Part shown: in pieces, positions 1-64,000 of the stretch
Numbering within the stretch: the first letter of the stretch is position 1
How the letters are laid out: every line of letters starts with the position of its first letter
IMG/VR virus record: IMGVR_UViG_3300002144_000477
Coordinates: 1-64,000 of that record
Direction: 5' to 3' (one strand)
Length of the DNA: 64,000 nt
DNA from: a virus
Notes under the pieces: generated by a model
Told to the model about the DNA's origin: nothing
The model's database searches: none
The model's input: the letters and a program-made list of their open reading frames with translations, nothing else
Position numbers and translations under genes: made by a program

Positions 1-1272
1 AAAGACGTATTCGGATTTTATTCAGTCGGCGACTACGAAACATACAGTAAGCTCGAAGCTATCGAAAAATCAAAAGAGGTTAACAAGCCATTTTTTTGGA
101 ATTTTAATGAGTACGAAACAAATCATTTCGATTGGACCGTAGAGCCTACAGAATCACTCGACGAATTATATCGACAACGAGCCCAGGAAATCAGAGACAA
201 ATACGATTATGTTGTGTTAATGTTTAGCGGCGGTCGAGATTCGAGTAACATATTCCATGCATTTACTAGCAACAATATTAAACTAGACGAAATCGTAAGC
301 TACAAATACGATGGTGGCATCGAGGACAGCCTTACTGATTTCGGCGATACAAAATATGTGCATCCAAAATTAAAAGCCGCATATGCTGCAGGTTATCCTT
401 ATAAAATTAAACAACGACAAGTTGACTTAAGCGAAATTGTTAAACAATACAATTTATTTTCCCACGAAGATATGATGAATCGTGCATACATGCATAATAG
501 CCATTATAGTGTTAGTCATTATGCTAAATCGTTTATGCGCGAATTTGTCCCAGAGTTTAGACAAATTATGAACAGTAGCAAACGTCTGTGCATAGTCTGG
601 GGATGCGATAAACCAGTGGTTGCACGGTGGAGAGATATGAAAGGTAAATGGCAGTGGGGAGTTTCGTATCGCGATAATCAAATTGATTCATGCATTCCTA
701 TTAATACCCAACATCGACGTATACCAGAAGAGTACGACGAGCTATTTTATTGGGGAAGCACCCCAACTTCTCTGAGAATTGTGTCAAAGCAAGCATACTC
801 TATTGCCAGGGTTGCTACTGCAATGGACTTAGCAGAGGTGCTAAATATTCCGCCTAAATCACTACTTACCAGGCTAGTTAGCGTATATCATTTCGGGCGG
901 GACGATCCTATTAAACCTGAACACTGGAATAAGATTAGTCATTTAGGGCTTCCTTTAAGCACCCTTAAAGATTTAAACGACTGGATCATCTATCCGACTA
1001 GTTATAATCCGCACACCGAGCCTGCGGTGGCTAAATCTGGGTGGACTAAAATGAAGGTAGACGGAACAGAGTTAGTTTATGCAAACAAATTTTTATCAAT
1101 GCGGGATGTCAGATGGCAGGCCGACGAAGAATATAAAAAGCATTTTAGTGTGTTAAACCACCAATTGAGTCAGCATCGAGAATACTGGAGGGACCCAGCG
1201 GTACATTTTGCAGCCGGTCAATGGCAATGGTGTATGAGCAAGATGTATACCTTAGGCTCGCTTAACCCTTGA
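1..1272 (+). CDS. PP-loop (adenine nucleotide alpha-hydrolase/asparagine-synthase-like) protein, 5' truncated by window edge
   Basis: Frame 1 is open from base 1 (KDVFGFYSVG...YRQRAQEIRDKYDYVVLMFSGGRDS); SGGxDS PP-loop motif; substrate unknown. Confidence 0.65.
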   Translation, partial: KDVFGFYSVGDYETYSKLEAIEKSKEVNKPFFWNFNEYETNHFDWTVEPTESLDELYRQRAQEIRDKYDYVVLMFSGGRDSSNIFHAFTSNNIKLDEIVSYKYDGGIEDSLTDFGDTKYVHPKLKAAYAAGYPYKIKQRQVDLSEIVKQYNLFSHEDMMNRAYMHNSHYSVSHYAKSFMREFVPEFRQIMNSSKRLCIVWGCDKPVVARWRDMKGKWQWGVSYRDNQIDSCIPINTQHRRIPEEYDELFYWGSTPTSLRIVSKQAYSIARVATAMDLAEVLNIPPKSLLTRLVSVYHFGRDDPIKPEHWNKISHLGLPLSTLKDLNDWIIYPTSYNPHTEPAVAKSGWTKMKVDGTELVYANKFLSMRDVRWQADEEYKKHFSVLNHQLSQHREYWRDPAVHFAAGQWQWCMSKMYTLGSLNP

Positions 1273-2617
1273 CTTTAGCTAGGTTACTTAGTAGCGATTC
1301 TTTTTCGATGATATTACGAAAGTACTGATACGGCTTACCTGCTTTATCAACCTTGTTTTCAATTTTTGCTCGGAAAGTTAGGAACCGCTCACCTGAGTTT
1401 GCATCAACTACATGTATTTGCGGCTTGCCTGTTGAATCAGTCTTTACTGTTGCTACTAAATTAATTTTTTCAACTATACTATGTAAGCGATTAAAATCTA
1501 CCACACTGTACGTACCCTTATCGAATTGCACTAATCTAACATTAGGGTTGTTAAGTGTTCCGAAGTAGTTAATGCCTTTAAACACTTCTCGAATAAATTG
1601 TTCTTCACGCTTGTCGCCGGCCATGTGCTGAGTCATTAGTTCAGCGGCTCCGGCGTACACCATAGATAATGCCTCTGTTTTGTCAGTAGCATTAGTGTAC
1701 TCGTCCTCGTACTCACTTATATCAATACCAAATGGAGTGAACAACTCAACTAGTTTGTTAAATCCAGTCCCGCCAACTTGTCCAAACTGTTTAACCGGAC
1801 CGGCCTTAAGACTAATATCAAGTTTAGTTGTCCGCGGAGTGCTACCAATTGGGCTCTCTACCTCAACGTACACATCAGTCTTACGTGATGCTTCGCCAGT
1901 GACTCCATCGCTAATAACTTTAATCATATCGTCTTGGTGATTTTGATAAAAGTATTCTGCGTAACGAGTTGTCATGGACCCATTTGCATACTGTACTGCA
2001 CTACTAAACAAATCAGCTAGTAGATCTCGCTTGGCTGGATCCATTAAATCTTTATACGGAACTGTTTTTAATTTTAGTACAAATATTAGTATGTCTTTAT
2101 TAGCACCGTCGCGACCAGCAATGCTGGTAGTATATTCATCTTTACCACTTTTGCCTAATGCACCCAGCACCTTTGTTACATCGCCGACTGCAATTTCGCC
2201 AATACCAGTTGTTGTGCGTTTAGCAAACTTTGCAACCATTGCTGCGCCTAAGATGCCCTCAGCGATCTCACCACGGTTTGCTACTCCTGCTGCCGTAGTG
2301 CCATTACTGGTTGCACTTTTATAGTGGTTAAACCCGTCACCTAGTGACGCTGGACCAACTAGCTGAATTTGTTTGTTATTTGCGTCTTTTAACTTTACAG
2401 TAATTGCATTGCCGGTGCCGATTTGAATCTTAGGTCCAGCCCCTGCTAGCGTTTTTGTAATTGGCTGGTCAACTGCAAATCCTGGAACTATTTTAAGTAT
2501 TGCAGCCGCTACTTGTTTGCCAATTTTACTACTACTTAAAATTAGCTGGTGGCCTTCGCCGTACTTGGCGTCTTGAATACTTGCTTCTGGTAAGAGTTTA
2601 AAATCTGTAAATCGCAT
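1262..2617 (-). CDS. Hypothetical protein, possible PD-(D/E)xK-like nuclease with capsid-targeting-like N-terminus
   Basis: 451 aa; GEIAEG...KTDV...ISLK pattern; starts MRFTDFKLLPE; TAAATA boxes upstream (2643-2658). Confidence 0.4.
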   Translation of the reverse strand: MRFTDFKLLPEASIQDAKYGEGHQLILSSSKIGKQVAAAILKIVPGFAVDQPITKTLAGAGPKIQIGTGNAITVKLKDANNKQIQLVGPASLGDGFNHYKSATSNGTTAAGVANRGEIAEGILGAAMVAKFAKRTTTGIGEIAVGDVTKVLGALGKSGKDEYTTSIAGRDGANKDILIFVLKLKTVPYKDLMDPAKRDLLADLFSSAVQYANGSMTTRYAEYFYQNHQDDMIKVISDGVTGEASRKTDVYVEVESPIGSTPRTTKLDISLKAGPVKQFGQVGGTGFNKLVELFTPFGIDISEYEDEYTNATDKTEALSMVYAGAAELMTQHMAGDKREEQFIREVFKGINYFGTLNNPNVRLVQFDKGTYSVVDFNRLHSIVEKINLVATVKTDSTGKPQIHVVDANSGERFLTFRAKIENKVDKAGKPYQYFRNIIEKESLLSNLAKVKG

Positions 2618-2688
2618 GGTAACTTAGCATCCTGTAAAGATATATTTAACTATATTTATGATAGTTTTATAGTTACAGCACTGAAGAG

Positions 2689-2958
2689 CTAGCGATACAA
2701 ATTGCTATAAATTTTAAGTTTAGATTTTTTAGCTTGTTTAGCTTGTTCAATGGTGTCTGCTGTTACATGCCCTTGGTCAATAAGAATATCAATCATTGCG
2801 GCTACGTCACCTAGCTCTTGGGCAAGCCATTCTCGTTTGTTTTTAACTGAAGTATCATTGATACCAAATCGACGAATTTTGCTAATAACCTGTACTAGTT
2901 CACCACATTCCTCTTGAAGGATTGTTAGTGCTTCGTCAAACTTATCTGTTATAAGCAT
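2689..2958 (-). CDS. MazG-like nucleotide pyrophosphohydrolase
   Basis: EECGEL...QELGDV all-alpha NTP-PPase motif, 89 aa. Confidence 0.8.
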   Translation of the reverse strand: MLITDKFDEALTILQEECGELVQVISKIRRFGINDTSVKNKREWLAQELGDVAAMIDILIDQGHVTADTIEQAKQAKKSKLKIYSNLYR

Positions 2959-2980
2959 TATTGCAGTCTCTATTTAAAAT

Positions 2981-3065
2981 TGGTGCGAGTACCCGGAGTC
3001 GAACCGGGACACCTTACGGCGAGAGATTTTAAGTCTCTTGTGTCTACCTATTTCACCATACTCGC
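2981..3065 (-). tRNA. tRNA-Leu(TAA)
   Basis: GCGAGTA acceptor, AGAGA-CT TAA AA-TCTCT anticodon arm, long variable arm, GGTTCGACTCC T-arm, encoded CCA. Confidence 0.95.
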
Positions 3066-3073
3066 AATTTAGT

Positions 3074-3150
<77 letters not shown>

Positions 3151-3174
3151 ATACATTTCTTAACGTATGCATCT

Positions 3175-3203
3175 ATTATAGCACTAACTGTAGAGTTGAG
3201 CAA
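3175..3203 (-). promoter_or_regulatory. sigma70-type promoter for tRNA-Arg/Leu
   Basis: TTGCTC-N17-TATAAT just upstream of tRNA-Arg. Confidence 0.6.
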
Positions 3204-3231
3204 GCATTTTTTACACCTTTTGGTAAAAACC

Positions 3232-3426
3232 TTATTTTGTTTCTTTCGAAGTGTCCGCAGTATCATCCGCTACGTCTGGTGGGAATACCAACTTAGCCGA
3301 CCCAATTGTTCCGGGCATGGGAATCGATTCTTTTTTCTTTCCGAAAGTTGCTTCCCAATTGTCGTTAAATTGCGATTGACTTACACTATAAGGTCGTGGA
3401 CTTGATCCTTTACCACCGGCTGACAT
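3232..3426 (-). CDS. Small hypothetical phage protein
   Basis: 64 aa, GKGSxPRP...NW..TFGK; packed in operon. Confidence 0.65.
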   Translation of the reverse strand: MSAGGKGSSPRPYSVSQSQFNDNWEATFGKKKESIPMPGTIGSAKLVFPPDVADDTADTSKETK

Positions 3427-3429
3427 AAT

Positions 3430-3597
3430 TTAATTCCGTTCTTTTTCACGTCTAGCTGGCATTTCGCCAGCTAATTGAGCTTGAATCATTGCTCGTTTAA
3501 AACTATTTCGTTGCTCCGCACTAGCACCTTTCATTAAGGCTATAATACGTTTTGTTGTTTTACTCAACTTAAATGTTTTAGTTGGTTTGATATCCAT
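3430..3597 (-). CDS. Small basic hypothetical protein
   Basis: MDIKPTKTFKLSKTTKR...; between tRNA-Ser and the next ORF; start approximate. Confidence 0.6.
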   Translation of the reverse strand: MDIKPTKTFKLSKTTKRIIALMKGASAEQRNSFKRAMIQAQLAGEMPARREKERN

Positions 3598-3618
3598 TAT
3601 ATAATCTTTCAATAAATT

Positions 3619-3710
3619 TGGCGGAACGGGTGAGATTCGAACTCACGGGGCGCTTTAACACACCCGACTCCTTAGCAAGGAGCTGCCTTCGGCCACTCAG
3701 CCACCGTTCC
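3619..3710 (-). tRNA. tRNA-Ser(GCT)
   Basis: GGAACGG acceptor, GCTCC-TT GCT AA-GGAGT anticodon arm, long variable arm, G73 discriminator, encoded CCA. Confidence 0.93.
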
Positions 3711-3717
3711 AGTATTA

Positions 3718-4002
3718 TTATTTAGTTTTCGTATTTGCAGTCCCACTAGATTTTATTGTGGCTTCGGGATCAGTAGTACGATTAATTAGCTGTTGCATTT
3801 GAGACATTAAATCCACCATTAATGCAGTTGCTTCGCGACTACTAAGTGCTGGACTTCCTGCAATACAGGCCATATCGATAGTGTATGTGTCTTGTGCAAG
3901 TAATTGTATTTTTGTCGTTGCACACTCGTCGTATGTATCAAAATTAACATGACTAACTAAATTGCCTGCTACTAGAGTTATTAATGCATAAGTTGATGCC
4001 AT
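3718..4002 (-). CDS. Hypothetical early protein
   Basis: Start moved to MASTY (4002) because a consensus promoter lies at 4031-4059 inside the longer ORF; AAAGG SD. Confidence 0.55.
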   Translation of the reverse strand: MASTYALITLVAGNLVSHVNFDTYDECATTKIQLLAQDTYTIDMACIAGSPALSSREATALMVDLMSQMQQLINRTTDPEATIKSSGTANTKTK

Positions 4003-4030
4003 GCTACACACCTTTTCTAAATTATGCTGT

Positions 4031-4059
4031 ATTATAACATACTCTGTCAACGATGTCAA
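4031..4059 (-). promoter_or_regulatory. sigma70 early promoter
   Basis: Perfect TTGACA-N17-TATAAT. Confidence 0.85.
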
Positions 4060-4093
4060 ACAGTTTTATCTCATGGTTTCTACTGAGATAAGC

Positions 4094-4119
4094 TAAATAA
4101 TCTGTGTTGCAATGCAACA
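4094..4119 (+). promoter_or_regulatory. Late-type promoter (TAAATA) followed by palindromic operator TGTTGC-AAT-GCAACA
   Basis: TAAATA 4094-4099; perfect 6-bp inverted repeat 4105-4119 at the expected +1; AAGGA SD downstream. Confidence 0.55.
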
Positions 4120-4153
4120 TGTAATATATCACACACATTAAGGAAAACACAAA

Positions 4154-4318
4154 ATGTTTAAAAAACTAAAAGAACTCTTACAAGGAGTTATCACCAAGAC
4201 AAATCGTCAAAGCGCTCTAGAGAGTTTTATCTCTAGCAAAAACCCAACTAGCCCTGCAGAAATCGAGCACTGGGTACGCACATTTGATCGCCAATCAGGA
4301 GGTCGTTATGGCTACTAA
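4154..4318 (+). CDS. Small protein, 54 aa (possibly DUF3563-like)
   Basis: MFKKLKELL...LESFISSKNPTSPAEIEHWVRTFDRQ; AAGGA SD; missing from ORF track. Confidence 0.65.
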   Translation: MFKKLKELLQGVITKTNRQSALESFISSKNPTSPAEIEHWVRTFDRQSGGRYGY

Positions 4319-4430
4319 AATTAAAAACTCATTCAAAGCGTTTGGTCGTGCATTTTTTGATGCAATGATTGCTAGTGGCGAAAGACGTGCAGAACAGATA
4401 TTGCGTAATCGTTCGAGTTGGTATGCATAA
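4308..4430 (+). CDS. Small protein, 40 aa
   Basis: MATKIKNSFKAFGRAFFDAMIASGERRAEQILRNRSSWYA; strong AGGAGG SD; overlaps upstream stop. Confidence 0.65.
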   Translation: MATKIKNSFKAFGRAFFDAMIASGERRAEQILRNRSSWYA

Positions 4431-4575
4431 TTTACTAAAACAGATAGTTGTAGTATTCCGTAAAAAGGATTACGATAAGGAAATTATGCGTTTTGCCAAG
4501 TCCGAGTATTCAAAAGACTGGGAACACGCATATCATATGTTAATGCAGGGTAAAAAACCCTACACAGGAGTTTAA
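4423..4575 (+). CDS. Small protein, 50 aa
   Basis: MHNLLKQ...FAKSEYSKDWEHAYHML; overlaps upstream stop (translational coupling). Confidence 0.6.
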   Translation: MHNLLKQIVVVFRKKDYDKEIMRFAKSEYSKDWEHAYHMLMQGKKPYTGV

Positions 4576-4576
4576 A

Positions 4577-4741
4577 ATGTTTAACGCAATTATAGAGTTT
4601 TTTGAAGCTATTGGTAAAGCACGTGCCGCTAGTCATCTAGCAAATCATGGATACTACGATTTAGCCAAAGGAATAATGCTCGACGTAGCTGAACCTCAGT
4701 ATTATGTTAAAAATACAGATGCACAAGAAGTGCATCCGTAA
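4577..4741 (+). CDS. Small protein, 54 aa
   Basis: MFNAIIEFFEAIGKARAASHLANHGYYDLAKGIML...; AGGAG SD. Confidence 0.65.
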   Translation: MFNAIIEFFEAIGKARAASHLANHGYYDLAKGIMLDVAEPQYYVKNTDAQEVHP

Positions 4742-5506
4742 TTAACTTTTCCAGCGTTCTATATCTTCTTCATCTGTTTCGGAACCATACTGTATTTCAA
4801 CAATACTACAAGGTTCCGGAAACGGATTTACAATCTGATGCCACATAGTTACCGGAATAAAAGTACTTTGGTGCTTTGTAATAAGTTGCGGTTCTCTGTC
4901 TTTGTCGGCTGTGTTAATTACGCACATGCCCGAAGTAATTAACCAAAATTCGCTACGTTTACTATGCTGTTGCATACTTAAACTTGCGCCTGGATTTACT
5001 GTTAACTCTTTTACTTTTACACCTGGTGCTTCGTATATCACACGGTAATATCCCCATGTGCGCTCAGTCTTAGGTGCTTTAAAGTTTTCAGTTATGCTAC
5101 TGCTTGAATTTTTCTTAGTGTTGCCGCCTACTCCAAATTCGAATGTAACCTTATCGTGCTTTGACCAGAACACTTCTGGTAGCGGCAGCCTGTTGATACT
5201 ACTACGATCGCCGCCGTTGCAAAACACTACATGATCGGCTCCGTTACGTATGCACTCTAATATAGCGCCACTAGCAGAATTGTCGCTATCGTCCCACTCA
5301 ATGACTTTAGCTACGCCACGTAACGATTCTACTACCGCACGGCGCTCGTCGGCGGGCATGAATGCAAATCCTTTTTTTCGGATAAGCCACGCATCGCTAT
5401 TAATTCCTACCCATACTTCGTCGGCATATTGCCTTGCATCATTGATTAATGCGATATGCCCTGAATGTATCGGGTCAAATCCGCCTGTTACTAACGCTAT
5501 TTTCAT
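4742..5506 (-). CDS. Cytidylyltransferase-like domain fused to mannose-6-phosphate isomerase type II-like cupin
   Basis: TGGFDPIHSGH (HxGH) N-domain; RTWGYY...LSMQQHSKRSEFW...WHQ...EIQYG..EEDIER C-domain. Confidence 0.85.
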   Translation of the reverse strand: MKIALVTGGFDPIHSGHIALINDARQYADEVWVGINSDAWLIRKKGFAFMPADERRAVVESLRGVAKVIEWDDSDNSASGAILECIRNGADHVVFCNGGDRSSINRLPLPEVFWSKHDKVTFEFGVGGNTKKNSSSSITENFKAPKTERTWGYYRVIYEAPGVKVKELTVNPGASLSMQQHSKRSEFWLITSGMCVINTADKDREPQLITKHQSTFIPVTMWHQIVNPFPEPCSIVEIQYGSETDEEDIERWKS

Positions 5507-6255
5507 ACTACTCTATAGAAATCTTTATCAAACCACGTTGTAAGAATCTCTTCCTGTCTGAGGTGCCCATGTCTTTCTAAACAGGCAACAGCACTAGGAT
5601 TTAATAGATTTTTATCTGCTAAATCCCACAATGTAGTAGTTGCTGGATCCAATGGGCCAGACGCTTTATACACTGCCGCATGAATCCATGGGTTCTTATC
5701 CGACGGATCACGATAAAAATATGCATCGTTGCAGTCGAATCCGCACACACCTAGCATATACATCAAGCTAACAATGTTATGATTATAATATGTATTAGAG
5801 TATACTCGGTTACTATACTGTCGATTTACGTAACTAGACAATTGCGGGAAACTAAGAATCATCATACCGTCTTGAACTAACAAGCTGTTCCAATTCCTTA
5901 ATGTTTTAATTGGATCAAGTACAAACTGAAAGCTGTCGTGACACCAAATTAGATCCACTGGAGTCGGTAGCTTAACTGTTTCAAAGTCGCTAACGATTTG
6001 TTTTACCCGATCACCTTTAACATTGTCCGGTTCAAATTTTTTGTAACGGTCAACTGCATACACCCAGTAGTTCCTGGGCTCCTGCGGATTATCTCTGGTT
6101 TGCAGTTCACTCCACCATTTAGTGTCGTAGCCTGCTCCCGCACCCATATCTGCAATTACTTTAATACTATCAAGGAAACTGTCATACTCGTACAACAAGT
6201 TTAATGTTTTTAAACTATGTAGATGACTTTGGTACTGACTTGAGAATTGGTCCAT
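5503..6255 (-). CDS. Class I SAM-dependent methyltransferase
   Basis: IADMGAGAG motif I, YAVD motif II, DLIWCHD, LVQDGMMIL. Confidence 0.8.
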   Translation of the reverse strand: MDQFSSQYQSHLHSLKTLNLLYEYDSFLDSIKVIADMGAGAGYDTKWWSELQTRDNPQEPRNYWVYAVDRYKKFEPDNVKGDRVKQIVSDFETVKLPTPVDLIWCHDSFQFVLDPIKTLRNWNSLLVQDGMMILSFPQLSSYVNRQYSNRVYSNTYYNHNIVSLMYMLGVCGFDCNDAYFYRDPSDKNPWIHAAVYKASGPLDPATTTLWDLADKNLLNPSAVACLERHGHLRQEEILTTWFDKDFYRVV

Positions 6256-6487
6256 TTTTTAAAATCTCGAATGTTATTCTCTTACTATATTCAGCAAGAT
6301 TGTTTGCAAACTGGTTGCATGCAACAGAAAGTTCTGCGTTGCTTGCACCGTCAAATCGTAATGCTACTAATGCTGTTGCTTCTTTACTTAACTGATCTAT
6401 TGTACGCTGGCATTGGAATACTGATTTAAACGTACTAACATGACATTGCTTTAATTGATGCCATTCATCAATTAATAAGTCAACCAT
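6215..6487 (-). CDS. Hypothetical protein
   Basis: ORF filling the gap between uvsY and the methyltransferase; start MVDLL inferred. Confidence 0.5.
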   Translation of the reverse strand: MVDLLIDEWHQLKQCHVSTFKSVFQCQRTIDQLSKEATALVALRFDGASNAELSVACNQFANNLAEYSKRITFEILKNGPILKSVPKSST

Positions 6488-6494
6488 GTCGTCG

Positions 6495-6947
6495 TTATAC
6501 GGTAACATCTTCCATACCAGCTGTTCGCAACTTAACAATGTGTCCTATCATCCATTGTTTATTGTCCAGCCCTTTGTGAATACCTAGCCATCTATTACGC
6601 AGTAGGCTTACTTCGTTAATAAGCGTTTCCATATCAATTACTTCATCTTCGCCGTCTACATACTTTTCAGCATCGCGACTTGACAATGCACGATTATATT
6701 TTTCTAAGTATTTCTGAAAATGTCCGCGCCTAATTTTACGCAATTGTATATTTAAAAACTCGAGTACAGCTTCAATTTCCTGTAACTGATTAAATCGATG
6801 CTCAGTGATACCCGGCATTTCTTTAAGATTGCGCTCAACATTCCCAGATATGCGGATGTCTGCTCGTGCAGACACCGCTTCATGTTCATAATATGAAATA
6901 AAGTCTGGCAGATTACTCAGATCTTGTACGACTTTATTATACCACAT
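6495..6947 (-). CDS. uvsY: Recombination mediator UvsY-like protein
   Basis: 150-aa helical protein, KYVDGEDEV...KGLDNKQW.I..IVKLR; downstream of uvsX. Confidence 0.75.
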   Translation of the reverse strand: MWYNKVVQDLSNLPDFISYYEHEAVSARADIRISGNVERNLKEMPGITEHRFNQLQEIEAVLEFLNIQLRKIRRGHFQKYLEKYNRALSSRDAEKYVDGEDEVIDMETLINEVSLLRNRWLGIHKGLDNKQWMIGHIVKLRTAGMEDVTV

Positions 6948-7159
6948 TAAGATTCCTTGCTATTAAAAAAAGATTCAACAATAGTGGTTGCTTCTTCGAG
7001 GTTTAGTGCTAGCACCGAACATACCGCAACGTTATCATTGATTACAACATCAAATGGTACCGGACCTTTAAAATTAAACGGGGTAGGCACTGTTGTTGTT
7101 ACTTCAAATGCTTGCAGGTTCTTAACTCGCACTAGCACATCATTGCTATTACTCGTCAT
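6947..7159 (-). CDS. Hypothetical protein
   Basis: Abuts uvsY start; start uncertain (ATG 7159 or GTG 7138). Confidence 0.5.
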   Translation of the reverse strand: MTSNSNDVLVRVKNLQAFEVTTTVPTPFNFKGPVPFDVVINDNVAVCSVLALNLEEATTIVESFFNSKES

Positions 7160-7379
7160 AGTAGCCTTCGTCATCGTCGGTGTCTTCTTCAACATCGTAC
7201 TCTTTAAAAGAGCGTTTCAGATAGCTGTCTGAGTTTCCTACTAGTTCGTCCATTGCCTCTTCATCAAGTGACTCAATTAGCACACTCATTAAATGGTCAG
7301 CGGCACCTTGTGCGTCTTTACTAGGAATATATTCCATCAGAATCTTATACGTAGAGATCAAATTTTCAACTTGTTCCAT
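7149..7379 (-). CDS. Small acidic hypothetical protein
   Basis: 76 aa, D/E-rich tail, directly after uvsX. Confidence 0.65.
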   Translation of the reverse strand: MEQVENLISTYKILMEYIPSKDAQGAADHLMSVLIESLDEEAMDELVGNSDSYLKRSFKEYDVEEDTDDDEGYYDE

Positions 7380-7395
7380 GCTATATGCCTTTCTA

Positions 7396-8484
7396 TTATT
7401 CAGCTACTAATGATGTTTCGTCAACTTGCTCTTCTTCAAGCGACATTTTTTTGTCAAACATGTGTGGGTTGTCAGTAATATTTGCCATTACTGTATCCAA
7501 GCACCCGTCATCATTGCGTTCCCAGCCCTTACGGAACTTCTTGATAATCTCGCCGTCGGCTGTGGTATAAACAAGACTGTTGCCTTCTTTCTTCAGCAAG
7601 CCCTTGGCTTCGATCAAGTCAGTTAATCCCGAGTAAGGATTCATACCTGTTTCGTACGGAATCTTAACTTGCACTGATTCAAACGGCTTAGCATAACGTG
7701 TCTTCATGATCTTACAACCTGCACGAATGCCTTTGACCTGTGTGATCTTGTTGCCGTCTTCGTCTTCCTTTAACTTCATTTTCTTCATTGCAACTACGAT
7801 ACTACTTGCATAGATGAAGCCTTGACCGCCGGAGATCTTGTCGTCTGGGTCAAACATATCTTGCGAGGCGTATGTATGATTTGTTGCAACTAGTCCTAAG
7901 TTCAAGCTGCCAAACATGTTTACACAGTTACGAACAAGTGCTGTTAATGCCTTGGGCTTACGACCCATATCACCTTTCATGTCACCTGCGTTAAACTGGT
8001 TAACGTCTGTTGGTGTCAGCAACATACCCAACGAGTCAAGAACAAACAGAACTTTAGGACGATCGTCTTCGGGCAATGTTTTGTACTGAGCAACAAACTC
8101 ACTAATCATCTTAGCAACGTCATCAATCATTGCCATGTTTAGTTTTAGCAATTTTCCTTCGCTAGTATCAACATCAAGTGCATGCAACCACTTTTCATCT
8201 AGTGCATTTTCGGTGTCGATTAGAATTGGAAAGATACCTTGTTTTTGTGCATTAGCAACTAGGTTGCCTGAGCAGATAAACGATTTACCAGCACCAGACT
8301 CGCCTGCAAATACAGTAACTTTACCTAGTGGAATGCCGCGATTAAAGTCTCCACTAATCAAATAGTTTAGTGCATAGTTATTTGTTGATACCCAATCAGT
8401 TGGGTCGTTAAAGCCCACTGATAGGCCTTCGATTGATTTCGTAATACTTTTACGAAACTTACTTACGTCAAATGGTTTAGCCAT
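7396..8484 (-). CDS. uvsX: RecA-like recombinase UvsX
   Basis: Walker A AGESGAGKS, IDTENA, Walker B VLDSLG, TNHTY, SGG motifs. Confidence 0.95.
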   Translation of the reverse strand: MAKPFDVSKFRKSITKSIEGLSVGFNDPTDWVSTNNYALNYLISGDFNRGIPLGKVTVFAGESGAGKSFICSGNLVANAQKQGIFPILIDTENALDEKWLHALDVDTSEGKLLKLNMAMIDDVAKMISEFVAQYKTLPEDDRPKVLFVLDSLGMLLTPTDVNQFNAGDMKGDMGRKPKALTALVRNCVNMFGSLNLGLVATNHTYASQDMFDPDDKISGGQGFIYASSIVVAMKKMKLKEDEDGNKITQVKGIRAGCKIMKTRYAKPFESVQVKIPYETGMNPYSGLTDLIEAKGLLKKEGNSLVYTTADGEIIKKFRKGWERNDDGCLDTVMANITDNPHMFDKKMSLEEEQVDETSLVAE

Positions 8485-8507
8485 TGTAACTCCTCATTAA
8501 TGTTCTT

Positions 8508-8536
8508 ATTTTACACTAGTTATTCGTATATGTCTA
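8508..8536 (-). promoter_or_regulatory. sigma70-type promoter for uvsX operon
   Basis: TAGACA-N17-TAAAAT between the gp32 terminator and uvsX. Confidence 0.6.
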
Positions 8537-8543
8537 GAGTATT

Positions 8544-8576
8544 AAAAAAGGTATTAACCTGGTTAATACCTTTTTT
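8544..8576. terminator. Rho-independent terminator (bidirectional) after gp32
   Basis: A6-GGTATTAACC-T-GGTTAATACC-T6. Confidence 0.85.
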
Positions 8577-8583
8577 GTTGCGT

Positions 8584-9570
8584 TTACTTCTGACGATTAC
8601 GAATCATTGCCAAGATGTCCTCGGCACGTTTGCCAGAGTCGCTGCCTGTAGCTGGAGCAGAAGTAGCTGGGGCAGACTCAACTGGTGCGTCATCACTGTC
8701 TACATCGTTACTTGCACTCTGCGTAGGCGTTGGCACTGGTGTAGGCGTCGGCGCTGATGCTACTGGTTTTGCATTGCCGCTACCTGTAAATCCGCTTGGC
8801 TTGTAGTAAGCGGCCCAGCGGTCTGGATCATATGCTTGCCCGTCAACACTAGCTTCGAACATTTCATGAATGATTTTAAGTTCAACATCAGTTGGCTTCT
8901 TAGGTAAGAAGTCAGACAAGTTATGGAGTCCATGTTGCTCCATTGCAGCCAATTCAATACTAGTCAACGCACTCTCTTTGCGTGAGTATTTAGATGTTGA
9001 ATAGTCAGCGTAGCCGCCCTTGCTTGTTTTAACGACATTAAAGTCTAGTCCGCGTTCGAGATCAGTTGGGAGTTCTTCCATCTCAGGATCCATTAGTGCC
9101 GCTTTAACAATGTTAAAAATTTGCGGACTGATAATAAATCTACGGATTGGGTTTTCTGGTGTGCTATCTTCATTTAATGAACTTTCGCGCACAAAGCCCT
9201 GGAACAAGTAACTGCGTTTTTTCCAGTACTTACGACCCATTTCTTCTAGCGAAGAGTCTTTAAACCATGCACGTACTTCTGCTAGAATAGGGCATGACTC
9301 CCCATACATTTCTACGCACGGTACTTGTACAATTTGGGGTTTACTGTTTACGTCGCCTTTGATACCATTGAATGGTAGGCGAATCATTGCTCGCTCAACC
9401 CAATAGAAATCATTCTTTGAGTCTGCGTCAGGAAGGAAACGGATTCTGGAAGTTGTACCCTCTGGGATGTTCCAGTGAGCAAAGATAGCGTTGTCTCCGC
9501 CACCTTGATTAGAACCTGTGCGGTTCTCTTGAGCGTTTAGTTTTGCACGAATTTCAGCCAATGTAGCCAT
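8584..9570 (-). CDS. gp32: Single-stranded DNA-binding protein (T4 gp32-like)
   Basis: MATLAEIRAKL start with AAGGAG SD; IRFLP, CPI, KKRSY, GYADYSTSKY; P/A-rich linker. Confidence 0.9.
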   Translation of the reverse strand: MATLAEIRAKLNAQENRTGSNQGGGDNAIFAHWNIPEGTTSRIRFLPDADSKNDFYWVERAMIRLPFNGIKGDVNSKPQIVQVPCVEMYGESCPILAEVRAWFKDSSLEEMGRKYWKKRSYLFQGFVRESSLNEDSTPENPIRRFIISPQIFNIVKAALMDPEMEELPTDLERGLDFNVVKTSKGGYADYSTSKYSRKESALTSIELAAMEQHGLHNLSDFLPKKPTDVELKIIHEMFEASVDGQAYDPDRWAAYYKPSGFTGSGNAKPVASAPTPTPVPTPTQSASNDVDSDDAPVESAPATSAPATGSDSGKRAEDILAMIRNRQK

Positions 9571-9627
9571 AATAATTTTCTCCTTGTAAAGTGTGCCATA
9601 ATGTGTTATTTGCCTTAGCACATACAT

Positions 9628-9656
9628 AGTATATGCTAATTCTATTTAGCAGTCAA
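9628..9656 (-). promoter_or_regulatory. Composite promoter of gp32: sigma70 promoter with embedded late box
   Basis: TTGACT-N17-TATACT with TAAATA (9643-9648) in the spacer. Confidence 0.7.
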
Positions 9657-9687
9657 GCACTTTTTTAGGAGAAAATGTATATTTTGG

Positions 9688-11247
9688 TTAAATTCCTGCT
9701 AGTCGTTTAATTGCACTGAAGTCTAGTACATCAGAATCTTCGTCAAGTTCTTCCGAAACATCTTTACCAGTTGGAACACCAGGTGACGTAGCCGGTGCTG
9801 ATTTTAGTGCGGCTATAACTTCGCTTTTAGCTAGATTTTCTGCACTTGACGATTCGTCGGTTGATGTAACTGCATCTTGTTGCGGCTTCCAGTTGCGTAA
9901 ACCATTTGCAATAGCATCAATATGTTTACGTGAGGCGCCGTCGAAATTATCACGTACTAGATTTTTATAAAACCCTGTAAACCATTTAACAATAGTTGGA
10001 CGAGCATCACTTGCTGGTGCTTGGTTTTGAGATTCGGCATACAGTTCGTCAAACAGCTCATCGTCGCCAAAAATATCGTATAATGCACTAGCAGCGTTAT
10101 CACCATCCGGTCCGAACTCGAGTGGTTTAGCCATTATTTCGTTAAACTTGCGGACAGCATTCTCGTCAGACGGTAATGCCCACGTGCCTTCTGTTAGCTC
10201 GTCGGATGCTAAAACTTCTTCTACCCACTGTTCGAATGCTAGTGCTAAATTACTTCTACTATCTAAGCGGCTTTGTCGAGCCTCGTGTGCGGCGTAGACA
10301 TACGGTAGCGCTTCTTCAATGCGTTGGTCCAAAAACTTTTTAGTGAATCTTTCTCTAAGGGCGTCGCCATCTTCGCCAATCTCAACTGCATCGCTTGATA
10401 CATAGTTTTCCCAAAATCTTGCATACCCTTTTGGACCGCGCATTGCTTTAAGTCCTTTACGTACTTCGAAGAATCGGTCGCGAGCTGCATCAACCATTGC
10501 TGGGACTTCAGTGTCCTCAAAGGCTTGACCGTTGCGAGTAGCACGTAGGAATTTACCTAACTGCTGTACTTCCTCAACCATCGCAAAGATTTCGCTGGAC
10601 CTGTCGTCGACAATTGTACCACCACTGGCTACGTGTTGGCCAATTGCCCTGGCGCCGTGCAAACTAGTAAATGGTAATTTAAAACGCTCACCGTCGGCTG
10701 TTTCAACAAAAATACTTTCAATGTTACGTGTACGTGCTCCACGCTTTTCGTCATCTACTAAACTGCTATGTCTAACAATTAAACGAGTTTCGCCTACTGT
10801 GTCGTAGCTTTTTGTTCGTGTTCCGTACATTTTACTTTCCTGAATCTTAATTTCATCACCATCCCATTGCGATGATGATTTAGTTTGTTGCATAATGTCT
10901 CTAATATCAAGTGAATTGCGGTTTATATCTCTAGTATCAAACGCTAGCATATTCTTCTTAGAGAATCTCCTAATGTCTTTAAGGAAATCGTACCAGGTGT
11001 CCTGATCTTCACGTTCAAGTTTATCTGCAATATCCTTGTTAAAATATACTTTTAAGCTGGTGCCATCTATTAAACTTATAGTAACGTTACCAAAGTTTTT
11101 GTCGTTAACCACAAAGTCAAAATTAAAAAATCTTGCTTTTTCTGGGTCAGTGGCATTTTTGCCCGTGTCATCGCCAAGCGACACGTCGTTAAACCGACCT
11201 CTAATTTTGTCAAATAACAAAGATGAAATTTTATCTAATTCTTGCAT
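9688..11247 (-). CDS. Hypothetical late protein, probable head/core component
   Basis: 519 aa; TAAATA 8 nt upstream; ends IKRLAGI like the scaffold C-terminus; multiple I/L-x-E sites. Confidence 0.55.
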   Translation of the reverse strand: MQELDKISSLLFDKIRGRFNDVSLGDDTGKNATDPEKARFFNFDFVVNDKNFGNVTISLIDGTSLKVYFNKDIADKLEREDQDTWYDFLKDIRRFSKKNMLAFDTRDINRNSLDIRDIMQQTKSSSQWDGDEIKIQESKMYGTRTKSYDTVGETRLIVRHSSLVDDEKRGARTRNIESIFVETADGERFKLPFTSLHGARAIGQHVASGGTIVDDRSSEIFAMVEEVQQLGKFLRATRNGQAFEDTEVPAMVDAARDRFFEVRKGLKAMRGPKGYARFWENYVSSDAVEIGEDGDALRERFTKKFLDQRIEEALPYVYAAHEARQSRLDSRSNLALAFEQWVEEVLASDELTEGTWALPSDENAVRKFNEIMAKPLEFGPDGDNAASALYDIFGDDELFDELYAESQNQAPASDARPTIVKWFTGFYKNLVRDNFDGASRKHIDAIANGLRNWKPQQDAVTSTDESSSAENLAKSEVIAALKSAPATSPGVPTGKDVSEELDEDSDVLDFSAIKRLAGI

Positions 11248-11264
11248 AGTAATACTATTTACCT

Positions 11265-11795
11265 TTATCTAAAATATGTGTAACTTGTAATTCTTAATTT
11301 AGTCGTTGGTACTAGCATTGCATGCCATAGGCTATTTGTTTCCGGGTCCGGATTACGCATATAATAGCCTGTGTTGTCAATTGCTTTAAAGATGTACCGT
11401 ACGTCTTCTTCGTTATTACTGTTATAAAAGCTAGTTCCGCATTCAGCTTCGCCATGCCAAAAACATTGCATGGCGCTGGGCAATGTACCATCTAGGTGCA
11501 TTGGTACTGTAAACCCTGCGGTATCGATCCATATCCGGGTACCTTCTGCAAACTGGTAGTTAGTATCGCCTACTTCGTTAATTTGATATAATTTATCATT
11601 TATTTGGGATTCAAACTCGGTGATCAATACATGGTTGTCTACCATGTAACGGTCCCATGACTCTTGACCTTCTTGTTTTTTTAACACACTTTCTGCTAAC
11701 CAATTATGTGTTGTAATACGCAATGCCAAGTCTGGTGTCACTATATTGGCTAGCAAAAATAAATTTGGGGCCGGAGGTATTTGTTCAATAATCAT
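11265..11795 (-). CDS. 2OG-Fe(II) oxygenase superfamily protein
   Basis: HLD...GTSFY...NTGY...WH...R pattern. Confidence 0.75.
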   Translation of the reverse strand: MIIEQIPPAPNLFLLANIVTPDLALRITTHNWLAESVLKKQEGQESWDRYMVDNHVLITEFESQINDKLYQINEVGDTNYQFAEGTRIWIDTAGFTVPMHLDGTLPSAMQCFWHGEAECGTSFYNSNNEEDVRYIFKAIDNTGYYMRNPDPETNSLWHAMLVPTTKLRITSYTYFR

Positions 11796-13363
11796 AGCAT
11801 TATAAATGGCATTGGTTCTATATAATCGTCAAGACTATCTTTTAGTTTGTTATCTAACTCCGCATCGTAGTTTTGTAACATCATAACCATTCTGACAATT
11901 AACAAAGTTGACATTACTAAGTCGTCTTTTTCTCCAGGCTTAGCCGCAAAGGACACTCCGATTGACACAAAATTCTTAAGCTCTGTTACTAGTGCTTTAC
12001 TGTTTATAGTTAGACGGTCTGACTCTAATAGCGTTTTAAACTTTGAACAAGCAATTAGCTTACTTTTTGCAGTGGTATTAAATCCTTTGCGATACCGACG
12101 TCCGGACCCAGCCTTGGGAGGTTCGCTTAAAAATACTCCGCGGATGTTTTCTTCACCAATGTCAGCAATGCTCATTAGCCCTGCCTCTCCTAGTGTATTA
12201 TTTTCAATGCTATAATAAATTTTGTTAGGCGAGTTAACGGTATCGTTAATATGATCAACTATTTCTTTAAGAATAGCAATCTGCCGCTGTATTACTGTTC
12301 TATTGTGTTTCCATTCTGCTACTTGGATTAGACTAGGTACTTCGAATACTTGAATTGCAGCGTTATCTCCGCCTGTTCCTAAACTAGGATCTAGTGCAAT
12401 AACATACTGGCAGTTGCGGTCAGGCTTTTTAAACCAACGTACTTGTCCTTGTTTTTCAACTGGCTCTATACCTGTTATGTCCATTAATTTAGAAGGAGAA
12501 ATTAATGTTTCGTCGTATATGATAGGTTCGCATTCATGCTCTCGCTTAAAGCGCTCTATGCCAATACTAGCACGTTCTTGATCTGCCCATGCCACATCAC
12601 GTTCAGGGTGCCTATCCCACGTTGCAACATACCCACGGAATCCGTTTTCTCCTCGACCATCTGGGCGCTCGTTACCAAACTCGTCTGTTGTGCGATTTGC
12701 GCCTTTCCAAATTAACCAGAACTGATCTTCGTCGCTGTTTGGCGTAGATGTAATAATTGCCTTACCGCCTGTTGCTAACGTAGGACTAATCGACGTCCAA
12801 AACTCTTTTGCAATAGTATTTCTAACAAATGCAAACTCGTCGGCGTATAGTAACGAAATTGACATACCTCGTCCAGTTGTTTCTGTTGTAGTAGCACTAA
12901 CAATGCGACTACCGTTTTCGAAATCAATTGACCCTTTGTTGTAACTAGTTACACCAGCACGAATATGGTTAGGGCACAACTCATACGCATATCTTATACG
13001 TTGCATAATCTCCTGTGCTCCAGTATATTTGTGCGCGGCAATAAGGATAGTACTGTCGGGGACAAACATAGCATACCAAAGTAAATACCCTGCGGCTGTT
13101 GTGGTTTTACCCATTTGTCGACCTAATAGGTTAATACTAAATCTATTGTTATGGTAAACATCAATTAGTTCATCTTGATAGTCAAACGGTTGGTATGTTA
13201 GTCGTCCTTTAGTCGGGTGTTGAATAAAAAAGTGTCTTGACAAGAAATGCCGTGGACCGCTAATAGGATCTGCGCACCTAGCAAAGTCGATTAACTGGGA
13301 TTGGGTGTAAGATTCTTTAACGTGCGCTGGTTTAACCAACACACCTTCTAAACTTTTAGCCAT
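11792..13363 (-). CDS. gp17: Terminase large subunit (gp17-like)
   Basis: RQMGKTT Walker A, LYADEFAF Walker B, TSTPN motif III, ALDP and DDLV nuclease motifs. Confidence 0.97.
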   Translation of the reverse strand: MAKSLEGVLVKPAHVKESYTQSQLIDFARCADPISGPRHFLSRHFFIQHPTKGRLTYQPFDYQDELIDVYHNNRFSINLLGRQMGKTTTAAGYLLWYAMFVPDSTILIAAHKYTGAQEIMQRIRYAYELCPNHIRAGVTSYNKGSIDFENGSRIVSATTTETTGRGMSISLLYADEFAFVRNTIAKEFWTSISPTLATGGKAIITSTPNSDEDQFWLIWKGANRTTDEFGNERPDGRGENGFRGYVATWDRHPERDVAWADQERASIGIERFKREHECEPIIYDETLISPSKLMDITGIEPVEKQGQVRWFKKPDRNCQYVIALDPSLGTGGDNAAIQVFEVPSLIQVAEWKHNRTVIQRQIAILKEIVDHINDTVNSPNKIYYSIENNTLGEAGLMSIADIGEENIRGVFLSEPPKAGSGRRYRKGFNTTAKSKLIACSKFKTLLESDRLTINSKALVTELKNFVSIGVSFAAKPGEKDDLVMSTLLIVRMVMMLQNYDAELDNKLKDSLDDYIEPMPFIML

Positions 13364-13473
13364 AGATAAATTTATTCCACATGGTATTTACAATCATTGA
13401 ATATATTGCTATAATACTTATCACCGTATACGTTTGGTGTTGCAAGAATAACCCACTGCTAAGTACATATATC

Positions 13474-14019
13474 ATGAGTGATACCTTACTTTTAAACGCT
13501 AATTTCGAACCTATTAGTATCCTGCCGCTAAGTGTGATTGGATGGCAGCAGGCCATTAAGCTAATTTTCTTAGATAAAGTTACTGTGCTAGCCAACCACG
13601 ATGACCGTGTTGCTAGAAGCAGTCATATCACAATGCCTATCCCTAGTGTTTGCGTTACTAAGGAATACTTTAACCCAATGAAGCATGTTAAGTTTACACG
13701 TACTAACTTATACTTGCGGGATATGTACCAATGTCAGTATTGCGAAGATGTGTTTGATAAGAAGGATTTAACAATCGATCACGTAATTCCTAAAATGGCT
13801 AACGGAAACACCTCGTGGGAAAACTGTGTAACTGCATGCAAGCCGTGCAATCATAAAAAAGGCTCCAAACTAATGAAGCCATTGCGTGAACCATTTCGCC
13901 CAGAATACTTTAACTTAGTTGCAAAGTGGAAGAAGCGCCCTACTAAAATCCATTACTACCAGGAGTGGTTGCCTTACCTCGGGATAGAAGAATCGCAAAT
14001 AAAAGCCGGCGTAGGTTAA
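13474..14019 (+). CDS. HNH endonuclease (McrA-like)
   Basis: LLLNANFEP N-terminus; RDMYQCQYC...TIDHVIP...WENCVTACKPCNHKK; start reassigned to MSDTL. Confidence 0.9.
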   Translation: MSDTLLLNANFEPISILPLSVIGWQQAIKLIFLDKVTVLANHDDRVARSSHITMPIPSVCVTKEYFNPMKHVKFTRTNLYLRDMYQCQYCEDVFDKKDLTIDHVIPKMANGNTSWENCVTACKPCNHKKGSKLMKPLREPFRPEYFNLVAKWKKRPTKIHYYQEWLPYLGIEESQIKAGVG

Positions 14020-14222
14020 TAAGGTTTTTCGCCAGTTAAATATGGTCTAGCAAACCAAAGGCGAAACCATTCTTCTGTTCCTGGCTTAATATCGTTAGTC
14101 TTCTGATAGTTAGCTTTTTCGCTAGCAGTATCAGTGAGGTTGTCAGAAGAGGTGTGTTTAGTAATACCTGCTAGTCGCACCAATTCGTCAATTTCTTGCC
14201 CGAACATATCATCTAGCTTCAT
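14016..14222 (-). CDS. Small hypothetical protein
   Basis: IDELVRLAGI and IKPGTEEWFRLWF motifs. Confidence 0.65.
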   Translation of the reverse strand: MKLDDMFGQEIDELVRLAGITKHTSSDNLTDTASEKANYQKTNDIKPGTEEWFRLWFARPYLTGEKPY

Positions 14223-14575
14223 TTGTTTTTACGCTTGACTGGGCCCTTTGGTGTCATTGGACTAACTGTATTAACACCAGGCATTTCGGTGCTACTATTG
14301 CCTTTGCTAATTTTTTTACTCTTAATGCCCATTTTCTTTTTAGCTGCATCAATTATAGCTCGATCGCCGTCGCTATACGGCAAAATAGTAAATCTACCTT
14401 GAGTTGGCCCGGCTTCATGAAAATCAGGACCAGTTGGTGATCCTGCAACACTAACAGCGAATCTATACGCAGTGTACGGATCAGCATCTAGAATTTCAGC
14501 GTGAGGCAAGCTATGTCGTGCGCTTTTACGCAACTTCTTAGTCTTAGCCTCGCTGATAATTTCGCTATAACGCAT
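14219..14575 (-). CDS. Hypothetical protein, possible internal head protein
   Basis: N-terminus MRYSEIISE resembles the T4 capsid-targeting sequence. Confidence 0.55.
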   Translation of the reverse strand: MRYSEIISEAKTKKLRKSARHSLPHAEILDADPYTAYRFAVSVAGSPTGPDFHEAGPTQGRFTILPYSDGDRAIIDAAKKKMGIKSKKISKGNSSTEMPGVNTVSPMTPKGPVKRKNK

Positions 14576-15358
14576 TTATTGCTTATTACGAAGTAGCGTT
14601 TCGTATGCTTTCATAAAAGCTGAACCCATTCCATCGTCGTCTTCTTTAACTCGAGAACCAGACTCATACATGCTAGCACCAATTGAACGATACATGTCGC
14701 TTACTTCATCCATTACGTCGGTATCTAATCCAAGTGGCTCTTCACCGTGAATCATTTTAACCATGTCGTGAAGGTCGCTTAATCGATCTGTATAATAACG
14801 ACTATCCTCGGAAGAGGCAGTTGTCAGGGCTTGTTCCATTTCACGAATTTGTTTTTTAACCATTGCCAGGACTTTGTTGTCAGCATCAGTAAGTTCACGT
14901 GTTGCTGTTTCTTTGATATCATCTTCATCATCCATATGATTTGCTATTGATTTTACGTGTCCACGTTTTAATCCTGTTTCTTGTGCGATCATGTCAATAC
15001 GATGGTCACCTAATTCCTCTGGGTTACACGCATCCAGACCACATGCTCTATCTATTAAATCACGTGCCTTCTGAATACGATCTTGCTTGCCTTCTTCAAT
15101 TTGTTCTTCACTAACTGGCGAATGAGCAGATCCGCAATGCGGGCAGGTGCATGTATCGGCGCTCGCTGGTACTTCGGTTGGTTGTTGTGCAGACGGCATA
15201 CTATCCATTCCAGCAAGTCGTAGAATATCGCTTAACGAAATAACCGCTGGTTGTTCATTCATATTGCCGCCGCATGATTCGCATACAGCAGTGTTATCCG
15301 TAGTAACATTAGGCTCTTCTTGAGCAAATGTTTTTAGTAATGATAAAATCTCGTTCAT
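14576..15358 (-). CDS. Hypothetical acidic protein with two CxxC motifs, possible head core protein
   Basis: Start MNEIL with AAGGA SD; CESCG, CPHCG; LSDILRLAGM. Confidence 0.55.
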   Translation of the reverse strand: MNEILSLLKTFAQEEPNVTTDNTAVCESCGGNMNEQPAVISLSDILRLAGMDSMPSAQQPTEVPASADTCTCPHCGSAHSPVSEEQIEEGKQDRIQKARDLIDRACGLDACNPEELGDHRIDMIAQETGLKRGHVKSIANHMDDEDDIKETATRELTDADNKVLAMVKKQIREMEQALTTASSEDSRYYTDRLSDLHDMVKMIHGEEPLGLDTDVMDEVSDMYRSIGASMYESGSRVKEDDDGMGSAFMKAYETLLRNKQ

Positions 15359-15368
15359 AATAAGTTCC

Positions 15369-15821
15369 TTAGTTTGCTTTAGCAGTTTTAAATTTTGTTG
15401 AATTTTTTTCAAAATCCTTGAGCATGCTGTCTATACGCTTTTGCCCAACTGTGTCTTGTTTACCAGCATCGTCTTCGGCGTCTTGATCTTCGACGTCGAA
15501 CGCATCACCGGCTCTAGCAATAGCAATAAACTGCGCAGGAATCATTGCACGAGTAGTAATTAATCGTTGCAACACTTCGGCTGTAGCAGGGTACTTCATC
15601 TCAATGTTAAATGTTTCTGTTTCGATTGCACCTAGACGGCGAAATTCTGGATGCTCACCAATTGGTGCCGACTTAGGCTTGCTCATCGTTTCAACTTGAA
15701 ATACATCGCATGCGTTTTTAATGCGGTCAATGATATCTTTTGTTAACTTGATGTTAGCAATTTTAATTTTAAATTCGTAAATCTTGTCAGACTCGAAATA
15801 ATAGGTTGCAAATGTTTTCAT
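15369..15821 (-). CDS. Hypothetical late protein
   Basis: MKTFATYYFES N-terminus (CTS-like); TAAATA 15859-15864. Confidence 0.6.
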   Translation of the reverse strand: MKTFATYYFESDKIYEFKIKIANIKLTKDIIDRIKNACDVFQVETMSKPKSAPIGEHPEFRRLGAIETETFNIEMKYPATAEVLQRLITTRAMIPAQFIAIARAGDAFDVEDQDAEDDAGKQDTVGQKRIDSMLKDFEKNSTKFKTAKAN

Positions 15822-15869
15822 GTAAGTTATTAGCCTTTTTACTAGCGTATTTGTATAATATTTATCAGA

Positions 15870-16418
15870 TTAATCTTTTTTACTTGCGTCAAGGATTTGC
15901 TTCAACAATGTATCCCTATCAATTATCATGCCTGTGCCACTTAGTGGCTCGTCGGCATCATTTTCGTTTGCTTTATTTTCTTTTTTAATCTGCTGGTCTA
16001 GTTTTGCTTTTTGTAATTGCAACTGTACCATTTTTAATTTTTTATCTATCTTTGCTGTCTTTGCGGTGATTGCATGCCCTAGTAAAGTGCTAGCTGTCTG
16101 TAGTATAACTCCGCTGAATCTCGGCTCTACGTTCATGCCTAGATCCATTAAGTCCTGAAATTTTTCTTGAGCTAGTTTAGCAAGGTCGTCCATCTCTGCA
16201 TCACTAGCATCTAGATCTCGAATAGTAGGCAATGCAACGTCGATCTTTTCAATGGCTGCATCTACTTCTCTTATAGTCGCTGAACTAACTGTCACTGAAC
16301 GTTGCACCTGTTCGAGTTGATCGGTGGTTAGCGGACCGTCATCGTCTGGGTAGGCTGGCTCAATATCGTCTGGTTGTGTATTATCGATATTAAAGAAATC
16401 TTCGAGTTTTTTAGTCAT
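15870..16418 (-). CDS. Probable terminase small subunit (gp16-like)
   Basis: Size, helical core (FQDLMDLGMNVEPR..G.I), coiled coil then DRDTLLK tail; late promoter; upstream of terL. Confidence 0.6.
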   Translation of the reverse strand: MTKKLEDFFNIDNTQPDDIEPAYPDDDGPLTTDQLEQVQRSVTVSSATIREVDAAIEKIDVALPTIRDLDASDAEMDDLAKLAQEKFQDLMDLGMNVEPRFSGVILQTASTLLGHAITAKTAKIDKKLKMVQLQLQKAKLDQQIKKENKANENDADEPLSGTGMIIDRDTLLKQILDASKKD

Positions 16419-16472
16419 ACTGCTATACCTTATGGTTTTATTACTGTATTTACATCAATAGTGTGCCGCCGT

Positions 16473-16503
16473 AAAAAAAGGCACCTTGCGGTGCCTTTTT
16501 TTT
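16473..16503. terminator. Rho-independent terminator after dctP-like gene
   Basis: A7-GGCACC-TTGC-GGTGCC-T8. Confidence 0.9.
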
Positions 16504-16516
16504 AAGTTTTAATCAA

Positions 16517-17470
16517 TTAAGCACGCTTAATTGCATCAACAACTGTTGGGTTAATGCCGTATGACTCAACTTGGGTATACAGATGTGCTGTTGCATCAGC
16601 AAAGCGAGCTTGCTCTTCTTTGCTTAGGCGTACAACTTCAATACCGTCTTGCTCGCAACGTGCCTGTGTTAGTGCAACGTCAGCGATACTGATTTCACGT
16701 TCGTGTCTTGCGGCAACTTTAGCAGCATCGGCAACAATTGCTTGCTCTTCTGCAGATAAAGATTCCCAAACTTTGCTACCAACTAGGATAGAAGTTAGGA
16801 ACAAACTGTGCTCAGTGTGGTTAACAACTTTAGATACTTTGTTCTGACCTAGTGCGTAAACACGTGGGTATGTGCTTTCACCGATTGTTACATCAGCGTT
16901 TGCAATACCTTCAGATAGCTCTTCAAGTTCCATTGGAACTACATCAGCGCCAAGTGCTTTGAATGTATCAATAGCAACTGGTGAGAATGATGTGCGAACT
17001 TTCATACCACGTAGATCTTCGATCTTGTTAACAGCTTCTTGTCCTGGGACAATACGGAAGCCGCCGCTGTATGTAAATGCTAGACCTTTAACGCCTTTAC
17101 CAGACTGCTCTAGGCCGTCTAGTAGACTTGCACCAACTTCGCCTTCGAATACGCGGCTAGCATGGTCGTGATCTTTAAACAAGAATGGTAGATCTAATGC
17201 ACGGAAGTCTGGGCAGATCTGACCTAGTGAAACTGTGTATGTCTGTGACATTTCAATTTTACCAGCGTCTAATAGATCAACTAGTTCGTGCTTAGTAACG
17301 ATTTTACCATCGTTGTATTTTGCAGAGTACTCAGCAAGAGTCATTACTTCGATTTCAAACTTACCAGCGGCTTTTTCAGCAATTTCTGCTTCAAAAACTT
17401 TAGCGGCACGAATGAAAAGCTCGATTGGCTCATGTGCTAGCACCCAACGGATTTTCTTTACTTGTGACAT
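16517..17470 (-). CDS. dctP: TRAP transporter substrate-binding protein DctP-like, lacking signal peptide
   Basis: LDLPFLFKDHDHA, GGFR, EDLRGMKVRT, FKALGA.VPM, TEH motifs; N-terminus has no hydrophobic h-region. Confidence 0.85.
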   Translation of the reverse strand: MSQVKKIRWVLAHEPIELFIRAAKVFEAEIAEKAAGKFEIEVMTLAEYSAKYNDGKIVTKHELVDLLDAGKIEMSQTYTVSLGQICPDFRALDLPFLFKDHDHASRVFEGEVGASLLDGLEQSGKGVKGLAFTYSGGFRIVPGQEAVNKIEDLRGMKVRTSFSPVAIDTFKALGADVVPMELEELSEGIANADVTIGESTYPRVYALGQNKVSKVVNHTEHSLFLTSILVGSKVWESLSAEEQAIVADAAKVAARHEREISIADVALTQARCEQDGIEVVRLSKEEQARFADATAHLYTQVESYGINPTVVDAIKRA

Positions 17471-17562
17471 TTATTTTTATCTCCTAGTGATTTTTTTTTC
17501 CGGAAAAGAAAGGTAGATAACCTCATCTGATTAACATAGTTGTCGAAACTACGTCTTCAGTA

Positions 17563-17997
17563 TTATTTACCTTTTCCTTGGTGAAATATCTGATCTTCGG
17601 TAATAATTCTGAAGTTTAAACCCTGTTGCTTGCACCAAGCACGAGCTGCTTCCCATTTTACCATATTCAATACTGCGTATGCTTTGTCTCGTGGACTTTT
17701 TGCCTCCTCGAGGTTAGTTTCTTTCCGAGGCTTAACTTCTATTACATCAGCATGATGGTGCCCACCTTTGTCAATATAATAAATCAAGAAATCCGGAACG
17801 TATATTGTGTTCTTCCCAGTAAACGGATTTCTATAGTTAATACGTACTGCTTCGCTAGCCCATTTAAGTATGTTGGGATTATTGTCGCAAAATGTCATAA
17901 ACACATGCTCCCAACTGCTACGGTAAGTTGGGCTATGCTTACCAACATACTTTTCGGAATTTTTTATCTGAAACTTGCCTTGGGCATACTTGCTCAT
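17563..17997 (-). CDS. gp4: Head completion nuclease (T4 gp4 / TnsA-like)
   Basis: YRSSWE..FM.FCD....WASE, YVPDF, IEVKP, N..KW.AA..WC, ITE. Confidence 0.9.
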   Translation of the reverse strand: MSKYAQGKFQIKNSEKYVGKHSPTYRSSWEHVFMTFCDNNPNILKWASEAVRINYRNPFTGKNTIYVPDFLIYYIDKGGHHHADVIEVKPRKETNLEEAKSPRDKAYAVLNMVKWEAARAWCKQQGLNFRIITEDQIFHQGKGK

Positions 17998-18377
17998 GAA
18001 ATTATGTTTCTTTTTACATATTTATTTCGTACTTGGCGATTGTTTATACCTAATAAGCTAGTACCTACTCTATTTAAGTTTAAAAACATACAAAGGTACG
18101 AATTTAACTTACCAACTTCAAGTGTTGTAAAGTACTCTAGCACTTGAATAGGATCTTGTCGTTGATTTTGTGCAGTGTATATAATAGCACTAGCTAGAGC
18201 TTCAGCGGCAACTTTGTTATTTGTAAATTTTTCAAAATAAGATAAAATGACGTCGTGTTGCCCCGACGAAATATCAACAATACGATTAAAATAGTTTGTA
18301 AAATATGTTCTTATATCTTTATCCGCTTGACTAATACTAATCGAGGATATATTACTTGGTAGTGAATCGTACGACAT
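17994..18377 (-). CDS. Hypothetical protein (tail region)
   Basis: 127 aa, coupled to flanking genes. Confidence 0.6.
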   Translation of the reverse strand: MSYDSLPSNISSISISQADKDIRTYFTNYFNRIVDISSGQHDVILSYFEKFTNNKVAAEALASAIIYTAQNQRQDPIQVLEYFTTLEVGKLNSYLCMFLNLNRVGTSLLGINNRQVRNKYVKRNIIS

Positions 18378-19723
18378 TAAGAAAAGTCCCCATCGTCTAG
18401 TTCGTTAACAGGAGGTAGCCCTAATCGTGCTCTAATAATTGGATCGTCGCCTGTATAAGGAGGAGCATTTGGATCCTGTAGTGCTCTAATTCCGCCTTCT
18501 ACTGCTTTGGATAGCCCCAGTGGATTACTCCACGATCCCAGACTAGTTGGTAACGACGGTGCAAAATTGCTTACTGACTTTAACAAATCAGATCCGAATG
18601 CAGAAGCGTTGCTTAAGAAATCACCGTTACTCGATACATTAGGGCTTAAGCCACCTATCATTCGTGCATTTTGAGCTAGCGCATTATCATCCATACCAGC
18701 AGTGGCTCCGCCTTGGGTCATACCAATGGCACTAGTTACTGTCTTAGACAATGCCGACAACGAAGGCACCTGCATACGATCCAATGGATTTTGCCCTGAC
18801 AGGATATCCTTACCAGCTTGCATTAACTCGGCACCAGCAATTGCGCTGAGATCAGCATTTTTAAAGTTTTGTAACCCTCTACCGCCTTTGAATAATGCAC
18901 TTGCAAAGTTACCTTCGGATAGGTCAGTGACAACACTACTTGCAGTATCTAGCAATCCACCCGGACCAGCAATACTATTAGTCCCGCCGCCTGCCGGGGT
19001 TAGAGGACTCGGCTGATTATCGTAGTGTAATGTAGCAAATCCCTTGACACTTTCTTCTGTTACATAACCTGTTGCATACTTAACTGTTTCGTATGCAATA
19101 GTCATTTCGTGTGTCATTAAATCACTTGCATCCGATCGATGCTCACCGTGCTTAAAACTAGTGATGATCGGGTTAATTAAAATATATTCGCTAAACTGCT
19201 TCTGATGTAAGCTGTATAATCGTATAGCATTAATAAATTGTAATTGCCCATTGGTTGACGGGTAGTCTCTTGGGGTATATCCAAACGTTTGCGCTTGCCT
19301 CGGTTGGTACTTATGGCCTGCACGGTAAACATTTTCGGTATAGTCACTATCGCGATAAAAATACGAATAGTAATCATACCAAAAATTTCTAACTACATCT
19401 GCAGAGTCATCATGAAACGTAATGCGTACTTCATCGTAATTTACTTTTGTTTGCGAAAAGCTAGGTCTGTTGTATGCGTTTGTTTTTTTAACATCAATCT
19501 TAAACGACGGTAATGTTGCGGCTTTCACTAACATACCTAACTCCATCTGCTGTGTACTTGGAGTCTTGGCTATTTCAGGAGCTAAATCAAATGCAACATG
19601 GTACAGAAAACCATACTTTGGACTCAGCTTGTAGGTATCCGCAACAAACAACTTACTTGCATGTTGATAATCCTTTACTGTGTCTCCAGTGGTTAACTGC
19701 TTTAAGAATTGATTAATATTCAT
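18377..19723 (-). CDS. Tail-tube-fold baseplate/tube initiator protein (gp19/gp54-like)
   Basis: LVKAATLPS...NAYNR...YDEVRITFHDD...NPIITS...MTIAYE tube-fold pattern; adjacent to the tube gene. Confidence 0.65.
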   Translation of the reverse strand: MNINQFLKQLTTGDTVKDYQHASKLFVADTYKLSPKYGFLYHVAFDLAPEIAKTPSTQQMELGMLVKAATLPSFKIDVKKTNAYNRPSFSQTKVNYDEVRITFHDDSADVVRNFWYDYYSYFYRDSDYTENVYRAGHKYQPRQAQTFGYTPRDYPSTNGQLQFINAIRLYSLHQKQFSEYILINPIITSFKHGEHRSDASDLMTHEMTIAYETVKYATGYVTEESVKGFATLHYDNQPSPLTPAGGGTNSIAGPGGLLDTASSVVTDLSEGNFASALFKGGRGLQNFKNADLSAIAGAELMQAGKDILSGQNPLDRMQVPSLSALSKTVTSAIGMTQGGATAGMDDNALAQNARMIGGLSPNVSSNGDFLSNASAFGSDLLKSVSNFAPSLPTSLGSWSNPLGLSKAVEGGIRALQDPNAPPYTGDDPIIRARLGLPPVNELDDGDFS

Positions 19724-19738
19724 AACATTATTTATGCC

Positions 19739-19769
19739 AAAAAGAAACCCGGGTTTTTATACCCGGGTT
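19739..19769 (-). terminator. Terminator after tail tube gene
   Basis: AACCCGGGT inverted repeat followed by a T-rich tract on the - strand. Confidence 0.65.
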
Positions 19770-19831
19770 CAAATTTACATGCACAGTAGCAATAGATGCT
19801 AAACTAATATTATTATAAAGCGTCGTCTGGA

Positions 19832-20449
19832 TTATCCAGTGATAGCGCCTGCTACTGTACGTCCTACTAGAGTGCCAACGCCAACACCAACCGGAGATTG
19901 GATAGCATTATCGAATCGAATAGTTAGTTGGATAGTTAAAGGTTCGTTATTATCATATGACATTTCGCCATAATTTACGTTAGACAACATGCAACCATAC
20001 ATTTCCCATGTTTCTAAAATATTAGGTGCTTGGGCACCGTTGCCACCGTCTAATACTTCATAACGAAGCAAGAACTTATAGTCAATGCCACTTGCTGCAC
20101 TAGCTTGTTCCATAAAGTCAAATTGCTTCTGGATCTGTTCACCTACTAGGCGTGCAACTGCACCGCTTGCATCGTCACGCAATGTAACGTTAACTTCTTG
20201 CCACTCCGGTTTACCTTGTAAGTAAACTTTACTGTTGTACGTATCAATTGTAATCGGGTTAAAGCTAACTTGCGGACGACTAATACTTACTACTTGTTTG
20301 GTTAATTCTGATTTCGGCTGACCAACGCCAAAGTTATCGAAACTTGCACGGAATCGATAGCTTAGTTTTGGCATTAACAAACCTTGCGACGATGCACTTT
20401 GGTCTGTAGCCAATGGAACTGTAAATTTTGTTAAACTTGCAACTGACAT
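19832..20449 (-). CDS. gp19: Tail tube protein (gp19-like)
   Basis: Follows sheath; PKLSYRFR, GKPEWQ.V..TLRDD, WEMYGC, LTIRFDNA; AGGAG SD and late promoter. Confidence 0.85.
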   Translation of the reverse strand: MSVASLTKFTVPLATDQSASSQGLLMPKLSYRFRASFDNFGVGQPKSELTKQVVSISRPQVSFNPITIDTYNSKVYLQGKPEWQEVNVTLRDDASGAVARLVGEQIQKQFDFMEQASAASGIDYKFLLRYEVLDGGNGAQAPNILETWEMYGCMLSNVNYGEMSYDNNEPLTIQLTIRFDNAIQSPVGVGVGTLVGRTVAGAITG

Positions 20450-20536
20450 GTTTTTATCTCCTGTTACAGATATTTATCTGTATTACTGTAGTTAATGAAA
20501 GCCTTTCAACTTTCATTAACTGTACAGTTAATTACT

Positions 20537-23500
20537 TTATACACCTGCGGCAATATCGCCTGGGTTCTTTAAGCGGATTGGAATATAGATAAACTCAACC
20601 GCCTTCATCGGCTCAATAGCTACATCAACGTACAACTCATTACGTGCAATACGTGTCGGTGTATTATTAGAATCGTCACATACAACTAGGTAATCGTAAA
20701 TACCACGTTTAGCAACTAAATCGTTTAATGCACCTTCAATGATGTTCTTAATTTGATCGCGTGTGATTTTATCATTCGGTTCAAACAAGAATGCATTGCC
20801 TGCGTTAGCAAGGATTGTACGAATGTAGTTTACTAGTCGCGCTACGTTTACACGATCCAATGAACTTGCTACTGGGTTGCGTGTCTTTTGACCCCAACAT
20901 ACTAAACCAACGCCTGGTAGGATAGTAAATGGGTTAACACGGTTTTCGTATAATGCATCACGTAATCCATTGTTAATGCCGTTGCGTACAAAGCCGCCTG
21001 TTTTGCTGTTAACATAACCAATATCAGCGGCGTTATCAATCAATCCGCGACGTACGCCAGCTGGTGCGAACCACTGATAGCTTACGTTGTCGTTGCGTAC
21101 AAATGTACGTAGCGCCATATGACTTGGAGGAACGACTACTGTGTTTCCGCTCAAATCATTTGTCCTGCCACTTGGGTAATAAACTGCTAAGTACGGATCA
21201 GCAGTGCTTAAGCCTGTACCATCTGTATTATTTGCCCAATTTGCAATAGACACGCTGTTAGCAGGGAGTGTCATTGGTGTATCACCGATAACAAACGCAG
21301 TATTCCTACGATCGTTGTTTAGTGCGACCATATTAGGGATAACCTCAGGGAAGCCTGGTGCAGTAATTAAGTTAAACGCAAACTGTTCTTCGCGAATCTG
21401 GGTATTTGCATCAACCGCTGCTTTCATAGCCTTAACAACCATGTTGCGCTGAGCCAGCGATCCCATAAATGGTGCGCCGCTATCCTTTAAGCCACTGACA
21501 CTAATCCATGCATCAGTTACACTTGGCATATCCTCGCCTGGGAAACTATCTTCGTTGAAGTAGCTGCTAACGAATTTCTTAACATTGTAACCACTACGAC
21601 GAGTGTTCCACAACAGTGTCCCACGTGGGTATAGCTTGTAGTTAGGTGCATCTAAGTCTAAGTAGTTGCTTGTTGTTAAGTCTTTGATACTTGGTAAATT
21701 ACCAGCAACAACATCGGTTGTGCCGTCAGTGTCCCATCGTGCATCAGCAAATACGATACCGTTTTGGCTAAAACGGTCAGTTGCATCAATTGCAACCCAC
21801 TGTTTAGCATCATTGTAACGATATACCTTAGGGAAGTTCTCTAAATCGCTAGTGTCCAGCCACAAATCACCTGCAACTAGTGCGGTGTTATCACTTTGTG
21901 ATGTTGGCTTAGTTGCTGTTACAATAACGCCGCCTGGATCAGTATTTGTTAAGTTGTAGCCGCGAGCATCGTTTGCAAGATTGCGGTAGCCTTTCCAGCC
22001 GTTATCATTAACCATGATGTCAACTGTTGTTGCATCGCCGTAGTACCAATATGTGTTGTCAGCTGGAGCTTTGTACGGTGTTGTAAACCCTACTTCGTAC
22101 TCTAACCACGACCATGGAGATAAGCTAATGTTACCTTTGCCATCGTCCATGTGTGTAGCAGGAGTAAATCCGGCACCATAAACCATTGTACCAGTTGTGT
22201 CACGCAGTACAATAATACCACCTGTTTCGTGTGTTAGCGTAATAGTATTGCCTTTGGCTGACGCACTAACTTCAGGAATACCAACTGCTGAGAAACGAGT
22301 TACCCAGTCTGCAGCAGTAGTTACAGTTTCGTTAAAGGTTAGTTGGTATCCAAACAACGTATCAAATCCGCTACGTGAGACGTTTACAGTGAATACGCCA
22401 CCACCTGCTAATCCAGTAACTGTGCCTGATTGAATCGTTTTGCCCTGGACGTTACGGACTGCTAGTCGTATAGATGACTGATATCCAGTGGATGTTACAT
22501 CGGTATCGTCAGCTGACGCAATTCCAACAACAGTGCCGTACGGAATGCTAAAGCCGTTTGCAAACGGATCAAGTGCGTAACTTGCTTTTACCATATCTGC
22601 AGCAACAACGACTGCCTGGGCCACCCAAGTGTTAGCGTCGCTGTTATATTTCTTAACTGCTAAGTTTACACCTGCCCCAATTGAGGTAGTCTTGACATAT
22701 ACAGATCCAGTTGGACGAGGCACACTGTCAGATGCTCTCCATGCCGGAATATCAATATACGATGCATACGAAACTGTTGGACTGTTATAATCACCAGCAA
22801 CAATGCCTAACTCTCCGAGCAAGTCGCCACTTAAGTTTACAATCGAAATTACACCATCAGCTGTGAATCCATCGCTTGTGGCGGTTGAATCTGCAAATAG
22901 TTGCAATGTACCAGATGCTGTTACTTTTGCAACAACTCCGGTTAATCCCGCAGCGAGTGTAATGTCTTGTGCTAGGTCAGTAACTGACGTTCCAGATACC
23001 GTCTGCACAGTAACACCGTTTAACGAAATAGACGAGCCAAGTGTTAACACTGGGTTTAACTCTGTAGATTCAACGGTTGGGTGATGTAGCTGCCATGAAT
23101 CGTCGCCAACTGGATTCCAATATCCAGTTGGCCCTTTGTGGAATAATTGGTTAGCAGCTAAGCCGTAGTCGGCGTTGACTGTAACAATTGCAAAGTCGCC
23201 GTTTTCGCCAATATAGCCATTTGGATAGTTGCCTGCTCCGGATACATCTGCTAGGTCTGTTACAAGAATTGGTGTACGCTTAATAAATTGCCCGGTTGCG
23301 GCTTGCCATTCATACACGCCCCAATCAGTTGTGTTTAAATCTAACCAATGGGTTCCGTTGTCTGCTTTACCAACTGGTCGAATGCTTGTTGCTTCTAACT
23401 CAGCTAAGTTAACATCGGCACGGATTGAGTATAAACGATTAGTTAAACCTAATGTGCTATACGCCGCTAATAAGCCGTATTCATTCAATGCTGTTCCATG

Positions 23501-23746
23501 GATCGGAGTTCCACTTGCAGACTGCTTAAAGATCGGTGCGCCTAACTGTGTTACTAGCTCACGTTGGCTAGTAAATACCTGCAATGCAGCCGCATTCTCT
23601 TTTGTTGTGCCAGCGGCGGTAGCACCGTTCGCTGTTTTATCTTGTTCTGTTGCTAGGAATACTAGAGGTACTGTTCCAACTGCGCCAGGTATATAGGCGC
23701 TTTCGTCTGTTACAGATAACTCTAAACCTGGTGAGATCAATGCCAT
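20537..23746 (-). CDS. gp18: Contractile tail sheath protein (gp18-like), enlarged
   Basis: MALISPG..VTDES; WFAPAGVRRG, LYENRVNP, WGQKT, DRVNVARL, FEPND, CDDSNNT, EFIYI. Confidence 0.95.
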   Translation of the reverse strand: MALISPGLELSVTDESAYIPGAVGTVPLVFLATEQDKTANGATAAGTTKENAAALQVFTSQRELVTQLGAPIFKQSASGTPIHGTALNEYGLLAAYSTLGLTNRLYSIRADVNLAELEATSIRPVGKADNGTHWLDLNTTDWGVYEWQAATGQFIKRTPILVTDLADVSGAGNYPNGYIGENGDFAIVTVNADYGLAANQLFHKGPTGYWNPVGDDSWQLHHPTVESTELNPVLTLGSSISLNGVTVQTVSGTSVTDLAQDITLAAGLTGVVAKVTASGTLQLFADSTATSDGFTADGVISIVNLSGDLLGELGIVAGDYNSPTVSYASYIDIPAWRASDSVPRPTGSVYVKTTSIGAGVNLAVKKYNSDANTWVAQAVVVAADMVKASYALDPFANGFSIPYGTVVGIASADDTDVTSTGYQSSIRLAVRNVQGKTIQSGTVTGLAGGGVFTVNVSRSGFDTLFGYQLTFNETVTTAADWVTRFSAVGIPEVSASAKGNTITLTHETGGIIVLRDTTGTMVYGAGFTPATHMDDGKGNISLSPWSWLEYEVGFTTPYKAPADNTYWYYGDATTVDIMVNDNGWKGYRNLANDARGYNLTNTDPGGVIVTATKPTSQSDNTALVAGDLWLDTSDLENFPKVYRYNDAKQWVAIDATDRFSQNGIVFADARWDTDGTTDVVAGNLPSIKDLTTSNYLDLDAPNYKLYPRGTLLWNTRRSGYNVKKFVSSYFNEDSFPGEDMPSVTDAWISVSGLKDSGAPFMGSLAQRNMVVKAMKAAVDANTQIREEQFAFNLITAPGFPEVIPNMVALNNDRRNTAFVIGDTPMTLPANSVSIANWANNTDGTGLSTADPYLAVYYPSGRTNDLSGNTVVVPPSHMALRTFVRNDNVSYQWFAPAGVRRGLIDNAADIGYVNSKTGGFVRNGINNGLRDALYENRVNPFTILPGVGLVCWGQKTRNPVASSLDRVNVARLVNYIRTILANAGNAFLFEPNDKITRDQIKNIIEGALNDLVAKRGIYDYLVVCDDSNNTPTRIARNELYVDVAIEPMKAVEFIYIPIRLKNPGDIAAGV

Positions 23747-23900
23747 CTTTTTTCTTCCTTATCATAAGTAATATCTTTGAATGCAACGCAGAATGCCAAC
23801 ACCCAATTCACTTAAATGTATTTATTTGGGGCAGGCAAAAAACCGTCAGTTACGGTGCCCTTAATTAAGGTTTGCCCCGTAAGACGTGGTAAATAGTAGT

Positions 23901-24251
23901 ATGAATTACCGACCTCTTTGCCCTATTTGCGACGATAGACCCGTAGCAGTAAATTGCCGTAAGGGCGATCGGGTATATTATCGTAAGCTATGCGACCCTT
24001 GTAGCCGGAAGGGAAAAAAGCTAAAGCCTGCGGCACCGCAATGGTACCGATTCGGGTATCGTAAAAAACCGCATTGTGATAAGTGCGGCTTTAAGGCTAG
24101 ATACAACAAACAACTAACGGTGTTTCATGTCGACGGGAATCTGTCCAATGTAGACGAATTCAATCTCCGTACAATCTGTGCAAACTGTAAAATAGAGTTA
24201 CACGAGTCTAAAACTCAATGGAAATCAAGCACTAACATTAGCAATTTCTAA
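23901..24251 (+). CDS. Zn-finger/HNH-like small protein
   Basis: CPIC, CDPC, CDKC, HVDGN..N...NLRTICANC; TAAATA 5 nt upstream of the ATG. Confidence 0.7.
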   Translation: MNYRPLCPICDDRPVAVNCRKGDRVYYRKLCDPCSRKGKKLKPAAPQWYRFGYRKKPHCDKCGFKARYNKQLTVFHVDGNLSNVDEFNLRTICANCKIELHESKTQWKSSTNISNF

Positions 24252-24899
24252 TTGGGTAAGTTTTAAATTAATAAGTTGATGTAACTCATTTAACGTTCCG
24301 TTATTGTTAATAGTGATATCAAATTCGCTGGTGTGCCTTGCCCAACTCCACTCGCTAGCATGTACCTCAGGATAAGCAACTTCCATATGATCACCTGAGT
24401 CAAAAACAATACGCTCCCCATCTTTACCGGCTGCATTAGTTTTAACTGCATTAGCCCACCATGTTGGCATTTCGCCTCTGCGTACAAATATTATCTTTCC
24501 GCTGATATCACGGATTGCATTAATTTCATTCGGAAACCGCACATCCGGCACTACAAAGTTTGTAGTAGGATTTGCTAGGACTCGTTGTTTTAGCAAACTT
24601 ACCCATATCCCATCGTAAAATCCATTACGCATACAGTCGGTGCCGAATAGTTGTAGCACTAGACGTGGTGTAATTTCTTTGCTAGTTTCTGCGGTCCAAA
24701 AGGTGTCGGGCTCTTCCCTCCACAATCGTGACTCTGGCGTATCGCCTTCAAGTAACGTTCTATCCCAGTCGAATAGTGTTGCTACTGCATCTTTAAGTTT
24801 ATCCGCAAAGCTAATTTTTTGATAAGCATGCTCACTAACCAAATAGTCAGCCACTGTGCCTTTACCGCTACCAATTAATCCGCAAATTCCGATAATCAT
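24225..24899 (-). CDS. Deoxynucleoside monophosphate kinase (T4 gp1-like)
   Basis: IIGICGLIGSGKGT, SFADKLKD, TPRLVLQLFGTD, DVRFPNE, HASE. Confidence 0.92.
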   Translation of the reverse strand: MIIGICGLIGSGKGTVADYLVSEHAYQKISFADKLKDAVATLFDWDRTLLEGDTPESRLWREEPDTFWTAETSKEITPRLVLQLFGTDCMRNGFYDGIWVSLLKQRVLANPTTNFVVPDVRFPNEINAIRDISGKIIFVRRGEMPTWWANAVKTNAAGKDGERIVFDSGDHMEVAYPEVHASEWSWARHTSEFDITINNNGTLNELHQLINLKLTQLEIANVSA

Positions 24900-24925
24900 A
24901 AAAAAACTCCATGTGTAATACAGTT

Positions 24926-24954
24926 AGTATACAACATAGAGTTTGTATTGTCAA
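24926..24954 (-). promoter_or_regulatory. sigma70 promoter for dNMP kinase
   Basis: TTGACA-N17-TATACT. Confidence 0.8.
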
Positions 24955-24962
24955 GCAGTACG

Positions 24963-25259
24963 TTATCGTTTTTTAATAGCGTTTAGCATCTGAATTAATC
25001 TGCTAGTAGGGTTTACCCTTTTTGTTTTTTTAGCTTTTCTTGCTTGTTTAAGTTTAGTATTTGCACGAGTAACTTTCATCTTGGCACGTTTAGCTAGATC
25101 AATAGGCTGACTGCAATCGAGTACATGAGGAACCACCCTACCTTGGCGCTGGCCAGTGGTGCAACGCCACTTCATCACTGGTCCTTTTTTGGACTTGGCC
25201 CATACTAGCTCGTGCTCGTTTAAGCCATTATCTTCAGGTAAAAACTCGTATGCCCGCAT
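24963..25259 (-). CDS. Basic hypothetical protein
   Basis: MRAYEFLPE start (CTS-like); K/R-rich. Confidence 0.6.
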   Translation of the reverse strand: MRAYEFLPEDNGLNEHELVWAKSKKGPVMKWRCTTGQRQGRVVPHVLDCSQPIDLAKRAKMKVTRANTKLKQARKAKKTKRVNPTSRLIQMLNAIKKR

Positions 25260-25264
25260 TGTTA

Positions 25265-26134
25265 TTACCCTGTAATCCATGTCAACGGCATGCCGCCATC
25301 AACGTAATCTTTTAGTTCTTGCTCAAGTGCCGCTATCTCAGTAATCGCTTCACTTACTAGTGACGGGCCGTTTAGCGCTGTGCCTCCAGACGGGCCTGCA
25401 ATACTAGCAAATTTACTACGGGCTTCGCCTAGTATACGTTTAGCAACAGAGTATGCATATTCTTGGATCCATGGGTATACCATGTGATCGTTTAACAACA
25501 TAATATCTGGTTTGTAGTTATCAATTAACAAGCCAATTGTTTCCTCAGACCCAACTGGAATCTTACGTAAGATTGTTAATTTTTTAGTTGAGTTGTTCCA
25601 CTGGAACTGCATATATCCGCCAAACATCGTCATTGCTAATTCTTGGTACTGCGAATATAGTTCATAACTTAGTAGTCCGCCGACACGACCTGCAACTAGC
25701 ATGTAGGTGTTCATATATCCTGCAGAGAATGGCTCAAATTGAGTAGCAGTATTACCGGTGACACTACCAATTCCCCGACGGTAAATGCTCCGAACATGCA
25801 TTATCTCTTTCGGTAACACGTACTCTTGTGTTTCTGGTAATAGTGTTAAAAACGCATGGCTTTGTTCTACTGCATTCGAACTACGCTGTCTGTACTTCTG
25901 CAATGCTGTAGTAACTGCTAAGTCGTAATGTTCTTTATCGAGTTCTACATCCACTAGCCCGTCGCCTAGTTTTAATCGGATGTATGTTTCAATTTGGGCA
26001 CGTAACGAATTAGCGGTAGTCATACCAGACTGATCAAACTCAATTTGACCTGCGCCTGTACCGGTTAGTGGGTCATATAGTGTATCAGCAACTAGGGTGC
26101 CGTCTGCGTTTAAACCAGTTTTAAGTGTAGCCAT
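25265..26134 (-). CDS. gp13: Neck protein (gp13-like)
   Basis: LKLG..LVDVEL..E, WIQEY..A..K..LG..RSKF..I.GP.GG..LNG. Confidence 0.85.
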   Translation of the reverse strand: MATLKTGLNADGTLVADTLYDPLTGTGAGQIEFDQSGMTTANSLRAQIETYIRLKLGDGLVDVELDKEHYDLAVTTALQKYRQRSSNAVEQSHAFLTLLPETQEYVLPKEIMHVRSIYRRGIGSVTGNTATQFEPFSAGYMNTYMLVAGRVGGLLSYELYSQYQELAMTMFGGYMQFQWNNSTKKLTILRKIPVGSEETIGLLIDNYKPDIMLLNDHMVYPWIQEYAYSVAKRILGEARSKFASIAGPSGGTALNGPSLVSEAITEIAALEQELKDYVDGGMPLTWITG

Positions 26135-26139
26135 TAGTA

Positions 26140-26175
26140 AATCCTGCTAAATGTTCTATTGTATTTAGCAGGATT
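26140..26175 (-). promoter_or_regulatory. 13-bp inverted repeat linking the late promoter and the RBS of the neck gene
   Basis: AATCCTGCTAAAT/ATTTAGCAGGATT; TAAATA in the distal arm, AGGA SD in the proximal arm. Confidence 0.75.
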
Positions 26176-26182
26176 CAAATCG

Positions 26183-27445
26183 TTATTGGACTTTAAGAAG
26201 GAGAGTATCTGTGTTAATTCGTCCGGTAAGTTTAGTGTCAGTGGTCTTAACCGATTCCATAAATTTGCGCAATTGTATTTTGCCTACTTTAGCAAACTCC
26301 GCTAGTTGTTCATTAGGTTTACGCAACGTCTTCTGTACACTACCTACTTCCGTGAAGTTTTCGATAGTTGTTCCTTTAACACTAAGCCCACTGGAGTTCA
26401 ACGAAACATACTTGCCAAGTTTACGAGTTTTTACATTGAAAACCCACAGCTCGCTCGCGCCTAGAATATCAACCGGGTTAATGCTTGCAACCTTTAAACT
26501 TGTGTCATCTTTAAGATACTTAAGTTTAGTCACTAGCTTTTCTTTACTCGGTGCTTTCTTAATACGTGCTTTACGAGCAGTCTTTTTAAGTGCTGAGAAG
26601 CTGTCACAATCGGCTAATACAGAGTCATACCAATTAATTGCCCGCTTAAAATCAGAGGCTTTCATATGACTATATGCTTCTTTACACTGCTCGTCACCTT
26701 TTTTAGCTAGTGCCCAGTCATCCTCTAAACTAGTTTTAAATTTAGAAAAATGATCTGCTACCATACTAATTTTTGCTTGCGGTAGATTCTCGTCCTGAAA
26801 CAGCTTGTATGCCTCAGGAGGGGTGTTACCGCCTAAGATAATATTATCGTACCGCCCTTCGAGTTCGCCGATTATTTCACTTACTTTTTCATTGAGCCGA
26901 TCCTGGATAGTAGGCTTCTTGTAAACAACTGCATTGCCAGCTTGGCGTGCGAGCTCTTTTTCTTCTGCTTCTTTTCGAGCAACTAACGGCATGCCTACTT
27001 TAATTACTTCTTGTAGCACTTTATGCAGGTGCTCGCTAACAGGTTTAATCTCGCCGGACGTGCCAGCTAAACTTTCCCAATACTCAGCATGAGCTTTATG
27101 ATAGTCCGGCATACCGTTTACTAACATGCGAGCAAGGTAACAGGTTGAGATATTAATTTTGTGATTTGGTGCGGCTTTTGCGGCTTTAATATCCACAGGT
27201 GTATAATCATTGTCCTTCATCCATGTCCATAGATGCGGCATAAGGTCTGCTGATTTAAAATACTCGTAGTAAAAGTCTGCGGCTCTACGTCGACTGCTAT
27301 GGAATGTTGCACCATCCCACTCCAACGCACCTTCCCATGAAGGTTCTATTATTTTCGCGCCGCGCCTGGGTGCTGAATATTTAATCTTAGGCTTCTTCGG
27401 CGCTTTAACGATAGTCTTACGTGTTGTTTTTGCTGACGTGGCCAT
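26183..27445 (-). CDS. Hypothetical early protein
   Basis: 420 aa, basic termini; consensus sigma70 promoter; GGAG SD. Confidence 0.7.
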   Translation of the reverse strand: MATSAKTTRKTIVKAPKKPKIKYSAPRRGAKIIEPSWEGALEWDGATFHSSRRRAADFYYEYFKSADLMPHLWTWMKDNDYTPVDIKAAKAAPNHKINISTCYLARMLVNGMPDYHKAHAEYWESLAGTSGEIKPVSEHLHKVLQEVIKVGMPLVARKEAEEKELARQAGNAVVYKKPTIQDRLNEKVSEIIGELEGRYDNIILGGNTPPEAYKLFQDENLPQAKISMVADHFSKFKTSLEDDWALAKKGDEQCKEAYSHMKASDFKRAINWYDSVLADCDSFSALKKTARKARIKKAPSKEKLVTKLKYLKDDTSLKVASINPVDILGASELWVFNVKTRKLGKYVSLNSSGLSVKGTTIENFTEVGSVQKTLRKPNEQLAEFAKVGKIQLRKFMESVKTTDTKLTGRINTDTLLLKVQ

Positions 27446-27479
27446 ACAAACTACTCCAAAATTATGTTGAACTCATACT

Positions 27480-27508
27480 ATTATAACAGTAGTTACCTCA
27501 GGTGTCAA
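27480..27508 (-). promoter_or_regulatory. sigma70 early promoter
   Basis: TTGACA-N17-TATAAT with extended -10 TG. Confidence 0.9.
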
Positions 27509-27565
27509 CTAGTTACTTTAGTTGTACCGATTTGGCTAGGCTCCGTTGGGGTACTCTAACTCGCA

Positions 27566-27769
27566 TTAGACTAACTCCGATTCAACCTTATCACATGCTT
27601 TTTCAAAGCATTCATAGTATACACCGACGCACTGTTTAGTTGGATTGACACGCATAAACACATCAGCATCCACAAAATTCCAGTTAATAAACCCGTTGTC
27701 GTCAATGTTATCGGTAGTGTTAACCGCTTCACGCACATACTGCTCAACTACCCGGTAAAAATCATTCAT
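27566..27769 (-). CDS. Small early hypothetical protein
   Basis: 67 aa, INWNFVDAD motif; own promoter; AAGG SD. Confidence 0.7.
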   Translation of the reverse strand: MNDFYRVVEQYVREAVNTTDNIDDNGFINWNFVDADVFMRVNPTKQCVGVYYECFEKACDKVESELV

Positions 27770-27802
27770 AGTGTATACCTTGTTTTGTTAGTGTATGTGT
27801 AT

Positions 27803-27831
27803 ATTATACTGCTATCTTACCAAAAGGTCAA
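27803..27831 (-). promoter_or_regulatory. sigma70 early promoter
   Basis: TTGACC-N17-TATAAT followed by an AC-rich leader. Confidence 0.8.
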
Positions 27832-28055
27832 CCTTTTTTTGGCGGATTTTTAGTTTTTTTGTACATTAGCTCGTAGTGAGCATCTTTGTAGCTCTTATCT
27901 GCAATTAGATAGAGTATAAGGATTACAATTAATAATCCAAATCCTGCAATATATTCGCTGAATATCCATTTACCCAATATAATAATGCTAACAATTACAA
28001 CTAATAACAATATGCAAATGGATAAATTTTTTAAAAAATGTTTAATGAATATCAT
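27828..28055 (-). CDS. Putative two-TM membrane protein
   Basis: Two hydrophobic stretches and a basic tail; low GC; start uncertain. Confidence 0.4.
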   Translation of the reverse strand: MIFIKHFLKNLSICILLLVVIVSIIILGKWIFSEYIAGFGLLIVILILYLIADKSYKDAHYELMYKKTKNPPKKG

Positions 28056-28213
28056 CTTGTATGTAATACACAATATAAGGAAAGTCTGCCTGCACGGGCT
28101 TAATGTCAACTACTTAGCAATATTAAGTAGTCGACAGATTAAATTCTGGTAAAGAAGAACAGATGCATCCAATTTGGCGATAAATAATAGCATTATTACA
28201 GGGATATTAGATC

Positions 28214-29392
28214 ATGCCTAGACTTAGCCTTTGGAAAGACGGAAAACATAGCAACGATTACAAATTTATGGATCGTCGGATCAGTGAGATGTTTACAGTC
28301 GGTGGTACTGGAGTTCATGTCCACAAATATATCGGGACTAAAGACCAAGGCGACAAAGGCGATGCAACTCAACCGCAATACTTAAACCAAAGCGAGCAAA
28401 ATATACAAGATTTATTGTTTGTAGAAAACCGCGATCGCAAATACGACGAAAATGTCTACAATCTCCGCGGGCACTACACTCGAGGCGATAATGATTTTGA
28501 TTTAACTCAATTTGGAATTTTCCTAAGCGGAAATACTATTATCATGACATTCCATATCAATGATATGGTTAAGTTGCTAGGCCGGCGTATTGTGTCAGGC
28601 GATGTCATTGAACTACAACACCTTAAAGATTTTGATAGTTTAGACGAAGATGTACCTGCGGCACTAAAGCGATATTATGTTGCCGGTGACGCTAGTTTTG
28701 CTAGCGAAGGATTTACACCAACTTGGTGGCCGCACTTGTGGCGTGTTAAGTTTGAGCCGTTAGTTGATGCACAAGAATACAAAGATATTATTAACAAAAT
28801 TAAAATATCAGATGACAGCAATACACCTATTGCCCAGATACTAAGTACATACGATAAATCGATTGCAATCAATGATGCAGTAATTGCACAAGCAGAATTC
28901 GAAGTTCCTAAAAGCGGTTACGATACATCTAGTTTATATACTCCAAAATTACCCGACGCATTAGGAATTGATTTACCTAGTGCAGACGATACTATATTCA
29001 ATGCCGGTGACGAAGAAATTCTTGCCAGTGATGATAGTGCTACTGCACAAAACTCGAACACTCGAGTTACTGGGTATTTAACAGGCGCCGTGTTTGGCGG
29101 ACATACCGGCAGCGGAACTACGTTCCCTGTTTCTCCGAGTATAAACGATATGTTCCTTAGACTTGACTATTTGCCTAATCGAATGTTTAAGTACGACGGA
29201 GCGAGATGGGTTAAACAAGTTGACGTAGTACGATCAGGACTAACTCCAAATACGTTAGATAATACTACATTCAGAGACAACTGGATCAACACCAATGAGT
29301 CGTATGTTGATCCTGCTGATGCAAATAACACAGTACCGACCCGTCAGGCATTAAGCAAAGCATTTACACCCAAAGCAGATAATAACGGATAA
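28214..29392 (+). CDS. gp14: Neck/head-closure protein (gp14-like)
   Basis: QDLLFVENRDRKYD, LTQFGIF, GDVIEL; TAAATA 28181-28186; precedes gp15-like gene. Confidence 0.7.
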   Translation: MPRLSLWKDGKHSNDYKFMDRRISEMFTVGGTGVHVHKYIGTKDQGDKGDATQPQYLNQSEQNIQDLLFVENRDRKYDENVYNLRGHYTRGDNDFDLTQFGIFLSGNTIIMTFHINDMVKLLGRRIVSGDVIELQHLKDFDSLDEDVPAALKRYYVAGDASFASEGFTPTWWPHLWRVKFEPLVDAQEYKDIINKIKISDDSNTPIAQILSTYDKSIAINDAVIAQAEFEVPKSGYDTSSLYTPKLPDALGIDLPSADDTIFNAGDEEILASDDSATAQNSNTRVTGYLTGAVFGGHTGSGTTFPVSPSINDMFLRLDYLPNRMFKYDGARWVKQVDVVRSGLTPNTLDNTTFRDNWINTNESYVDPADANNTVPTRQALSKAFTPKADNNG

Positions 29393-29397
29393 TCAAA

Positions 29398-30846
29398 ATG
29401 GCAGACACTTACCACCAAAACTTCTTTTATGACGGACAAATAAGACGATTTGTCCAACAGTTTATACGCATGGTTAGCAACGTGTATGTAGAGTTCGGAA
29501 GTGAGGATTCTTCTAGCCCAACTGCAATACAACGTGTTCCAGTGATGTACGGCGACCCAAGCAGGCAGGCAGCACAGATTATACGCAACGGTAGCGAAAA
29601 CAGCATGTCTAGTGTGCCAGCTATGAGCGTATACATAACCTCGTTTGATTACGATCGTGCTAGGGTGCAGGAACCGTTTCATGTAAGTAAAATGCAAATC
29701 CGTCAGCGTAGATGGAATCCAGCAACCAATGAATATGACAGCGAGCAGTTTGATAATTTTAACGTAGAGCGGCCAATGCCGGTTCCGTATAGACTAACAT
29801 TATCGTTAGACATATGGACTAGCAATACTGAACAAAAACTACAATTACTAGAACAATTGTCTACATTGTTTAACCCTAGTTTAGAAATTCAAAGCACCGA
29901 CAACTACATTGATTGGACTAGCTTAAGCACAGTACTACTAACTAACACTCGGTGGGATAGTAGAACTGTCCCAATGGGCGGGAATAACGACATAAGCATA
30001 TCTACTATGACTTTTGAGTTACCGATTTGGATTAGTGCGCCAGCTAGAGTTAACCGTCTCGGTGTTATCTATAAAGCTATTAATAGCGTATATGATGCTA
30101 ACGGTAATATCAATTCGTCGATCATTGACGACCAAACGTACATTGCTAGGAGAGTGACTCAACCGTACGGATATGCTGTTATGTACAGTGGTAATACAGT
30201 TACACTAATTAAATCAAACCATGTTGCTAGCATCAACGACTCAGTGCTGTCAAACAATGCTGGAGCAAATTGGAAAGGCTTAGTAGAGCTATTCGGATCA
30301 CTAAACGACGGATTATCCGAAATTCGATTAATCAGTTTAGCAGGCGACGAATCTATATTGCGGGTTTCGTACAATACCGCTGACCCAACACAGCTAATCG
30401 TAAGCGAACGTGTCGATGATACATTCCCTGCTAACACCATTAGCGGAGGTATTGACGCTATTATCGACCCTTACAATAAAAACATTATTGATTTAATGTT
30501 TGATTCAAGCGGTAACTACGCTCCCGGGCAAAATAGAGATATTTCAAGAACCGGGCAAAATGTTAGGTATTTAACGTTAGGAAATATTGGCAGCGGCGAC
30601 AATGCAGACAGTGCTGAAGTTTGGGGAGGCGGAGAAAACCGCAACTTTATTGCTGAAGAAAACGACATAATCGAGTACGACTTACTGACAGGTAGATGGA
30701 GGGTAGTATTCGATTCCAGCACAGAAAACAATCTCGAGTATGTTACTAACTTAAATACAAATATACAATATAAATGGTTTGATGGACAATGGACAAAAAG
30801 CGTCGAGGGCATTTACCAGGAAGGCGAATGGAGCATTGTGCTTTAA
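29398..30846 (+). CDS. gp15: Tail terminator/sheath stabiliser (gp15-like) with C-terminal extension
   Basis: FFYDGQIRRF..QF, RVPVMYG, PVPYRL..LDIWT.N..QKLQLLEQ...FNP. Confidence 0.8.
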   Translation: MADTYHQNFFYDGQIRRFVQQFIRMVSNVYVEFGSEDSSSPTAIQRVPVMYGDPSRQAAQIIRNGSENSMSSVPAMSVYITSFDYDRARVQEPFHVSKMQIRQRRWNPATNEYDSEQFDNFNVERPMPVPYRLTLSLDIWTSNTEQKLQLLEQLSTLFNPSLEIQSTDNYIDWTSLSTVLLTNTRWDSRTVPMGGNNDISISTMTFELPIWISAPARVNRLGVIYKAINSVYDANGNINSSIIDDQTYIARRVTQPYGYAVMYSGNTVTLIKSNHVASINDSVLSNNAGANWKGLVELFGSLNDGLSEIRLISLAGDESILRVSYNTADPTQLIVSERVDDTFPANTISGGIDAIIDPYNKNIIDLMFDSSGNYAPGQNRDISRTGQNVRYLTLGNIGSGDNADSAEVWGGGENRNFIAEENDIIEYDLLTGRWRVVFDSSTENNLEYVTNLNTNIQYKWFDGQWTKSVEGIYQEGEWSIVL

Positions 30847-31304
30847 CTGGTGTTGGGTGTGTACTATACGCACAGGACACCAAACGATTTTTATTCCTGC
30901 TACGCAGTAACGATACTAAGCACAGTAAAACTTGGGGATTGCCTGGGGGTAAAGTTGAACCTAACGAAACTCCAATTGATGGATTACGTAGAGAGATTTA
31001 CGAAGAAATTGGATTAACTGATGTTACTCGCTTCGTTCATTTAGAAACGTTCACTAGTGATAACGAAAAGTTTGTATTCCACACCTACTTTGGAACAGTG
31101 GTTAACGAGTTCATACCAACATTAAACCACGAGCATGTTGGGTATTGCTGGGTTCCTATAAAAGAATACCCCCGGCCTATGCATCCGGGGGTATGGCGTA
31201 GTTTTCAGTTCGACCGTGTAGTCGACAAACTTGAAACTATTCAATCATTAACCGATATCAGCTTCCAGGATAAACTGCTGAACGCTAATATGTCGAACAT
31301 TTGA
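30828..31304 (+). CDS. NUDIX hydrolase
   Basis: Nudix box GGKVEPNETPIDGLRREIYEEIG. Confidence 0.9.
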   Translation: MEHCALTGVGCVLYAQDTKRFLFLLRSNDTKHSKTWGLPGGKVEPNETPIDGLRREIYEEIGLTDVTRFVHLETFTSDNEKFVFHTYFGTVVNEFIPTLNHEHVGYCWVPIKEYPRPMHPGVWRSFQFDRVVDKLETIQSLTDISFQDKLLNANMSNI

Positions 31305-31928
31305 CATTGCATTCCACTCTGCAGGGAATGTTCCACCTGATTCCTGTGTAATATACACAAACTCAGTGTCTGGGTATGTCTTAAAGATAATACCAGCACT
31401 TTGCACCCAGAATGGACGCTCTTTGTCTTCTGTTTCGCAACCTAGCATAAAGATTTTAGTATGGCCATCAAATGCCGCAATGTAAATAGCAAGAGTACCA
31501 GCGTTAAACGGTGGATCTTGTGGGACTAGATACATTTTACCTGGATACTTTAAAAGTTGTTTGCTGTTTGTATAAACAACACTCTTTTTATGATAGCCAG
31601 ACGCTACTAACTCTTCAACATTGTCTGGGCCAACAGCGACGTGAAAATCGGTAACAATGTTTTTAAACATATCGTTGCATCCATACGTTTGCAACTTGTT
31701 GCTACCTAATAGGCCACCGCGGTGATCTTTAAGTTTGTTCAATGGGAATTTCTTAGCTGTTTCGCCACCACCAATGACAACTGCTTGAGTTGTGATGTAG
31801 TTATTAAAAACGCTGTTTGGAACCCATTCCTTAACTGGCTCTTGCTGTTGTCCGTCACGGAATTCTAGAAATGTTGCAACGTCTTCACCGGTGTATGTTG
31901 CTCTAAATTTTTGTTCTATTTTATACAT
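31248..31928 (-). CDS. Hypothetical protein, possible glycosyltransferase/MAF-like Rossmann fold
   Basis: AVVIGGG...TYGCN...NAG..AIYIAAFDGHTKIFMLG pattern. Confidence 0.45.
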   Translation of the reverse strand: MYKIEQKFRATYTGEDVATFLEFRDGQQQEPVKEWVPNSVFNNYITTQAVVIGGGETAKKFPLNKLKDHRGGLLGSNKLQTYGCNDMFKNIVTDFHVAVGPDNVEELVASGYHKKSVVYTNSKQLLKYPGKMYLVPQDPPFNAGTLAIYIAAFDGHTKIFMLGCETEDKERPFWVQSAGIIFKTYPDTEFVYITQESGGTFPAEWNAMSNVRHISVQQFILEADIG

Positions 31929-31983
31929 TTTGCAGTGGCTCCTATAAAATTGTTCTGCATGCTCATCATATACTTATGCATTT

Positions 31984-33162
31984 TTAGTTTGAAATATACG
32001 TAGCATACACTTTTACACTATTGTTATTGCCTGACCCTGTATATAATAGGCGGACTACATCGTTAACTATGTCGGTACTAAACTCTCCTAGCGATGTTAA
32101 TGTTGCAACTTCGCCGTATATTGATATAGTCGATTCGGATCCGTTATGCACGACTAATGCCTCAATTACATTATAATTAGTTGCATTGCTAACTGTAATA
32201 ATGTACTTGGCAGCCCTATAATCCGATAATGCAAATGTATCCACTGGGCTTGTACTAGTATCAACTTGAGTTGCTAGTGGCATAGAGATTACCGTGCCAC
32301 TAACTGCAATATCACCGGTTAATTCAATATTTCCAGATCCGCTAATAGTATTACTGTTTAAGTTTAGATTGCCGCCTAGCTCAGGTGTTAAATCATATAC
32401 TAAATCGGTTAAGCCAGTGAGCACACTTGCGCCAACATACCCATTGGTAGTGCTACTACCAAGTGACATTCGCTGTACAGTAACTTTACAACTAACGCTG
32501 TCACCAACTGCCGATAATACAATATTACCATCAGTAATCGAAACTGTTGATGTTATTACTTCGTGCGCAGAGTCTGACAAAAGTATACTGTGCTCGCTGT
32601 AATTAACAGTAGTCCCATTGGTAACTGCATCAATAACCGACGTACGGTACGTCCCATTTATTAAATCCCTAGCCGATACTATCCATTGGACTGTAGTAAT
32701 TCCAGACGCATTAATATAATCAACTTGCACAGGCGAAGTAGCAACACTAACTTCCTTAATATAGATGTTACTATTTTGAATGTTTGAAACAAATGCAAGG
32801 GCAGTTGACCCTATAACAATTGGGTCAGGAGTCGTTAGTCGCCATAACTTGGATCCATAGTCTGTCCCTTCTGTTGTAGCTAACATAATACCCGATGTGA
32901 TATTTGCATTAGAATTAAAGTCTAACGCTCGCACCCATGTACCGTTATCGCCGGACCCAAGTGAAGATACAAAGTATACTCCGTTTTCGCTTGCATCTGC
33001 TTGCCCAACTGCTAATACTCTGTCGCCAACTTGAAGGTTAACATAATCAACTGTTGCAGGAGCTCCGCCAGACATAGTAATGTTCGTAGATTGTACTACA
33101 CGACAACTGTTTTTAAAGTCAGAGTCTTGAAGCTGGTTTAAGCGTGGTCTGGTTAATCCCAT
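31984..33162 (-). CDS. Virion fibre/decoration protein
   Basis: GDRVL..Q..SENGVY..W.RA.D module; DLTPELGGNL; DTF....YRAAKY C-terminal module. Confidence 0.7.
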   Translation of the reverse strand: MGLTRPRLNQLQDSDFKNSCRVVQSTNITMSGGAPATVDYVNLQVGDRVLAVGQADASENGVYFVSSLGSGDNGTWVRALDFNSNANITSGIMLATTEGTDYGSKLWRLTTPDPIVIGSTALAFVSNIQNSNIYIKEVSVATSPVQVDYINASGITTVQWIVSARDLINGTYRTSVIDAVTNGTTVNYSEHSILLSDSAHEVITSTVSITDGNIVLSAVGDSVSCKVTVQRMSLGSSTTNGYVGASVLTGLTDLVYDLTPELGGNLNLNSNTISGSGNIELTGDIAVSGTVISMPLATQVDTSTSPVDTFALSDYRAAKYIITVSNATNYNVIEALVVHNGSESTISIYGEVATLTSLGEFSTDIVNDVVRLLYTGSGNNNSVKVYATYISN

Positions 33163-33307
33163 TTGTTAAATTCCCTAGTATAGCATATTTATCCCAGAGT
33201 TGATTTAAGTTCCGGTGGTAGAGTATTATACAGTTCCACTAGTTGGGCTGTATCAAATTTTTCTAATGTAGGTATACTAGTAAAATCCCACGAAAGTATT
33301 TACTCGT

Positions 33308-33334
33308 AAAAAAAGCACCCGAAGGTGCTTTTTT
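33308..33334. terminator. Rho-independent terminator
   Basis: A-tract-GCACC-CGAA-GGTGC-T6. Confidence 0.88.
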
Positions 33335-33351
33335 AGGTAGGTGTTAATTAA

Positions 33352-35082
33352 TTAACGACCAACTGCTACTTCGATTACGCCATTTTGGCCATCAAAGTTT
33401 GCAAGTGCCTTACCAATAACCATTCCGGCTTTCGGCTCGCTTGGTGCTCTCATTGCGTGTCCGTTAGGACCAGCAATCATAAGATCACCCTTACGTACTG
33501 GACCAGATACTTTACATGGTACACGACCAGTAAATGCAACTGCCATTACGGTTGCACCTTTTAAACCAGTGTTCATTAAGAATCCTGGAGCTGTTGAAAT
33601 TACACCAGCAATACGTGTTGAGCCACTGGCAGCAACAGTAATTTCTTCTGCACCACCAAACTCAACTACGGTACCTGCTTCGTAGACTCTATCACCAACA
33701 TAGTTTTCTGCCAAGTCAGCATAACGTGCATTAGTTGCTGTACCAGTCATTACGCCAGCACTGAAGTTGCCACTAGCATCACGGAATACTATTGTACTTC
33801 CGGTGTTAGCACTAGTAGCGTTTGATGTCACAGTAAATGTGCCACTATCTGCAGAACCACTGATACCGCTACCGGAAGTAGCGCCGGCAGTTAGTTTGCC
33901 GTCAAGTTCGGCTTGCAGACCATCGATGTTAGCAATAGTGTGGTTGTGTGAGTCGTCTGCAATTGTTGCTGTCAATGTTACGTTAGCACTTCCATCAACA
34001 CTTACAGAACCACTTAGATCACCACCTAGTGTAATTGTACGAGCTGTAGACCACTGGTTAGCATTCTGAACTGTTGTGATTGCTCCAATTGCCGCTGACA
34101 ATTCAGCATCAGTTGCCATTGCATCTTGAATTTCCTTCAAAGTGTCAAAGGCTGCACTTGCACCATTGGTTAGGTCGCTAATACTAGTACTGATTGCTGA
34201 ATCAACATAAGACTTAGCAACGATAGTACCGTACGCGGCGCCATCTGTTGTAAATTCCCAAACGTCATTGGCTTCATTCCAACGCACCTGTACTGCGGCT
34301 TCATCGCCACGAACAACACGGAAACCAGCATTTTCAGTCGGTGTACCAGTTGTAAAGTTACTGTTCAAGTCAATGATGTTATCAGCTAGGCTAATTGTTT
34401 CACTGTTGATAGTAGTTACTGTTCCAGCAATAGTTAAATCACCGCCAACACGTAATGCGCCAGTGACGTTAACATAACCCGATCCGTTAGCAGATAAGTT
34501 TAAGTTGCTGTTTGTTGTTTTAGAAATAATAGAATCAGTTGTTACACCAACTGCAACAGCAACTGGGTTGCCTGCGCTGTTAGTAATGTTAGTACCATCC
34601 TGAATCTGGAATGTACCTTTTGCAAGGATAACACCTGATCCTGTTGGATCTAATTCTAAGTTACCCGAACCGGATGTCTGAAACACTAGGTTTTGATTTG
34701 CATCTGCTGAAACAACGATGTTACCAGAATCTTCTTGAAGAACTTTCTGACCGTTAACATACAAAGAACCGGACGATACGAAAACGTCCTTCCATGCAAA
34801 TGAAGGGCTACCCAATGAGTAACCAGTTGTACCGTCGGAGTTAATCGTTGGAATGATACCGTCTGCGGTAATATTAAAAATTGTACTGCCGTCAATTGTT
34901 ACTGAGACATCGCTGCCGGAACCAGTATCAGTTAGTGCAATACTTGTATCGTTTTTAGCGATACTTGCTGTGCTTAGGTTACCACTAATGGTACCTGTTG
35001 TTGTTATGTTACCAGTTGCGGCATCAATTTCTAATGCACCAACTGTAAGACCATTTTTTACTACAAAATTGCTGTTTGCCAT
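33352..35082 (-). CDS. Tail fibre/spike protein with C-terminal intramolecular chaperone-like domain
   Basis: ARYADLAENY...GVIST.P...GRVPCKV..KGDL...IGKAL; LDTLKEI-like and ARTITLGGDLSGS fibre motifs. Confidence 0.8.
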   Translation of the reverse strand: MANSNFVVKNGLTVGALEIDAATGNITTTGTISGNLSTASIAKNDTSIALTDTGSGSDVSVTIDGSTIFNITADGIIPTINSDGTTGYSLGSPSFAWKDVFVSSGSLYVNGQKVLQEDSGNIVVSADANQNLVFQTSGSGNLELDPTGSGVILAKGTFQIQDGTNITNSAGNPVAVAVGVTTDSIISKTTNSNLNLSANGSGYVNVTGALRVGGDLTIAGTVTTINSETISLADNIIDLNSNFTTGTPTENAGFRVVRGDEAAVQVRWNEANDVWEFTTDGAAYGTIVAKSYVDSAISTSISDLTNGASAAFDTLKEIQDAMATDAELSAAIGAITTVQNANQWSTARTITLGGDLSGSVSVDGSANVTLTATIADDSHNHTIANIDGLQAELDGKLTAGATSGSGISGSADSGTFTVTSNATSANTGSTIVFRDASGNFSAGVMTGTATNARYADLAENYVGDRVYEAGTVVEFGGAEEITVAASGSTRIAGVISTAPGFLMNTGLKGATVMAVAFTGRVPCKVSGPVRKGDLMIAGPNGHAMRAPSEPKAGMVIGKALANFDGQNGVIEVAVGR

Positions 35083-35110
35083 AGTTCATTCTCCCTATGT
35101 AAGGCATTGT

Positions 35111-35135
35111 GTGACTGGGCATTATGCCCAGTCAC
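35111..35135. other. Strong intergenic hairpin between fibre genes (no U-tract)
   Basis: GTGACTGGGCA-TTA-TGCCCAGTCAC, 11-bp perfect stem. Confidence 0.6.
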
Positions 35136-35145
35136 TGTTTCTAAA

Positions 35146-38100
35146 TTACACTGCGATGTACTGTTTTGCTACACGCACTGTTGCTGATCCGCTTGCTGGC
35201 TCTGCTTGTACAAGCACATTGGAACCACTCATTGTTGCTGAGTATTCCATGAACTCGCCGTTCGTAGCAGTTTGACCGTAAACGGTTACCGTTGCTGTTG
35301 TACCATCATGTATTACCAACAATTCAGCTACTTCGTAGTCTGTACCGTTAGTTGATTGTACCACTAGTTTAGCACTACGGATTGCGTTTCCGTCAATTGT
35401 TACAAGAGTCGATGGAGCACCAGCTGCTATAACTACGCCGGCCTTGTTCTCAACTAATGCACCATCTGTATTCCAGTATGATGTAATAGTACCAGCACTT
35501 GTACCAGTGTAGATGTTAATAGCACCGTTAACTGGCTCCAACTTCATAACACCGTTGCCACTAGCAACACCACTCAATGAGCTAGTTGTTACTAAGATTC
35601 TAACGTCAATAACGTCGCCTGTTGCAGGTGCTTCAGTGAACGTGAGTGTTGTGCTACTTACAGAGTAAGCACTTGTTGGTAATTGAACAACACCGTTAAT
35701 ACTTACAACTACGCCGGCTGTAGTAGCGTCTTGGCTTAATGTAAATGCTACAGTTGAATTATCACCGCTGAAACTGTCTGCTGTAATTAGAGTAAAGTCG
35801 CCTGCTAGGTTCTTCCACTCTGCACCAGTGTAAATTTCAGCAGAACCAACTGTACTGTTGTAACGTAGCATACCTTGTTCAGGAGCAGCCGGACGCTGTG
35901 CATTTGAACCAGATGGAATCATTATCGAATCTGTACCAATAACTTTCAATCTTGCTTCAGTTGTTAAGTCACCTGATGTGCCGTCACCACCAATGATCAC
36001 TTGGTCGTATGTTGCACTTGCTACTACACGGAATAGACCGTCTAATGATGCACCTAATGTAGTTAGGTAGTTACCTGCTGTGTTGTCTGGGTTTACTGTT
36101 ACTGCGGTAAATGTTGCAGTATCAGGAGCGTTAGCACCAATAACACCGTCTAAGTCACCAGTTACATTACCAGTTACATCACCAGTTAAGTCGCCGGTTA
36201 CGTTACCTGTTACGTTACCTGTTAGGTCACCAGTTACATCACCTGTTACGTTACCTGTTACGTTACCTGTTAGGTCACCAGTTACATCACCTGTTACATC
36301 GCCAGTTACATTACCAGTTACGTTACCTGTTAGATCGCCGGTTACATCACCTGTTAGGTCACCAGTTACATTACCTGTAACATTGCCTGTTAGGTCACCA
36401 GTTACATTACCTGTTACGTTACCAGTGTGGATACCTGTACTGTTACCAGTTAAGTTACCAGTTACATTACCAGTTACTGCACCTATTAAGTCACCAGTAA
36501 AGCCACCGCTTGCTGTTACTGTTGTACCTGCTACTGCACCAGTTAAGTCGCCAGTTACATTACCAGTTACATTACCTACAACATTGCCAGTATGTAGACC
36601 TGTGCTATTACCAGTTAAGTTACCAGTTACGTTACCAGTTAGTGCGCCAGTAAAGCCACCGCTTGCGGATACTGTTGTACCTGCTACTGCACCAGTGTGT
36701 AGGCCTGTACTGTCACCAGTTAGATCGCCTGTTACATCACCTACAACATTACCTGTTACGTTACCTGTTACGTTACCAGTTACGTTACCAGTGTGTACAC
36801 CTGTACTGTTACCAGTTAAGTCACCAGTTACATTACCTGTTACGTTACCTGTTAGGTCACCAGTTACATCACCAGTTACATCACCAGTTACATTTCCTGT
36901 TAGTGCGCCTGTAAAGCCACCGCTTGCTGAAACTGTTGTACCTACAACTGAACCAGTGTGGATACCTGTACTGTTACCAGTTAGGTCGCCAGTAAATCCT
37001 GCTGAGGTTATACTTGTTAATCCTGCAAATGTTGTTACCGCAGTACCTAGCACAACATCGGTTGTACCAATTGTAACTTTGCTGTTAATTAGCTTGGCAT
37101 TAGCAATTGAACCTGCTAACATTGTGTTGGTTACTGTACCAGCGTCTGTTGTATAAACACCATTGGTAACTGTACCAGCGTTGCCAGTTACGTTACCAGT
37201 TACATCACCAGTTAAATCACCAACTACGTCACCTGTTACGTCACCTGTCAAATCGCCAGTTACGTTACCTGTTACATTACCAGTTACGTTACCAGTTACA
37301 TCACCAGTTAGGTCGCCTGTTACGTTAGCGTAAACTTCTTTATTGAAGTCCCAACTATCAGTGCCTGAAGCGTAAGTAATTGTAGCGCCTGCACCATCAA
37401 CTGTTAAACCAGCACCATTAGCTGCGGTTGCATCGGCTGCACCTTTAGCAACAGTAATGTTGATGTCTGCAATATCAACTGTGTTAGAGTTAATTGCGGT
37501 TAATGTACCGTTAACTGTTAAGTCACCACCAACAGTTAAGTCACCAACTGTAGTTACGTCTGTTGGTAAACCAATTGTAACTGTATTGTCAGTAACGACG
37601 ACTGTTGTTTCGCCTGCTGTACCAGCAAACGTTACTGTATCAGTAGCTAGGTTAACAACATCGGTAGTAGTACCGTCTGTCATTGTCATTGTACTAGAAA
37701 CACTTACCTGACTAGCACTAGTGATACGACCTTTTGCATCTACTGTAATAGCGGCTGCGTGTGTTGAGTCACCGTATGTACCTGGAGTAACACCAGATGT
37801 AGCTAATGTCAATGCTAAGTCAACTGCGCCAGTACCATCGAATGATACGGCAGCGGCTGTTGCGTCACCGGAAGCGCTAAAGTTTTGTGCTGTGGCTAGT
37901 GCTGTTGCTGTATCGGCATTACCAGTTACATCACCAGTTAAATCACCAGTTACATCACCAGTTACATCGCCAGTTACGTTACCTGTTAAGTCGCCTGTGA
38001 AGCCAGCACTTGCTGATACTGACGCACCAACAACGTTACCTGTTAGGTCACCAGTTACATTACCTGTTAGGTCGCCAGTTACATCGCCAGTTACATCACC

Positions 38101-39363
38101 AGTTAGGTCGCCTGTTACATTACCTGTTAGGTTGCCTGTTACATTACCTGTTACGTTACCAACAACGTTACCAGTTAGATCACCTGTTACATCGCCAGTT
38201 ACATTACCAGTTACGTTACCAGTTAGAGCACCAACTACGTCACCAGTTAAATCGCCAACTACGTCACCAGTTACATTACCAGTTAAGTCGCCAGTTACGT
38301 TACCAGTTACATCACCAGTTAAGTCGCCAGTTACGTTACCTGTAACATTGCCTGTAACATTGCCTGTTACTGCACCTATTAGGTCGCCAGTGAAGCCACC
38401 GCTTGCTGATACTGTTGTACCTGTTACTGCACCGGTTAAGTTGCCTGTAACATTACCTGTTACGTTACCTGTAACATTACCTGTTACATCGCCTGTTAGG
38501 TCGCCAGTTACATCGCCAGTTACATCACCAGTTAGTGCGCCAGTTACATTACCTGTAACATTGCCTGTTACGTTACCGGTCAAGTCGCCAGTTACATCGC
38601 CTGTTACATCACCAGTTAGTGCGCCAGTTACATTACCTGTAACATTGCCTGTTACATTACCTGTTAAATCACCAGTTACATCGCCTGTTACGTCGCCTGT
38701 AACATTGCCTGTTACATTACCTGTTAAATCACCAGTTACATCGCCTGTTACGTCGCCGGTAACTGCACCTGTGAATACTGCGTCTGAACCATCTGTGCCG
38801 GCTGCTAGTACTAAAGAAGTACCATTGCTTGCATAAACATCACCAGTTAAGTCACCGATGAACATGCCTGCAGAAATAGTTGAGCCTGCGCCGCCCGAAA
38901 TTCCACTGTTGTCAATTGACAATGTACCAAAATCAATAGAAGTTGCTGCAATGTCGGCTGCATGGAATCTTGCATAAGATGTAATCCCAACTGCTCCAGT
39001 TGTGTTACCTGTCTCAGAAGTTGTAATTACTGCGAATTCTCCGAGACTTTCGTCCCAAATAACCGCGGTGTTTACGTTTGCGCCATCTAGTGCCGCAAGG
39101 TTTCGGTTTACAAGAATACCAATGTCATAAGTTGGTGTTCCGGTATAGCCGTTGTTAAATACCACTAACGGATCGTTAATGTATGTGTTAGTACTTTGTA
39201 CAGTACTAGTTGTACCAGAAATAGACAAATTACCACTGATTGTAACGTTACTACTTAAAGTCAAGTCTGCGGCGAACAAACTTCCTGTAAGAGTACCGGA
39301 TGCAATCTTTTGCGCGGTAATTGTACTGTCTGTAATCTGGTTATTCTTAATTCTTGTAGTCAT
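35146..39363 (-). CDS. Long fibre protein with (V/L)TG(N/D) tetrapeptide repeats
   Basis: Start MTTRIKNNQI with AGGA SD; three repeat blocks; C-terminal GDxSTxxFTL/SINGVVQ and RSAKLVV modules. Confidence 0.8.
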   Translation of the reverse strand: MTTRIKNNQITDSTITAQKIASGTLTGSLFAADLTLSSNVTISGNLSISGTTSTVQSTNTYINDPLVVFNNGYTGTPTYDIGILVNRNLAALDGANVNTAVIWDESLGEFAVITTSETGNTTGAVGITSYARFHAADIAATSIDFGTLSIDNSGISGGAGSTISAGMFIGDLTGDVYASNGTSLVLAAGTDGSDAVFTGAVTGDVTGDVTGDLTGNVTGNVTGDVTGDVTGDLTGNVTGNVTGNVTGALTGDVTGDVTGDLTGNVTGNVTGNVTGALTGDVTGDVTGDLTGDVTGNVTGNVTGNVTGNLTGAVTGTTVSASGGFTGDLIGAVTGNVTGNVTGNVTGDLTGDVTGNVTGDLTGNVTGDVVGDLTGDVVGALTGNVTGNVTGDVTGDLTGNVVGNVTGNVTGNLTGNVTGDLTGDVTGDVTGDLTGNVTGDLTGNVVGASVSASAGFTGDLTGNVTGDVTGDVTGDLTGDVTGNADTATALATAQNFSASGDATAAAVSFDGTGAVDLALTLATSGVTPGTYGDSTHAAAITVDAKGRITSASQVSVSSTMTMTDGTTTDVVNLATDTVTFAGTAGETTVVVTDNTVTIGLPTDVTTVGDLTVGGDLTVNGTLTAINSNTVDIADINITVAKGAADATAANGAGLTVDGAGATITYASGTDSWDFNKEVYANVTGDLTGDVTGNVTGNVTGNVTGDLTGDVTGDVVGDLTGDVTGNVTGNAGTVTNGVYTTDAGTVTNTMLAGSIANAKLINSKVTIGTTDVVLGTAVTTFAGLTSITSAGFTGDLTGNSTGIHTGSVVGTTVSASGGFTGALTGNVTGDVTGDVTGDLTGNVTGNVTGDLTGNSTGVHTGNVTGNVTGNVTGNVVGDVTGDLTGDSTGLHTGAVAGTTVSASGGFTGALTGNVTGNLTGNSTGLHTGNVVGNVTGNVTGDLTGAVAGTTVTASGGFTGDLIGAVTGNVTGNLTGNSTGIHTGNVTGNVTGDLTGNVTGNVTGDLTGDVTGDLTGNVTGNVTGDVTGDVTGDLTGNVTGNVTGDVTGDLTGNVTGNVTGDLTGDVTGNVTGDLDGVIGANAPDTATFTAVTVNPDNTAGNYLTTLGASLDGLFRVVASATYDQVIIGGDGTSGDLTTEARLKVIGTDSIMIPSGSNAQRPAAPEQGMLRYNSTVGSAEIYTGAEWKNLAGDFTLITADSFSGDNSTVAFTLSQDATTAGVVVSINGVVQLPTSAYSVSSTTLTFTEAPATGDVIDVRILVTTSSLSGVASGNGVMKLEPVNGAINIYTGTSAGTITSYWNTDGALVENKAGVVIAAGAPSTLVTIDGNAIRSAKLVVQSTNGTDYEVAELLVIHDGTTATVTVYGQTATNGEFMEYSATMSGSNVLVQAEPASGSATVRVAKQYIAV
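36143..38765 (-). repeat. 12-nt degenerate coding tandem repeats in three blocks (~36143-36990, ~37181-37325, ~37917-38765)
   Basis: Units such as ACCAGTTACATC/ACCTGTTACGTT with synonymous variation. Confidence 0.9.
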
Positions 39364-39569
39364 ATTGGTCCTGGTTCCTAAAAATAACAAACGAGAAAGG
39401 AGTAAATAAATAAACCTCTACATAATGTTATTTATCGCAGTCGTAGGTAAACACTTCGGGTGAGCCCATTTTCCGAAGTGGTACAAATGTGTGCGGGAGG
39501 TTGTCTAATCCAGTTAGACGACTAAGAAATTTAAATAATAAACTATATATGCTACAGTTTATTTATCGT

Positions 39570-40976
39570 TTACGGCACTAAGCTAGGACTATTGTGTGAA
39601 TACCAATTAGATCCGTTGTGTATGTACAATACTCCTGTATCGCTAACCCAATAATCACCTCGTGTAGCAGGAGTAGCTGATGTGGGCGCTACTACTAGGT
39701 CACTCCGAAACTTATTTTCTTTAAGAGTATTTGCTGATAAGAATCTTATATCAATTATATCAGTTGTCAGCGGCGCTTCGTTAAACGAAATATCAGTACC
39801 AGATACAGTGTATCTACCTACGTGCTGTAACACACCGTTTATTGTTACCATTACTGTTTCGTCAGCGGCAGGTTGATCTAATGTATAGGTTGCTGACTCT
39901 CCATCAGGCACAATTGCCTGACTTGCAACACTACTTTCAGTAACTGCTACCCATGTACTATTATTAAAGTACTCAAGCACGTTATTAGTTGTATTATACC
40001 GTGTTTGGCCAGCAACAGGTGTAACCGGTCTTTCGTCATTTGTACCTTTTGCTAATAATACCGCACTAGTTGTTTCTAGTGTTAATGTTTCGTTTGCAAT
40101 AGCTGGAGCTATACCAGTTGTTGTAATTGTTAAAACACCAACACTATTCACTGTTAGCTGCAACTCTGCTGCGGTTGCAATTATTGATGTATTATCTTTA
40201 ACAATTCTGTCATCGTCGAAGTTTATAAAGTATTGATCTACATAATTCTTAGTGGCAGCGTCTTGTAAGTCAACAGGGTCAGCTAAGTTAATAAGCAACG
40301 AACCACTTGCATCAATACTACCTGTACCATTTGGGTTTATTGTAACATTTTCATTATTATCTGTTACAATACTAAATCCGGTTACATTAAGATTACCACC
40401 AAGGGTCGGTGCTGGATCTTCTACTAGATATCCGCCAACACCTAATTTAGCAATGTATCTTGCACCCGACACGTAAATGCTCTTACCAGTAAACTCAGCA
40501 GATAGCGATGTTGGTAGATTATCACCAATAAAATGTAATATACCACTTTGGTAATCAAAGAACCATTCGTCATTATTTCCACTACCAGCTGCAAATAGCT
40601 GTACCCCTGTCGATTCCGGCGAGGTTGATCCTATGTCGTCAATGTATACTTTAACCAGATATGTTGCTCCAAATTCGGGCGGAATCCAATCTGTTAGTTG
40701 CGTAATCCAGGTACGGTTGTCGGATGATGTGATATCTTCTGTACACTCAACTGTGTTCCCATTTGCATCGTCGTATAATCTAATCACTGATGCTACCGCA
40801 GTTTTAACCGCTGGGATTAATTCGGCATACTGCCAAACTTTGTCTGAGCGCAATAATAGCGGCGAACTTATACTTTCGTTGAATGCTCGTTTAAATGCAA
40901 TAGAGTCAGTCTTAGTTACACCGTAACCGAGCTTCTTCCATAAGTAATCAACTTTTTGCGAATCTTGAATTGCCAT
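39570..40976 (-). CDS. Virion structural protein
   Basis: QKVDYLWKK, DEWFFDYQSG.L.F, DAATKNYVD, RYNTT..LEY modules. Confidence 0.7.
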   Translation of the reverse strand: MAIQDSQKVDYLWKKLGYGVTKTDSIAFKRAFNESISSPLLLRSDKVWQYAELIPAVKTAVASVIRLYDDANGNTVECTEDITSSDNRTWITQLTDWIPPEFGATYLVKVYIDDIGSTSPESTGVQLFAAGSGNNDEWFFDYQSGILHFIGDNLPTSLSAEFTGKSIYVSGARYIAKLGVGGYLVEDPAPTLGGNLNVTGFSIVTDNNENVTINPNGTGSIDASGSLLINLADPVDLQDAATKNYVDQYFINFDDDRIVKDNTSIIATAAELQLTVNSVGVLTITTTGIAPAIANETLTLETTSAVLLAKGTNDERPVTPVAGQTRYNTTNNVLEYFNNSTWVAVTESSVASQAIVPDGESATYTLDQPAADETVMVTINGVLQHVGRYTVSGTDISFNEAPLTTDIIDIRFLSANTLKENKFRSDLVVAPTSATPATRGDYWVSDTGVLYIHNGSNWYSHNSPSLVP

Positions 40977-43900
40977 TATGACGCTACTCCTATACTAATT
41001 GCACTAATATAATCGTTACGTTCTAACCGTATTCGCACTAAACAGTTTTTGCCTACTGCATTAGAGAAGTTTTCACTACCAATCGTCATAGTATAACTTT
41101 GATTGTCAATGACCGTACCCAATGGTATCCTATCGTTGCTAGTTACTGCGCATCCAGATAATCCGTTACCACCTGCCGCTGTATTTGTTCCGGGTAAGCC
41201 TGCACCAGCATAACTTGCATTGCAGTCTAACCAACCATTAGTCGAATCGGCTGAGCTGTCAATTCCTGTACCAGGCGCTGCAATCCACATTCCACTGATT
41301 TTGCCAGTTAGTGTAATATCAAAGTTTGCTAACAACGATCGTCTAAATGCGAATGTAAAGTATTGTGCCCCTGCGCGGTCAGTGACTAAATCTGGCCCAG
41401 CTGGCAAGTACCCTACACTAAAATCCTCATCGTCAAAATGGGTTAATACTCCCCAACGAACAATTGCCTCAGGTGTACCGGCAACTAGTTCAGCTCCATC
41501 CCATGCATTATCAACGTAAAAATTTGCTGGAGTGTATGCTGGATTATCACCTAATAGCCCTAACGATACTCGCCTTCCGTTGTCAGAGAAGCCGCCGCCT
41601 AAGCTAGGCGCCACTGGAATTAATAACTCATTAACTCCAGTTGATGCTTGACTATATACGTTAATTTTAGTAGGCAGTTCAACTGGTACACTGGATCCAT
41701 TTACATTATCTAATGTAATAGATAATGTCGAAACTGCATGAGCAGTACCATTGATTAATACATCAAGTTCGCCAAATTGGTACGAAGATGTGTTTCCGGT
41801 ATTTGCTACTGGAATACCATTGTTTAAATATGTACTAGCACCGTCGATGTCAGCATAAGAGTAATTTTGTAATTGTACAATCGATCCAACTGTTGATTCA
41901 AAATTATTAGCACTAGCTACACGCAACGGCGCTACTGTATCAGTATAGGTTTGCCCAATCCAGTTAGTAACTGCTACTCCGTTGAGCGAAACAACTCCGC
42001 CATTTGAGTAATACGGAATGCCACTGATGTAAGTAACATCTCCAGCGTTCTTTTGTGTTACGTCAGCACTACTAATATCTATAGTAGGAACTGCGGTTAA
42101 CGAATCCTTAACAAATCCAATTTCATTTGTACTTCCGCTTGTGGTATGTGACATCTGTAAATTGTTGTATCCATCTGATACATCTACAAATGAGTGCGTT
42201 ATACTAGCGGCAAATACTTTATACAACCCAGATGGGTACTCGCTCGGTGATATTGCATCGTGTGCATCACCATCTGCAATGATTGATAGCGAGTCGTATA
42301 CCCCTACCTTAGATGTTTGGCTATCGAATATAACTTGGCCAGCAACCTGCCCGCTTACTAGAGCCGACAATGTACCACTCTTACTAGAACTTACGCCAGT
42401 AACTGGAGTCGATACTAAATTATCTAGCGTTGCAATACGAGTCACTGCTGTACCTGCATCTGGGATAGCACCTAACGTGTTGTTAGTTGCTGAATATGCT
42501 AGCAGTGGACTAGAACCTTGCGACTCGTTTGAAATTACGATCTGTTTCGAACTCAGTGAGCCTGGTTCGATTGGTAATGCCTTGATGGTAATATATGCAT
42601 TTTTACTAGTAACCGTTGTTTGCGGTATAGTGTCAGGTTGTCCGCTGACTTCTAAAGAAACTGTTTTGTTTCCAGCATTTAAATATGCATGTGTTATAGG
42701 TCCGCCAGCTACTGTGCCGTTTAATCCGTCAGTTAACGGTCCAGCAGTTTCGTTGTCGCCGAAACTCCACGTATAGGTAGTAGCATGTTGACTTAATGCG
42801 GTAAATTCAAACTCAGCCCTGTTAGCACCGGTGCGGTAATCTGTAAATACATATCCATCTTGGGCAGTATCCCCGATTCGGTCGCTTACTGTTAGTGATG
42901 TAGCGCTAAATTCGCTTCTAACTTCTGGCTCAACTACAATTGTAATCGGTTGCGGTTTAGTAAACGGGCTAGATGAGTGTCCGTTCAATACTGACAAACG
43001 TACATCAAATGTCTGTGTAGTCCCACTTAACTGGTTAGATTCTGTTAATGCAAAAGCATGTGTTAAGGTGGCACCCGGATTACCTGCTAGCCCAGGTTGG
43101 ATGGTAATAGAGTTAATGTCACCATTGCCCCAATCCCACACGTAGGCATTAAGTGGAAATGTAGATGTATTACCTGGATTCGATGAAGTGATATTTGTAA
43201 ATATTACTTCGCCACCGCTTGTTGCTTGTTGGTTAACCACCCTCAGGGTATTTGCTGTAAAGTCAGGATCATGAATACTGTACACTCGTACATTTGCATC
43301 TGCCCCGACTACAGTAACGGGCGTAGGACCTGCTGTGTCACTTGTTGCAGTTAATGCAACAGCATATAATTCATCACCGCCTGCGTTAATATAAGTATGG
43401 TCCAATGACGACCAATCACTTGCAGGGGTTGCAATTGTCCCATCTCCCCAATCAATCGAATACGATGTGCTATACTGACTTAAATTAGTTACAGTGGTTG
43501 TTGTGGTTGTATCGATGCTAGAGTCACCAATAACAATACTAGGTATCGGAGTAGGCGTATAAAGTAAAATATAGTCTGACTTTGTATTATCATCCCAGCT
43601 ACCAATTGCGCCTTGAGTAGAATCGCCTGCTAATGTTCCGTTGGCATTATATGCTTTAAAGATAACAGTAAAATTGCCGCCTGCAAGATTATCATACAAA
43701 TGAGTAGGATATTCGTCTGTGCTAGTTGTGCCATCACCAAAATCCCATAAAAAATCAGTAGGTGTTCCGACATACGATGGAGTAAATGCTACTGATAACG
43801 GACTTGGGCCTGCGGTAGCATTTGATGCGAAATCTACTGCACCTACGTATGTACCTTTAGCAATGTTAAGCGCAGTCTGATTTAATTCGTTAATTGCATT

Positions 43901-44332
43901 AGTGACTAAAGTTTGATCAGTGAACTGGTCCCATGCAACATTTACATTTGTGGGAGCAGTAGCAAATCCTAAATCAACCTGCATACCTGTGACATTTGTC
44001 TCAGCCATTAGATCGCCAACGCTTGCCCAACTTAATACTCCGTTTCCGTCAGTAGTTAATACGTAGCCGTCAAGTCCGCCGTCAATTTTAATATCGCTCG
44101 GTAAGCCTAACTGTACCTTAGAGTCGCCTGAAATCGAATCACCACTAATTGTTATGGTGCCAATTTTTCCGCCTGCTGGAGCATGTAAAGAATGCTCTGG
44201 CGTATTTGTGTTTACACCGATTCGGCCATTGGCAACATCAAGGTAGAGTAAATCAGTTTCAAATGCTAGATCGTTACCGTCCCGTTCTAAATTAGACGAT
44301 AACATTCCACCGGAAATTTTACCTAAGGCCAT
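40976..44332 (-). CDS. Large virion protein with PKD/Ig-like domains
   Basis: Repeated WDFGDG / IDWGDG / WDWGNG / WSFGD..THxY PKD signatures; 1118 aa. Confidence 0.8.
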   Translation of the reverse strand: MALGKISGGMLSSNLERDGNDLAFETDLLYLDVANGRIGVNTNTPEHSLHAPAGGKIGTITISGDSISGDSKVQLGLPSDIKIDGGLDGYVLTTDGNGVLSWASVGDLMAETNVTGMQVDLGFATAPTNVNVAWDQFTDQTLVTNAINELNQTALNIAKGTYVGAVDFASNATAGPSPLSVAFTPSYVGTPTDFLWDFGDGTTSTDEYPTHLYDNLAGGNFTVIFKAYNANGTLAGDSTQGAIGSWDDNTKSDYILLYTPTPIPSIVIGDSSIDTTTTTTVTNLSQYSTSYSIDWGDGTIATPASDWSSLDHTYINAGGDELYAVALTATSDTAGPTPVTVVGADANVRVYSIHDPDFTANTLRVVNQQATSGGEVIFTNITSSNPGNTSTFPLNAYVWDWGNGDINSITIQPGLAGNPGATLTHAFALTESNQLSGTTQTFDVRLSVLNGHSSSPFTKPQPITIVVEPEVRSEFSATSLTVSDRIGDTAQDGYVFTDYRTGANRAEFEFTALSQHATTYTWSFGDNETAGPLTDGLNGTVAGGPITHAYLNAGNKTVSLEVSGQPDTIPQTTVTSKNAYITIKALPIEPGSLSSKQIVISNESQGSSPLLAYSATNNTLGAIPDAGTAVTRIATLDNLVSTPVTGVSSSKSGTLSALVSGQVAGQVIFDSQTSKVGVYDSLSIIADGDAHDAISPSEYPSGLYKVFAASITHSFVDVSDGYNNLQMSHTTSGSTNEIGFVKDSLTAVPTIDISSADVTQKNAGDVTYISGIPYYSNGGVVSLNGVAVTNWIGQTYTDTVAPLRVASANNFESTVGSIVQLQNYSYADIDGASTYLNNGIPVANTGNTSSYQFGELDVLINGTAHAVSTLSITLDNVNGSSVPVELPTKINVYSQASTGVNELLIPVAPSLGGGFSDNGRRVSLGLLGDNPAYTPANFYVDNAWDGAELVAGTPEAIVRWGVLTHFDDEDFSVGYLPAGPDLVTDRAGAQYFTFAFRRSLLANFDITLTGKISGMWIAAPGTGIDSSADSTNGWLDCNASYAGAGLPGTNTAAGGNGLSGCAVTSNDRIPLGTVIDNQSYTMTIGSENFSNAVGKNCLVRIRLERNDYISAISIGVAS

Positions 44333-44345
44333 ATATGTTTACTCC

Positions 44346-44783
44346 TTAGTCAGCGTCGGTACTATTAATGTTATAAATTACAACAATTCTATTAGGGTTA
44401 GATCCTGGCGCCGGTGGCGGGCTAGTAAAAGTAATAGTTGAAGTTCCTACGCTAGTAGATAATGTATAGCTTATCAGCGGCTGTTGGTAGACTCCGCCAA
44501 CAAACACTATAATGTCAGACTCCGTAGCTACCGTGTAATCTAGCACAAAGTCAGTCGTTGTTCCATCGCCGACAGTATCCTGTAATTGCAATAATGTGGT
44601 ACCCACTCTTGCCATTGAGCGCCAAACATTATTAATTGCATACTCTATCTTACCGCTAGCTAAGTTTAATCGAACCATCCCGTCGACTAAAAAGTCAGGC
44701 GAATCACTAAGATCAGTGGACAATGGCAATACTACTGCTTTTTTCTGATTGCCAAGTTTTGGTGCTTTCATCGAACGTGCCAT
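44346..44783 (-). CDS. Virion structural protein
   Basis: GDGTTTDF.L...VFVGGVYQ.P module shared with fibre proteins. Confidence 0.65.
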   Translation of the reverse strand: MARSMKAPKLGNQKKAVVLPLSTDLSDSPDFLVDGMVRLNLASGKIEYAINNVWRSMARVGTTLLQLQDTVGDGTTTDFVLDYTVATESDIIVFVGGVYQQPLISYTLSTSVGTSTITFTSPPPAPGSNPNRIVVIYNINSTDAD

Positions 44784-44795
44784 GTTTTTTCTACC

Positions 44796-45107
44796 TTAAA
44801 TTTCTGCGTAACTGCAAGTAGCAAATACTACGTTGTCTACGCTAGCAGTTGCCTGGACTTTATCACCGTTATCTAATAACATTTTTTCAGTGCCGTCAAT
44901 AATCAATGTGTCGTTTGCATTAATTGAGACCTGTCCATAAATCATATTTGTACTTCCAGCAGTATCTCCTGACGGGACTGCATAGATATCAACAGTTACT
45001 GCTGAACTATGCGTATTGTGAAAGTACACAACAGTTATTGCTCTGCCATTGCTGTCTGGTAAAATAGATGTTGCTGTGCTTGTTAGCGTTGTGCTTTTGA
45101 GTGCCAT
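44796..45107 (-). CDS. Small beta-rich virion protein
   Basis: 103 aa; EKMLLDNGD; structural operon. Confidence 0.6.
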   Translation of the reverse strand: MALKSTTLTSTATSILPDSNGRAITVVYFHNTHSSAVTVDIYAVPSGDTAGSTNMIYGQVSINANDTLIIDGTEKMLLDNGDKVQATASVDNVVFATCSYAEI

Positions 45108-45117
45108 CTGGTTATCC

Positions 45118-45639
45118 TTAAAAAATCAATGAGTAAATAAACGCTGTGCGTTTTGTTGCTAACTCTTCATTTGTTGCTGTGTCATTGGTTACGTATACCC
45201 CGCTACCGCCTGCGCCAACTGTAGCAAATGTTAGTGTTACATTAGCAGGAACATTAACAATGGAAAATCCAGCAATACTTAAATTGCCTCCTAGTTCCGG
45301 TGTTAAATCATCAACTACTGCTTGCAAACCATTTGACGCTAAAAGTATGTCGCTCCACGACGCCCCGGCATCGGTTGTTACTTTGAATTTGTCGTCTGTT
45401 TCGTCAAACACTAAAGATGCGTTTGGTAGCGATCCTCTATCAACTTCAATTCCGGCTTTTTGTTGGCCTGTTATACCAGCACTTGCTTCTCCATCATTGA
45501 GCACAATAATGCGGTCGGTTATAACCGAATCCGTTGACGAAATAGTTGCTTGTGTGCCTGCAACGGTCAAGTTACCAGTAATGGTAACTTCTGGAGCAGT
45601 AATAAAATAATGATCGCTTACTTGTTTAACTGATGGCAT
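45118..45639 (-). CDS. Virion structural protein
   Basis: GNLTV.G...DRIIVLN...AGIEVDRG, DLTPELGGNL modules; late promoter 45667-45672. Confidence 0.65.
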   Translation of the reverse strand: MPSVKQVSDHYFITAPEVTITGNLTVAGTQATISSTDSVITDRIIVLNDGEASAGITGQQKAGIEVDRGSLPNASLVFDETDDKFKVTTDAGASWSDILLASNGLQAVVDDLTPELGGNLSIAGFSIVNVPANVTLTFATVGAGGSGVYVTNDTATNEELATKRTAFIYSLIF

Positions 45640-45685
45640 TTGGGTATCACCTTATGTTTCTTGTAGTATTTATGCTTAGATGATC

Positions 45686-46027
45686 TTACGGAGAAACTAA
45701 ACCTACTGTATCACCGAATACTTTTGATGCCCCTACTACCCAACTAAACTTGCTTCCATTTGGGTGCATTACCCAATCAGGGTGAATTTCAAGTATATTA
45801 AACGTACCTAATGTAATGTGAGTTGCAGTGATGGTCATTTCCCCGGGGTTTTTAATTCTCCTGACTAGCACACACTCGCTTGTTCCGTGTGCAGTTTTTA
45901 CACTAAATGTAGTAGTATTAATTTGCTTAATTATATCTCCCACTAATGGTCCGTTACCGTTTAGCACATACGCGGTACTAGATATTAAGTCAACACCGTT
46001 AAAATATTTTAAATCAATTAGCATCAT
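45686..46027 (-). CDS. Hypothetical late protein
   Basis: TAAATA 5 nt upstream of ATG 46027; longer ORF start overlaps the promoter. Confidence 0.55.
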   Translation of the reverse strand: MMLIDLKYFNGVDLISSTAYVLNGNGPLVGDIIKQINTTTFSVKTAHGTSECVLVRRIKNPGEMTITATHITLGTFNILEIHPDWVMHPNGSKFSWVVGASKVFGDTVGLVSP

Positions 46028-46046
46028 AGTTATATTTATAGTCATA

Positions 46047-46072
46047 AGAAAAGGGTCCGAAGACCCTTTTCT
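46047..46072 (-). terminator. Terminator after major capsid gene
   Basis: AGAAAAGGGTC-TTCG-GACCCTTTTCT (UUCG loop on the - strand). Confidence 0.9.
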
Positions 46073-46096
46073 GTTTTATCAACTTCTAATTTAAAA

Positions 46097-47269
46097 TTAG
46101 ATGAATGATAGGTTGCTTACAGCAATGCTTTCTAGGTAGTCGGCAGCGTTACCTAAGCTAGATGCTGTGTTTGTTAACTCAACATAGCCGTAACGTGTCA
46201 TAAAGCCAACTACTGGCTCTAGAGTGTTTGGATCTAGAACAACACCAGAACTCATCAATGGAACGTATGGGCAGTAAAATGCTGCTGCATCGCTCTCAGC
46301 TGAGCCTTTGTAACCAACTAGTACTGGAGCAAGATCGCTAGCGAAACTGTCAACAAATACCTTCATTGCACCGTTCAATGTACCAACCATCTTAGTGTTA
46401 GTTGGTGCTTCGAATGTACCTTCTGTAGTGCGAGCAAAAGCAGAAGTAGTAGCAGACTGAAGAACAGTTAGTGCAGCTGGGCTTACAACGGCCCAGTTAC
46501 CAGCACCGCGACGTGTACGCTGAGCGATACGGTTAGCGGCACGGTTAACGATAACTGCTAATGCAGCATGCTCGTCACCAACGAAAGTTGCTGTACCAGA
46601 TACAGCGGCTTGGTCGTAGCTGAAGCCTGTAGAAGCTAGTGAACGTAGTGAACCTAGGATCTCTTGGTCGATTTCAACCGTGATTTCCTGTGCTAAAGCA
46701 GCCATAATTTCTGCTTCAACATCGATACCGTGCATTGCTTGTGCATCTTGCGCGGCTTCGAATGTCCAACGTGCTGATAACTTACGTGTCTTAGCTTCAA
46801 CAACTTGCTTCATGATCTGTACGTTGATCTTATTACCTGCGTAACCTTCCATTGCAGTTGCAGAACCAGGAGCAACACCAGCGGCTGTGCCAGAGTAGGC
46901 AGTAGCAACTTTAAATGGGCTCAATGCTTCTTCACCAGCAGTAGCGCCGGTTGCACCTGAACCTACGTTATCCGCATAGCGAACACGTAGAGTATGGATT
47001 TGGCTAACTGGACCTGTCATTGGCTGAACACCAATGATGTCGTTAGCAATAACTGTCGGCATAACGCGACGGATAACCGGTAGAATTACACGGTTTAGTG
47101 TTGCGACGTTACCTACAGATGTTGCGCCACCTGTAGCAGATTCGCTAACTAGGTGCTTACGTGTGTTTTCAAGAATAACACTCATGTTGTTACGCTTGGA
47201 ACCGTTTAAGCCTTCTAGTAGGGCATCTTTTGTTTCGCCCCAACGGCTTTCTAATAATGCTTGTTTCAT
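46097..47269 (-). CDS. gp23: Major capsid protein (gp23-like)
   Basis: RRVMPTVIANDIIGVQPMTGP, EAKTRKLSARWTFEAAQD, FYCPYVPL, GFMTRYG. Confidence 0.98.
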   Translation of the reverse strand: MKQALLESRWGETKDALLEGLNGSKRNNMSVILENTRKHLVSESATGGATSVGNVATLNRVILPVIRRVMPTVIANDIIGVQPMTGPVSQIHTLRVRYADNVGSGATGATAGEEALSPFKVATAYSGTAAGVAPGSATAMEGYAGNKINVQIMKQVVEAKTRKLSARWTFEAAQDAQAMHGIDVEAEIMAALAQEITVEIDQEILGSLRSLASTGFSYDQAAVSGTATFVGDEHAALAVIVNRAANRIAQRTRRGAGNWAVVSPAALTVLQSATTSAFARTTEGTFEAPTNTKMVGTLNGAMKVFVDSFASDLAPVLVGYKGSAESDAAAFYCPYVPLMSSGVVLDPNTLEPVVGFMTRYGYVELTNTASSLGNAADYLESIAVSNLSFI

Positions 47270-47299
47270 TTTTACCTTATCTCCTATGGGTATAGTAAT

Positions 47300-48409
47300 T
47301 TATTTAAGCCCTGCTAGCTTCTTCAACTCAATGACATTAGCATCGTCGTTTTGAGTTGCGGCTGTTTTAGTAGCAGTTTTCTTATCTCCAGTTACTGCGG
47401 AACTTTCTGTTACCAAACGCTTTTCAGATTTTGGTTGTACAGATGAGTTACCGCCTAGTACTGCTGGTAGATACTTTTCGTATGCCTTCTGCAAATTTGC
47501 AGTTTGCACAGATTCTAAAAGCTCGCTCATTACAGCGGCTTTTTCCTTGTTTAAAGGCTTTAGTAGTGCGGACATTGACTTAGTACGCTCTACACTTTCC
47601 TTTATAACTTGGATTTCTTTGTTTTTCAACTCAGCGATAGATTTTGCTTCGTGAATAGCCTTGTCAGCTTCAGCTAATTTAGTATGGCCTTCATCGATTT
47701 GTTTCTTTAGTTTTGCAACTTCAGCATTTTCATTTAAATGCGTACCTGCAAATTCACTAACAAACGCTTCGAAGATTTTACGACCAAACATGTTCTCACG
47801 AGCAAGTGTGATATCTTCTTTGAGTTGAGTCAATTCGGACTCTAGGTTGGAAGCAACCATTTCCTTAACAAGTTTTGCACTCTTAGAAACAAAAGCTTCT
47901 TGTAGTTGAACCATTTTAGATTTGGCTTCAGCTATTAAGCGTACTTTAGTTTCTACAACTGCTTGCTTGTCTTTTTCGAATTCTTGAAGTTCTTCGGCTA
48001 ATGCCTTAACTACGAATTCTTCTAGCTTACCAATACTGTTTTCGTATTGTTTGCGGTCGGAACGTAGTTCTTTGATTTCTTCGGCAAGTTTAGTAACCAT
48101 AAAGCTATCAAACTTGTTAGCACCTTCCATCATGCGAGCAGTATACTTCGCACGGTCGGCTGCCATTTGTTTCTTCTCAGTATTGAACTCTGCGATTTCT
48201 TCAGATAAGGATTCGGTAACCATCTTGTCTAGAGCCTCTACCATTACGCTTTTATCGTGGGTGTATTTCTGAGAAAATTCATCACGCAATTCGCTACGAA
48301 TTTCTTCGCGAGCTTCAGTTAGCTTAGTTTCCCAAGCTTCATTAATTGCTTGACGAGTTTCATCATTTACAATGCCACTTTCTAACAATGGTTTTAAAGC
48401 ATCAAACAT
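47300..48409 (-). CDS. gp22: Prohead scaffold/core protein (gp22-like)
   Basis: Coiled-coil, E/K-rich, between protease and capsid; GRKIFEAF. Confidence 0.85.
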   Translation of the reverse strand: MFDALKPLLESGIVNDETRQAINEAWETKLTEAREEIRSELRDEFSQKYTHDKSVMVEALDKMVTESLSEEIAEFNTEKKQMAADRAKYTARMMEGANKFDSFMVTKLAEEIKELRSDRKQYENSIGKLEEFVVKALAEELQEFEKDKQAVVETKVRLIAEAKSKMVQLQEAFVSKSAKLVKEMVASNLESELTQLKEDITLARENMFGRKIFEAFVSEFAGTHLNENAEVAKLKKQIDEGHTKLAEADKAIHEAKSIAELKNKEIQVIKESVERTKSMSALLKPLNKEKAAVMSELLESVQTANLQKAYEKYLPAVLGGNSSVQPKSEKRLVTESSAVTGDKKTATKTAATQNDDANVIELKKLAGLK

Positions 48410-48424
48410 TGACTTTCTCCTGTC

Positions 48425-49060
48425 TTATAGTTTCAGTTCGTTGATAAGGCGTGTCACTGCCTCTTTTAGGTACTTTTGTACTTTTTGATCATGTACTGCG
48501 TCTTTGGCCGTTTCAAGGGCTTGATGGCCCCCGCGCATATTAAGTAGACTTTCATAAATCGCTCTTGGATATGCATGTGGAGCACTTGGTTGTGCTACAA
48601 TGTCAACTGTAACAATATCGAAATTGCTGACATGACCTGACGCTTCACTTACGTCGCCTGAACCACGTGAACTAACACCTAGTTTAACACCTGCTTCAAG
48701 CATACTCTTTACCATTTCTCCCATTGGAGTTGGTAAAATCTTTAACTTACCATGTCCGCATGGGCCATCCATCCACATATCTGTGATCATATGGCTCACA
48801 CGGTCTAGGTTAATTTTTAAATCATCTGGGTGATCTACTTCGCCGAGAACACTATAACCACCTTTGATTTGATCATTGATAGTTGAAACGGCTTGTTCGA
48901 TCTCCTTGACTGGGTAAACACGTTGGTTAGCATTTTTGACGCCTCCCTCGATGAAAATACCCTTCATGTAAAGACTCTTACGCCCGTCTGTGCTTTCATC
49001 GGATTCAATGACCATGTTAGCGCGGTCGAACGTTAGATTTTCTTTGAGATACAAAGCCAT
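48425..49060 (-). CDS. gp21: Prohead protease (gp21-like)
   Basis: NANQRVYP, GEVDHP, KILPTPMG, LGVSSRGSG, DIVAQPSAP.A. Confidence 0.96.
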   Translation of the reverse strand: MALYLKENLTFDRANMVIESDESTDGRKSLYMKGIFIEGGVKNANQRVYPVKEIEQAVSTINDQIKGGYSVLGEVDHPDDLKINLDRVSHMITDMWMDGPCGHGKLKILPTPMGEMVKSMLEAGVKLGVSSRGSGDVSEASGHVSNFDIVTVDIVAQPSAPHAYPRAIYESLLNMRGGHQALETAKDAVHDQKVQKYLKEAVTRLINELKL

Positions 49061-49073
49061 ATTGTGCTCCTAT

Positions 49074-49907
49074 TTACTCAGCGGATTTAGCTTTTGGTGC
49101 AGACTCTAAACCCTGATTGCCACCCGGAACGTTTTTGTTTCCAGTTGCAATTAGTTTAGCAGTTGGTGCTTTACCACCAGCTTCGTCGCCACCTTTAACG
49201 ATATTAGCAGTTGTGCCGCCCATGTCGTTCTTACCAGCAACTACGCTAGACTTGTTGTCAGCGCCATCTATGTTTTTTACACCAGCAACTTTTTCTACGT
49301 ATTCACGTAGTTTTGCTAGTTCTTCGTCGCCTGTGTCTGTGTCTTCTTCGTCGTCCATTTCTTCGTCAGATTCAGAAACTGTATCTTCTTCGGCAACTTC
49401 TTCTTCGAACTGGATGCCTTCTTCTGCTGGAAGCTCTTCAACTTCGTCGCTTAGGTCAGCCATGTCATGGTCTTGCATGTCGTGATCGCCATCGGCGTCA
49501 GCATCTACCATGCCCATGATTTTGTCAAATTCTGCTTTTAATTCGTCGATGGCAGATTCGATATCCATGATGTCGCCTTTAGTAGCAGGCTCTTCATCGT
49601 CTTCGTCGCCTGTGTCCATTGCCATGTCATCTTCTTCATCGTCTTCGTCGCCCATAAACGCAAATTCTTTTTCAGACTCATCGTCTTCGTCTTCTTCTTC
49701 GTTTACGCCTTCTTCGTCAGCCGATACATCGTTAGCTAAATCGCCAACTTCGTCTGTACTGATTTCAGCTTCGTCCGTGACTTCTTCGTCCATTAAGGAT
49801 TCGTAAATGCTACGGCTTTTTTCTAAGACAATGTCGTGAAATAATTCACGGGCTTTGTCCTCTTGTTCATTAATAATGAACTCAATTAACTTTTCATACT
49901 TGTTCAT
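49074..49907 (-). CDS. Acidic prohead core protein
   Basis: Start MNKYEKLIE with GAGGAG SD; very D/E-rich; position of T4 gp67/68. Confidence 0.7.
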   Translation of the reverse strand: MNKYEKLIEFIINEQEDKARELFHDIVLEKSRSIYESLMDEEVTDEAEISTDEVGDLANDVSADEEGVNEEEDEDDESEKEFAFMGDEDDEEDDMAMDTGDEDDEEPATKGDIMDIESAIDELKAEFDKIMGMVDADADGDHDMQDHDMADLSDEVEELPAEEGIQFEEEVAEEDTVSESDEEMDDEEDTDTGDEELAKLREYVEKVAGVKNIDGADNKSSVVAGKNDMGGTTANIVKGGDEAGGKAPTAKLIATGNKNVPGGNQGLESAPKAKSAE

Positions 49908-49932
49908 AGGAACTCCTCTCGTGATTAGTAAA

Positions 49933-49968
49933 TAGTAATAAGGCTTTGCATAGTAATAAGGCTTTGCA
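49933..49968. repeat. Perfect 18-bp tandem duplication
   Basis: TAGTAATAAGGCTTTGCA x2 in the leader of the head operon. Confidence 0.9.
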
Positions 49969-50044
49969 TCCAATTACCTTTGTACTATTATTTACATATA
50001 TACCGTTATTACTTTATAATAACGGTGTTTTTTAAGCTCAAATT

Positions 50045-50071
50045 AAAAAAATACCCGTTTACAACGGGTAT
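50045..50071 (-). terminator. Terminator downstream of portal operon
   Basis: ATACCCGTT inverted repeat followed by a T-tract on the - strand. Confidence 0.8.
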
Positions 50072-50092
50072 CGCATTAAGATAAGTGTAGGA

Positions 50093-50323
50093 TTACGCTA
50101 AAGCTGCCGCATCGCCAGCATCACTTGGAGTGTACTGTTGAGCAATTTCGGTGGCTTTTTGTTCATTTTCAAATTTTCTAATGTCGTTGGAACTACGTAG
50201 GCGGTTTAAATGCCTTAGCGTTAATCGGACTTTCCGTGTGTCATCAACTGATAATACACTTTGATCGTCTTTTTCATTGAACTGCGGAGTTTCGGTAGAG
50301 TTAAAGAATTCAGTAATAAACAT
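50093..50323 (-). CDS. Small head-morphogenesis protein
   Basis: MFITEFF...DTRKVRLTL.HLNRLR; between portal and core; TAAATA 5 nt upstream. Confidence 0.7.
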   Translation of the reverse strand: MFITEFFNSTETPQFNEKDDQSVLSVDDTRKVRLTLRHLNRLRSSNDIRKFENEQKATEIAQQYTPSDAGDAAALA

Positions 50324-50336
50324 GTTTATATTTACC

Positions 50337-52064
50337 TTAGACCGGATTTCCAGCAGCATCAAGCGCAGGGCCAGCATCAACATCCGGCATAGCATCGCCA
50401 CCGCCTTCGTCTGCGTTAATATCATCGACCATATCAGCGGTGTCTGAATCGCCTTCGAGTCCGCCTGGGGTAATTCCAACATTACGCAAGCTAGGATCAC
50501 TGGTTTGCTCGGTATTAGCTTTACCTTGCTCTTCTTTCCACATTGATTCGTTTTCAGCTAGTTCAGCTTCGCTCAAGCCTAAGTACCTCTGTAGTAAGAA
50601 ACGTTTACTTAAGTACCCGAACGATTCTAACTGTGTAAACGTTGCAATTCTAGCACTGTCAATGTCTGCTTGACGATACTGTGCAAAGTTTTGCGGCTCT
50701 TCGAACTTTAATTCAAATAACTGACTGTCGATATTAAACCCTCTCCAACGAAGGAACATTTTAAATTCAGTGTCTAGTTTATCTACAATCATTGACTGTA
50801 AACGCTTACAGTACTGATTAAAACGCCATTCTTGTATAAGTGCAGTACCAATGCGACCGTCTGTATAACTTTGTGTTCCGTCGTCTGTGCCAGTTGGCAA
50901 GTAACTACTAGGAATACGTAATCCACGGAATAGTTTATTTGAAAAGAATCGCAAGTCAGTGATTTCGCCCAAGTTATTACCACCCGGTAGTACATCTACA
51001 CTAGACCCGCGTCCGTCAGCAGTAGTTGGGAAGAAGTAATCTTCGTTAGTGCTCAGTGGGTTATACGTTGCATCCATCATGTTCTGACCGCCACCAGACT
51101 GAGTTGGAATTCTACGTTGGTGAATTTCATTTTTGATACGCTCAACAAATCCCATTGCCATGTGTGTCGGCATATTACCTACGTCAATTTTGAATACACG
51201 TCGCTCTGGCGCACGTTGGACACGATAGATAATAATAGCATCTTCGAGCAATTCCTTTTGCTTGAATACTTTAAACACTGTTTCTAACACCGAGTTACCA
51301 AACGGCCAGAATGCATCCAACCCTTCAGTTAAACTTAAATGAACAATATGCTCTGCATCAATTATACTGTCAGTTTGCGATGAAGCAAATCTAGATCCAG
51401 TGCTATACTGCGATGACGATTGCATGTACCCGCTACCGCCACCATTACCGCCGGCATTTGGTGTGTTAACATGCACATCACTTGAAGATACTGCGGCTAC
51501 TGTTAAGTTTTCAAAGTTAGGATTTAAATCTTTAAGCACATACTGCTCAGGCTCTTTACCTTCTGCTTCGTTAACAATAACTTTAACAACACTAGCCATT
51601 TCTGCCCAGTACAATTTGAATGTTTCAGGATCACGCAAAAATACTTGATCGCCATACTTGATAGTATTGCGAATAATTTTAAACATGCGTTTGTTTAACT
51701 GATTTAAGTTAACCCAATGCAATAGCTGTTCATTGATGATTTTAACTTCGTTTTCAGTTGGAGCATCGTTAAAATGCATCTTAAACGGAGTGTTATTTGT
51801 TTCGTTACGTTGTGTACAAAACTCAGCAATAATATCTAATGCGGCATTAATTTCGCTATCTAAATCCATTTGCTCGTATTGACTATAACGCTCAACACGG
51901 TTTGGGTGACCTGTGTATATTTCTGGGAGATGACTTTGGTAGTTTCTAAATGCAGCCTCACCTTTAACTGCGTCAGTTGACGAGTTACTTCCGCTAATAG
52001 GACTCATTGTAGCGCCCATTGCAGACGGTACATTTGAGGTTTTAAAATATTTTTTCCAACTCAT
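50337..52064 (-). CDS. gp20: Portal vertex protein (gp20-like)
   Basis: LLEDAIIIYRVQRAPERRVFKIDVGNMP, EDYFFP, LPGG.NLGEI.D, LRIPSS. Confidence 0.97.
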   Translation of the reverse strand: MSWKKYFKTSNVPSAMGATMSPISGSNSSTDAVKGEAAFRNYQSHLPEIYTGHPNRVERYSQYEQMDLDSEINAALDIIAEFCTQRNETNNTPFKMHFNDAPTENEVKIINEQLLHWVNLNQLNKRMFKIIRNTIKYGDQVFLRDPETFKLYWAEMASVVKVIVNEAEGKEPEQYVLKDLNPNFENLTVAAVSSSDVHVNTPNAGGNGGGSGYMQSSSQYSTGSRFASSQTDSIIDAEHIVHLSLTEGLDAFWPFGNSVLETVFKVFKQKELLEDAIIIYRVQRAPERRVFKIDVGNMPTHMAMGFVERIKNEIHQRRIPTQSGGGQNMMDATYNPLSTNEDYFFPTTADGRGSSVDVLPGGNNLGEITDLRFFSNKLFRGLRIPSSYLPTGTDDGTQSYTDGRIGTALIQEWRFNQYCKRLQSMIVDKLDTEFKMFLRWRGFNIDSQLFELKFEEPQNFAQYRQADIDSARIATFTQLESFGYLSKRFLLQRYLGLSEAELAENESMWKEEQGKANTEQTSDPSLRNVGITPGGLEGDSDTADMVDDINADEGGGDAMPDVDAGPALDAAGNPV

Positions 52065-52102
52065 TCGATTAGTTCCCAGTTTGTATAGCTATTTATTACT
52101 AT

Positions 52103-54685
52103 TTAGAAAGTGTTCTCTGCAATTGTTCTTTGGTGATCAACTGCATCGGCTGTTTTAGAATTTAATTCCGACATTAAGTCAGCAATACTATTCAATGTCA
52201 TTAACTGTTCTTCGAGTAATCTACTAAGTGGTGAGTCAATGGCATCTTTTCCTTGCAACGGTTGCTGATTTTGCAACTGTGCGCTAGCTGGATCTCCAGT
52301 AATAGCAGAATTTGCCATTGCTGAAAGTTTACCCATCGGGGTTGCATCCCATAGATCTTTAAGTGCGCTAGATGCCTTAGACACAAAGTCACTGGAATCG
52401 CGCTCAGGATTTCGAACTTCAGCTCCGCTATTGGATAGTGCGCTTGCTGTACCGCTTAGTCCCATTAGCCCGCCACGCATAGCAGCAATCTCTGCTTTCA
52501 CACCTTGCATATCGCCAATTGTTTTAGTTTCACGACTAATAACACGTTTTGACGACTCTGCACCTGGGGAAACACTGCTGGATCCAGCTAGGTCTTTACC
52601 AAACAGCTTCATTGCTTGCTCGTAACCTTTTGAATCTTTAACTGGCTCATTACCTTTTAACGGAATTATTAATTCTTTACCGTGTAGTTTTGCTAAGAAC
52701 CCGCCCGGATCTCCTTCGACAATTCCGCCTACACTATGTCCTTTAGTTTCACTCCACCACGACGCAAACCCTCCAACAACTCCGCCTAATGCAGCGCCAA
52801 TTGCTGTGCCAATGGGTCCGGCCATTGAACCAACCATTGCGCCAGTTGAAGCACCAGTTAATGCGCCGCTGCCGACAGTGCCCCAATCAGTTTTCTTTTC
52901 AGGTGCATTGTTAGGATCACCTACTCCCATGGACGCTAGCATGCCGCGCACGCCTTCTAGTGTCTCTTTAGTAACATCAGAGAATTTCTTAATAGCAGGA
53001 GACAGTTCATCCTGCAAAGCTAATTTTAACTGTTGCCCGGCTGTTGTAGCACCTACTAGCGAGTTAGTTAGCTCATCATTTGTAGTCTTCTGACCTTGCG
53101 CTCCTGCTTCAGCACCTTTGATTGCAGCAGCATTCCATTTATTACGATACTGCAATTCTGTTCCCATAGCAGTGCTTAGTTCTCCAGCAATGCCGCCAAT
53201 TCCTGCCATGCCTGCCATACCAATTTCTTTATTTGCAAGCATGTCTGATTTAACACCGGCGGCGTATTCTGCGTTAATTGATCTAGCACTATTAGCATCT
53301 AATGTTCCTGCTTCAGCGGCCGCTACTAGTGCTTGGTTATTAGCGGCAAAACTACTACTAGTAGCCTCCATTGCTGCACCAGCTTTGTTTATGGTCTGAC
53401 CAAATACCATTGTTTCCATGAAGTTTTTACGCTGTTGATCGCTCATGTTTGCCATTGCATTAATCACGTTGTCACGTTGTGTAGACTCCATGCCTGCTAA
53501 CTTCTGCTGAAATGCTAATTGTGCAGCTTGCTCTTTAACTGCTGCCATTTTCTTTCTTGCATCTTCACCAGTGATTGATGAAATAATACGAAGGTTTTCT
53601 GCGTATTTGCCAGTCTGCTGTGCAATAGCTGCTTGGTCGCCTGCTGTTAGCGCTTCGCCGCTCTGCCGCATGTTAGCCATGGTTTCTGCTACTAAGCCTG
53701 CTTGCTCTTCGAATCCGTATCCTAACTTCATTAGCTCGGTTTTCATTTGGACGCCGCCAGCTTTCATTGCACCGCCCATTAATTTTGTTGCTGTACCAAC
53801 ATCCATGCCAGCTGCTGCTAACGATCCGCTATGCTGTTGCAACACTTTAGCAAATTGATCGGTAGTTAATCCTGCAGATAATGCAGCGTTTTTTGCCCCA
53901 GTTACGCCGTCAGCAAACAATGCACCAGCATTGGTTGCATCATGAAAGGCTTTAGATGCACGCTCAACTTCTGTGCCAATAACTTGCATGCCAAATTTAG
54001 CAAGGTTGCTGGCGCCAGTTGACAGTGATTGTACAATTGGTCCGAGTGCGGCCATTGCAATACCTGCTTTACCTGCTTTACCGCCAAGCCCGGCCATTGC
54101 AGTACCTGCGGCACCCATTGCCGCGCCTGCGGCATTACCTGCACCTGCAGCAGTATCTATCGCTCCGCTGAATAATGTAGTCGATAACGATGTTGCACTA
54201 GCATCAGTTTGCAATGCTTTAACAAAGCTACCTACTGCCGGAATCATGCTTTGCTTAAATGCTTTTGCAGTACCCATAGCAAAGTTGTTTAAACCGACTT
54301 TTGCATTGTGCTGTACCGCAGTTAATTCCAATTGTTCTTTGCGGGTTTTAATTACCGCCATACGACCAAGGTCCGACTCCTTGCTAGCCTCATCTAATGC
54401 CTTGCCCAATCGCTCAATGTCGTCTGTTAGGTTTACATAGTTTAAACCTTGACCTTCCATCATACGCTGATAAGCATTTAATCCACGAGTAGTGCCTTTA
54501 ATTTGCCCAGTTAGTTTATCAACTTCTTTACCTAACTCAGCTAACGACTTTGTATCACCTATACCACTGGTTTTACGAGTACCTTGACCGCCGCCGCCCA
54601 TAGCTGGATCTTTACCGCCAGAATGAAATTCTCGCAATGCCGCAAGGAACGAATCCGTCATTTGCCGTGGATCAAAATCAGCCAT
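52103..54685 (-). CDS. Tape-measure-like/baseplate hub protein
   Basis: 860 aa, A/G/M-rich helical; GG.V.G..G....LHGKELIIPL motif typical of TMP C-termini; divergent from gp26. Confidence 0.7.
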   Translation of the reverse strand: MADFDPRQMTDSFLAALREFHSGGKDPAMGGGGQGTRKTSGIGDTKSLAELGKEVDKLTGQIKGTTRGLNAYQRMMEGQGLNYVNLTDDIERLGKALDEASKESDLGRMAVIKTRKEQLELTAVQHNAKVGLNNFAMGTAKAFKQSMIPAVGSFVKALQTDASATSLSTTLFSGAIDTAAGAGNAAGAAMGAAGTAMAGLGGKAGKAGIAMAALGPIVQSLSTGASNLAKFGMQVIGTEVERASKAFHDATNAGALFADGVTGAKNAALSAGLTTDQFAKVLQQHSGSLAAAGMDVGTATKLMGGAMKAGGVQMKTELMKLGYGFEEQAGLVAETMANMRQSGEALTAGDQAAIAQQTGKYAENLRIISSITGEDARKKMAAVKEQAAQLAFQQKLAGMESTQRDNVINAMANMSDQQRKNFMETMVFGQTINKAGAAMEATSSSFAANNQALVAAAEAGTLDANSARSINAEYAAGVKSDMLANKEIGMAGMAGIGGIAGELSTAMGTELQYRNKWNAAAIKGAEAGAQGQKTTNDELTNSLVGATTAGQQLKLALQDELSPAIKKFSDVTKETLEGVRGMLASMGVGDPNNAPEKKTDWGTVGSGALTGASTGAMVGSMAGPIGTAIGAALGGVVGGFASWWSETKGHSVGGIVEGDPGGFLAKLHGKELIIPLKGNEPVKDSKGYEQAMKLFGKDLAGSSSVSPGAESSKRVISRETKTIGDMQGVKAEIAAMRGGLMGLSGTASALSNSGAEVRNPERDSSDFVSKASSALKDLWDATPMGKLSAMANSAITGDPASAQLQNQQPLQGKDAIDSPLSRLLEEQLMTLNSIADLMSELNSKTADAVDHQRTIAENTF

Positions 54686-54723
54686 AATTGTTCATTTTTC
54701 CTAATTAGGTGGAGTTGCCCCCA

Positions 54724-54765
54724 TAAATACTCAAGTACACTTTCAGATGTACCATAATGTATTTA
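54724..54765. promoter_or_regulatory. Face-to-face late promoters for gp26 (+) and TMP (-)
   Basis: TAAATA + strand 54724-54729; TAAATA - strand 54760-54765. Confidence 0.65.
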
Positions 54766-54780
54766 TAGGATCAAAAACCG

Positions 54781-55650
54781 ATGGAAACCCAAAACATGCA
54801 ACAAATGCCAATTAATCCGCTGACTGGACATTTCAGACAGCCTAAGATTTCTTTAACTTTGCCCTCAGGCGGTAAATGGTGGGGCGACGGTGCATTAGAT
54901 TTGCCAGCTAACGGTGAATTGCCTATCTATGCAATGACTGCAAAAGACGAAATACAACTTAGAACACCTGATTCTCTGTTAAACGGTACTAGTTTAGTTA
55001 ACGTAATACAAAGCTGTTGCCCGAGTATCAAGGATGCGTGGCAAATGCCCAGTGTTGATGTAGATGCTATTTTAATTGCAATACGTATTGCCAGCTTCGG
55101 CGATAGCATGGATGTTAACACATCGTGTCCAAAATGCCAGGAAGAAGCCACATTTGGCGTTCCGCTCGGGAAGAAGTTAGCAGAAATACAGATTGGCGAT
55201 TATGATCAGGAAATAGAATACCAGGATTTAAAGTTTAAACTAATACCACAACAGTATTACAATGTAAACAGATTGAATCAAGTGAGATTCCAAGAAGAAC
55301 GTATTAGCATGCTTATTGTTGATGCTACTATGCCCGAAGATGAAAAAGGAAAACAGTTGCAAGAAAGTTTCCAGCGTCTAGTTGATCTGGGATTAGAAAA
55401 CGTAACCGAAAGCACCGAATATGTGCAAATGGCTGACGGTACTAAAGTACGTAACAAACATCACATCTTAGAATTTTTTACTAATTCTCCAGGGTCCGCG
55501 ATGAAAGTAGTAAACGATAGGTTAAACAAGTTAGCAGAAGCCAGCAGACCAGCACCACTTAAACTTAAATGCAAACATTGCGAAACTGTATACGAAAACT
55601 CATTGGAATTCGATTACACAAGTTTTTTCGATCAAGCCTCCTCCAGTTAA
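54781..55650 (+). CDS. gp26: Baseplate hub assembly protein (gp26-like)
   Basis: LPSGG, MTAKDE, D.DAILIAIRIAS.G, CPKC, C-terminal CKHC...SFF. Confidence 0.8.
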   Translation: METQNMQQMPINPLTGHFRQPKISLTLPSGGKWWGDGALDLPANGELPIYAMTAKDEIQLRTPDSLLNGTSLVNVIQSCCPSIKDAWQMPSVDVDAILIAIRIASFGDSMDVNTSCPKCQEEATFGVPLGKKLAEIQIGDYDQEIEYQDLKFKLIPQQYYNVNRLNQVRFQEERISMLIVDATMPEDEKGKQLQESFQRLVDLGLENVTESTEYVQMADGTKVRNKHHILEFFTNSPGSAMKVVNDRLNKLAEASRPAPLKLKCKHCETVYENSLEFDYTSFFDQASSS

Positions 55651-55862
55651 AGACTGAAGACGATGTAGTTAAGTTCCTTAGGGGATTTGACAAACAGGTG
55701 GAGGCTATAAAAGAAGAATTATTTAGATTATGTTGGTATATGCGTGGCGGGGTAACTTACAGCGAAGCAATGTATCTAGATCAGGAAGAACGTAAAATCA
55801 TTGGACGAATTATTGATAGTAACTTAGAAGTAACTAAAACAAGTAGAATGCCATTCTTTTAA
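55623..55862 (+). CDS. gp51-like hub assembly domain, probably reached by -1 frameshift from gp26
   Basis: LCWYMRGGVTYSEAM.L..EER..I; -1 frame relative to gp26; entered at T TTT TTC. Confidence 0.65.
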   Translation, partial: FFRSSLLQLKTEDDVVKFLRGFDKQVEAIKEELFRLCWYMRGGVTYSEAMYLDQEERKIIGRIIDSNLEVTKTSRMPFF

Positions 55863-55880
55863 ATGTTGCTTACTATTTAA

Positions 55881-56360
55881 AGTTCTCTAGCGAGAACTGT
55901 TTACTTCACTAACGTTCGTAAACTTTTTTATTTTCTTAATTAAGTATCATCCAGATTAAGCAGTCACACTTTGCCCTTGCGGGGCAAAGATAAAATTGCG
56001 CATCATCCGAGTAGCACAGTCACTAGCGTTCGAACTATAATGCTACATAAATGTTACATTAACTGGGTTAACGCTATCTTTATGCTACATTGCGTAGGCG
56101 GTTGTCCTGTACCTACTCATTCTGTCTTTATACAACGGCAGCTAATATAATATACGCTAACATACTATACTAACCTGCTACATCACTGTAGCGTCTTTTT
56201 AGCCTTTTAAATTCTTTTCAAACAATCAAACCGCGGCATTTAAGCGATCGTCGTCCTGTTAAGGATAGTGATTGAGTGCTCCAATCAGCGTAGAGTCTTA
56301 CATCCCTGTGATCCGGTTGATCCAGGTTTAGTGCATACGAGGTTAGCCTATGCTAGCTTA
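55881..56360 (-). ncRNA. Candidate large structured non-coding RNA
   Basis: ~480 nt without an ORF in a gene-dense genome; at least 9 hairpins; G-U pairs and GNRA loops (GTGA, GCAA) only on the - strand; boundaries approximate. Confidence 0.6.
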
Positions 56361-56367
56361 TACTGAA

Positions 56368-56464
56368 TTAAATTTTGTTTATAATGTGGGAGCCATGGAC
56401 ACGGACTTGTTACAAGTCCGTTGTGGTATTCGTTTGATTTCAGAACTTTGCAAGCAAATTGTTC
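56368..56464 (-). pseudogene. Frameshifted 3' remnant of a second GIY-YIG-like allele
   Basis: EQFACKVLKSNEYHNGLV(+1)QVRVHGSHIINKI* aligns to EQFKHRVLESDDYYNGHIRVRIHHRQNII of the upstream gene. Confidence 0.75.
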
Positions 56465-56508
56465 TATGTGTAGCCGATCTTATATGCCCAAGTACTTGCC
56501 TTGAAACT

Positions 56509-56955
56509 TTAGTCTTTGTTGGCCTCTGATATTATATTTTGTCTATGATGAATGCGCACCCTGATATGACCGTTGTAGTAGTCATCGGACTCAAGTACGC
56601 GATGCTTAAATTGTTCTCTTGCTTCAACGTAACTACACTCTGCCTTGCTGTAACAATAGTAAAGTATTTCACGTTTAAAGTGTTCTGTGCCTAGTAGTTC
56701 AATGTCTTTTGATAGTGCATCGCTTGAGCCATAATATGTAAGCCAGTCGCTGTCGACTTGGTCTTTGATTCGCTTTTTCTTTTTGGTGCCGTTTTTGAGT
56801 GTAACTATACGATATTTGATTCGAGAAAACTTTGCTAATTTTTTGCCTATGTATTTTTTGTTTGTTTGTGTGTTTGTGATGAGATATACGAAGCCAATGG
56901 AGTCTTCTGGTAAAGTATTAACAATTTCGTTTTTGTATAGCCATGATGTTGTCAT
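56509..56955 (-). CDS. GIY-YIG-like endonuclease
   Basis: GFVYLITN....KKYIGKK, YYGSS, FKREIL, E...Q, YYN; start MTTSW. Confidence 0.8.
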   Translation of the reverse strand: MTTSWLYKNEIVNTLPEDSIGFVYLITNTQTNKKYIGKKLAKFSRIKYRIVTLKNGTKKKKRIKDQVDSDWLTYYGSSDALSKDIELLGTEHFKREILYYCYSKAECSYVEAREQFKHRVLESDDYYNGHIRVRIHHRQNIISEANKD

Positions 56956-56963
56956 TTGTAGTA

Positions 56964-57446
56964 TTATATAGTGTCTCCGTAGATCCAACCTAATCTTTCT
57001 AACTTATGGATCCACGTAAATGCAGGTAATCGAATCGGTAAGTGCCAACGTTCGTTGTAACATACATAGTTACCAAACATTGGGTCAATGGCAGCCGCTG
57101 GAGACCCATCCGGGTACCTGCACCAATGGTTACAGCGAATCTGTTGCATAATGCTGTCGAGTGCAAATCCTTCGACAGTTATGTTGTCAATGGACACTGC
57201 TTTATCGTTGACTATTTCTCCGTTAACAACAACAGTGTCGCCGGGCTTCTTATTTAACAGCGTTACACCCAATCCGTACTCATACCCGTATTTTCCTTCT
57301 AGAGTAAAATTCATAGTAACAGTTTCGTTTAATATACCTTCCCATAGAATTTCATCACCCCAGTCAACTTGTACTTTCGGTGGGTCGTCGCTGTGAAACA
57401 CAGGACGTAGTGTTATTGCTACTTGGGTATTAATTACTGTATCCAT
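56964..57446 (-). CDS. Hypothetical protein
   Basis: 160 aa, coupled to the radical SAM gene; PAFTWIH...GWIY. Confidence 0.6.
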   Translation of the reverse strand: MDTVINTQVAITLRPVFHSDDPPKVQVDWGDEILWEGILNETVTMNFTLEGKYGYEYGLGVTLLNKKPGDTVVVNGEIVNDKAVSIDNITVEGFALDSIMQQIRCNHWCRYPDGSPAAAIDPMFGNYVCYNERWHLPIRLPAFTWIHKLERLGWIYGDTI

Positions 57447-58722
57447 GTTCTTTTAACCATCCGTTGTATTCTGGGATAAAATCTAAAATGCTTGTACCGT
57501 GAAAGCGATCCTGCTCGGCTAAGCGTTTTGCTGTTTCTGCTCTGCGTTCTAGTGCATTCTCAGGTTCTGCACGGTCTAAGTGCCTGGCTAAAGAAAGCGC
57601 CTCCTCGCGGAGAGATAACTCAATATTATTTGGGTTTTTAGTGTTATTAAAGCGGTTTTCAGTCACTGTAATGCCGTCTGCAAACTCCTGTAGCTTACGT
57701 ATTGCAACACGTTTATGTGCTTCGGGTAGTAGCTCTGCTAGCAACCAATTTGGTCTACTAGGGTAACTAGCATCAACAGGAATACGTCGTTTTAACGCTT
57801 CTTTTAATATAGTTGTGTACCTACCTACACTAAGCAACGTGGGCACAGTTCTAAACGTTAATGTGGCAAATGCAAGTTCTTTTTGCATAGTATCAACATT
57901 CTTAAGGATGTCTTCGATCTTACTCCCGGCACGAATATAGTTATTACTACTGTCGGCAGTTTCGATACTAATGCCAATTTCTACACGTTTAAACTGTTTA
58001 AATTGTGCTTTAAATTCCGTGTAATCATGTGTGCCATTAGTAGTAAAACTCAAGTTCAACCAATTCATTTTGTGTTCGCTAAACAAATTAATTAAGTCAG
58101 CAAACTCGTCGATTAAATGTGGTTCCCCGCCGATTAGATGTACAACACGAATGTGCTGGTAGTTATTATCAAACCAATCGCGGAAATTTTGATAGGCTAC
58201 TGCATCACGTACCCAAGGTGTTTGTTTCCAATCACTAGCAATCCAGCCTGCATGTTTTTGGAAACTAGCAATACGGCTGCTTGCATCAGGACTGCACATA
58301 CGGCAAGCCAAATTACAAGTATTACCAATGTTTAAATGCAAACTGCGAATTTTGCTTTCTGTAACTTCAGTAAACAGTTCGCGATGTGGACTCTGCTCAA
58401 AACTTCGATCAAACGCATCTTTAGTAAAGATAACACTTTTTAAGTTTTCTTTTTGCCTAGCACTGGTATATCCAGCGGCATCTTTCATTTGACACATCTT
58501 GCACATTGGGTCAACTGTGTCGCCTAATTTAATTCGACGCTTTTCTTGCATGCGAGTACTGTTCCAATACTCGTCAATGGTCATGTTTTTAATGTTCCAT
58601 TTGGCACCGTCGGGTGTGCCCATTATTTTGTCATTCTGACAGCCGCAGAGATCAAAGCTACCATCATTGTTAATGTTAAGCTCGAACCAGGGTATGTTAC
58701 AAAAAATATCTTTATTAGGCAT
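57430..58722 (-). CDS. Radical SAM protein with N-terminal Cys-rich (SPASM/twitch-like) domain
   Basis: CNLACRMC, GGEP, TTNGT; FCNIPW...LC...CKMC N-terminus. Confidence 0.88.
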   Translation of the reverse strand: MPNKDIFCNIPWFELNINNDGSFDLCGCQNDKIMGTPDGAKWNIKNMTIDEYWNSTRMQEKRRIKLGDTVDPMCKMCQMKDAAGYTSARQKENLKSVIFTKDAFDRSFEQSPHRELFTEVTESKIRSLHLNIGNTCNLACRMCSPDASSRIASFQKHAGWIASDWKQTPWVRDAVAYQNFRDWFDNNYQHIRVVHLIGGEPHLIDEFADLINLFSEHKMNWLNLSFTTNGTHDYTEFKAQFKQFKRVEIGISIETADSSNNYIRAGSKIEDILKNVDTMQKELAFATLTFRTVPTLLSVGRYTTILKEALKRRIPVDASYPSRPNWLLAELLPEAHKRVAIRKLQEFADGITVTENRFNNTKNPNNIELSLREEALSLARHLDRAEPENALERRAETAKRLAEQDRFHGTSILDFIPEYNGWLKEHGYSN

Positions 58723-59791
58723 TATAGCACTTCAGTTTACAAATTTCTAAGGGCATAAGTGCCCAGGTAGTTTCTAGCTCTTCCCAAATTGGGTCAGCTA
58801 TGATATCGTTAATATTACGAGTACGAACATTTAGTTTATTGCGATGTTTGATAACAAAGCTATTGGGAATGTATCCGCTGTCAAACCACGCACAAGGGTA
58901 AAACAACCCCTCAACACTAATAAATGGGACTTGCACTCTGGTTTTACCTATACATTTTTGCCAACCCGTTGTACTGCGATCTTGTGGCTTAGCACGATGT
59001 ACAGCGTTAACTCGTACTTCGTGCATAGTGTTAACATTCTGCTGTCTCTTAGTAGTTAGCAACATTTTCTTCTTGCGGTAAATTTTTAAATTAATTGCAT
59101 CGTTAATCGTATCGGGTTCAAGGTAGTCGATTCCGTTTTCGTCTAAGTAGCGTTGGTCTATGCTACCAAACTTAGTGCTAGTGACAATTGTAAATTCGTC
59201 ACACCCGGTTAATCGAGCAACTTCTTCGATTCTGTGTTTATTGCTTTCGTTAAACTTAAACTCGATCATGCTCCAGCTAATAAGTGCTCGTGTGTCGGTA
59301 GTCTTACTGGCGACTAGCACACGGATACCATCCAATATGCTATCGTAGTCGCAGTTAACTCGATACATGCTGTTAGTTTGCTGGTTCCACCCGTCGACAC
59401 TAAAGGTAACTCGGTCGTACTCGTTTAGTACATTGCCTAGTCTGGCCCACCAATCTGGCTTCTTATAACTCCCATTGGTAACGATAGTTAACCCAAGTGC
59501 TGGATTAGATTGTTTAATATATTCTACAATTTCTAAAAAGTCAATTGCATATATCGGATCACCTTTATCCCCGCAGAATACAATGCGTTCAACTTGTGCT
59601 AGTACATCCGGCGGAAAGCTAGATTGGAATTGGCTAACAGAGTAGTCTAAATTTAAACTAGGATGCAAATCGTTTTTTAGTTCAGTGCGAGGGCACCTAG
59701 GGCATTTTAGTACACACCTACTACTTAATTCAATGTGTAACTCGCTAATGTTAAACAATGTCGATGTCGGTGTTGTAACTAGTGAATCCAT
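58715..59791 (-). CDS. Radical SAM protein with C-terminal SPASM/twitch-like domain
   Basis: CVLKCPRC, CGDKGDP, TNGS, FSVDG, YPCAW...CKLKC; true start may be the TTG at ~59758. Confidence 0.88.
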   Translation of the reverse strand: MDSLVTTPTSTLFNISELHIELSSRCVLKCPRCPRTELKNDLHPSLNLDYSVSQFQSSFPPDVLAQVERIVFCGDKGDPIYAIDFLEIVEYIKQSNPALGLTIVTNGSYKKPDWWARLGNVLNEYDRVTFSVDGWNQQTNSMYRVNCDYDSILDGIRVLVASKTTDTRALISWSMIEFKFNESNKHRIEEVARLTGCDEFTIVTSTKFGSIDQRYLDENGIDYLEPDTINDAINLKIYRKKKMLLTTKRQQNVNTMHEVRVNAVHRAKPQDRSTTGWQKCIGKTRVQVPFISVEGLFYPCAWFDSGYIPNSFVIKHRNKLNVRTRNINDIIADPIWEELETTWALMPLEICKLKCYNA

Positions 59792-61520
59792 TTTCTTTTA
59801 CCACATGCAATGTATTGTTAACGCGACCGGCTAGTTCGTCTTTATGGGATACTAACCAAATACTCTTATTATTGTCACGTGACATTTTTTTAAGAATGCC
59901 CAATGCATTTTCGACGCCACTAGAGTCCATACCGGAATCAACTAGCTCATCAATGAACAGTAGGTTAATTGGGTTGTATAAACTTTCCCATACGTCGCGG
60001 AATGCCCAGCTCAATGAGAGAATCAAGCGATTTCGTTCGCCGCGACTTAAGTTATCAAAATCTAAGTCTCTGCCGAGTTCTGTAATTTCAACACTTAAGT
60101 CGTTTAAGAATCGTACAGTGTGCGGCAAGCCAATTTTGTCTAGGTATAAACTTAGTCGAGCATTTAGAAAACTCAAATTTTGATCAATAATACGCTTACG
60201 AATAAACGAATCCTTATTAGTTAGCAACTTAAGTAGAAACTCTTGATGATCGCGTAAGCTAACTAGCTCATTTAGTGCATCATACAAAATTTGCTCAACT
60301 CCAGCAGTCTCCATTTCGCTAATTTGCTCGCCGTATGGATCATTTTCGGCTTTCTTAGATTCTAATCGTTGTTGCAAGTTTTGCAGGTTGCTACGATGCT
60401 CTACTGCATCTTCTTTTTTCTCGTAAAATGTAGTTGGTGCAATGCCAATGTCACCAACTTTGAGGATAGTTTCTTCGTGCTCGAATCGTTGAGTTTGATT
60501 TGATAACAGTTGCAATGCAGTTTCCTGCAATATTGATTGTTTGCTTTTTAAAATCTCTTCTTGTTTGGTGTCGTGAATATCTTGACCACAAGCATGACAT
60601 TTATGTTCTTCCAGCAAGGCAATTTCCGCCTTGATCTTTTCGGTGAGGCGTGTTTGTTTTTCGTCGTCTTTATCAATTCGCCCAATCCAGTCAGCCGCAG
60701 TAGTGCAAATACTAACTTTACTTCTGTAATCGATTAATTGATCGTGTAGTTCTAATTCTGCGTTGATGTCGATAGTCTGCAATTCAGCAATAGCAGTTTC
60801 GAGTTTATTAGTTGCCTCGTCGTGCTGTACATACCACATACGTTGCCTTTTACGCAAACTCTCAATTTGCTGTTCAACTCGGGTATTTGCATCTTGTACA
60901 GCCTTAATGCGATATTCCTCTTCAGTGATCGCTTCTTTAGTAGCACGTTGCAGTTCTTTAAGTGCATCCGCTTTTTCGCTAAGGATAGTGATGCCCAGTA
61001 GCTGTTCGATTATTAATCGCTGGTCATTAGATTTTAAACTTAAGAATGGTTCAGTATAAGTGTTTAGTGCAACTACATGCTTAAACATTTCATGACTCAT
61101 CTTAAGCAAACGCTCAACATCGGCCTGGGTTTCTCGACTGTCGCCTTGGCTTTCGTCCAACATCTCCTGCTCTTGGTCATTTACATAAAATTTAAAAACA
61201 TTAGGTTTACGTCCGCGTTCGATTCGGTAGGTGTCACCATTGACATCAAAGTCAAGAGTAACCATCATTGCCTTACTATTTGTTTTATTAATAAGATTAT
61301 CTTTTTTAATCTTAGTAAGTGCCTCTCCGTACAATGCGTAGCTTAATGCATTAAGAATAGTTGTTTTACCTGTGCCGTTGCGGGCACCGCTATCATCGCC
61401 GCCTAGGTCTAAGTTTTCGCCTAATACTAGAGTTAGGTCTTTGCGGTCAAAGTTTACAGCCTGGGTGCTATTACCCACACTCATAAAGTTTTTTACAGTG
61501 AGATCTTTAATTTTAAACAT
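59751..61520 (-). CDS. gp46: Recombination ATPase subunit (gp46/SbcC/Rad50-like)
   Basis: KNFMSVGN, NGTGKTT, CHACGQ zinc hook, LSRGE signature, IDELVD, VSH. Confidence 0.95.
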   Translation of the reverse strand: MFKIKDLTVKNFMSVGNSTQAVNFDRKDLTLVLGENLDLGGDDSGARNGTGKTTILNALSYALYGEALTKIKKDNLINKTNSKAMMVTLDFDVNGDTYRIERGRKPNVFKFYVNDQEQEMLDESQGDSRETQADVERLLKMSHEMFKHVVALNTYTEPFLSLKSNDQRLIIEQLLGITILSEKADALKELQRATKEAITEEEYRIKAVQDANTRVEQQIESLRKRQRMWYVQHDEATNKLETAIAELQTIDINAELELHDQLIDYRSKVSICTTAADWIGRIDKDDEKQTRLTEKIKAEIALLEEHKCHACGQDIHDTKQEEILKSKQSILQETALQLLSNQTQRFEHEETILKVGDIGIAPTTFYEKKEDAVEHRSNLQNLQQRLESKKAENDPYGEQISEMETAGVEQILYDALNELVSLRDHQEFLLKLLTNKDSFIRKRIIDQNLSFLNARLSLYLDKIGLPHTVRFLNDLSVEITELGRDLDFDNLSRGERNRLILSLSWAFRDVWESLYNPINLLFIDELVDSGMDSSGVENALGILKKMSRDNNKSIWLVSHKDELAGRVNNTLHVVKENGFTSYNTDIDIV

Positions 61521-61539
61521 TGTATTAGTATAACACCTT

Positions 61540-62562
61540 TTATAGGTTTCTGTATATTTCTAACAGTAAATTTCGGTTATATTGCTCGCTACTAATCGAA
61601 TTAAGTTGACCAGTTACAATTTGGTCTACACTTTCGAATTTAATCTGGCCTTGGAAGTTATGCTCATTAAGCTCAACATTCTTGTTTGGGATAAGAGTTA
61701 GTTCTCGCAAGTTGTACTGCGGGATAAACTGTTCTTTAATAAACGTTGCTTCTTCGTAGCTAATGTCAATGTCTAAGTTAACACGGCAATGCATCTGTGG
61801 TTTAAGCAAATGCTCAGTGTTTTTAAGAACTTCGCTCAGATTGTAAACACGATATCTAGGCTGATCCGGCCAAGTGTGGAACTCTGGAGTTTCACCCCAC
61901 TTAAGTATCATCATACCGCGTTCGTCGTCGCCTGCATCTGCATAGTTGTGCGGAAAACAGTTACCGATATAATGCACATTGCCTTTATGTTGTCGCTTGT
62001 GAAAATGCCCTGTAAACACACTGTCAAACCCTACCAAGTCACGGTCCGGTTTAATTTCGCCTAAATCGGGCATTTGTACCATGGCATTCATGAAATAGCC
62101 AGGCAGCTCAAAGTGACCAAAGCAATATGTGCCGCCTAGCTTAGCCAGTCGTTTATGATCGTCGCCAACAAGCCAAGGAGCGATGACAACATCACCGTCG
62201 CAAAACCAATCGTTGCATATTTGTACGTTCGGTAAATGTTTCGCCCACTCTACAGACTGTATATCACGCTTATCGCGATAATATAAATCATGGTTACCTG
62301 GGATAAAATAAACACGGTCAAAGTTTGCATTTAGATGCTCCAGTGCTTTGAGACTATAACTTAATGTTACGATATTAATACTAGCACGATTATTGTGCCA
62401 GTCGCCTAAGAATAGTGCAGTGTCGCAGCCTTCTTCTTTTGCTTTAGCAGTTGCCCACTTAACAAAGTTAAGACAATCTTCGTTATGGAGCTGACTGTTT
62501 GACTTCAATCCGAAATGGATATCAGTAAAGACGGCGGCTTTATTAAACAGGCGGTTACTCAT
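61540..62562 (-). CDS. gp47: Recombination nuclease subunit (gp47/SbcD/Mre11-like)
   Basis: DIHFG, LGDW, GNHD, GHFE, GHFH metallophosphoesterase motifs. Confidence 0.95.
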   Translation of the reverse strand: MSNRLFNKAAVFTDIHFGLKSNSQLHNEDCLNFVKWATAKAKEEGCDTALFLGDWHNNRASINIVTLSYSLKALEHLNANFDRVYFIPGNHDLYYRDKRDIQSVEWAKHLPNVQICNDWFCDGDVVIAPWLVGDDHKRLAKLGGTYCFGHFELPGYFMNAMVQMPDLGEIKPDRDLVGFDSVFTGHFHKRQHKGNVHYIGNCFPHNYADAGDDERGMMILKWGETPEFHTWPDQPRYRVYNLSEVLKNTEHLLKPQMHCRVNLDIDISYEEATFIKEQFIPQYNLRELTLIPNKNVELNEHNFQGQIKFESVDQIVTGQLNSISSEQYNRNLLLEIYRNL

Positions 62563-62568
62563 ACTACG

Positions 62569-63468
62569 TTACTCTGATGCTGGGTTGTTGTAATCTGGGT
62601 TGAACTCACGCGACATTTCGTTTGCAGCCTGTCGCGTATAACTAGGACTCAGACCATTGGCCTCTAAGATATCATCACGCAAACTTTGACTTTTCTTTTC
62701 TGTTAGTAGTACGCGAGTAAACGAATTTGTTACTGCCGCGGTATAATAAGCAAACGGGTTTTGCGATTTACTTTCGTCGAATTGCAATCCAATTTGGCTA
62801 AGTTGCAGTAGCGCAGTGCTACGCATTTCGTCGTTGTAAGTGTAACCACGCCAGTTACTTCTAGTTGCATATCGCTCAACTAGCTTCATATACATTCGTG
62901 CAAGGGTGTTTGTGACCTGTCCGTGCTCTTGGCAAAACTCTCCGGTATCAAGCTCGCCTTTCCAATGGCTTTTGCCAACAATAACTAGTTCGGAGTTTTC
63001 GTTAAACACATAGTGGTAAAACGGTGGAAATTTCAACCGCACATACTTTGTTTTTGCGTCAGGATCAACCTCGTCTTCGACGGTCAATGAATCTTCATCG
63101 TCGATAGTAAACTGAACACCTACTTCTTTGTTAGACTTTGGTTTCTTTTTAACTGTCTCTTGTGGGATATGTTCCCGCTCTGTGATTCGGAATACTACAT
63201 CTTTAGCGTCAATATCTTCCAATGGAATGTCGAACTCGCTAAGTTTGCGTTTTTCACCATCTTTAGTTGCTTCCTCATGTGCTAATTTTGCAAGGCGATC
63301 AGCACGATTCTGTCGTGCTTCAAGTATAGTAGTTTCGTTGACATCATCAAGCGATGCTAAGATAATGTCGTAATCTTTGTACTTTTGGTCGGTGTACTTG
63401 CAGTACGTATTTTTACTTTTATGGATTTCCTTTAGGATATCCTTGTTATTTAGATAGTTATGACGCAT
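62569..63468 (-). CDS. gp55: Late-transcription sigma factor (gp55-like)
   Basis: NYLNNKD, NWRGYTYNDEM, FDESKSQNPFAYYT; upstream of gp47/gp46 as in T4. Confidence 0.9.
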   Translation of the reverse strand: MRHNYLNNKDILKEIHKSKNTYCKYTDQKYKDYDIILASLDDVNETTILEARQNRADRLAKLAHEEATKDGEKRKLSEFDIPLEDIDAKDVVFRITEREHIPQETVKKKPKSNKEVGVQFTIDDEDSLTVEDEVDPDAKTKYVRLKFPPFYHYVFNENSELVIVGKSHWKGELDTGEFCQEHGQVTNTLARMYMKLVERYATRSNWRGYTYNDEMRSTALLQLSQIGLQFDESKSQNPFAYYTAAVTNSFTRVLLTEKKSQSLRDDILEANGLSPSYTRQAANEMSREFNPDYNNPASE

Positions 63469-63548
63469 ATTAGAAGTATCCTTTTAGATTATAATACCAG
63501 TTATTTTACACGATAAATACTACAATTGCAAGAAGGAAGATAACCAAA

Positions 63549-64000
63549 ATGCCTACAATTTTTAAAAATGGTATCATTAAAAACGCAGACGGATCGAATG
63601 CCGGACAATGGGTATCCGATGAGGAATATGCGGCTATGACTGCCCCTAAGGTAAATCAAGGCCCACCGCCAAACATGGATCAAATTGCTAATATTATGCA
63701 ACCGTTTGCACCTGGGCTAGCAAAACTAATGAGAGCGCAGTCTGGCGTAGCTGGTGCCTCCGGTGGAGCAAATGCTGAACCACCTGCAACCCAAACGCTA
63801 GGGTTTAATGCTGGGTCAGACCCAGCTGCGAATGATTGGCGTGTCCGAATTTCGTTATCTCCTCAGGCAACATATTTGTACAACGATCCTGCCAATGCTG
63901 GTATTATGGCACCGTTGTTTAACAATCCCGAAGGACACCGCGGGGTTATTTTCCCAAACAACCCGGCAATTAGTCTTACGCATACTGCAAGATACAATAA
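63549..64000 (+). CDS. Late structural protein (baseplate/tube-initiator-like), 3' truncated
   Basis: Open to the window end (MPTIFKNG...DWRVRISL...GVIFPNNPAI); TAAATA 63514-63519; AAGGA SD. Confidence 0.55.
   Translation, partial: MPTIFKNGIIKNADGSNAGQWVSDEEYAAMTAPKVNQGPPPNMDQIANIMQPFAPGLAKLMRAQSGVAGASGGANAEPPATQTLGFNAGSDPAANDWRVRISLSPQATYLYNDPANAGIMAPLFNNPEGHRGVIFPNNPAISLTHTARYN

What the first reader, a model, noticed from the sequence alone, without database searches (positions are those of the whole stretch)
55881..56955. GIY-YIG-like nuclease gene followed by a ~500-nt ornate ncRNA candidate: possible nuclease-RNA module
Seen: this is the longest ORF-free stretch in the window. Read on the - strand it folds into successive hairpins at 56305-56326, 56177-56192 (GTGA loop), 56139-56177 (long G-U-rich stem), 56094-56116, 55969-55989 (GCAA loop), ~55899-55923 and 55881-55898. 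The G-U pairs and GNRA loops only work on the - strand, which is co-directional with the upstream GIY-YIG-like gene, and no clear terminator lies between them. It lacks tRNA, tmRNA, RNase P and group I/II hallmarks that I can recognise. Known: phages carry large RNAs of unknown function (GOLLD, ROOL), and nucleases pair with adjacent RNAs in OMEGA/HEARO systems. Inference: this is a large phage RNA, possibly forming an RNP with the GIY-YIG protein. An alternative is a structured replication origin at this convergent gene junction.
Basis: partly seen in the sequence, partly recalled or inferred. Interest (0 to 1): 0.9.

Follow-up and report, generated by a model that had tools for sequence, protein, structure and literature searches.

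The report
Full-length Polynucleobacter-1 twin-box phage RNA
The gene-free stretch behind a small nuclease gene of this uncultured giant T4-like phage encodes a real, knotted non-coding RNA of about 420-490 bases; its first third is an orphan motif catalogued in 2010 (Rfam Polynucleobacter-1), its function is still unknown, and nothing found here shows that it guides the nuclease.

Summary
Window 55863-56508 is the longest stretch without an ORF of 60 aa or more.

The RNA is not unrecognised. Window 56220-56358 (-) matches Rfam RF01718, Polynucleobacter-1 RNA, at 105.6 bits (cut-off 37). The RNA runs on about 340 nt beyond that model, to about 55881.

A profile of the region finds it in 186 of the loci fetched. 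On 30 diverse copies, 95% of cells pair and 52 of 75 pairs change on both sides; no shuffle of 500 reached this. There are three pseudoknots.

A 7-base word (GGAUGAU here) occurs twice. The two copies are identical within each RNA but differ between phages. No nucleic-acid partner for the word was found.

A small nuclease gene lies upstream in 99 of 100 phage loci: GIY-YIG in 90, an unrelated PD-(D/E)XK in 9. Bacterial copies have no nuclease nearby, and the nuclease family occurs in cultured phages without the RNA. A nuclease-RNA particle is therefore possible but unsupported.

This scan has already reported the same RNA from many other genomes. Its function is unknown.

The parts
56509..56955 (-). 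Small GIY-YIG nuclease gene (148 aa, catalytic domain only)
   Evidence: PF19835 E 2.8e-31 over residues 5-131. phrog_447 E 8e-36. Motif residues Y24, Y35, G37, R95, E111 and N128 are invariant in 31 homologues. A homologue lies upstream of the RNA in 90 of 100 loci.
56368..56508 (-). Decayed 3' end of a displaced GIY-YIG allele (scar) between the intact gene and the RNA
   Evidence: Translations give HIEQFACKVLKSNEYHNG in one frame and QVRVHGSHI-stop in another. These match the family's C-terminal consensus. At the DNA level the stretch aligns to the 3' coding end of other loci.
56220..56358 (-). 5' domain, the Rfam Polynucleobacter-1 motif (helices PK0, P1, P2, P3, P4, P4a, P4b)
   Evidence: RF01718 at 105.6 bits against a cut-off of 37, model 1-141 of 141. 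Helices 1-7 are 94-100% paired, with changes on both sides.
56141..56193 (-). Hairpin Pa (GUGA loop, 56192-56177) and long hairpin Pb (56174-56141); the Pb loop 56158-56154 is the 5' strand of pseudoknot PK1
   Evidence: Pa has 5 of 6 pairs and Pb 12 of 12 pairs with changes on both sides (helices 8 and 9).
56024..56136 (-). Central junction: PK2 (56136-56132 with Pd loop 56105-56101), Pc (56122-56119 with 56035-56032), Pd (56114-56111 with 56099-56096), an expansion hairpin of about 60 nt (56095-56036) and the PK1 3' strand (56029-56025)
   Evidence: PK1 is 99.3% paired with 5 of 5 double changes. PK2 is 98% paired, Pc 97.5% and Pd 100% (helices 10-13). The expansion is present in only some relatives.
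56002..56023 (-). Module M1: GUGAC, then 8 variable bases, then ACUC and twin box GGAUGAU (56008-56002)
   Evidence: Mutual information shows parallel, non-Watson-Crick covariation with M2 at an offset of 50 columns. The box is identical to that of M2 in about 144 of 145 RNAs.
55969..55989 (-). Hairpin He (CUUUGCCC / GGGCAAAG) between the two modules
   Evidence: 96.3% paired, with 4 of 8 pairs changed on both sides (helix 14).
55946..55967 (-). Module M2: GUGAC, then 8 variable bases, then AUCU and twin box GGAUGAU (55952-55946)
55881..55923 (-). Two 3' hairpins: 55923-55899 (GA / GAA internal loop, GNNA loop, family motif UGAGCG-NNAG-CGAAA) and 55898-55881 (terminator-like)
   Evidence: Both are present, with changing stems, in phage, divergent-phage and bacterial copies, judged by eye. 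The last hairpin also scores as a plus-strand terminator for the convergent genes.
54781..55862 (+). Convergent baseplate genes (PF12322 T4_baseplate, 289 aa, and a 97-aa ORF) that bound the RNA on its 3' side
   Evidence: PF12322 E 1.2e-13. Homologues lie convergent downstream of the RNA in about 70 loci.

Best explanation
Window about 56362 to about 55881 (minus strand) encodes a full-length member of the Polynucleobacter-1 RNA family (RF01718).

Shown:
- It is a multi-pseudoknotted non-coding RNA of about 420 nt, or about 480 nt with its two 3' hairpins and a lineage-specific 60-nt expansion.
- It is conserved in many uncultured T4-like phage contigs and in freshwater Burkholderiales genomes.
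- It starts at the stop codon of whichever gene lies upstream, with no promoter-like or terminator-like site in between.
- It carries one 7-base word twice. The two copies stay identical within an RNA and differ between elements.

Inferred:
- It is made as the 3' extension of the nuclease transcript and ends at the hairpins at 55923-55881.
- It acts in trans as a folded RNA that shows two copies of an element-specific word to a two-fold reader, most likely a protein that binds as a pair. No nucleic-acid partner could be found.
- The neighbouring nuclease is a neighbour, not an RNA-guided enzyme. It is either a homing-type gene that sits beside this highly conserved RNA gene, or an ordinary phage nuclease that shares its transcript.

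My odds: about 0.95 that the RNA is real and belongs to the family, about 0.3 for the two-fold protein reader, and about 0.45 for the nuclease as neighbour or homing gene.
For: Identity: RF01718 at 105.6 bits against a cut-off of 37, over the full model.

A profile of the region found 186 loci; 163 were full length and 106 were distinct at under 95% identity.

Structure: on 30 diverse sequences 95.3% of cells pair and 52 of 75 pairs change on both sides, with 0 of 500 shuffles as high. Partners slid by 1-3 columns give 34-40%. G-U greatly exceeds A-C.

Twin boxes:
- Parallel covariation between the two boxes.
- Nine word types in phages and five in bacteria.
- Near-identical island copies differ by the same A-to-G change in both boxes.
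- Two 95-98% complete phage genomes hold no other copy or complement of the 13-nt box.

Nuclease as neighbour:
- Either GIY-YIG (90 loci) or an unrelated PD-(D/E)XK (9 loci) fills the slot, never both.
- Unknown ORFs of about 270 aa are inserted exactly at the RNA's 5' edge.
- This window carries the scar of a displaced allele.
- Some phage pairs have nearly identical nuclease and RNA while the baseplate protein of 54781-55650 differs by 51-55%.
- The nuclease family lies at other genome positions without the RNA in Melnitz, S-SRM01, P-SSM2 and a Variovorax phage.
- Bacterial copies have no nuclease nearby.
Against: - No expression data exist. The transcript ends are inferred.
- Nuclease occupancy of 99 in 100, with intact ORFs, is higher than usual for sporadic homing genes. 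The GIY-to-RNA order also persists in a deeply divergent clade whose 5' domain Rfam no longer recognises. Both points favour a functional tie.
- The nuclease has no DNA-binding domain beyond the catalytic core.
- Perfect identity of the two boxes is more typical of base pairing than of protein recognition. A partner of only 7 nt, or one encoded by the host, cannot be excluded.
Confidence: 0.6

Rival explanations
1. The RNA is the specificity or scaffold subunit of a small DNA enzyme. In phages the enzyme would be the GIY-YIG or PD-(D/E)XK nuclease. In bacterial islands it would be the 188-aa tyrosine recombinase. The twin boxes would read a short core shared by two DNA sites, in the manner of OMEGA or bridge RNAs.
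For: - A minimal DNA enzyme lies next to the RNA in three settings: GIY-YIG or PD-(D/E)XK directly upstream in 99 of 100 phage loci, and a catalytic-domain-only integrase (PF00589 over residues 6-176 of 188) downstream in about 20 bacterial loci.
- The nuclease lacks a DNA-binding domain.
- The adjacency survives deep divergence.
- The boxes are identical within an element and specific to it.
Against: - The same nuclease family occurs without the RNA in cultured phages.
- Bacterial loci have no nuclease. The integrase is missing from several of them and its distance varies from 750 to 1430 nt.
- Only 9 phage and 5 bacterial word types were seen, mostly purine swaps, which is far too few for guides.
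- No target, att-like copy or complement was found within 1.5 kb, within 8 kb of island flank, or in whole phage genomes.
- Word type does not follow the nuclease type.
Confidence: 0.12
2. The RNA is a self-acting or self-assembling large RNA, either a ribozyme or a ROOL/GOLLD-like multimer. The twin boxes would be symmetric contact or substrate sites.
For: Its size, three pseudoknots and invariant single-stranded junctions resemble ribozymes and ornate large RNAs. Like GOLLD and ROOL it is carried by phages (Weinberg 2010, PMC2864571).
Against: - No Rfam ribozyme, GOLLD or ROOL match, even at E up to 1.
- The boxes are not self-complementary and not complementary to each other, so Watson-Crick multimer contacts through them are not possible.
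- No cleavage-site signature is known.
Confidence: 0.1
3. The region is a cis-acting 3' UTR element that stabilises or regulates the nuclease mRNA.
For: The RNA starts 0-30 nt after the stop codon of the upstream gene in nearly all loci, with no terminator between them.
Against: - The same RNA follows unrelated genes (PD-(D/E)XK, unknown ORFs of about 270 aa).
- In bacteria it follows no gene at all, because its upstream neighbour is divergent.
- 420 nt with three pseudoknots is far more than a stabiliser needs.
Confidence: 0.08
4. The region works at the DNA level, or as a pre-primer for replication. It would be an origin with two iteron-like repeats and an A/T-rich tract, or a ColE1 RNA II-like structured primer at a convergent junction.
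For: Direct repeats that are identical within a replicon and differ between replicons are what iterons look like. An A-rich tract follows M2.
Against: - Helices co-vary with G-U pairs on one strand only.
- Only two repeats exist, and none elsewhere in complete genomes.
- The A-rich tract is only 10-30 nt and varies in length.
- No initiator gene is linked.
Confidence: 0.06

Closest known systems
Polynucleobacter-1 RNA motif (Rfam RF01718; Weinberg et al. 2010, Genome Biol 11:R31, PMC2864571)
   Same: Window 56220-56358 matches the whole 141-position model at 105.6 bits. The setting is the one described in 2010, downstream of genes like PSSM2_218, which is this GIY-YIG family. The authors' raw alignment already carries a 3' tail with hairpins and a pseudoknot that matches this window.
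   Different: - Rfam models only the first third.
- In 2010 the motif was reported as not detected in any sequenced purified phage. Here it lies in T4-like viral contigs of up to 354 kb.
- The motif's description as read here does not mention the twin boxes, PK2, the two 3' hairpins, the alternation of two nuclease folds, or a sister clade with another 5' domain.
OMEGA / HEARO RNAs (IscB, TnpB) and IS110 bridge RNAs
   Same: A large structured RNA lies next to a small DNA enzyme on a mobile genome. The bridge RNA has two modules that share a core.
   Different: The enzymes are different (GIY-YIG, PD-(D/E)XK or a tyrosine recombinase, not RuvC/HNH or a DEDD recombinase). No guide-target match was found. 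There are very few word types. The nuclease family works without the RNA elsewhere.
Free-standing homing endonucleases of T4-type phages next to conserved genes (Seg and Mob proteins; for example SegB in the T4 tRNA gene cluster; from general knowledge)
   Same: A GIY-YIG gene lies beside a highly conserved RNA gene. Unrelated nuclease families replace each other in one slot. There are scars and mosaic ancestry.
   Different: The slot is occupied in nearly all loci. The protein has no DNA-binding domain. No empty sites were seen.
GOLLD, ROOL and other large orphan RNAs of phages and prophages
   Same: Large, ornate, phage-borne, and of unknown function.
   Different: No sequence or structure match. 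Twin boxes are not a reported feature of those RNAs.
nut-site boxB hairpins of lambdoid phages (from general knowledge)
   Same: Two copies of one short RNA word, identical within a phage and different between phages, read by a phage-specific protein. This is an analogy for how the twin boxes might work.
   Different: Here the boxes lie in one RNA 56 nt apart. No closing stem is supported. No reader is known.

Membership tests
Rfam RF01718 Polynucleobacter-1 RNA | Covariance-model score at or above the curated gathering score, over the whole model | tested here: met
   105.6 bits against 37, E 2e-23, positions 1-141 of 141.
Rfam RF01718 Polynucleobacter-1 RNA | Helices of the motif kept by compensatory changes in relatives | tested here: met
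   Helices 1-7 are 94-100% paired and each has at least one pair changed on both sides.
Rfam RF01718 Polynucleobacter-1 RNA | Lies downstream of a gene of the GOS11034 / PSSM2_218 family (Weinberg 2010, supplementary text) | tested here: met
   The upstream protein hits PSSM2_218 of P-SSM2 by tblastn. A homologue lies upstream in 90 of 100 loci.
Rfam RF01718 Polynucleobacter-1 RNA | 3' tail with hairpins and a pseudoknot, as in the authors' full alignment | tested here: met
   The tail rows of the Stockholm file match window 56220 to about 55946. PK1 is 99.3% paired with 5 of 5 double changes.
GIY-YIG nuclease superfamily (PF19835 SegE_GIY-YIG) | Profile match and conserved GIY / YIG, Arg, Glu and Asn motif residues | tested here: met
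   E 2.8e-31. Y24, Y35, G37, R95, E111 and N128 are invariant in 31 homologues. Assigning these residues to catalytic roles is inference.
Seg-type free-standing homing endonuclease | C-terminal DNA-binding domain after the catalytic domain | tested here: not met
   The protein is 148 aa and the Pfam domain covers residues 5-131, with no second domain.
Seg-type free-standing homing endonuclease | Sporadic presence, with empty sites in close relatives | tested here: not met
   A nuclease gene is present in 99 of 100 RNA loci. Replacement by another fold, scars and mosaic ancestry were seen.
Seg-type free-standing homing endonuclease | Cleavage of the nuclease-free allele near the insertion site | not testable with these tools
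   Needs an enzyme assay.
RNA-guided nuclease systems (OMEGA / HEARO) | RuvC- or HNH-type effector (IscB, TnpB) | tested here: not met
   The neighbour is GIY-YIG or PD-(D/E)XK.
RNA-guided nuclease systems (OMEGA / HEARO) | A variable guide segment that matches target DNA | tested here: not met
   No complement of the boxes within 1.5 kb, in G000, or in two near-complete genomes. Only 9 word types were seen.
IS110-type bridge RNA | DEDD recombinase, and two loops whose guides match donor and target sites | tested here: not met
   No such recombinase. The island flanks held (8 kb) show no att-like copy of the core. Longer flanks were not examined.
Group I intron carrying a GIY-YIG gene | Intron core recognisable, and flanking exons of one host gene | tested here: not met
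   No Rfam intron match at E up to 1. The upstream genes vary and the downstream genes are convergent.
GOLLD / ROOL / OLE large RNAs | Match to the family covariance model | tested here: not met
   Only RF01718 was reported at E up to 1 over 55400-57100.

The most novel reading that the evidence does not exclude
The twin-box RNA is a portable specificity module for minimal DNA enzymes. It would recruit whichever catalytic-domain-only enzyme its element encodes (GIY-YIG or PD-(D/E)XK nuclease in phages, a small tyrosine recombinase in bacterial islands) to DNA sites that share the 7-base core written twice in the RNA. That would be a new class of RNA-directed DNA cutting or joining, unrelated to Cas, IscB/TnpB or IS110.
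Probability: 0.07. Interest if true: 0.95.

Novelty: new member of a known kind. Interest (0 to 1): 0.5.

Why it matters
Polynucleobacter-1 has been an orphan entry since 2010. The only paper in the searched library that names it is its description.

Placing its full-length form in giant T4-like freshwater phages gives experimenters concrete handles on one of the larger unexplained bacterial and phage RNAs:
- a fixed genomic address;
- three pseudoknots;
- a pair of words that change in step.

If the boxes turn out to be read by the neighbouring DNA enzymes, this would be a new kind of RNA-directed system. If not, it is still a widespread phage RNA whose reader is unknown.

For this scan the finding is a repeat. 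The same RNA has already been reported from many other genomes.

Tried and rejected
- blastn of the region and of the RNA against 50,697 phage records: no match.
- RF01718 in whole records of Melnitz, S-SRM01, P-SSM2 and a Variovorax phage, all of which carry the nuclease: none.
- Rfam on 16 baseplate-seeded loci (seeded with the 54781-55650 protein) that lack the 5' domain: no family at gathering score.
- Pairing partner for the twin boxes. There was no exact complement within 1.5 kb. There was no enrichment or extended complement in the 170.9-kb own record. Two 95-98% complete genomes matched the 13-nt box pattern exactly only at the boxes themselves, and one-mismatch counts equalled the control.
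- Idea that each box sits in a hairpin loop closed by its flanks: the best stems are no longer than with partners swapped between sequences (5.18 against 4.95 pairs, and 4.99 against 5.09). Rejected.
- Idea that the variable 8-mers of M1 and M2 pair with each other: this holds in some sequences only, by eye. Not supported.
- CsrA-type GGA sites, stop codons, anticodon-loop or T-loop complements, and promoter hexamers as readings of the word: each fits some word types and fails others. Rejected by inspection.
- DUF6641, the constant bacterial neighbour: the AlphaFold model has pLDDT 86, but there was no informative match by Foldseek (best E 0.26) or VIA-align (best Z 5.1). It is absent from the phage loci and from G000, and no paper in the searched library names it.
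- Sequence search of the nuclease against solved structures: nothing significant.
- Link between word type and nuclease sequence: the closest pairs with different words are still only about 90% identical in protein, so the test is uninformative.
- Literature search for a nuclease-associated phage RNA: nothing relevant.

Full report
**What is there**

With ORFs of 60 aa or more on either strand, window 55863-56508 (646 nt) is the longest ORF-free stretch. On the minus strand it is preceded by a 148-aa gene at 56509-56955. Pfam places this gene in SegE_GIY-YIG (E 2.8e-31, residues 5-131) and PHROGs in phrog_447. On its 3' side it meets two convergent plus-strand genes: a T4_baseplate protein at 54781-55650 and a 97-aa ORF at 55569-55862. 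The window belongs to a 170,893-base IMG/VR virus record rated 49% complete.

**It has a name**

Rfam's covariance model RF01718, Polynucleobacter-1 RNA, matches 56220-56358 (-) at 105.6 bits against a gathering score of 37. The match covers all 141 model positions at E 2e-23. No other family reaches E 1 in 55400-57100.

The only paper in the searched library that names the motif is its 2010 description. Its supplement makes three relevant points:
- Most examples lie downstream of genes of family GOS11034, which resemble PSSM2_218 of cyanophage P-SSM2.
- The 3' half is not always detected.
- None was found in a sequenced purified phage.

The window's nuclease hits PSSM2_218 by tblastn, so this is the same gene neighbourhood. 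The authors' raw alignment carries 3' tail rows and a pseudoknot annotation. These read the same as the window beyond the Rfam model, as far as the second box.

**Extent, spread and structure**

Five of the 15 loci checked with Rfam were chance matches; the other ten scored 93-120 bits. Seeding with the baseplate protein and the nuclease added more loci. A profile of the whole region then hit 186 loci. Of these, 163 were full length, 132 were unique and 106 were distinct at under 95% identity.

Mutual information and pair counts define these helices:
- Rfam part: PK0, P1, P2, P3, P4, P4a and P4b.
- Beyond the Rfam part: Pa, Pb, Pc, Pd and He.
- Pseudoknots: PK0, PK1 (Pb loop with a strand about 125 nt downstream) and PK2 (GUUGU with the Pd loop).

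On a MAFFT alignment of 30 diverse copies, 95.3% of 2141 cells pair and 52 of 75 pairs change on both sides. None of 500 shuffles reached any measure. Partners slid by 1-3 columns gave only 34-40% pairing. G-U cells outnumber A-C cells by about 700 to 49 in the supported helices, which fixes the molecule as RNA and the strand as minus.

The two 3' hairpins (55923-55899 and 55898-55881) recur with changing stems in phage, divergent-phage and bacterial copies, judged by eye. The last one also scores as a terminator for the convergent plus-strand genes.

The window's copy has an extra hairpin of about 60 nt at 56095-56036, which only some relatives share.

**Twin boxes**

Two modules flank hairpin He. 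Each consists of GUGAC, then 8 variable bases, then a fixed four bases and a 7-base word:
- M1 (56023-56002) ends in ACUC-GGAUGAU.
- M2 (55967-55946) ends in AUCU-GGAUGAU.

Across relatives the word takes nine forms in phages and five in bacteria. The two copies in one RNA are the same in about 144 of 145 cases; the exception, L067, differs at the last base. The columns co-vary in parallel, G with G and A with A, not as Watson-Crick pairs. In Polynucleobacter island copies that are otherwise nearly identical, one copy carries the same A-to-G change in both boxes.

I looked for a pairing partner in three places and found none:
- within 1.5 kb of the RNA;
- in the whole own record;
- in two 95-98% complete phage genomes of 342 and 354 kb, where the 13-base box pattern matches exactly only at the two boxes and one-mismatch counts equal the control.

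The flanks do not form closing stems that would place each box in a hairpin loop. A partner of only 7 nt, or one outside the phage, cannot be excluded.

**The nuclease link**

Among 100 true RNA loci with at least 700 nt upstream, 90 have the GIY-YIG homologue and 9 have a PD-(D/E)XK protein instead (PF24608). One has an unknown 116-aa ORF. In eight loci an unknown ORF of about 270 aa sits exactly between the nuclease and the RNA.

Loci seeded with the baseplate protein of 54781-55650 that lack a recognisable 5' domain keep the same order: a GIY-YIG or PD-(D/E)XK gene, then 400-600 ORF-free bases, then the convergent baseplate genes. The ORF-free part keeps the 3' core (Pd, M1-He-M2 and the 3' hairpins) with a different 5' domain. 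The family is therefore wider than the Rfam model, and the neighbourhood is old.

Four points argue against an obligate partnership:
- The nuclease family (749 phage records) sits at other positions, without room for the RNA, in Melnitz, S-SRM01 and P-SSM2. RF01718 is absent from those genomes.
- Two unrelated folds fill the slot.
- This window carries the decayed last 40 or so codons of a displaced allele at 56368-56508.
- Some phage pairs share nearly identical nuclease and RNA while the baseplate protein of 54781-55650 differs by 51-55%. Over all pairs the rank correlations of distances are 0.35 for nuclease against RNA and 0.11 for nuclease against that baseplate protein.

These are the marks of homing-type gene traffic beside a conserved target. 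Near-universal occupancy and the lack of a DNA-binding domain do not fit that picture well.

**Bacterial copies**

A second pattern found the RNA, with twin boxes, in Polynucleobacter, Limnohabitans, Comamonadaceae and other freshwater Burkholderiales. Its constant neighbour there is a divergent DUF6641 gene. A 188-aa tyrosine recombinase lies 750-1430 nt downstream in about 20 loci. There is no GIY-YIG or PD-(D/E)XK gene. DUF6641 folds with confidence (pLDDT 86) but matches no solved fold informatively. It is absent from the phage loci.

**Reading**

The RNA is real, large and knotted, and it is a member of a catalogued but unexplained family. My best account has three inferred steps:
- It is transcribed as the tail of the upstream gene's message.
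- It acts in trans.
- It shows two copies of an element-specific word to a reader that binds as a pair, probably a protein.

On this account the nuclease is a neighbour rather than a guided enzyme. The RNP reading stays open at about one in eight, and its boldest form at well under one in ten. A cis-acting UTR, a ribozyme or cage, and an origin are less likely, for the reasons given under the rivals.

**Standing in the scan**

Notes of this scan report the same RNA from many other genomes, with the same closest family and no function. Notes on this window had already flagged the duplicated module, the long-range pseudoknot and the scar. I checked all three and they hold.

Noticed in passing
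window 56368-56508: Decayed copy of the last 40 or so codons of a GIY-YIG gene, split over two frames, lying between the intact gene's stop codon and the RNA. It suggests that a new allele replaced the old one without touching the RNA's 5' edge.
   Followed up: yes
L126, L130, L136, L138, L146, L153 (for example L136:4690-5290, minus strand): A sister clade of the RNA. It has the same 3' core (Pd, twin-box modules, He, 3' hairpins) behind a GIY-YIG or PD-(D/E)XK gene, but a different 5' domain that Rfam does not recognise.
   Followed up: partly
L242-L290 (for example L272:3629-5640): Bacterial copies in Polynucleobacter, Limnohabitans and Comamonadaceae sit between a divergent DUF6641 gene and, often, a 188-aa catalytic-domain-only tyrosine recombinase. 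Some genomes hold two copies with different box words.
   Followed up: partly
L251 against L272, L287 and L271 (alignment A4, columns 349 and 421): Nearly identical island RNAs differ by the same A-to-G change in both twin boxes. One more change specific to that copy lies between M1 and He (column 380).
   Followed up: partly
window 56036-56095: An expansion hairpin of about 60 nt is inserted in the Pc/Pd junction of this copy. Only some relatives have one (for example L099, L165, L212, L077), and its sequence varies.
   Followed up: no
L006, L059, L061, L064, L065, L092, L110, L111 (for example L110:3323-4138): Unknown ORFs of 265-340 aa, without Pfam or PHROG matches, are inserted exactly between the nuclease gene and the RNA's 5' edge.
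   Followed up: no
window 57430-59791: Two adjacent radical SAM genes lie upstream on the minus strand. One also has a SPASM domain.
   Followed up: no
window 2984-3710: Three tRNA genes on the minus strand (Rfam RF00005).
   Followed up: no
window 55569-55650: The baseplate gene and the 97-aa ORF overlap by about 80 nt in different frames. Other notes of the scan propose a programmed frameshift here. Not examined.
   Followed up: no

What the first reader, a model, noticed from the sequence alone, without database searches (positions are those of the whole stretch)
55946..56023. Duplicated GTGACTG-N8-GGATGAT module in the RNA (K-turn or box C/D-like, with variable 8-mers)
Seen: two 22-nt units, at 56002-56023 and 55946-55967, have identical 7-nt flanks and different 8-nt cores (TGCTACTC and CTTAATCT on the - strand). 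A GNRA hairpin separates them, and each is closed by an outer stem (CGC/GCG; AAGTG/TACTT). Known: UGA...AUGAU with tandem G-A pairs is the geometry of kink-turns and D'/C' boxes, and TIGR arrays use box C/D-like repeats with short spacers. Inference: these are two protein-binding sites, or two loops presenting short guide or kissing sequences. Only two units are present, so this is not an array.
Basis: partly seen in the sequence, partly recalled or inferred. Interest (0 to 1): 0.75.

Follow-up and report, generated by a model that had tools for sequence, protein, structure and literature searches.

The report
Twin-box module of a phage RNA
The two repeated units are real and lie in the uncatalogued 3' part of a roughly 430-base folded phage RNA; their shared 7-letter word is always identical in both copies although it differs between phages, which suggests one unknown partner reads it twice, and they are not kink-turn or box C/D elements.

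Summary
GTGACTG-N8-GGATGAT occurs exactly twice in 64 kb, at the stated minus-strand coordinates.

The units lie about 200 nt downstream of a strong Rfam Polynucleobacter-1 match (RF01718). They belong to a conserved, uncatalogued 3' extension of that RNA. I found this extension in 176 uncultured T4-like phage loci and 4 small Burkholderiales genomes.

The N8 cores are not hypervariable guides. The feature of interest is the 3' flank, a 7-nt "box". It has 15 variants, and the two copies are identical in all 180 loci. Similarity between the units runs from -6 to +3 around the box. The fixed differences are all transitions (ACUC against AUCU, then G against A).

Unit 1 is a hairpin with its box in or beside the loop. 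Unit 2 shows no closing stem.

The kink-turn, box C/D and TIGR readings are not supported:
- The GA steps are not conserved.
- The proposed outer stems do not covary.
- No L7Ae or Nop protein is encoded, including in a 100%-complete relative.

I found no complementary partner in phage or bacterial genomes, and the neighbouring GIY-YIG nuclease does not co-evolve with the box.

Best reading, unproven: one outside partner reads the same exposed word twice.

This scan has reported the same "twin-box" RNA on many other genomes.

The parts
56220..56358 (-). 5' domain of the RNA: Rfam RF01718 (Polynucleobacter-1) match
   Evidence: 105.6 bits against a gathering score of 37, model positions 1-141.
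55936..56219 (-). Uncatalogued, conserved 3' extension of the same RNA. It contains both units. The 3' end is approximate.
   Evidence: An nhmmer profile of this stretch matches nearly full length (profile positions 1-230) in most of the loci fetched through the RF01718 core pattern. Several helices covary.
56023..56029 (-). ACGCUAG, the 3' strand of a long-range pseudoknot with the loop UUAGCGU at 56160-56154. Its last G is the first G of unit 1.
   Evidence: Pair 56155-56028 is GC in 42 and AU in 12 sequences. Pair 56156-56027 is CG in 44 and UA in 10. Both are 100% Watson-Crick. Relatives read CUAGCAU/AUGCUAG and CUGAUAU/AUAUCAG.
56002..56023 (-). Unit 1: 5' flank GUGACUG (56023-56017), core with the invariant prefix ACUC (56012-56009), and box 1 GGAUGAU (56008-56002)
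55997..56018 (-). Unit-1 hairpin: stem UGUGC (56018-56014) with GCGCA (56001-55997), and a 12-nt loop U-ACUC-GGAUGAU
   Evidence: Window fold is -5.3 kcal/mol and the duplex is -7.0 kcal/mol. Across the family, matched against permuted duplex energy is -4.79 against -3.80, sd 0.10. Core 1 with box 1 plus 2 nt is -2.95 against -2.03, z -7.4. The register differs between clades, so fixed-column counts are weak.
55969..55989 (-). Inter-unit hairpin: CUUUGCCC paired with GGGCAAAG, loop CGCAA
   Evidence: RNAalifold consensus on 100 sequences; 3 of 7 predicted pairs have changes on both sides.
55946..55967 (-). Unit 2: 5' flank GUGACUG (55967-55961), core with the invariant prefix AUCU (55956-55953), and box 2 GGAUGAU (55952-55946). 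No closing stem was detected.
   Evidence: Matched against permuted energy is -3.75 against -3.71. The window fold is -0.4 kcal/mol.
56137..56140 (-). UGCC, a possible alternative partner for the 3' strand of the hairpin (GGCA, 55975-55972)
   Evidence: Three-way covariation. 56139 pairs with 55973 (GC 47, AU 5). 55985 pairs with 55973 (GC 46, AU 4). 56139 equals 55985 in 96% of sequences. That this is a switch is an inference.
56509..56988 (-). Upstream gene: SegE-type GIY-YIG nuclease domain only (159 aa). It is a neighbour of the RNA, not part of it.
   Evidence: PF19835, E = 3.6e-31. This family is the nearest upstream gene in 154 of 176 loci.

Best explanation
The two units are a 'twin-box' module in the 3' domain of the full-length Polynucleobacter-1 RNA. 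This is a roughly 430-nt pseudoknotted non-coding RNA. Aquatic T4-like phages carry it once per genome, and small islands in Polynucleobacter-like bacteria carry it too.

Each unit shows the same short word: a pyrimidine prefix (A-Y-Y-Y) followed by a 7-nt box. Box 1 sits in or beside the loop of a local hairpin. Box 2 sits in a stretch with no detectable stem. The box sequence is free to drift between lineages, but its two copies must stay the same.

The most likely mechanism is that one trans-acting partner reads the word twice. That partner could be two copies or sites of a complementary nucleic acid, or the two halves of a dimeric RNA-binding protein. The box would then set the specificity of the RNA.

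Shown: the anatomy, the conservation and the identity rule. Inferred: that a partner exists, and what kind it is.
For: - Both boxes are identical in 176 of 176 phage loci (12 variants) and in 4 of 4 bacterial copies (3 further variants).
- At least 11 changes of variant are required, and parsimony on a tree built without the repeat columns gives 52. All are mirrored in both units.
- For box positions 1 and 7, no other column of the RNA carries comparable mutual information.
- Similarity between the units extends from -6 to +3. The fixed differences are all transitions, as expected if one reader must accept both copies.
- Most of the box is unpaired. RNAalifold leaves both units open. In the window, box 1 lies in a 12-nt loop and box 2 in an unfolded stretch.
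- Surrounding helices covary with G-U intermediates, so the constraint acts on RNA.
- The element is present once per genome.
Against: - No partner was found. There is no covarying complement inside the RNA.
- The box is not enriched in the window's genome, and that genome holds no extended complement.
- Four related phage genomes and a 100%-complete one show no excess of extended complements over control. Nor do two bacterial genomes that carry the RNA.
- G-to-A changes at positions 1 and 5 are always concerted. A pairing partner with U opposite would tolerate mixed states. This is stricter than ordinary base pairing.
- The two units sit in different structural contexts, which fits a symmetric dimer poorly.
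- No protein gene is a neighbour in both the phage and the bacterial loci.
- There is no expression data.
Confidence: 0.45

Rival explanations
1. Intramolecular switch. A single 'anti-box' strand (the 5' flank and core of unit 1) pairs either with box 1 in a local hairpin or with box 2 at long range. Both boxes must then match the same strand, as regions 1 and 3 do in an attenuator.
For: - Core 1 is more complementary to its own box than to boxes of other variants (-1.73 against -1.18, z -5.8; with 2 more nt, z -7.4).
- The RNA has another three-way covariation of the same kind: 56139 and 55985 are both complementary to 55973.
Against: - Only about 3 of 7 box positions take part in the unit-1 helix. 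In the window none do, because the stem uses +1 to +5.
- The unit-1 strand pairs with unit 2 of the same RNA no better than with unit 2 of another RNA that has the same box (-4.75 against -4.76). Threading is 52.4% against 49.1 +/- 1.2%.
- Box positions 1 and 7 have no covarying partner apart from the other box.
Confidence: 0.15
2. DNA-level direct repeats. The two boxes are binding sites on double-stranded DNA for one protein, such as an origin or iteron-type protein or a recombination protein, and happen to lie inside the RNA gene.
For: - Iterons are direct repeats that evolve in concert with their binding protein.
- The locus is at a fixed place in the phage genome.
- A natural deletion between the two repeats exists (L095).
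Against: - There are only two copies, and their spacing varies from 47 to 59 bp, so they are not in helical phase.
- The fixed differences between the units are transitions only, and the surrounding helices covary. Both point to RNA-level constraint.
- The same module occurs in bacterial islands with unrelated neighbouring genes.
Confidence: 0.1
3. Each unit is a kink-turn or box C'/D'-like protein-binding module, with tandem G.A pairs between GUGA and UGAU. It would be bound by an L7Ae- or Nop-type protein and would present its N8 core as a guide.
For: - In the window the letters allow a UGA...UGAU arrangement.
- G3 of GUGA and A6 of the box are nearly invariant in phages, so one sheared G.A pair could be kept.
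Against: - Box position 5 is A in 90 of 143 modules. Bacterial boxes are GCGAAA or GCGAUG. The A of the unit-1 GUGA is U or G in 25 of 54 sequences.
- There is no canonical stem plus 3-nt bulge, and flank-to-flank pairing shows no covariation.
- The outer stems are not supported.
- The cores are conserved rather than hypervariable.
- Three phage genomes, one of them complete, have no PF01248 or PF01798 match, while the control genomes do.
Confidence: 0.04
4. The two boxes contact each other directly. For example, they could form a short parallel-stranded stretch of like-with-like base pairs, the one geometry in which the covariation rule is identity.
For: - Strict position-by-position identity, which extends to partial identity at -6, -5, +2 and +3.
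- The mismatched positions would give pyrimidine-pyrimidine and G.A pairs.
- A hairpin-containing linker of 25-45 nt could let the strands run parallel (inference).
Against: - I know of no natural precedent of this length.
- Nothing here tests it.
- Box 1 is partly used in the unit-1 hairpin in many lineages.
Confidence: 0.04
5. No function for the identity. The copies are homogenised by gene conversion or replication slippage between repeats 56 nt apart.
For: - T4-like phages recombine heavily.
- L095 shows recombination between the repeats.
- Recombination joints occur inside the RNA gene.
Against: - Four positions inside the would-be conversion tract stay different in 143 of 143 (three positions) and 123 of 143 (one position) modules.
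- No mixed state is seen in 180 loci.
- Identity also holds in bacterial copies whose boxes are very different.
Confidence: 0.05

Closest known systems
Polynucleobacter-1 RNA motif (Rfam RF01718; Weinberg et al. 2010, Genome Biol 11:R31, PMC2864571)
   Same: The same RNA. The window matches the model over its full length at 105.6 bits. The paper's supplement notes that the motif lies downstream of one gene family in freshwater and estuary metagenomes, and also in Polynucleobacter.
   Different: The Rfam model covers only the first 141 nt. The units lie about 200 nt further 3', in a conserved extension with pseudoknots that the model and the paper do not describe. The paper found no example in sequenced purified phage genomes; here 176 loci come from viral contigs.
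Kink-turn and archaeal box C/D sRNA (C'/D' K-loop)
   Same: Superficial letter resemblance (UGA ... AUGAU) and two similar modules in one RNA.
   Different: The GA steps are not conserved. There is no C-stem, bulge and NC-stem architecture with covariation. There are no terminal C and D boxes and no L7Ae or Nop partner.
TIGR-Tas arrays
   Same: Short repeated units with an inner variable stretch, found in phages.
   Different: There are two units rather than an array. The inner stretch is conserved and the flank is what varies. There is no Nop-domain gene.
Large ornate phage and prophage RNAs (GOLLD, ROOL; cryo-EM in PMC12286853, seen by title and abstract only)
   Same: A large, pseudoknotted RNA of unknown function on phages and mobile islands.
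   Different: There is no sequence or Rfam relationship. Whether this RNA forms oligomers has not been tested.

Membership tests
Rfam RF01718 Polynucleobacter-1 | Covariance-model score above the gathering threshold of 37 bits | tested here: met
   105.6 bits at 56358-56220. The units lie outside the model, but they are collinear with it in 10 of the 11 loci fetched by the double-unit pattern (the eleventh is cut off), and the extension that holds them matches full length in most of the loci fetched by the RF01718 core pattern.
Kink-turn | Conserved tandem sheared G.A / A.G pairs | tested here: not met
   Box position 5 is A in 90 of 143 modules, bacterial boxes read GCGAAA or GCGAUG, and the A of the unit-1 GUGA is A in only 29 of 54 sequences.
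Kink-turn | Canonical stem, 3-nt bulge, then non-canonical stem, with the canonical stem covarying | tested here: not met
   The CGC/GCG stem is 63% paired and its CGC is committed to a covarying pseudoknot. AAGUG/UACUU shows no covariation above shuffles. RNAalifold leaves both units open.
Kink-turn / box C/D RNP | An L7Ae-family or Nop-domain protein available | tested here: not met
   There is no PF01248 or PF01798 match in G000, G001 (100% complete) or G002, while the control genomes do match. Host proteins could not be tested.
Box C/D sRNA | Terminal C (RUGAUGA) and D (CUGA) boxes plus internal C'/D' boxes, with 10-21-nt guides upstream of D and D' | tested here: not met
   No such boxes are conserved in the alignment. 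The stretch between the flanks is 6-10 nt, and its last 4 nt are invariant.
TIGR array | A tandem array of many repeats with hypervariable spacers, next to a Tas (Nop-domain) gene | tested here: not met
   There are exactly two units in every locus, the cores are conserved within clades, and no Nop domain was found.
CsrA/RsmA-binding sRNA | An invariant GGA in hairpin loops, repeated | tested here: not met
   The box begins with GGA in only 76 of 176 phage loci. The others begin AGA, GCA, GAA, ACA or AGU.
T4 gene 60-type translational bypass (matched take-off and landing codons) | An open reading frame entering the take-off codon, a stop codon after it, and an identical landing codon about 50 nt downstream (from memory) | tested here: not met
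   All 12 phage boxes can be read as a sense codon followed by UGA or UAA, 47-59 nt apart. However, there is no conserved frame (the distance from GUG to the box is 15-18 nt), the RNA is non-coding and structured, and the bacterial boxes have no stop codon.

The most novel reading that the evidence does not exclude
The box is a programmable address. The RNA would use two copies of a freely evolving 7-13-nt word to pair with two copies or two sites of a nucleic-acid target in the host cell. Phages and mobile islands would retarget it by changing both copies together. That would make it a guide-like RNA class with no dedicated protein gene beside it.
Probability: 0.12. Interest if true: 0.85.

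Novelty: new variant of a known kind. Interest (0 to 1): 0.6.

Why it matters
Covariation in RNA normally means complementarity. Here two segments obey a rule of identity across 15 sequence variants, in phages and in bacteria, and standard structure-finding tools do not look for that signal.

If one partner reads the word twice, the box is the specificity determinant of a widespread, abundant and completely uncharacterised phage RNA. Swapping it would be a direct experimental handle on the RNA's function.

The result also shows that the Rfam entry describes only the first third of the molecule.

For this particular finding, the practical outcome is that the kink-turn, box C/D and guide-core reading should be dropped.

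Tried and rejected
- **Hypervariable N8 guides.** Rejected. The cores are TG[C/A]TACTC and [C/A]TT[A/T]ATCT in the closest relatives.
- **Core 1 pairing with core 2.** No signal (z 0.1).
- **Exact or G-U-tolerant complement of the box inside the RNA.** The only candidate is a conserved GU-rich UUGUUUG at the end of RF01718. It fits any box and does not covary.
- **Partner in the phage genome.** The box 7-mer occurs 19 times against a median of 17 for 7-mers of the same composition. The one weak wobble-only 13-mer hit at 36079 is within chance. Five relatives, one of them complete, show no excess over control.
- **Partner in the bacterial genomes that carry the RNA.** Only unrelated coding hits.
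- **tRNA link.** The genome encodes only Leu(UAA), Arg(UCU) and Ser(GCU) tRNAs.
- **Codon, anticodon-loop, stop-codon and U-turn readings of A-U-R-A.** The bacterial boxes undo these, because AU becomes CG.
- **Inter-unit helix UCGGAU/AUCUGG predicted in the window.** It fails for GC-type and bacterial boxes (reasoned from the variant sequences).
- **The nuclease as reader.** L066 and L075 share a 100% identical GIY-YIG protein but differ in box.
- **DUF6641 as a shared partner.** It is absent from the phage genomes.
- **Searches that produced nothing usable.** The phage GenBank collection gave no DNA match. The genome contigs pattern scan returned only chance GC-rich hits.

Full report
**Observation.** On the minus strand the window reads GUGACUG-UGCUACUC-GGAUGAU at 56023-56002 and GUGACUG-CUUAAUCU-GGAUGAU at 55967-55946. 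With up to two mismatches allowed, these are the only two matches in 64 kb. Chance expectation is 0.17.

**Where the units lie.**
- The window is the first 64 kb of a 170.9-kb IMG/VR contig of a T4-like phage, estimated 49% complete.
- Rfam finds one strong non-tRNA family on the same strand at 56358-56220: Polynucleobacter-1 (RF01718), 105.6 bits.
- The units start about 200 nt downstream of it, inside the only large ORF-free gap.
- Directly upstream is a 159-aa protein that consists of a SegE-type GIY-YIG domain only (PF19835, 3.6e-31).
- A baseplate-hub gene converges from the other side.

**Relatives.** Three pattern scans of viral contigs brought in homologues:
- 11 loci with the exact double unit;
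- 79 loci with the RF01718 core;
- more loci through a conserved 3'-domain motif.

A profile of the stretch downstream of RF01718 matches nearly full length in most of these loci. The RNA is therefore about 430-470 nt, and Rfam describes only its first third. Mutual information recovers many Watson-Crick covarying helices. One is a pseudoknot between the loop at 56160-56154 and ACGCUAG at 56029-56023, immediately 5' of unit 1. The RNA occurs once per genome in five phage records, one of them 100% complete. It keeps a fixed place: gp46-like gene, small ORF, GIY-YIG, RNA, then the convergent hub gene.

**What varies and what does not.**
- The N8 cores are not hypervariable. Their last four letters are an invariant prefix: ACUC in unit 1 and AUCU in unit 2.
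- The 5' flank GUGAC is only semi-conserved.
- The 3' flank, the "box", has 12 variants in 176 phage loci: GGAUAAU, GCAUAAU, AGAUAAU, GGAUGAU, GGAUGAA, AGAUGAA and six rarer ones. The two copies are identical in every locus.
- The only family members without two equal boxes are truncated contigs and one natural deletion between the two GUGAC repeats (L095).
- On a tree of the 3' domain built without the repeat columns, parsimony needs 52 changes of variant. The hard minimum is 11.
- Similarity between the units extends beyond the box. Position -4 is the same in 141 of 143 modules, -5 in 116, -6 in 93, +2 in 110 and +3 in 96.
- The fixed differences are all transitions: C/U, U/C and C/U at -3 to -1 in 143 of 143 modules, and G/A at +1 in 123 of 143.

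**Bacterial copies.** A sample of 151 Burkholderiales genomes gave four small (1.7-1.9 Mb) genomes with RF01718. All four carry the 3' domain and twin boxes, with new sequences: AGCGAAA, GGCGAAA (twice) and AGCGAUG. The prefixes are ACUC/AUCU or CCUC/UCCU. In the two loci with enough flank, no GIY-YIG gene is present. A divergently transcribed DUF6641 gene lies next to the RNA. DUF6641 is absent from the phage genomes. It also removes every reading that depended on the A-U-R-A letters.

**Structure of the units.**
- RNAalifold on 100 diverse modules keeps only the inter-unit hairpin and leaves both units open.
- Unit 1 is nevertheless a hairpin whose register differs between clades. Its 5' flank and core pair with the 3' part of box 1 and the following bases. 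This pairing is much better within one RNA than with partners from other RNAs (-4.79 against -3.80, sd 0.10; core 1 with box plus 2 nt, z -7.4).
- In the window the stem is UGUGC/GCGCA, and box 1 lies in a 12-nt loop.
- Unit 2 shows no such stem.
- The 3' strand of the inter-unit hairpin covaries with its local partner and also with UGCC at 56140-56137. This hints at alternative pairings.

- CGC/GCG stem: the first pair is unpaired in 92 of 100 sequences, and the CGC is part of the covarying pseudoknot.
- AAGUG/UACUU stem: 79% of cells are compatible, but there is no covariation above shuffles, and it overlaps the hairpin strand.
- Flank-to-flank pairing: no covariation.
- GA steps needed for tandem sheared pairs: not conserved.
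- L7Ae or Nop domain: none in the window's genome, in a complete 354,680-nt relative or in a third relative, while the control genomes match.

I therefore do not file the units as kink-turns, box C/D elements or a TIGR array.

**What enforces identity.**
- No cis partner covaries with the box.
- No extended complement exists in the phage genomes or in the bacterial genomes that carry the RNA.
L066 and L075 have identical GIY-YIG proteins and an identical RNA 5' part, but a different 3' domain and box. That is a recombination joint inside the RNA gene, as expected for a mobile homing-endonuclease cassette.
- Gene conversion is unlikely, because four positions inside the repeat stay different while the rest stays equal.
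- A cis switch with one anti-box strand has partial support. It fails the unit-2 threading and energy controls, and it cannot involve the box at all in the window.

My best reading, at 0.45, is that an outside partner reads the same exposed word twice. Its identity is open. The strictness of the rule, with no G/A mixed states in 180 loci, argues for something more demanding than simple wobble-tolerant pairing.

**Comparison and novelty.** The only paper that the literature search found naming the motif is Weinberg et al. 2010, which describes the 5' part only. The twin boxes and the 3' domain appear to be undescribed in the literature. Other agents of this scan have reported them repeatedly on other genomes. 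This report adds:
- the extended repeat with transition-only differences;
- the asymmetric structural context of the two units;
- explicit negative tests of the kink-turn and box C/D model;
- negative partner searches in complete genomes;
- the bacterial box variants.

**Limits.** All structure is inferred from comparison and thermodynamic prediction. The hosts of the phages are unknown.

Noticed in passing
L066 and L075 (RNA gene and upstream GIY-YIG gene): The two contigs share a 100% identical GIY-YIG protein and an identical first ~110 nt of the RNA. They then diverge sharply through the 3' domain. This is a recombination joint inside the RNA gene, as expected from homing-endonuclease co-conversion.
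   Followed up: partly
L095 (about 60 nt after its GGTA..ACCGCC core): A natural variant lacks unit 1 and the inter-unit hairpin. The sequence jumps from the pseudoknot strand straight into the unit-2 core, consistent with a deletion between the two GUGAC repeats. Only one box remains.
   Followed up: no
window 56368-56508 (- strand): Between the intact GIY-YIG gene and the RNA lies a diverged remnant of the C-terminus of the same protein family. In most relatives that C-terminus ends within 15 nt of the RNA 5' end. The remnant suggests that one nuclease allele was displaced by another.
   Followed up: partly
window 56137-56140, 55982-55989 and 55969-55976: Three-way covariation: 56139 and 55985 change together, and both stay complementary to 55973. 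The inter-unit hairpin may therefore alternate with a long-range helix.
   Followed up: partly
L325 1796-2263 (+); L328 1806-2240 and 2300-2665 (+): In Polynucleobacter-like bacterial genomes the RNA sits beside a divergently transcribed DUF6641 gene, and in L328 also a DUF6876 gene. DUF6641 has 3-4 copies per genome, which looks like a family of small mobile islands.
   Followed up: partly
window 56041-56090 (- strand): A roughly 45-nt hairpin insertion inside the RNA is shared with L010, and partly with L013, L014 and L042, but is absent from most relatives. This is a variable expansion segment.
   Followed up: no
window 57430-59791 (- strand): Two adjacent radical SAM genes, one with a SPASM domain, lie upstream of the nuclease. 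This is an unusual accessory pair for a T4-like phage.
   Followed up: no
window 55881-55898: A palindromic GC-containing hairpin about 45 nt after unit 2, at the convergence point with the baseplate-hub gene, may terminate both transcription units. The T-run on the RNA strand is weak.
   Followed up: no
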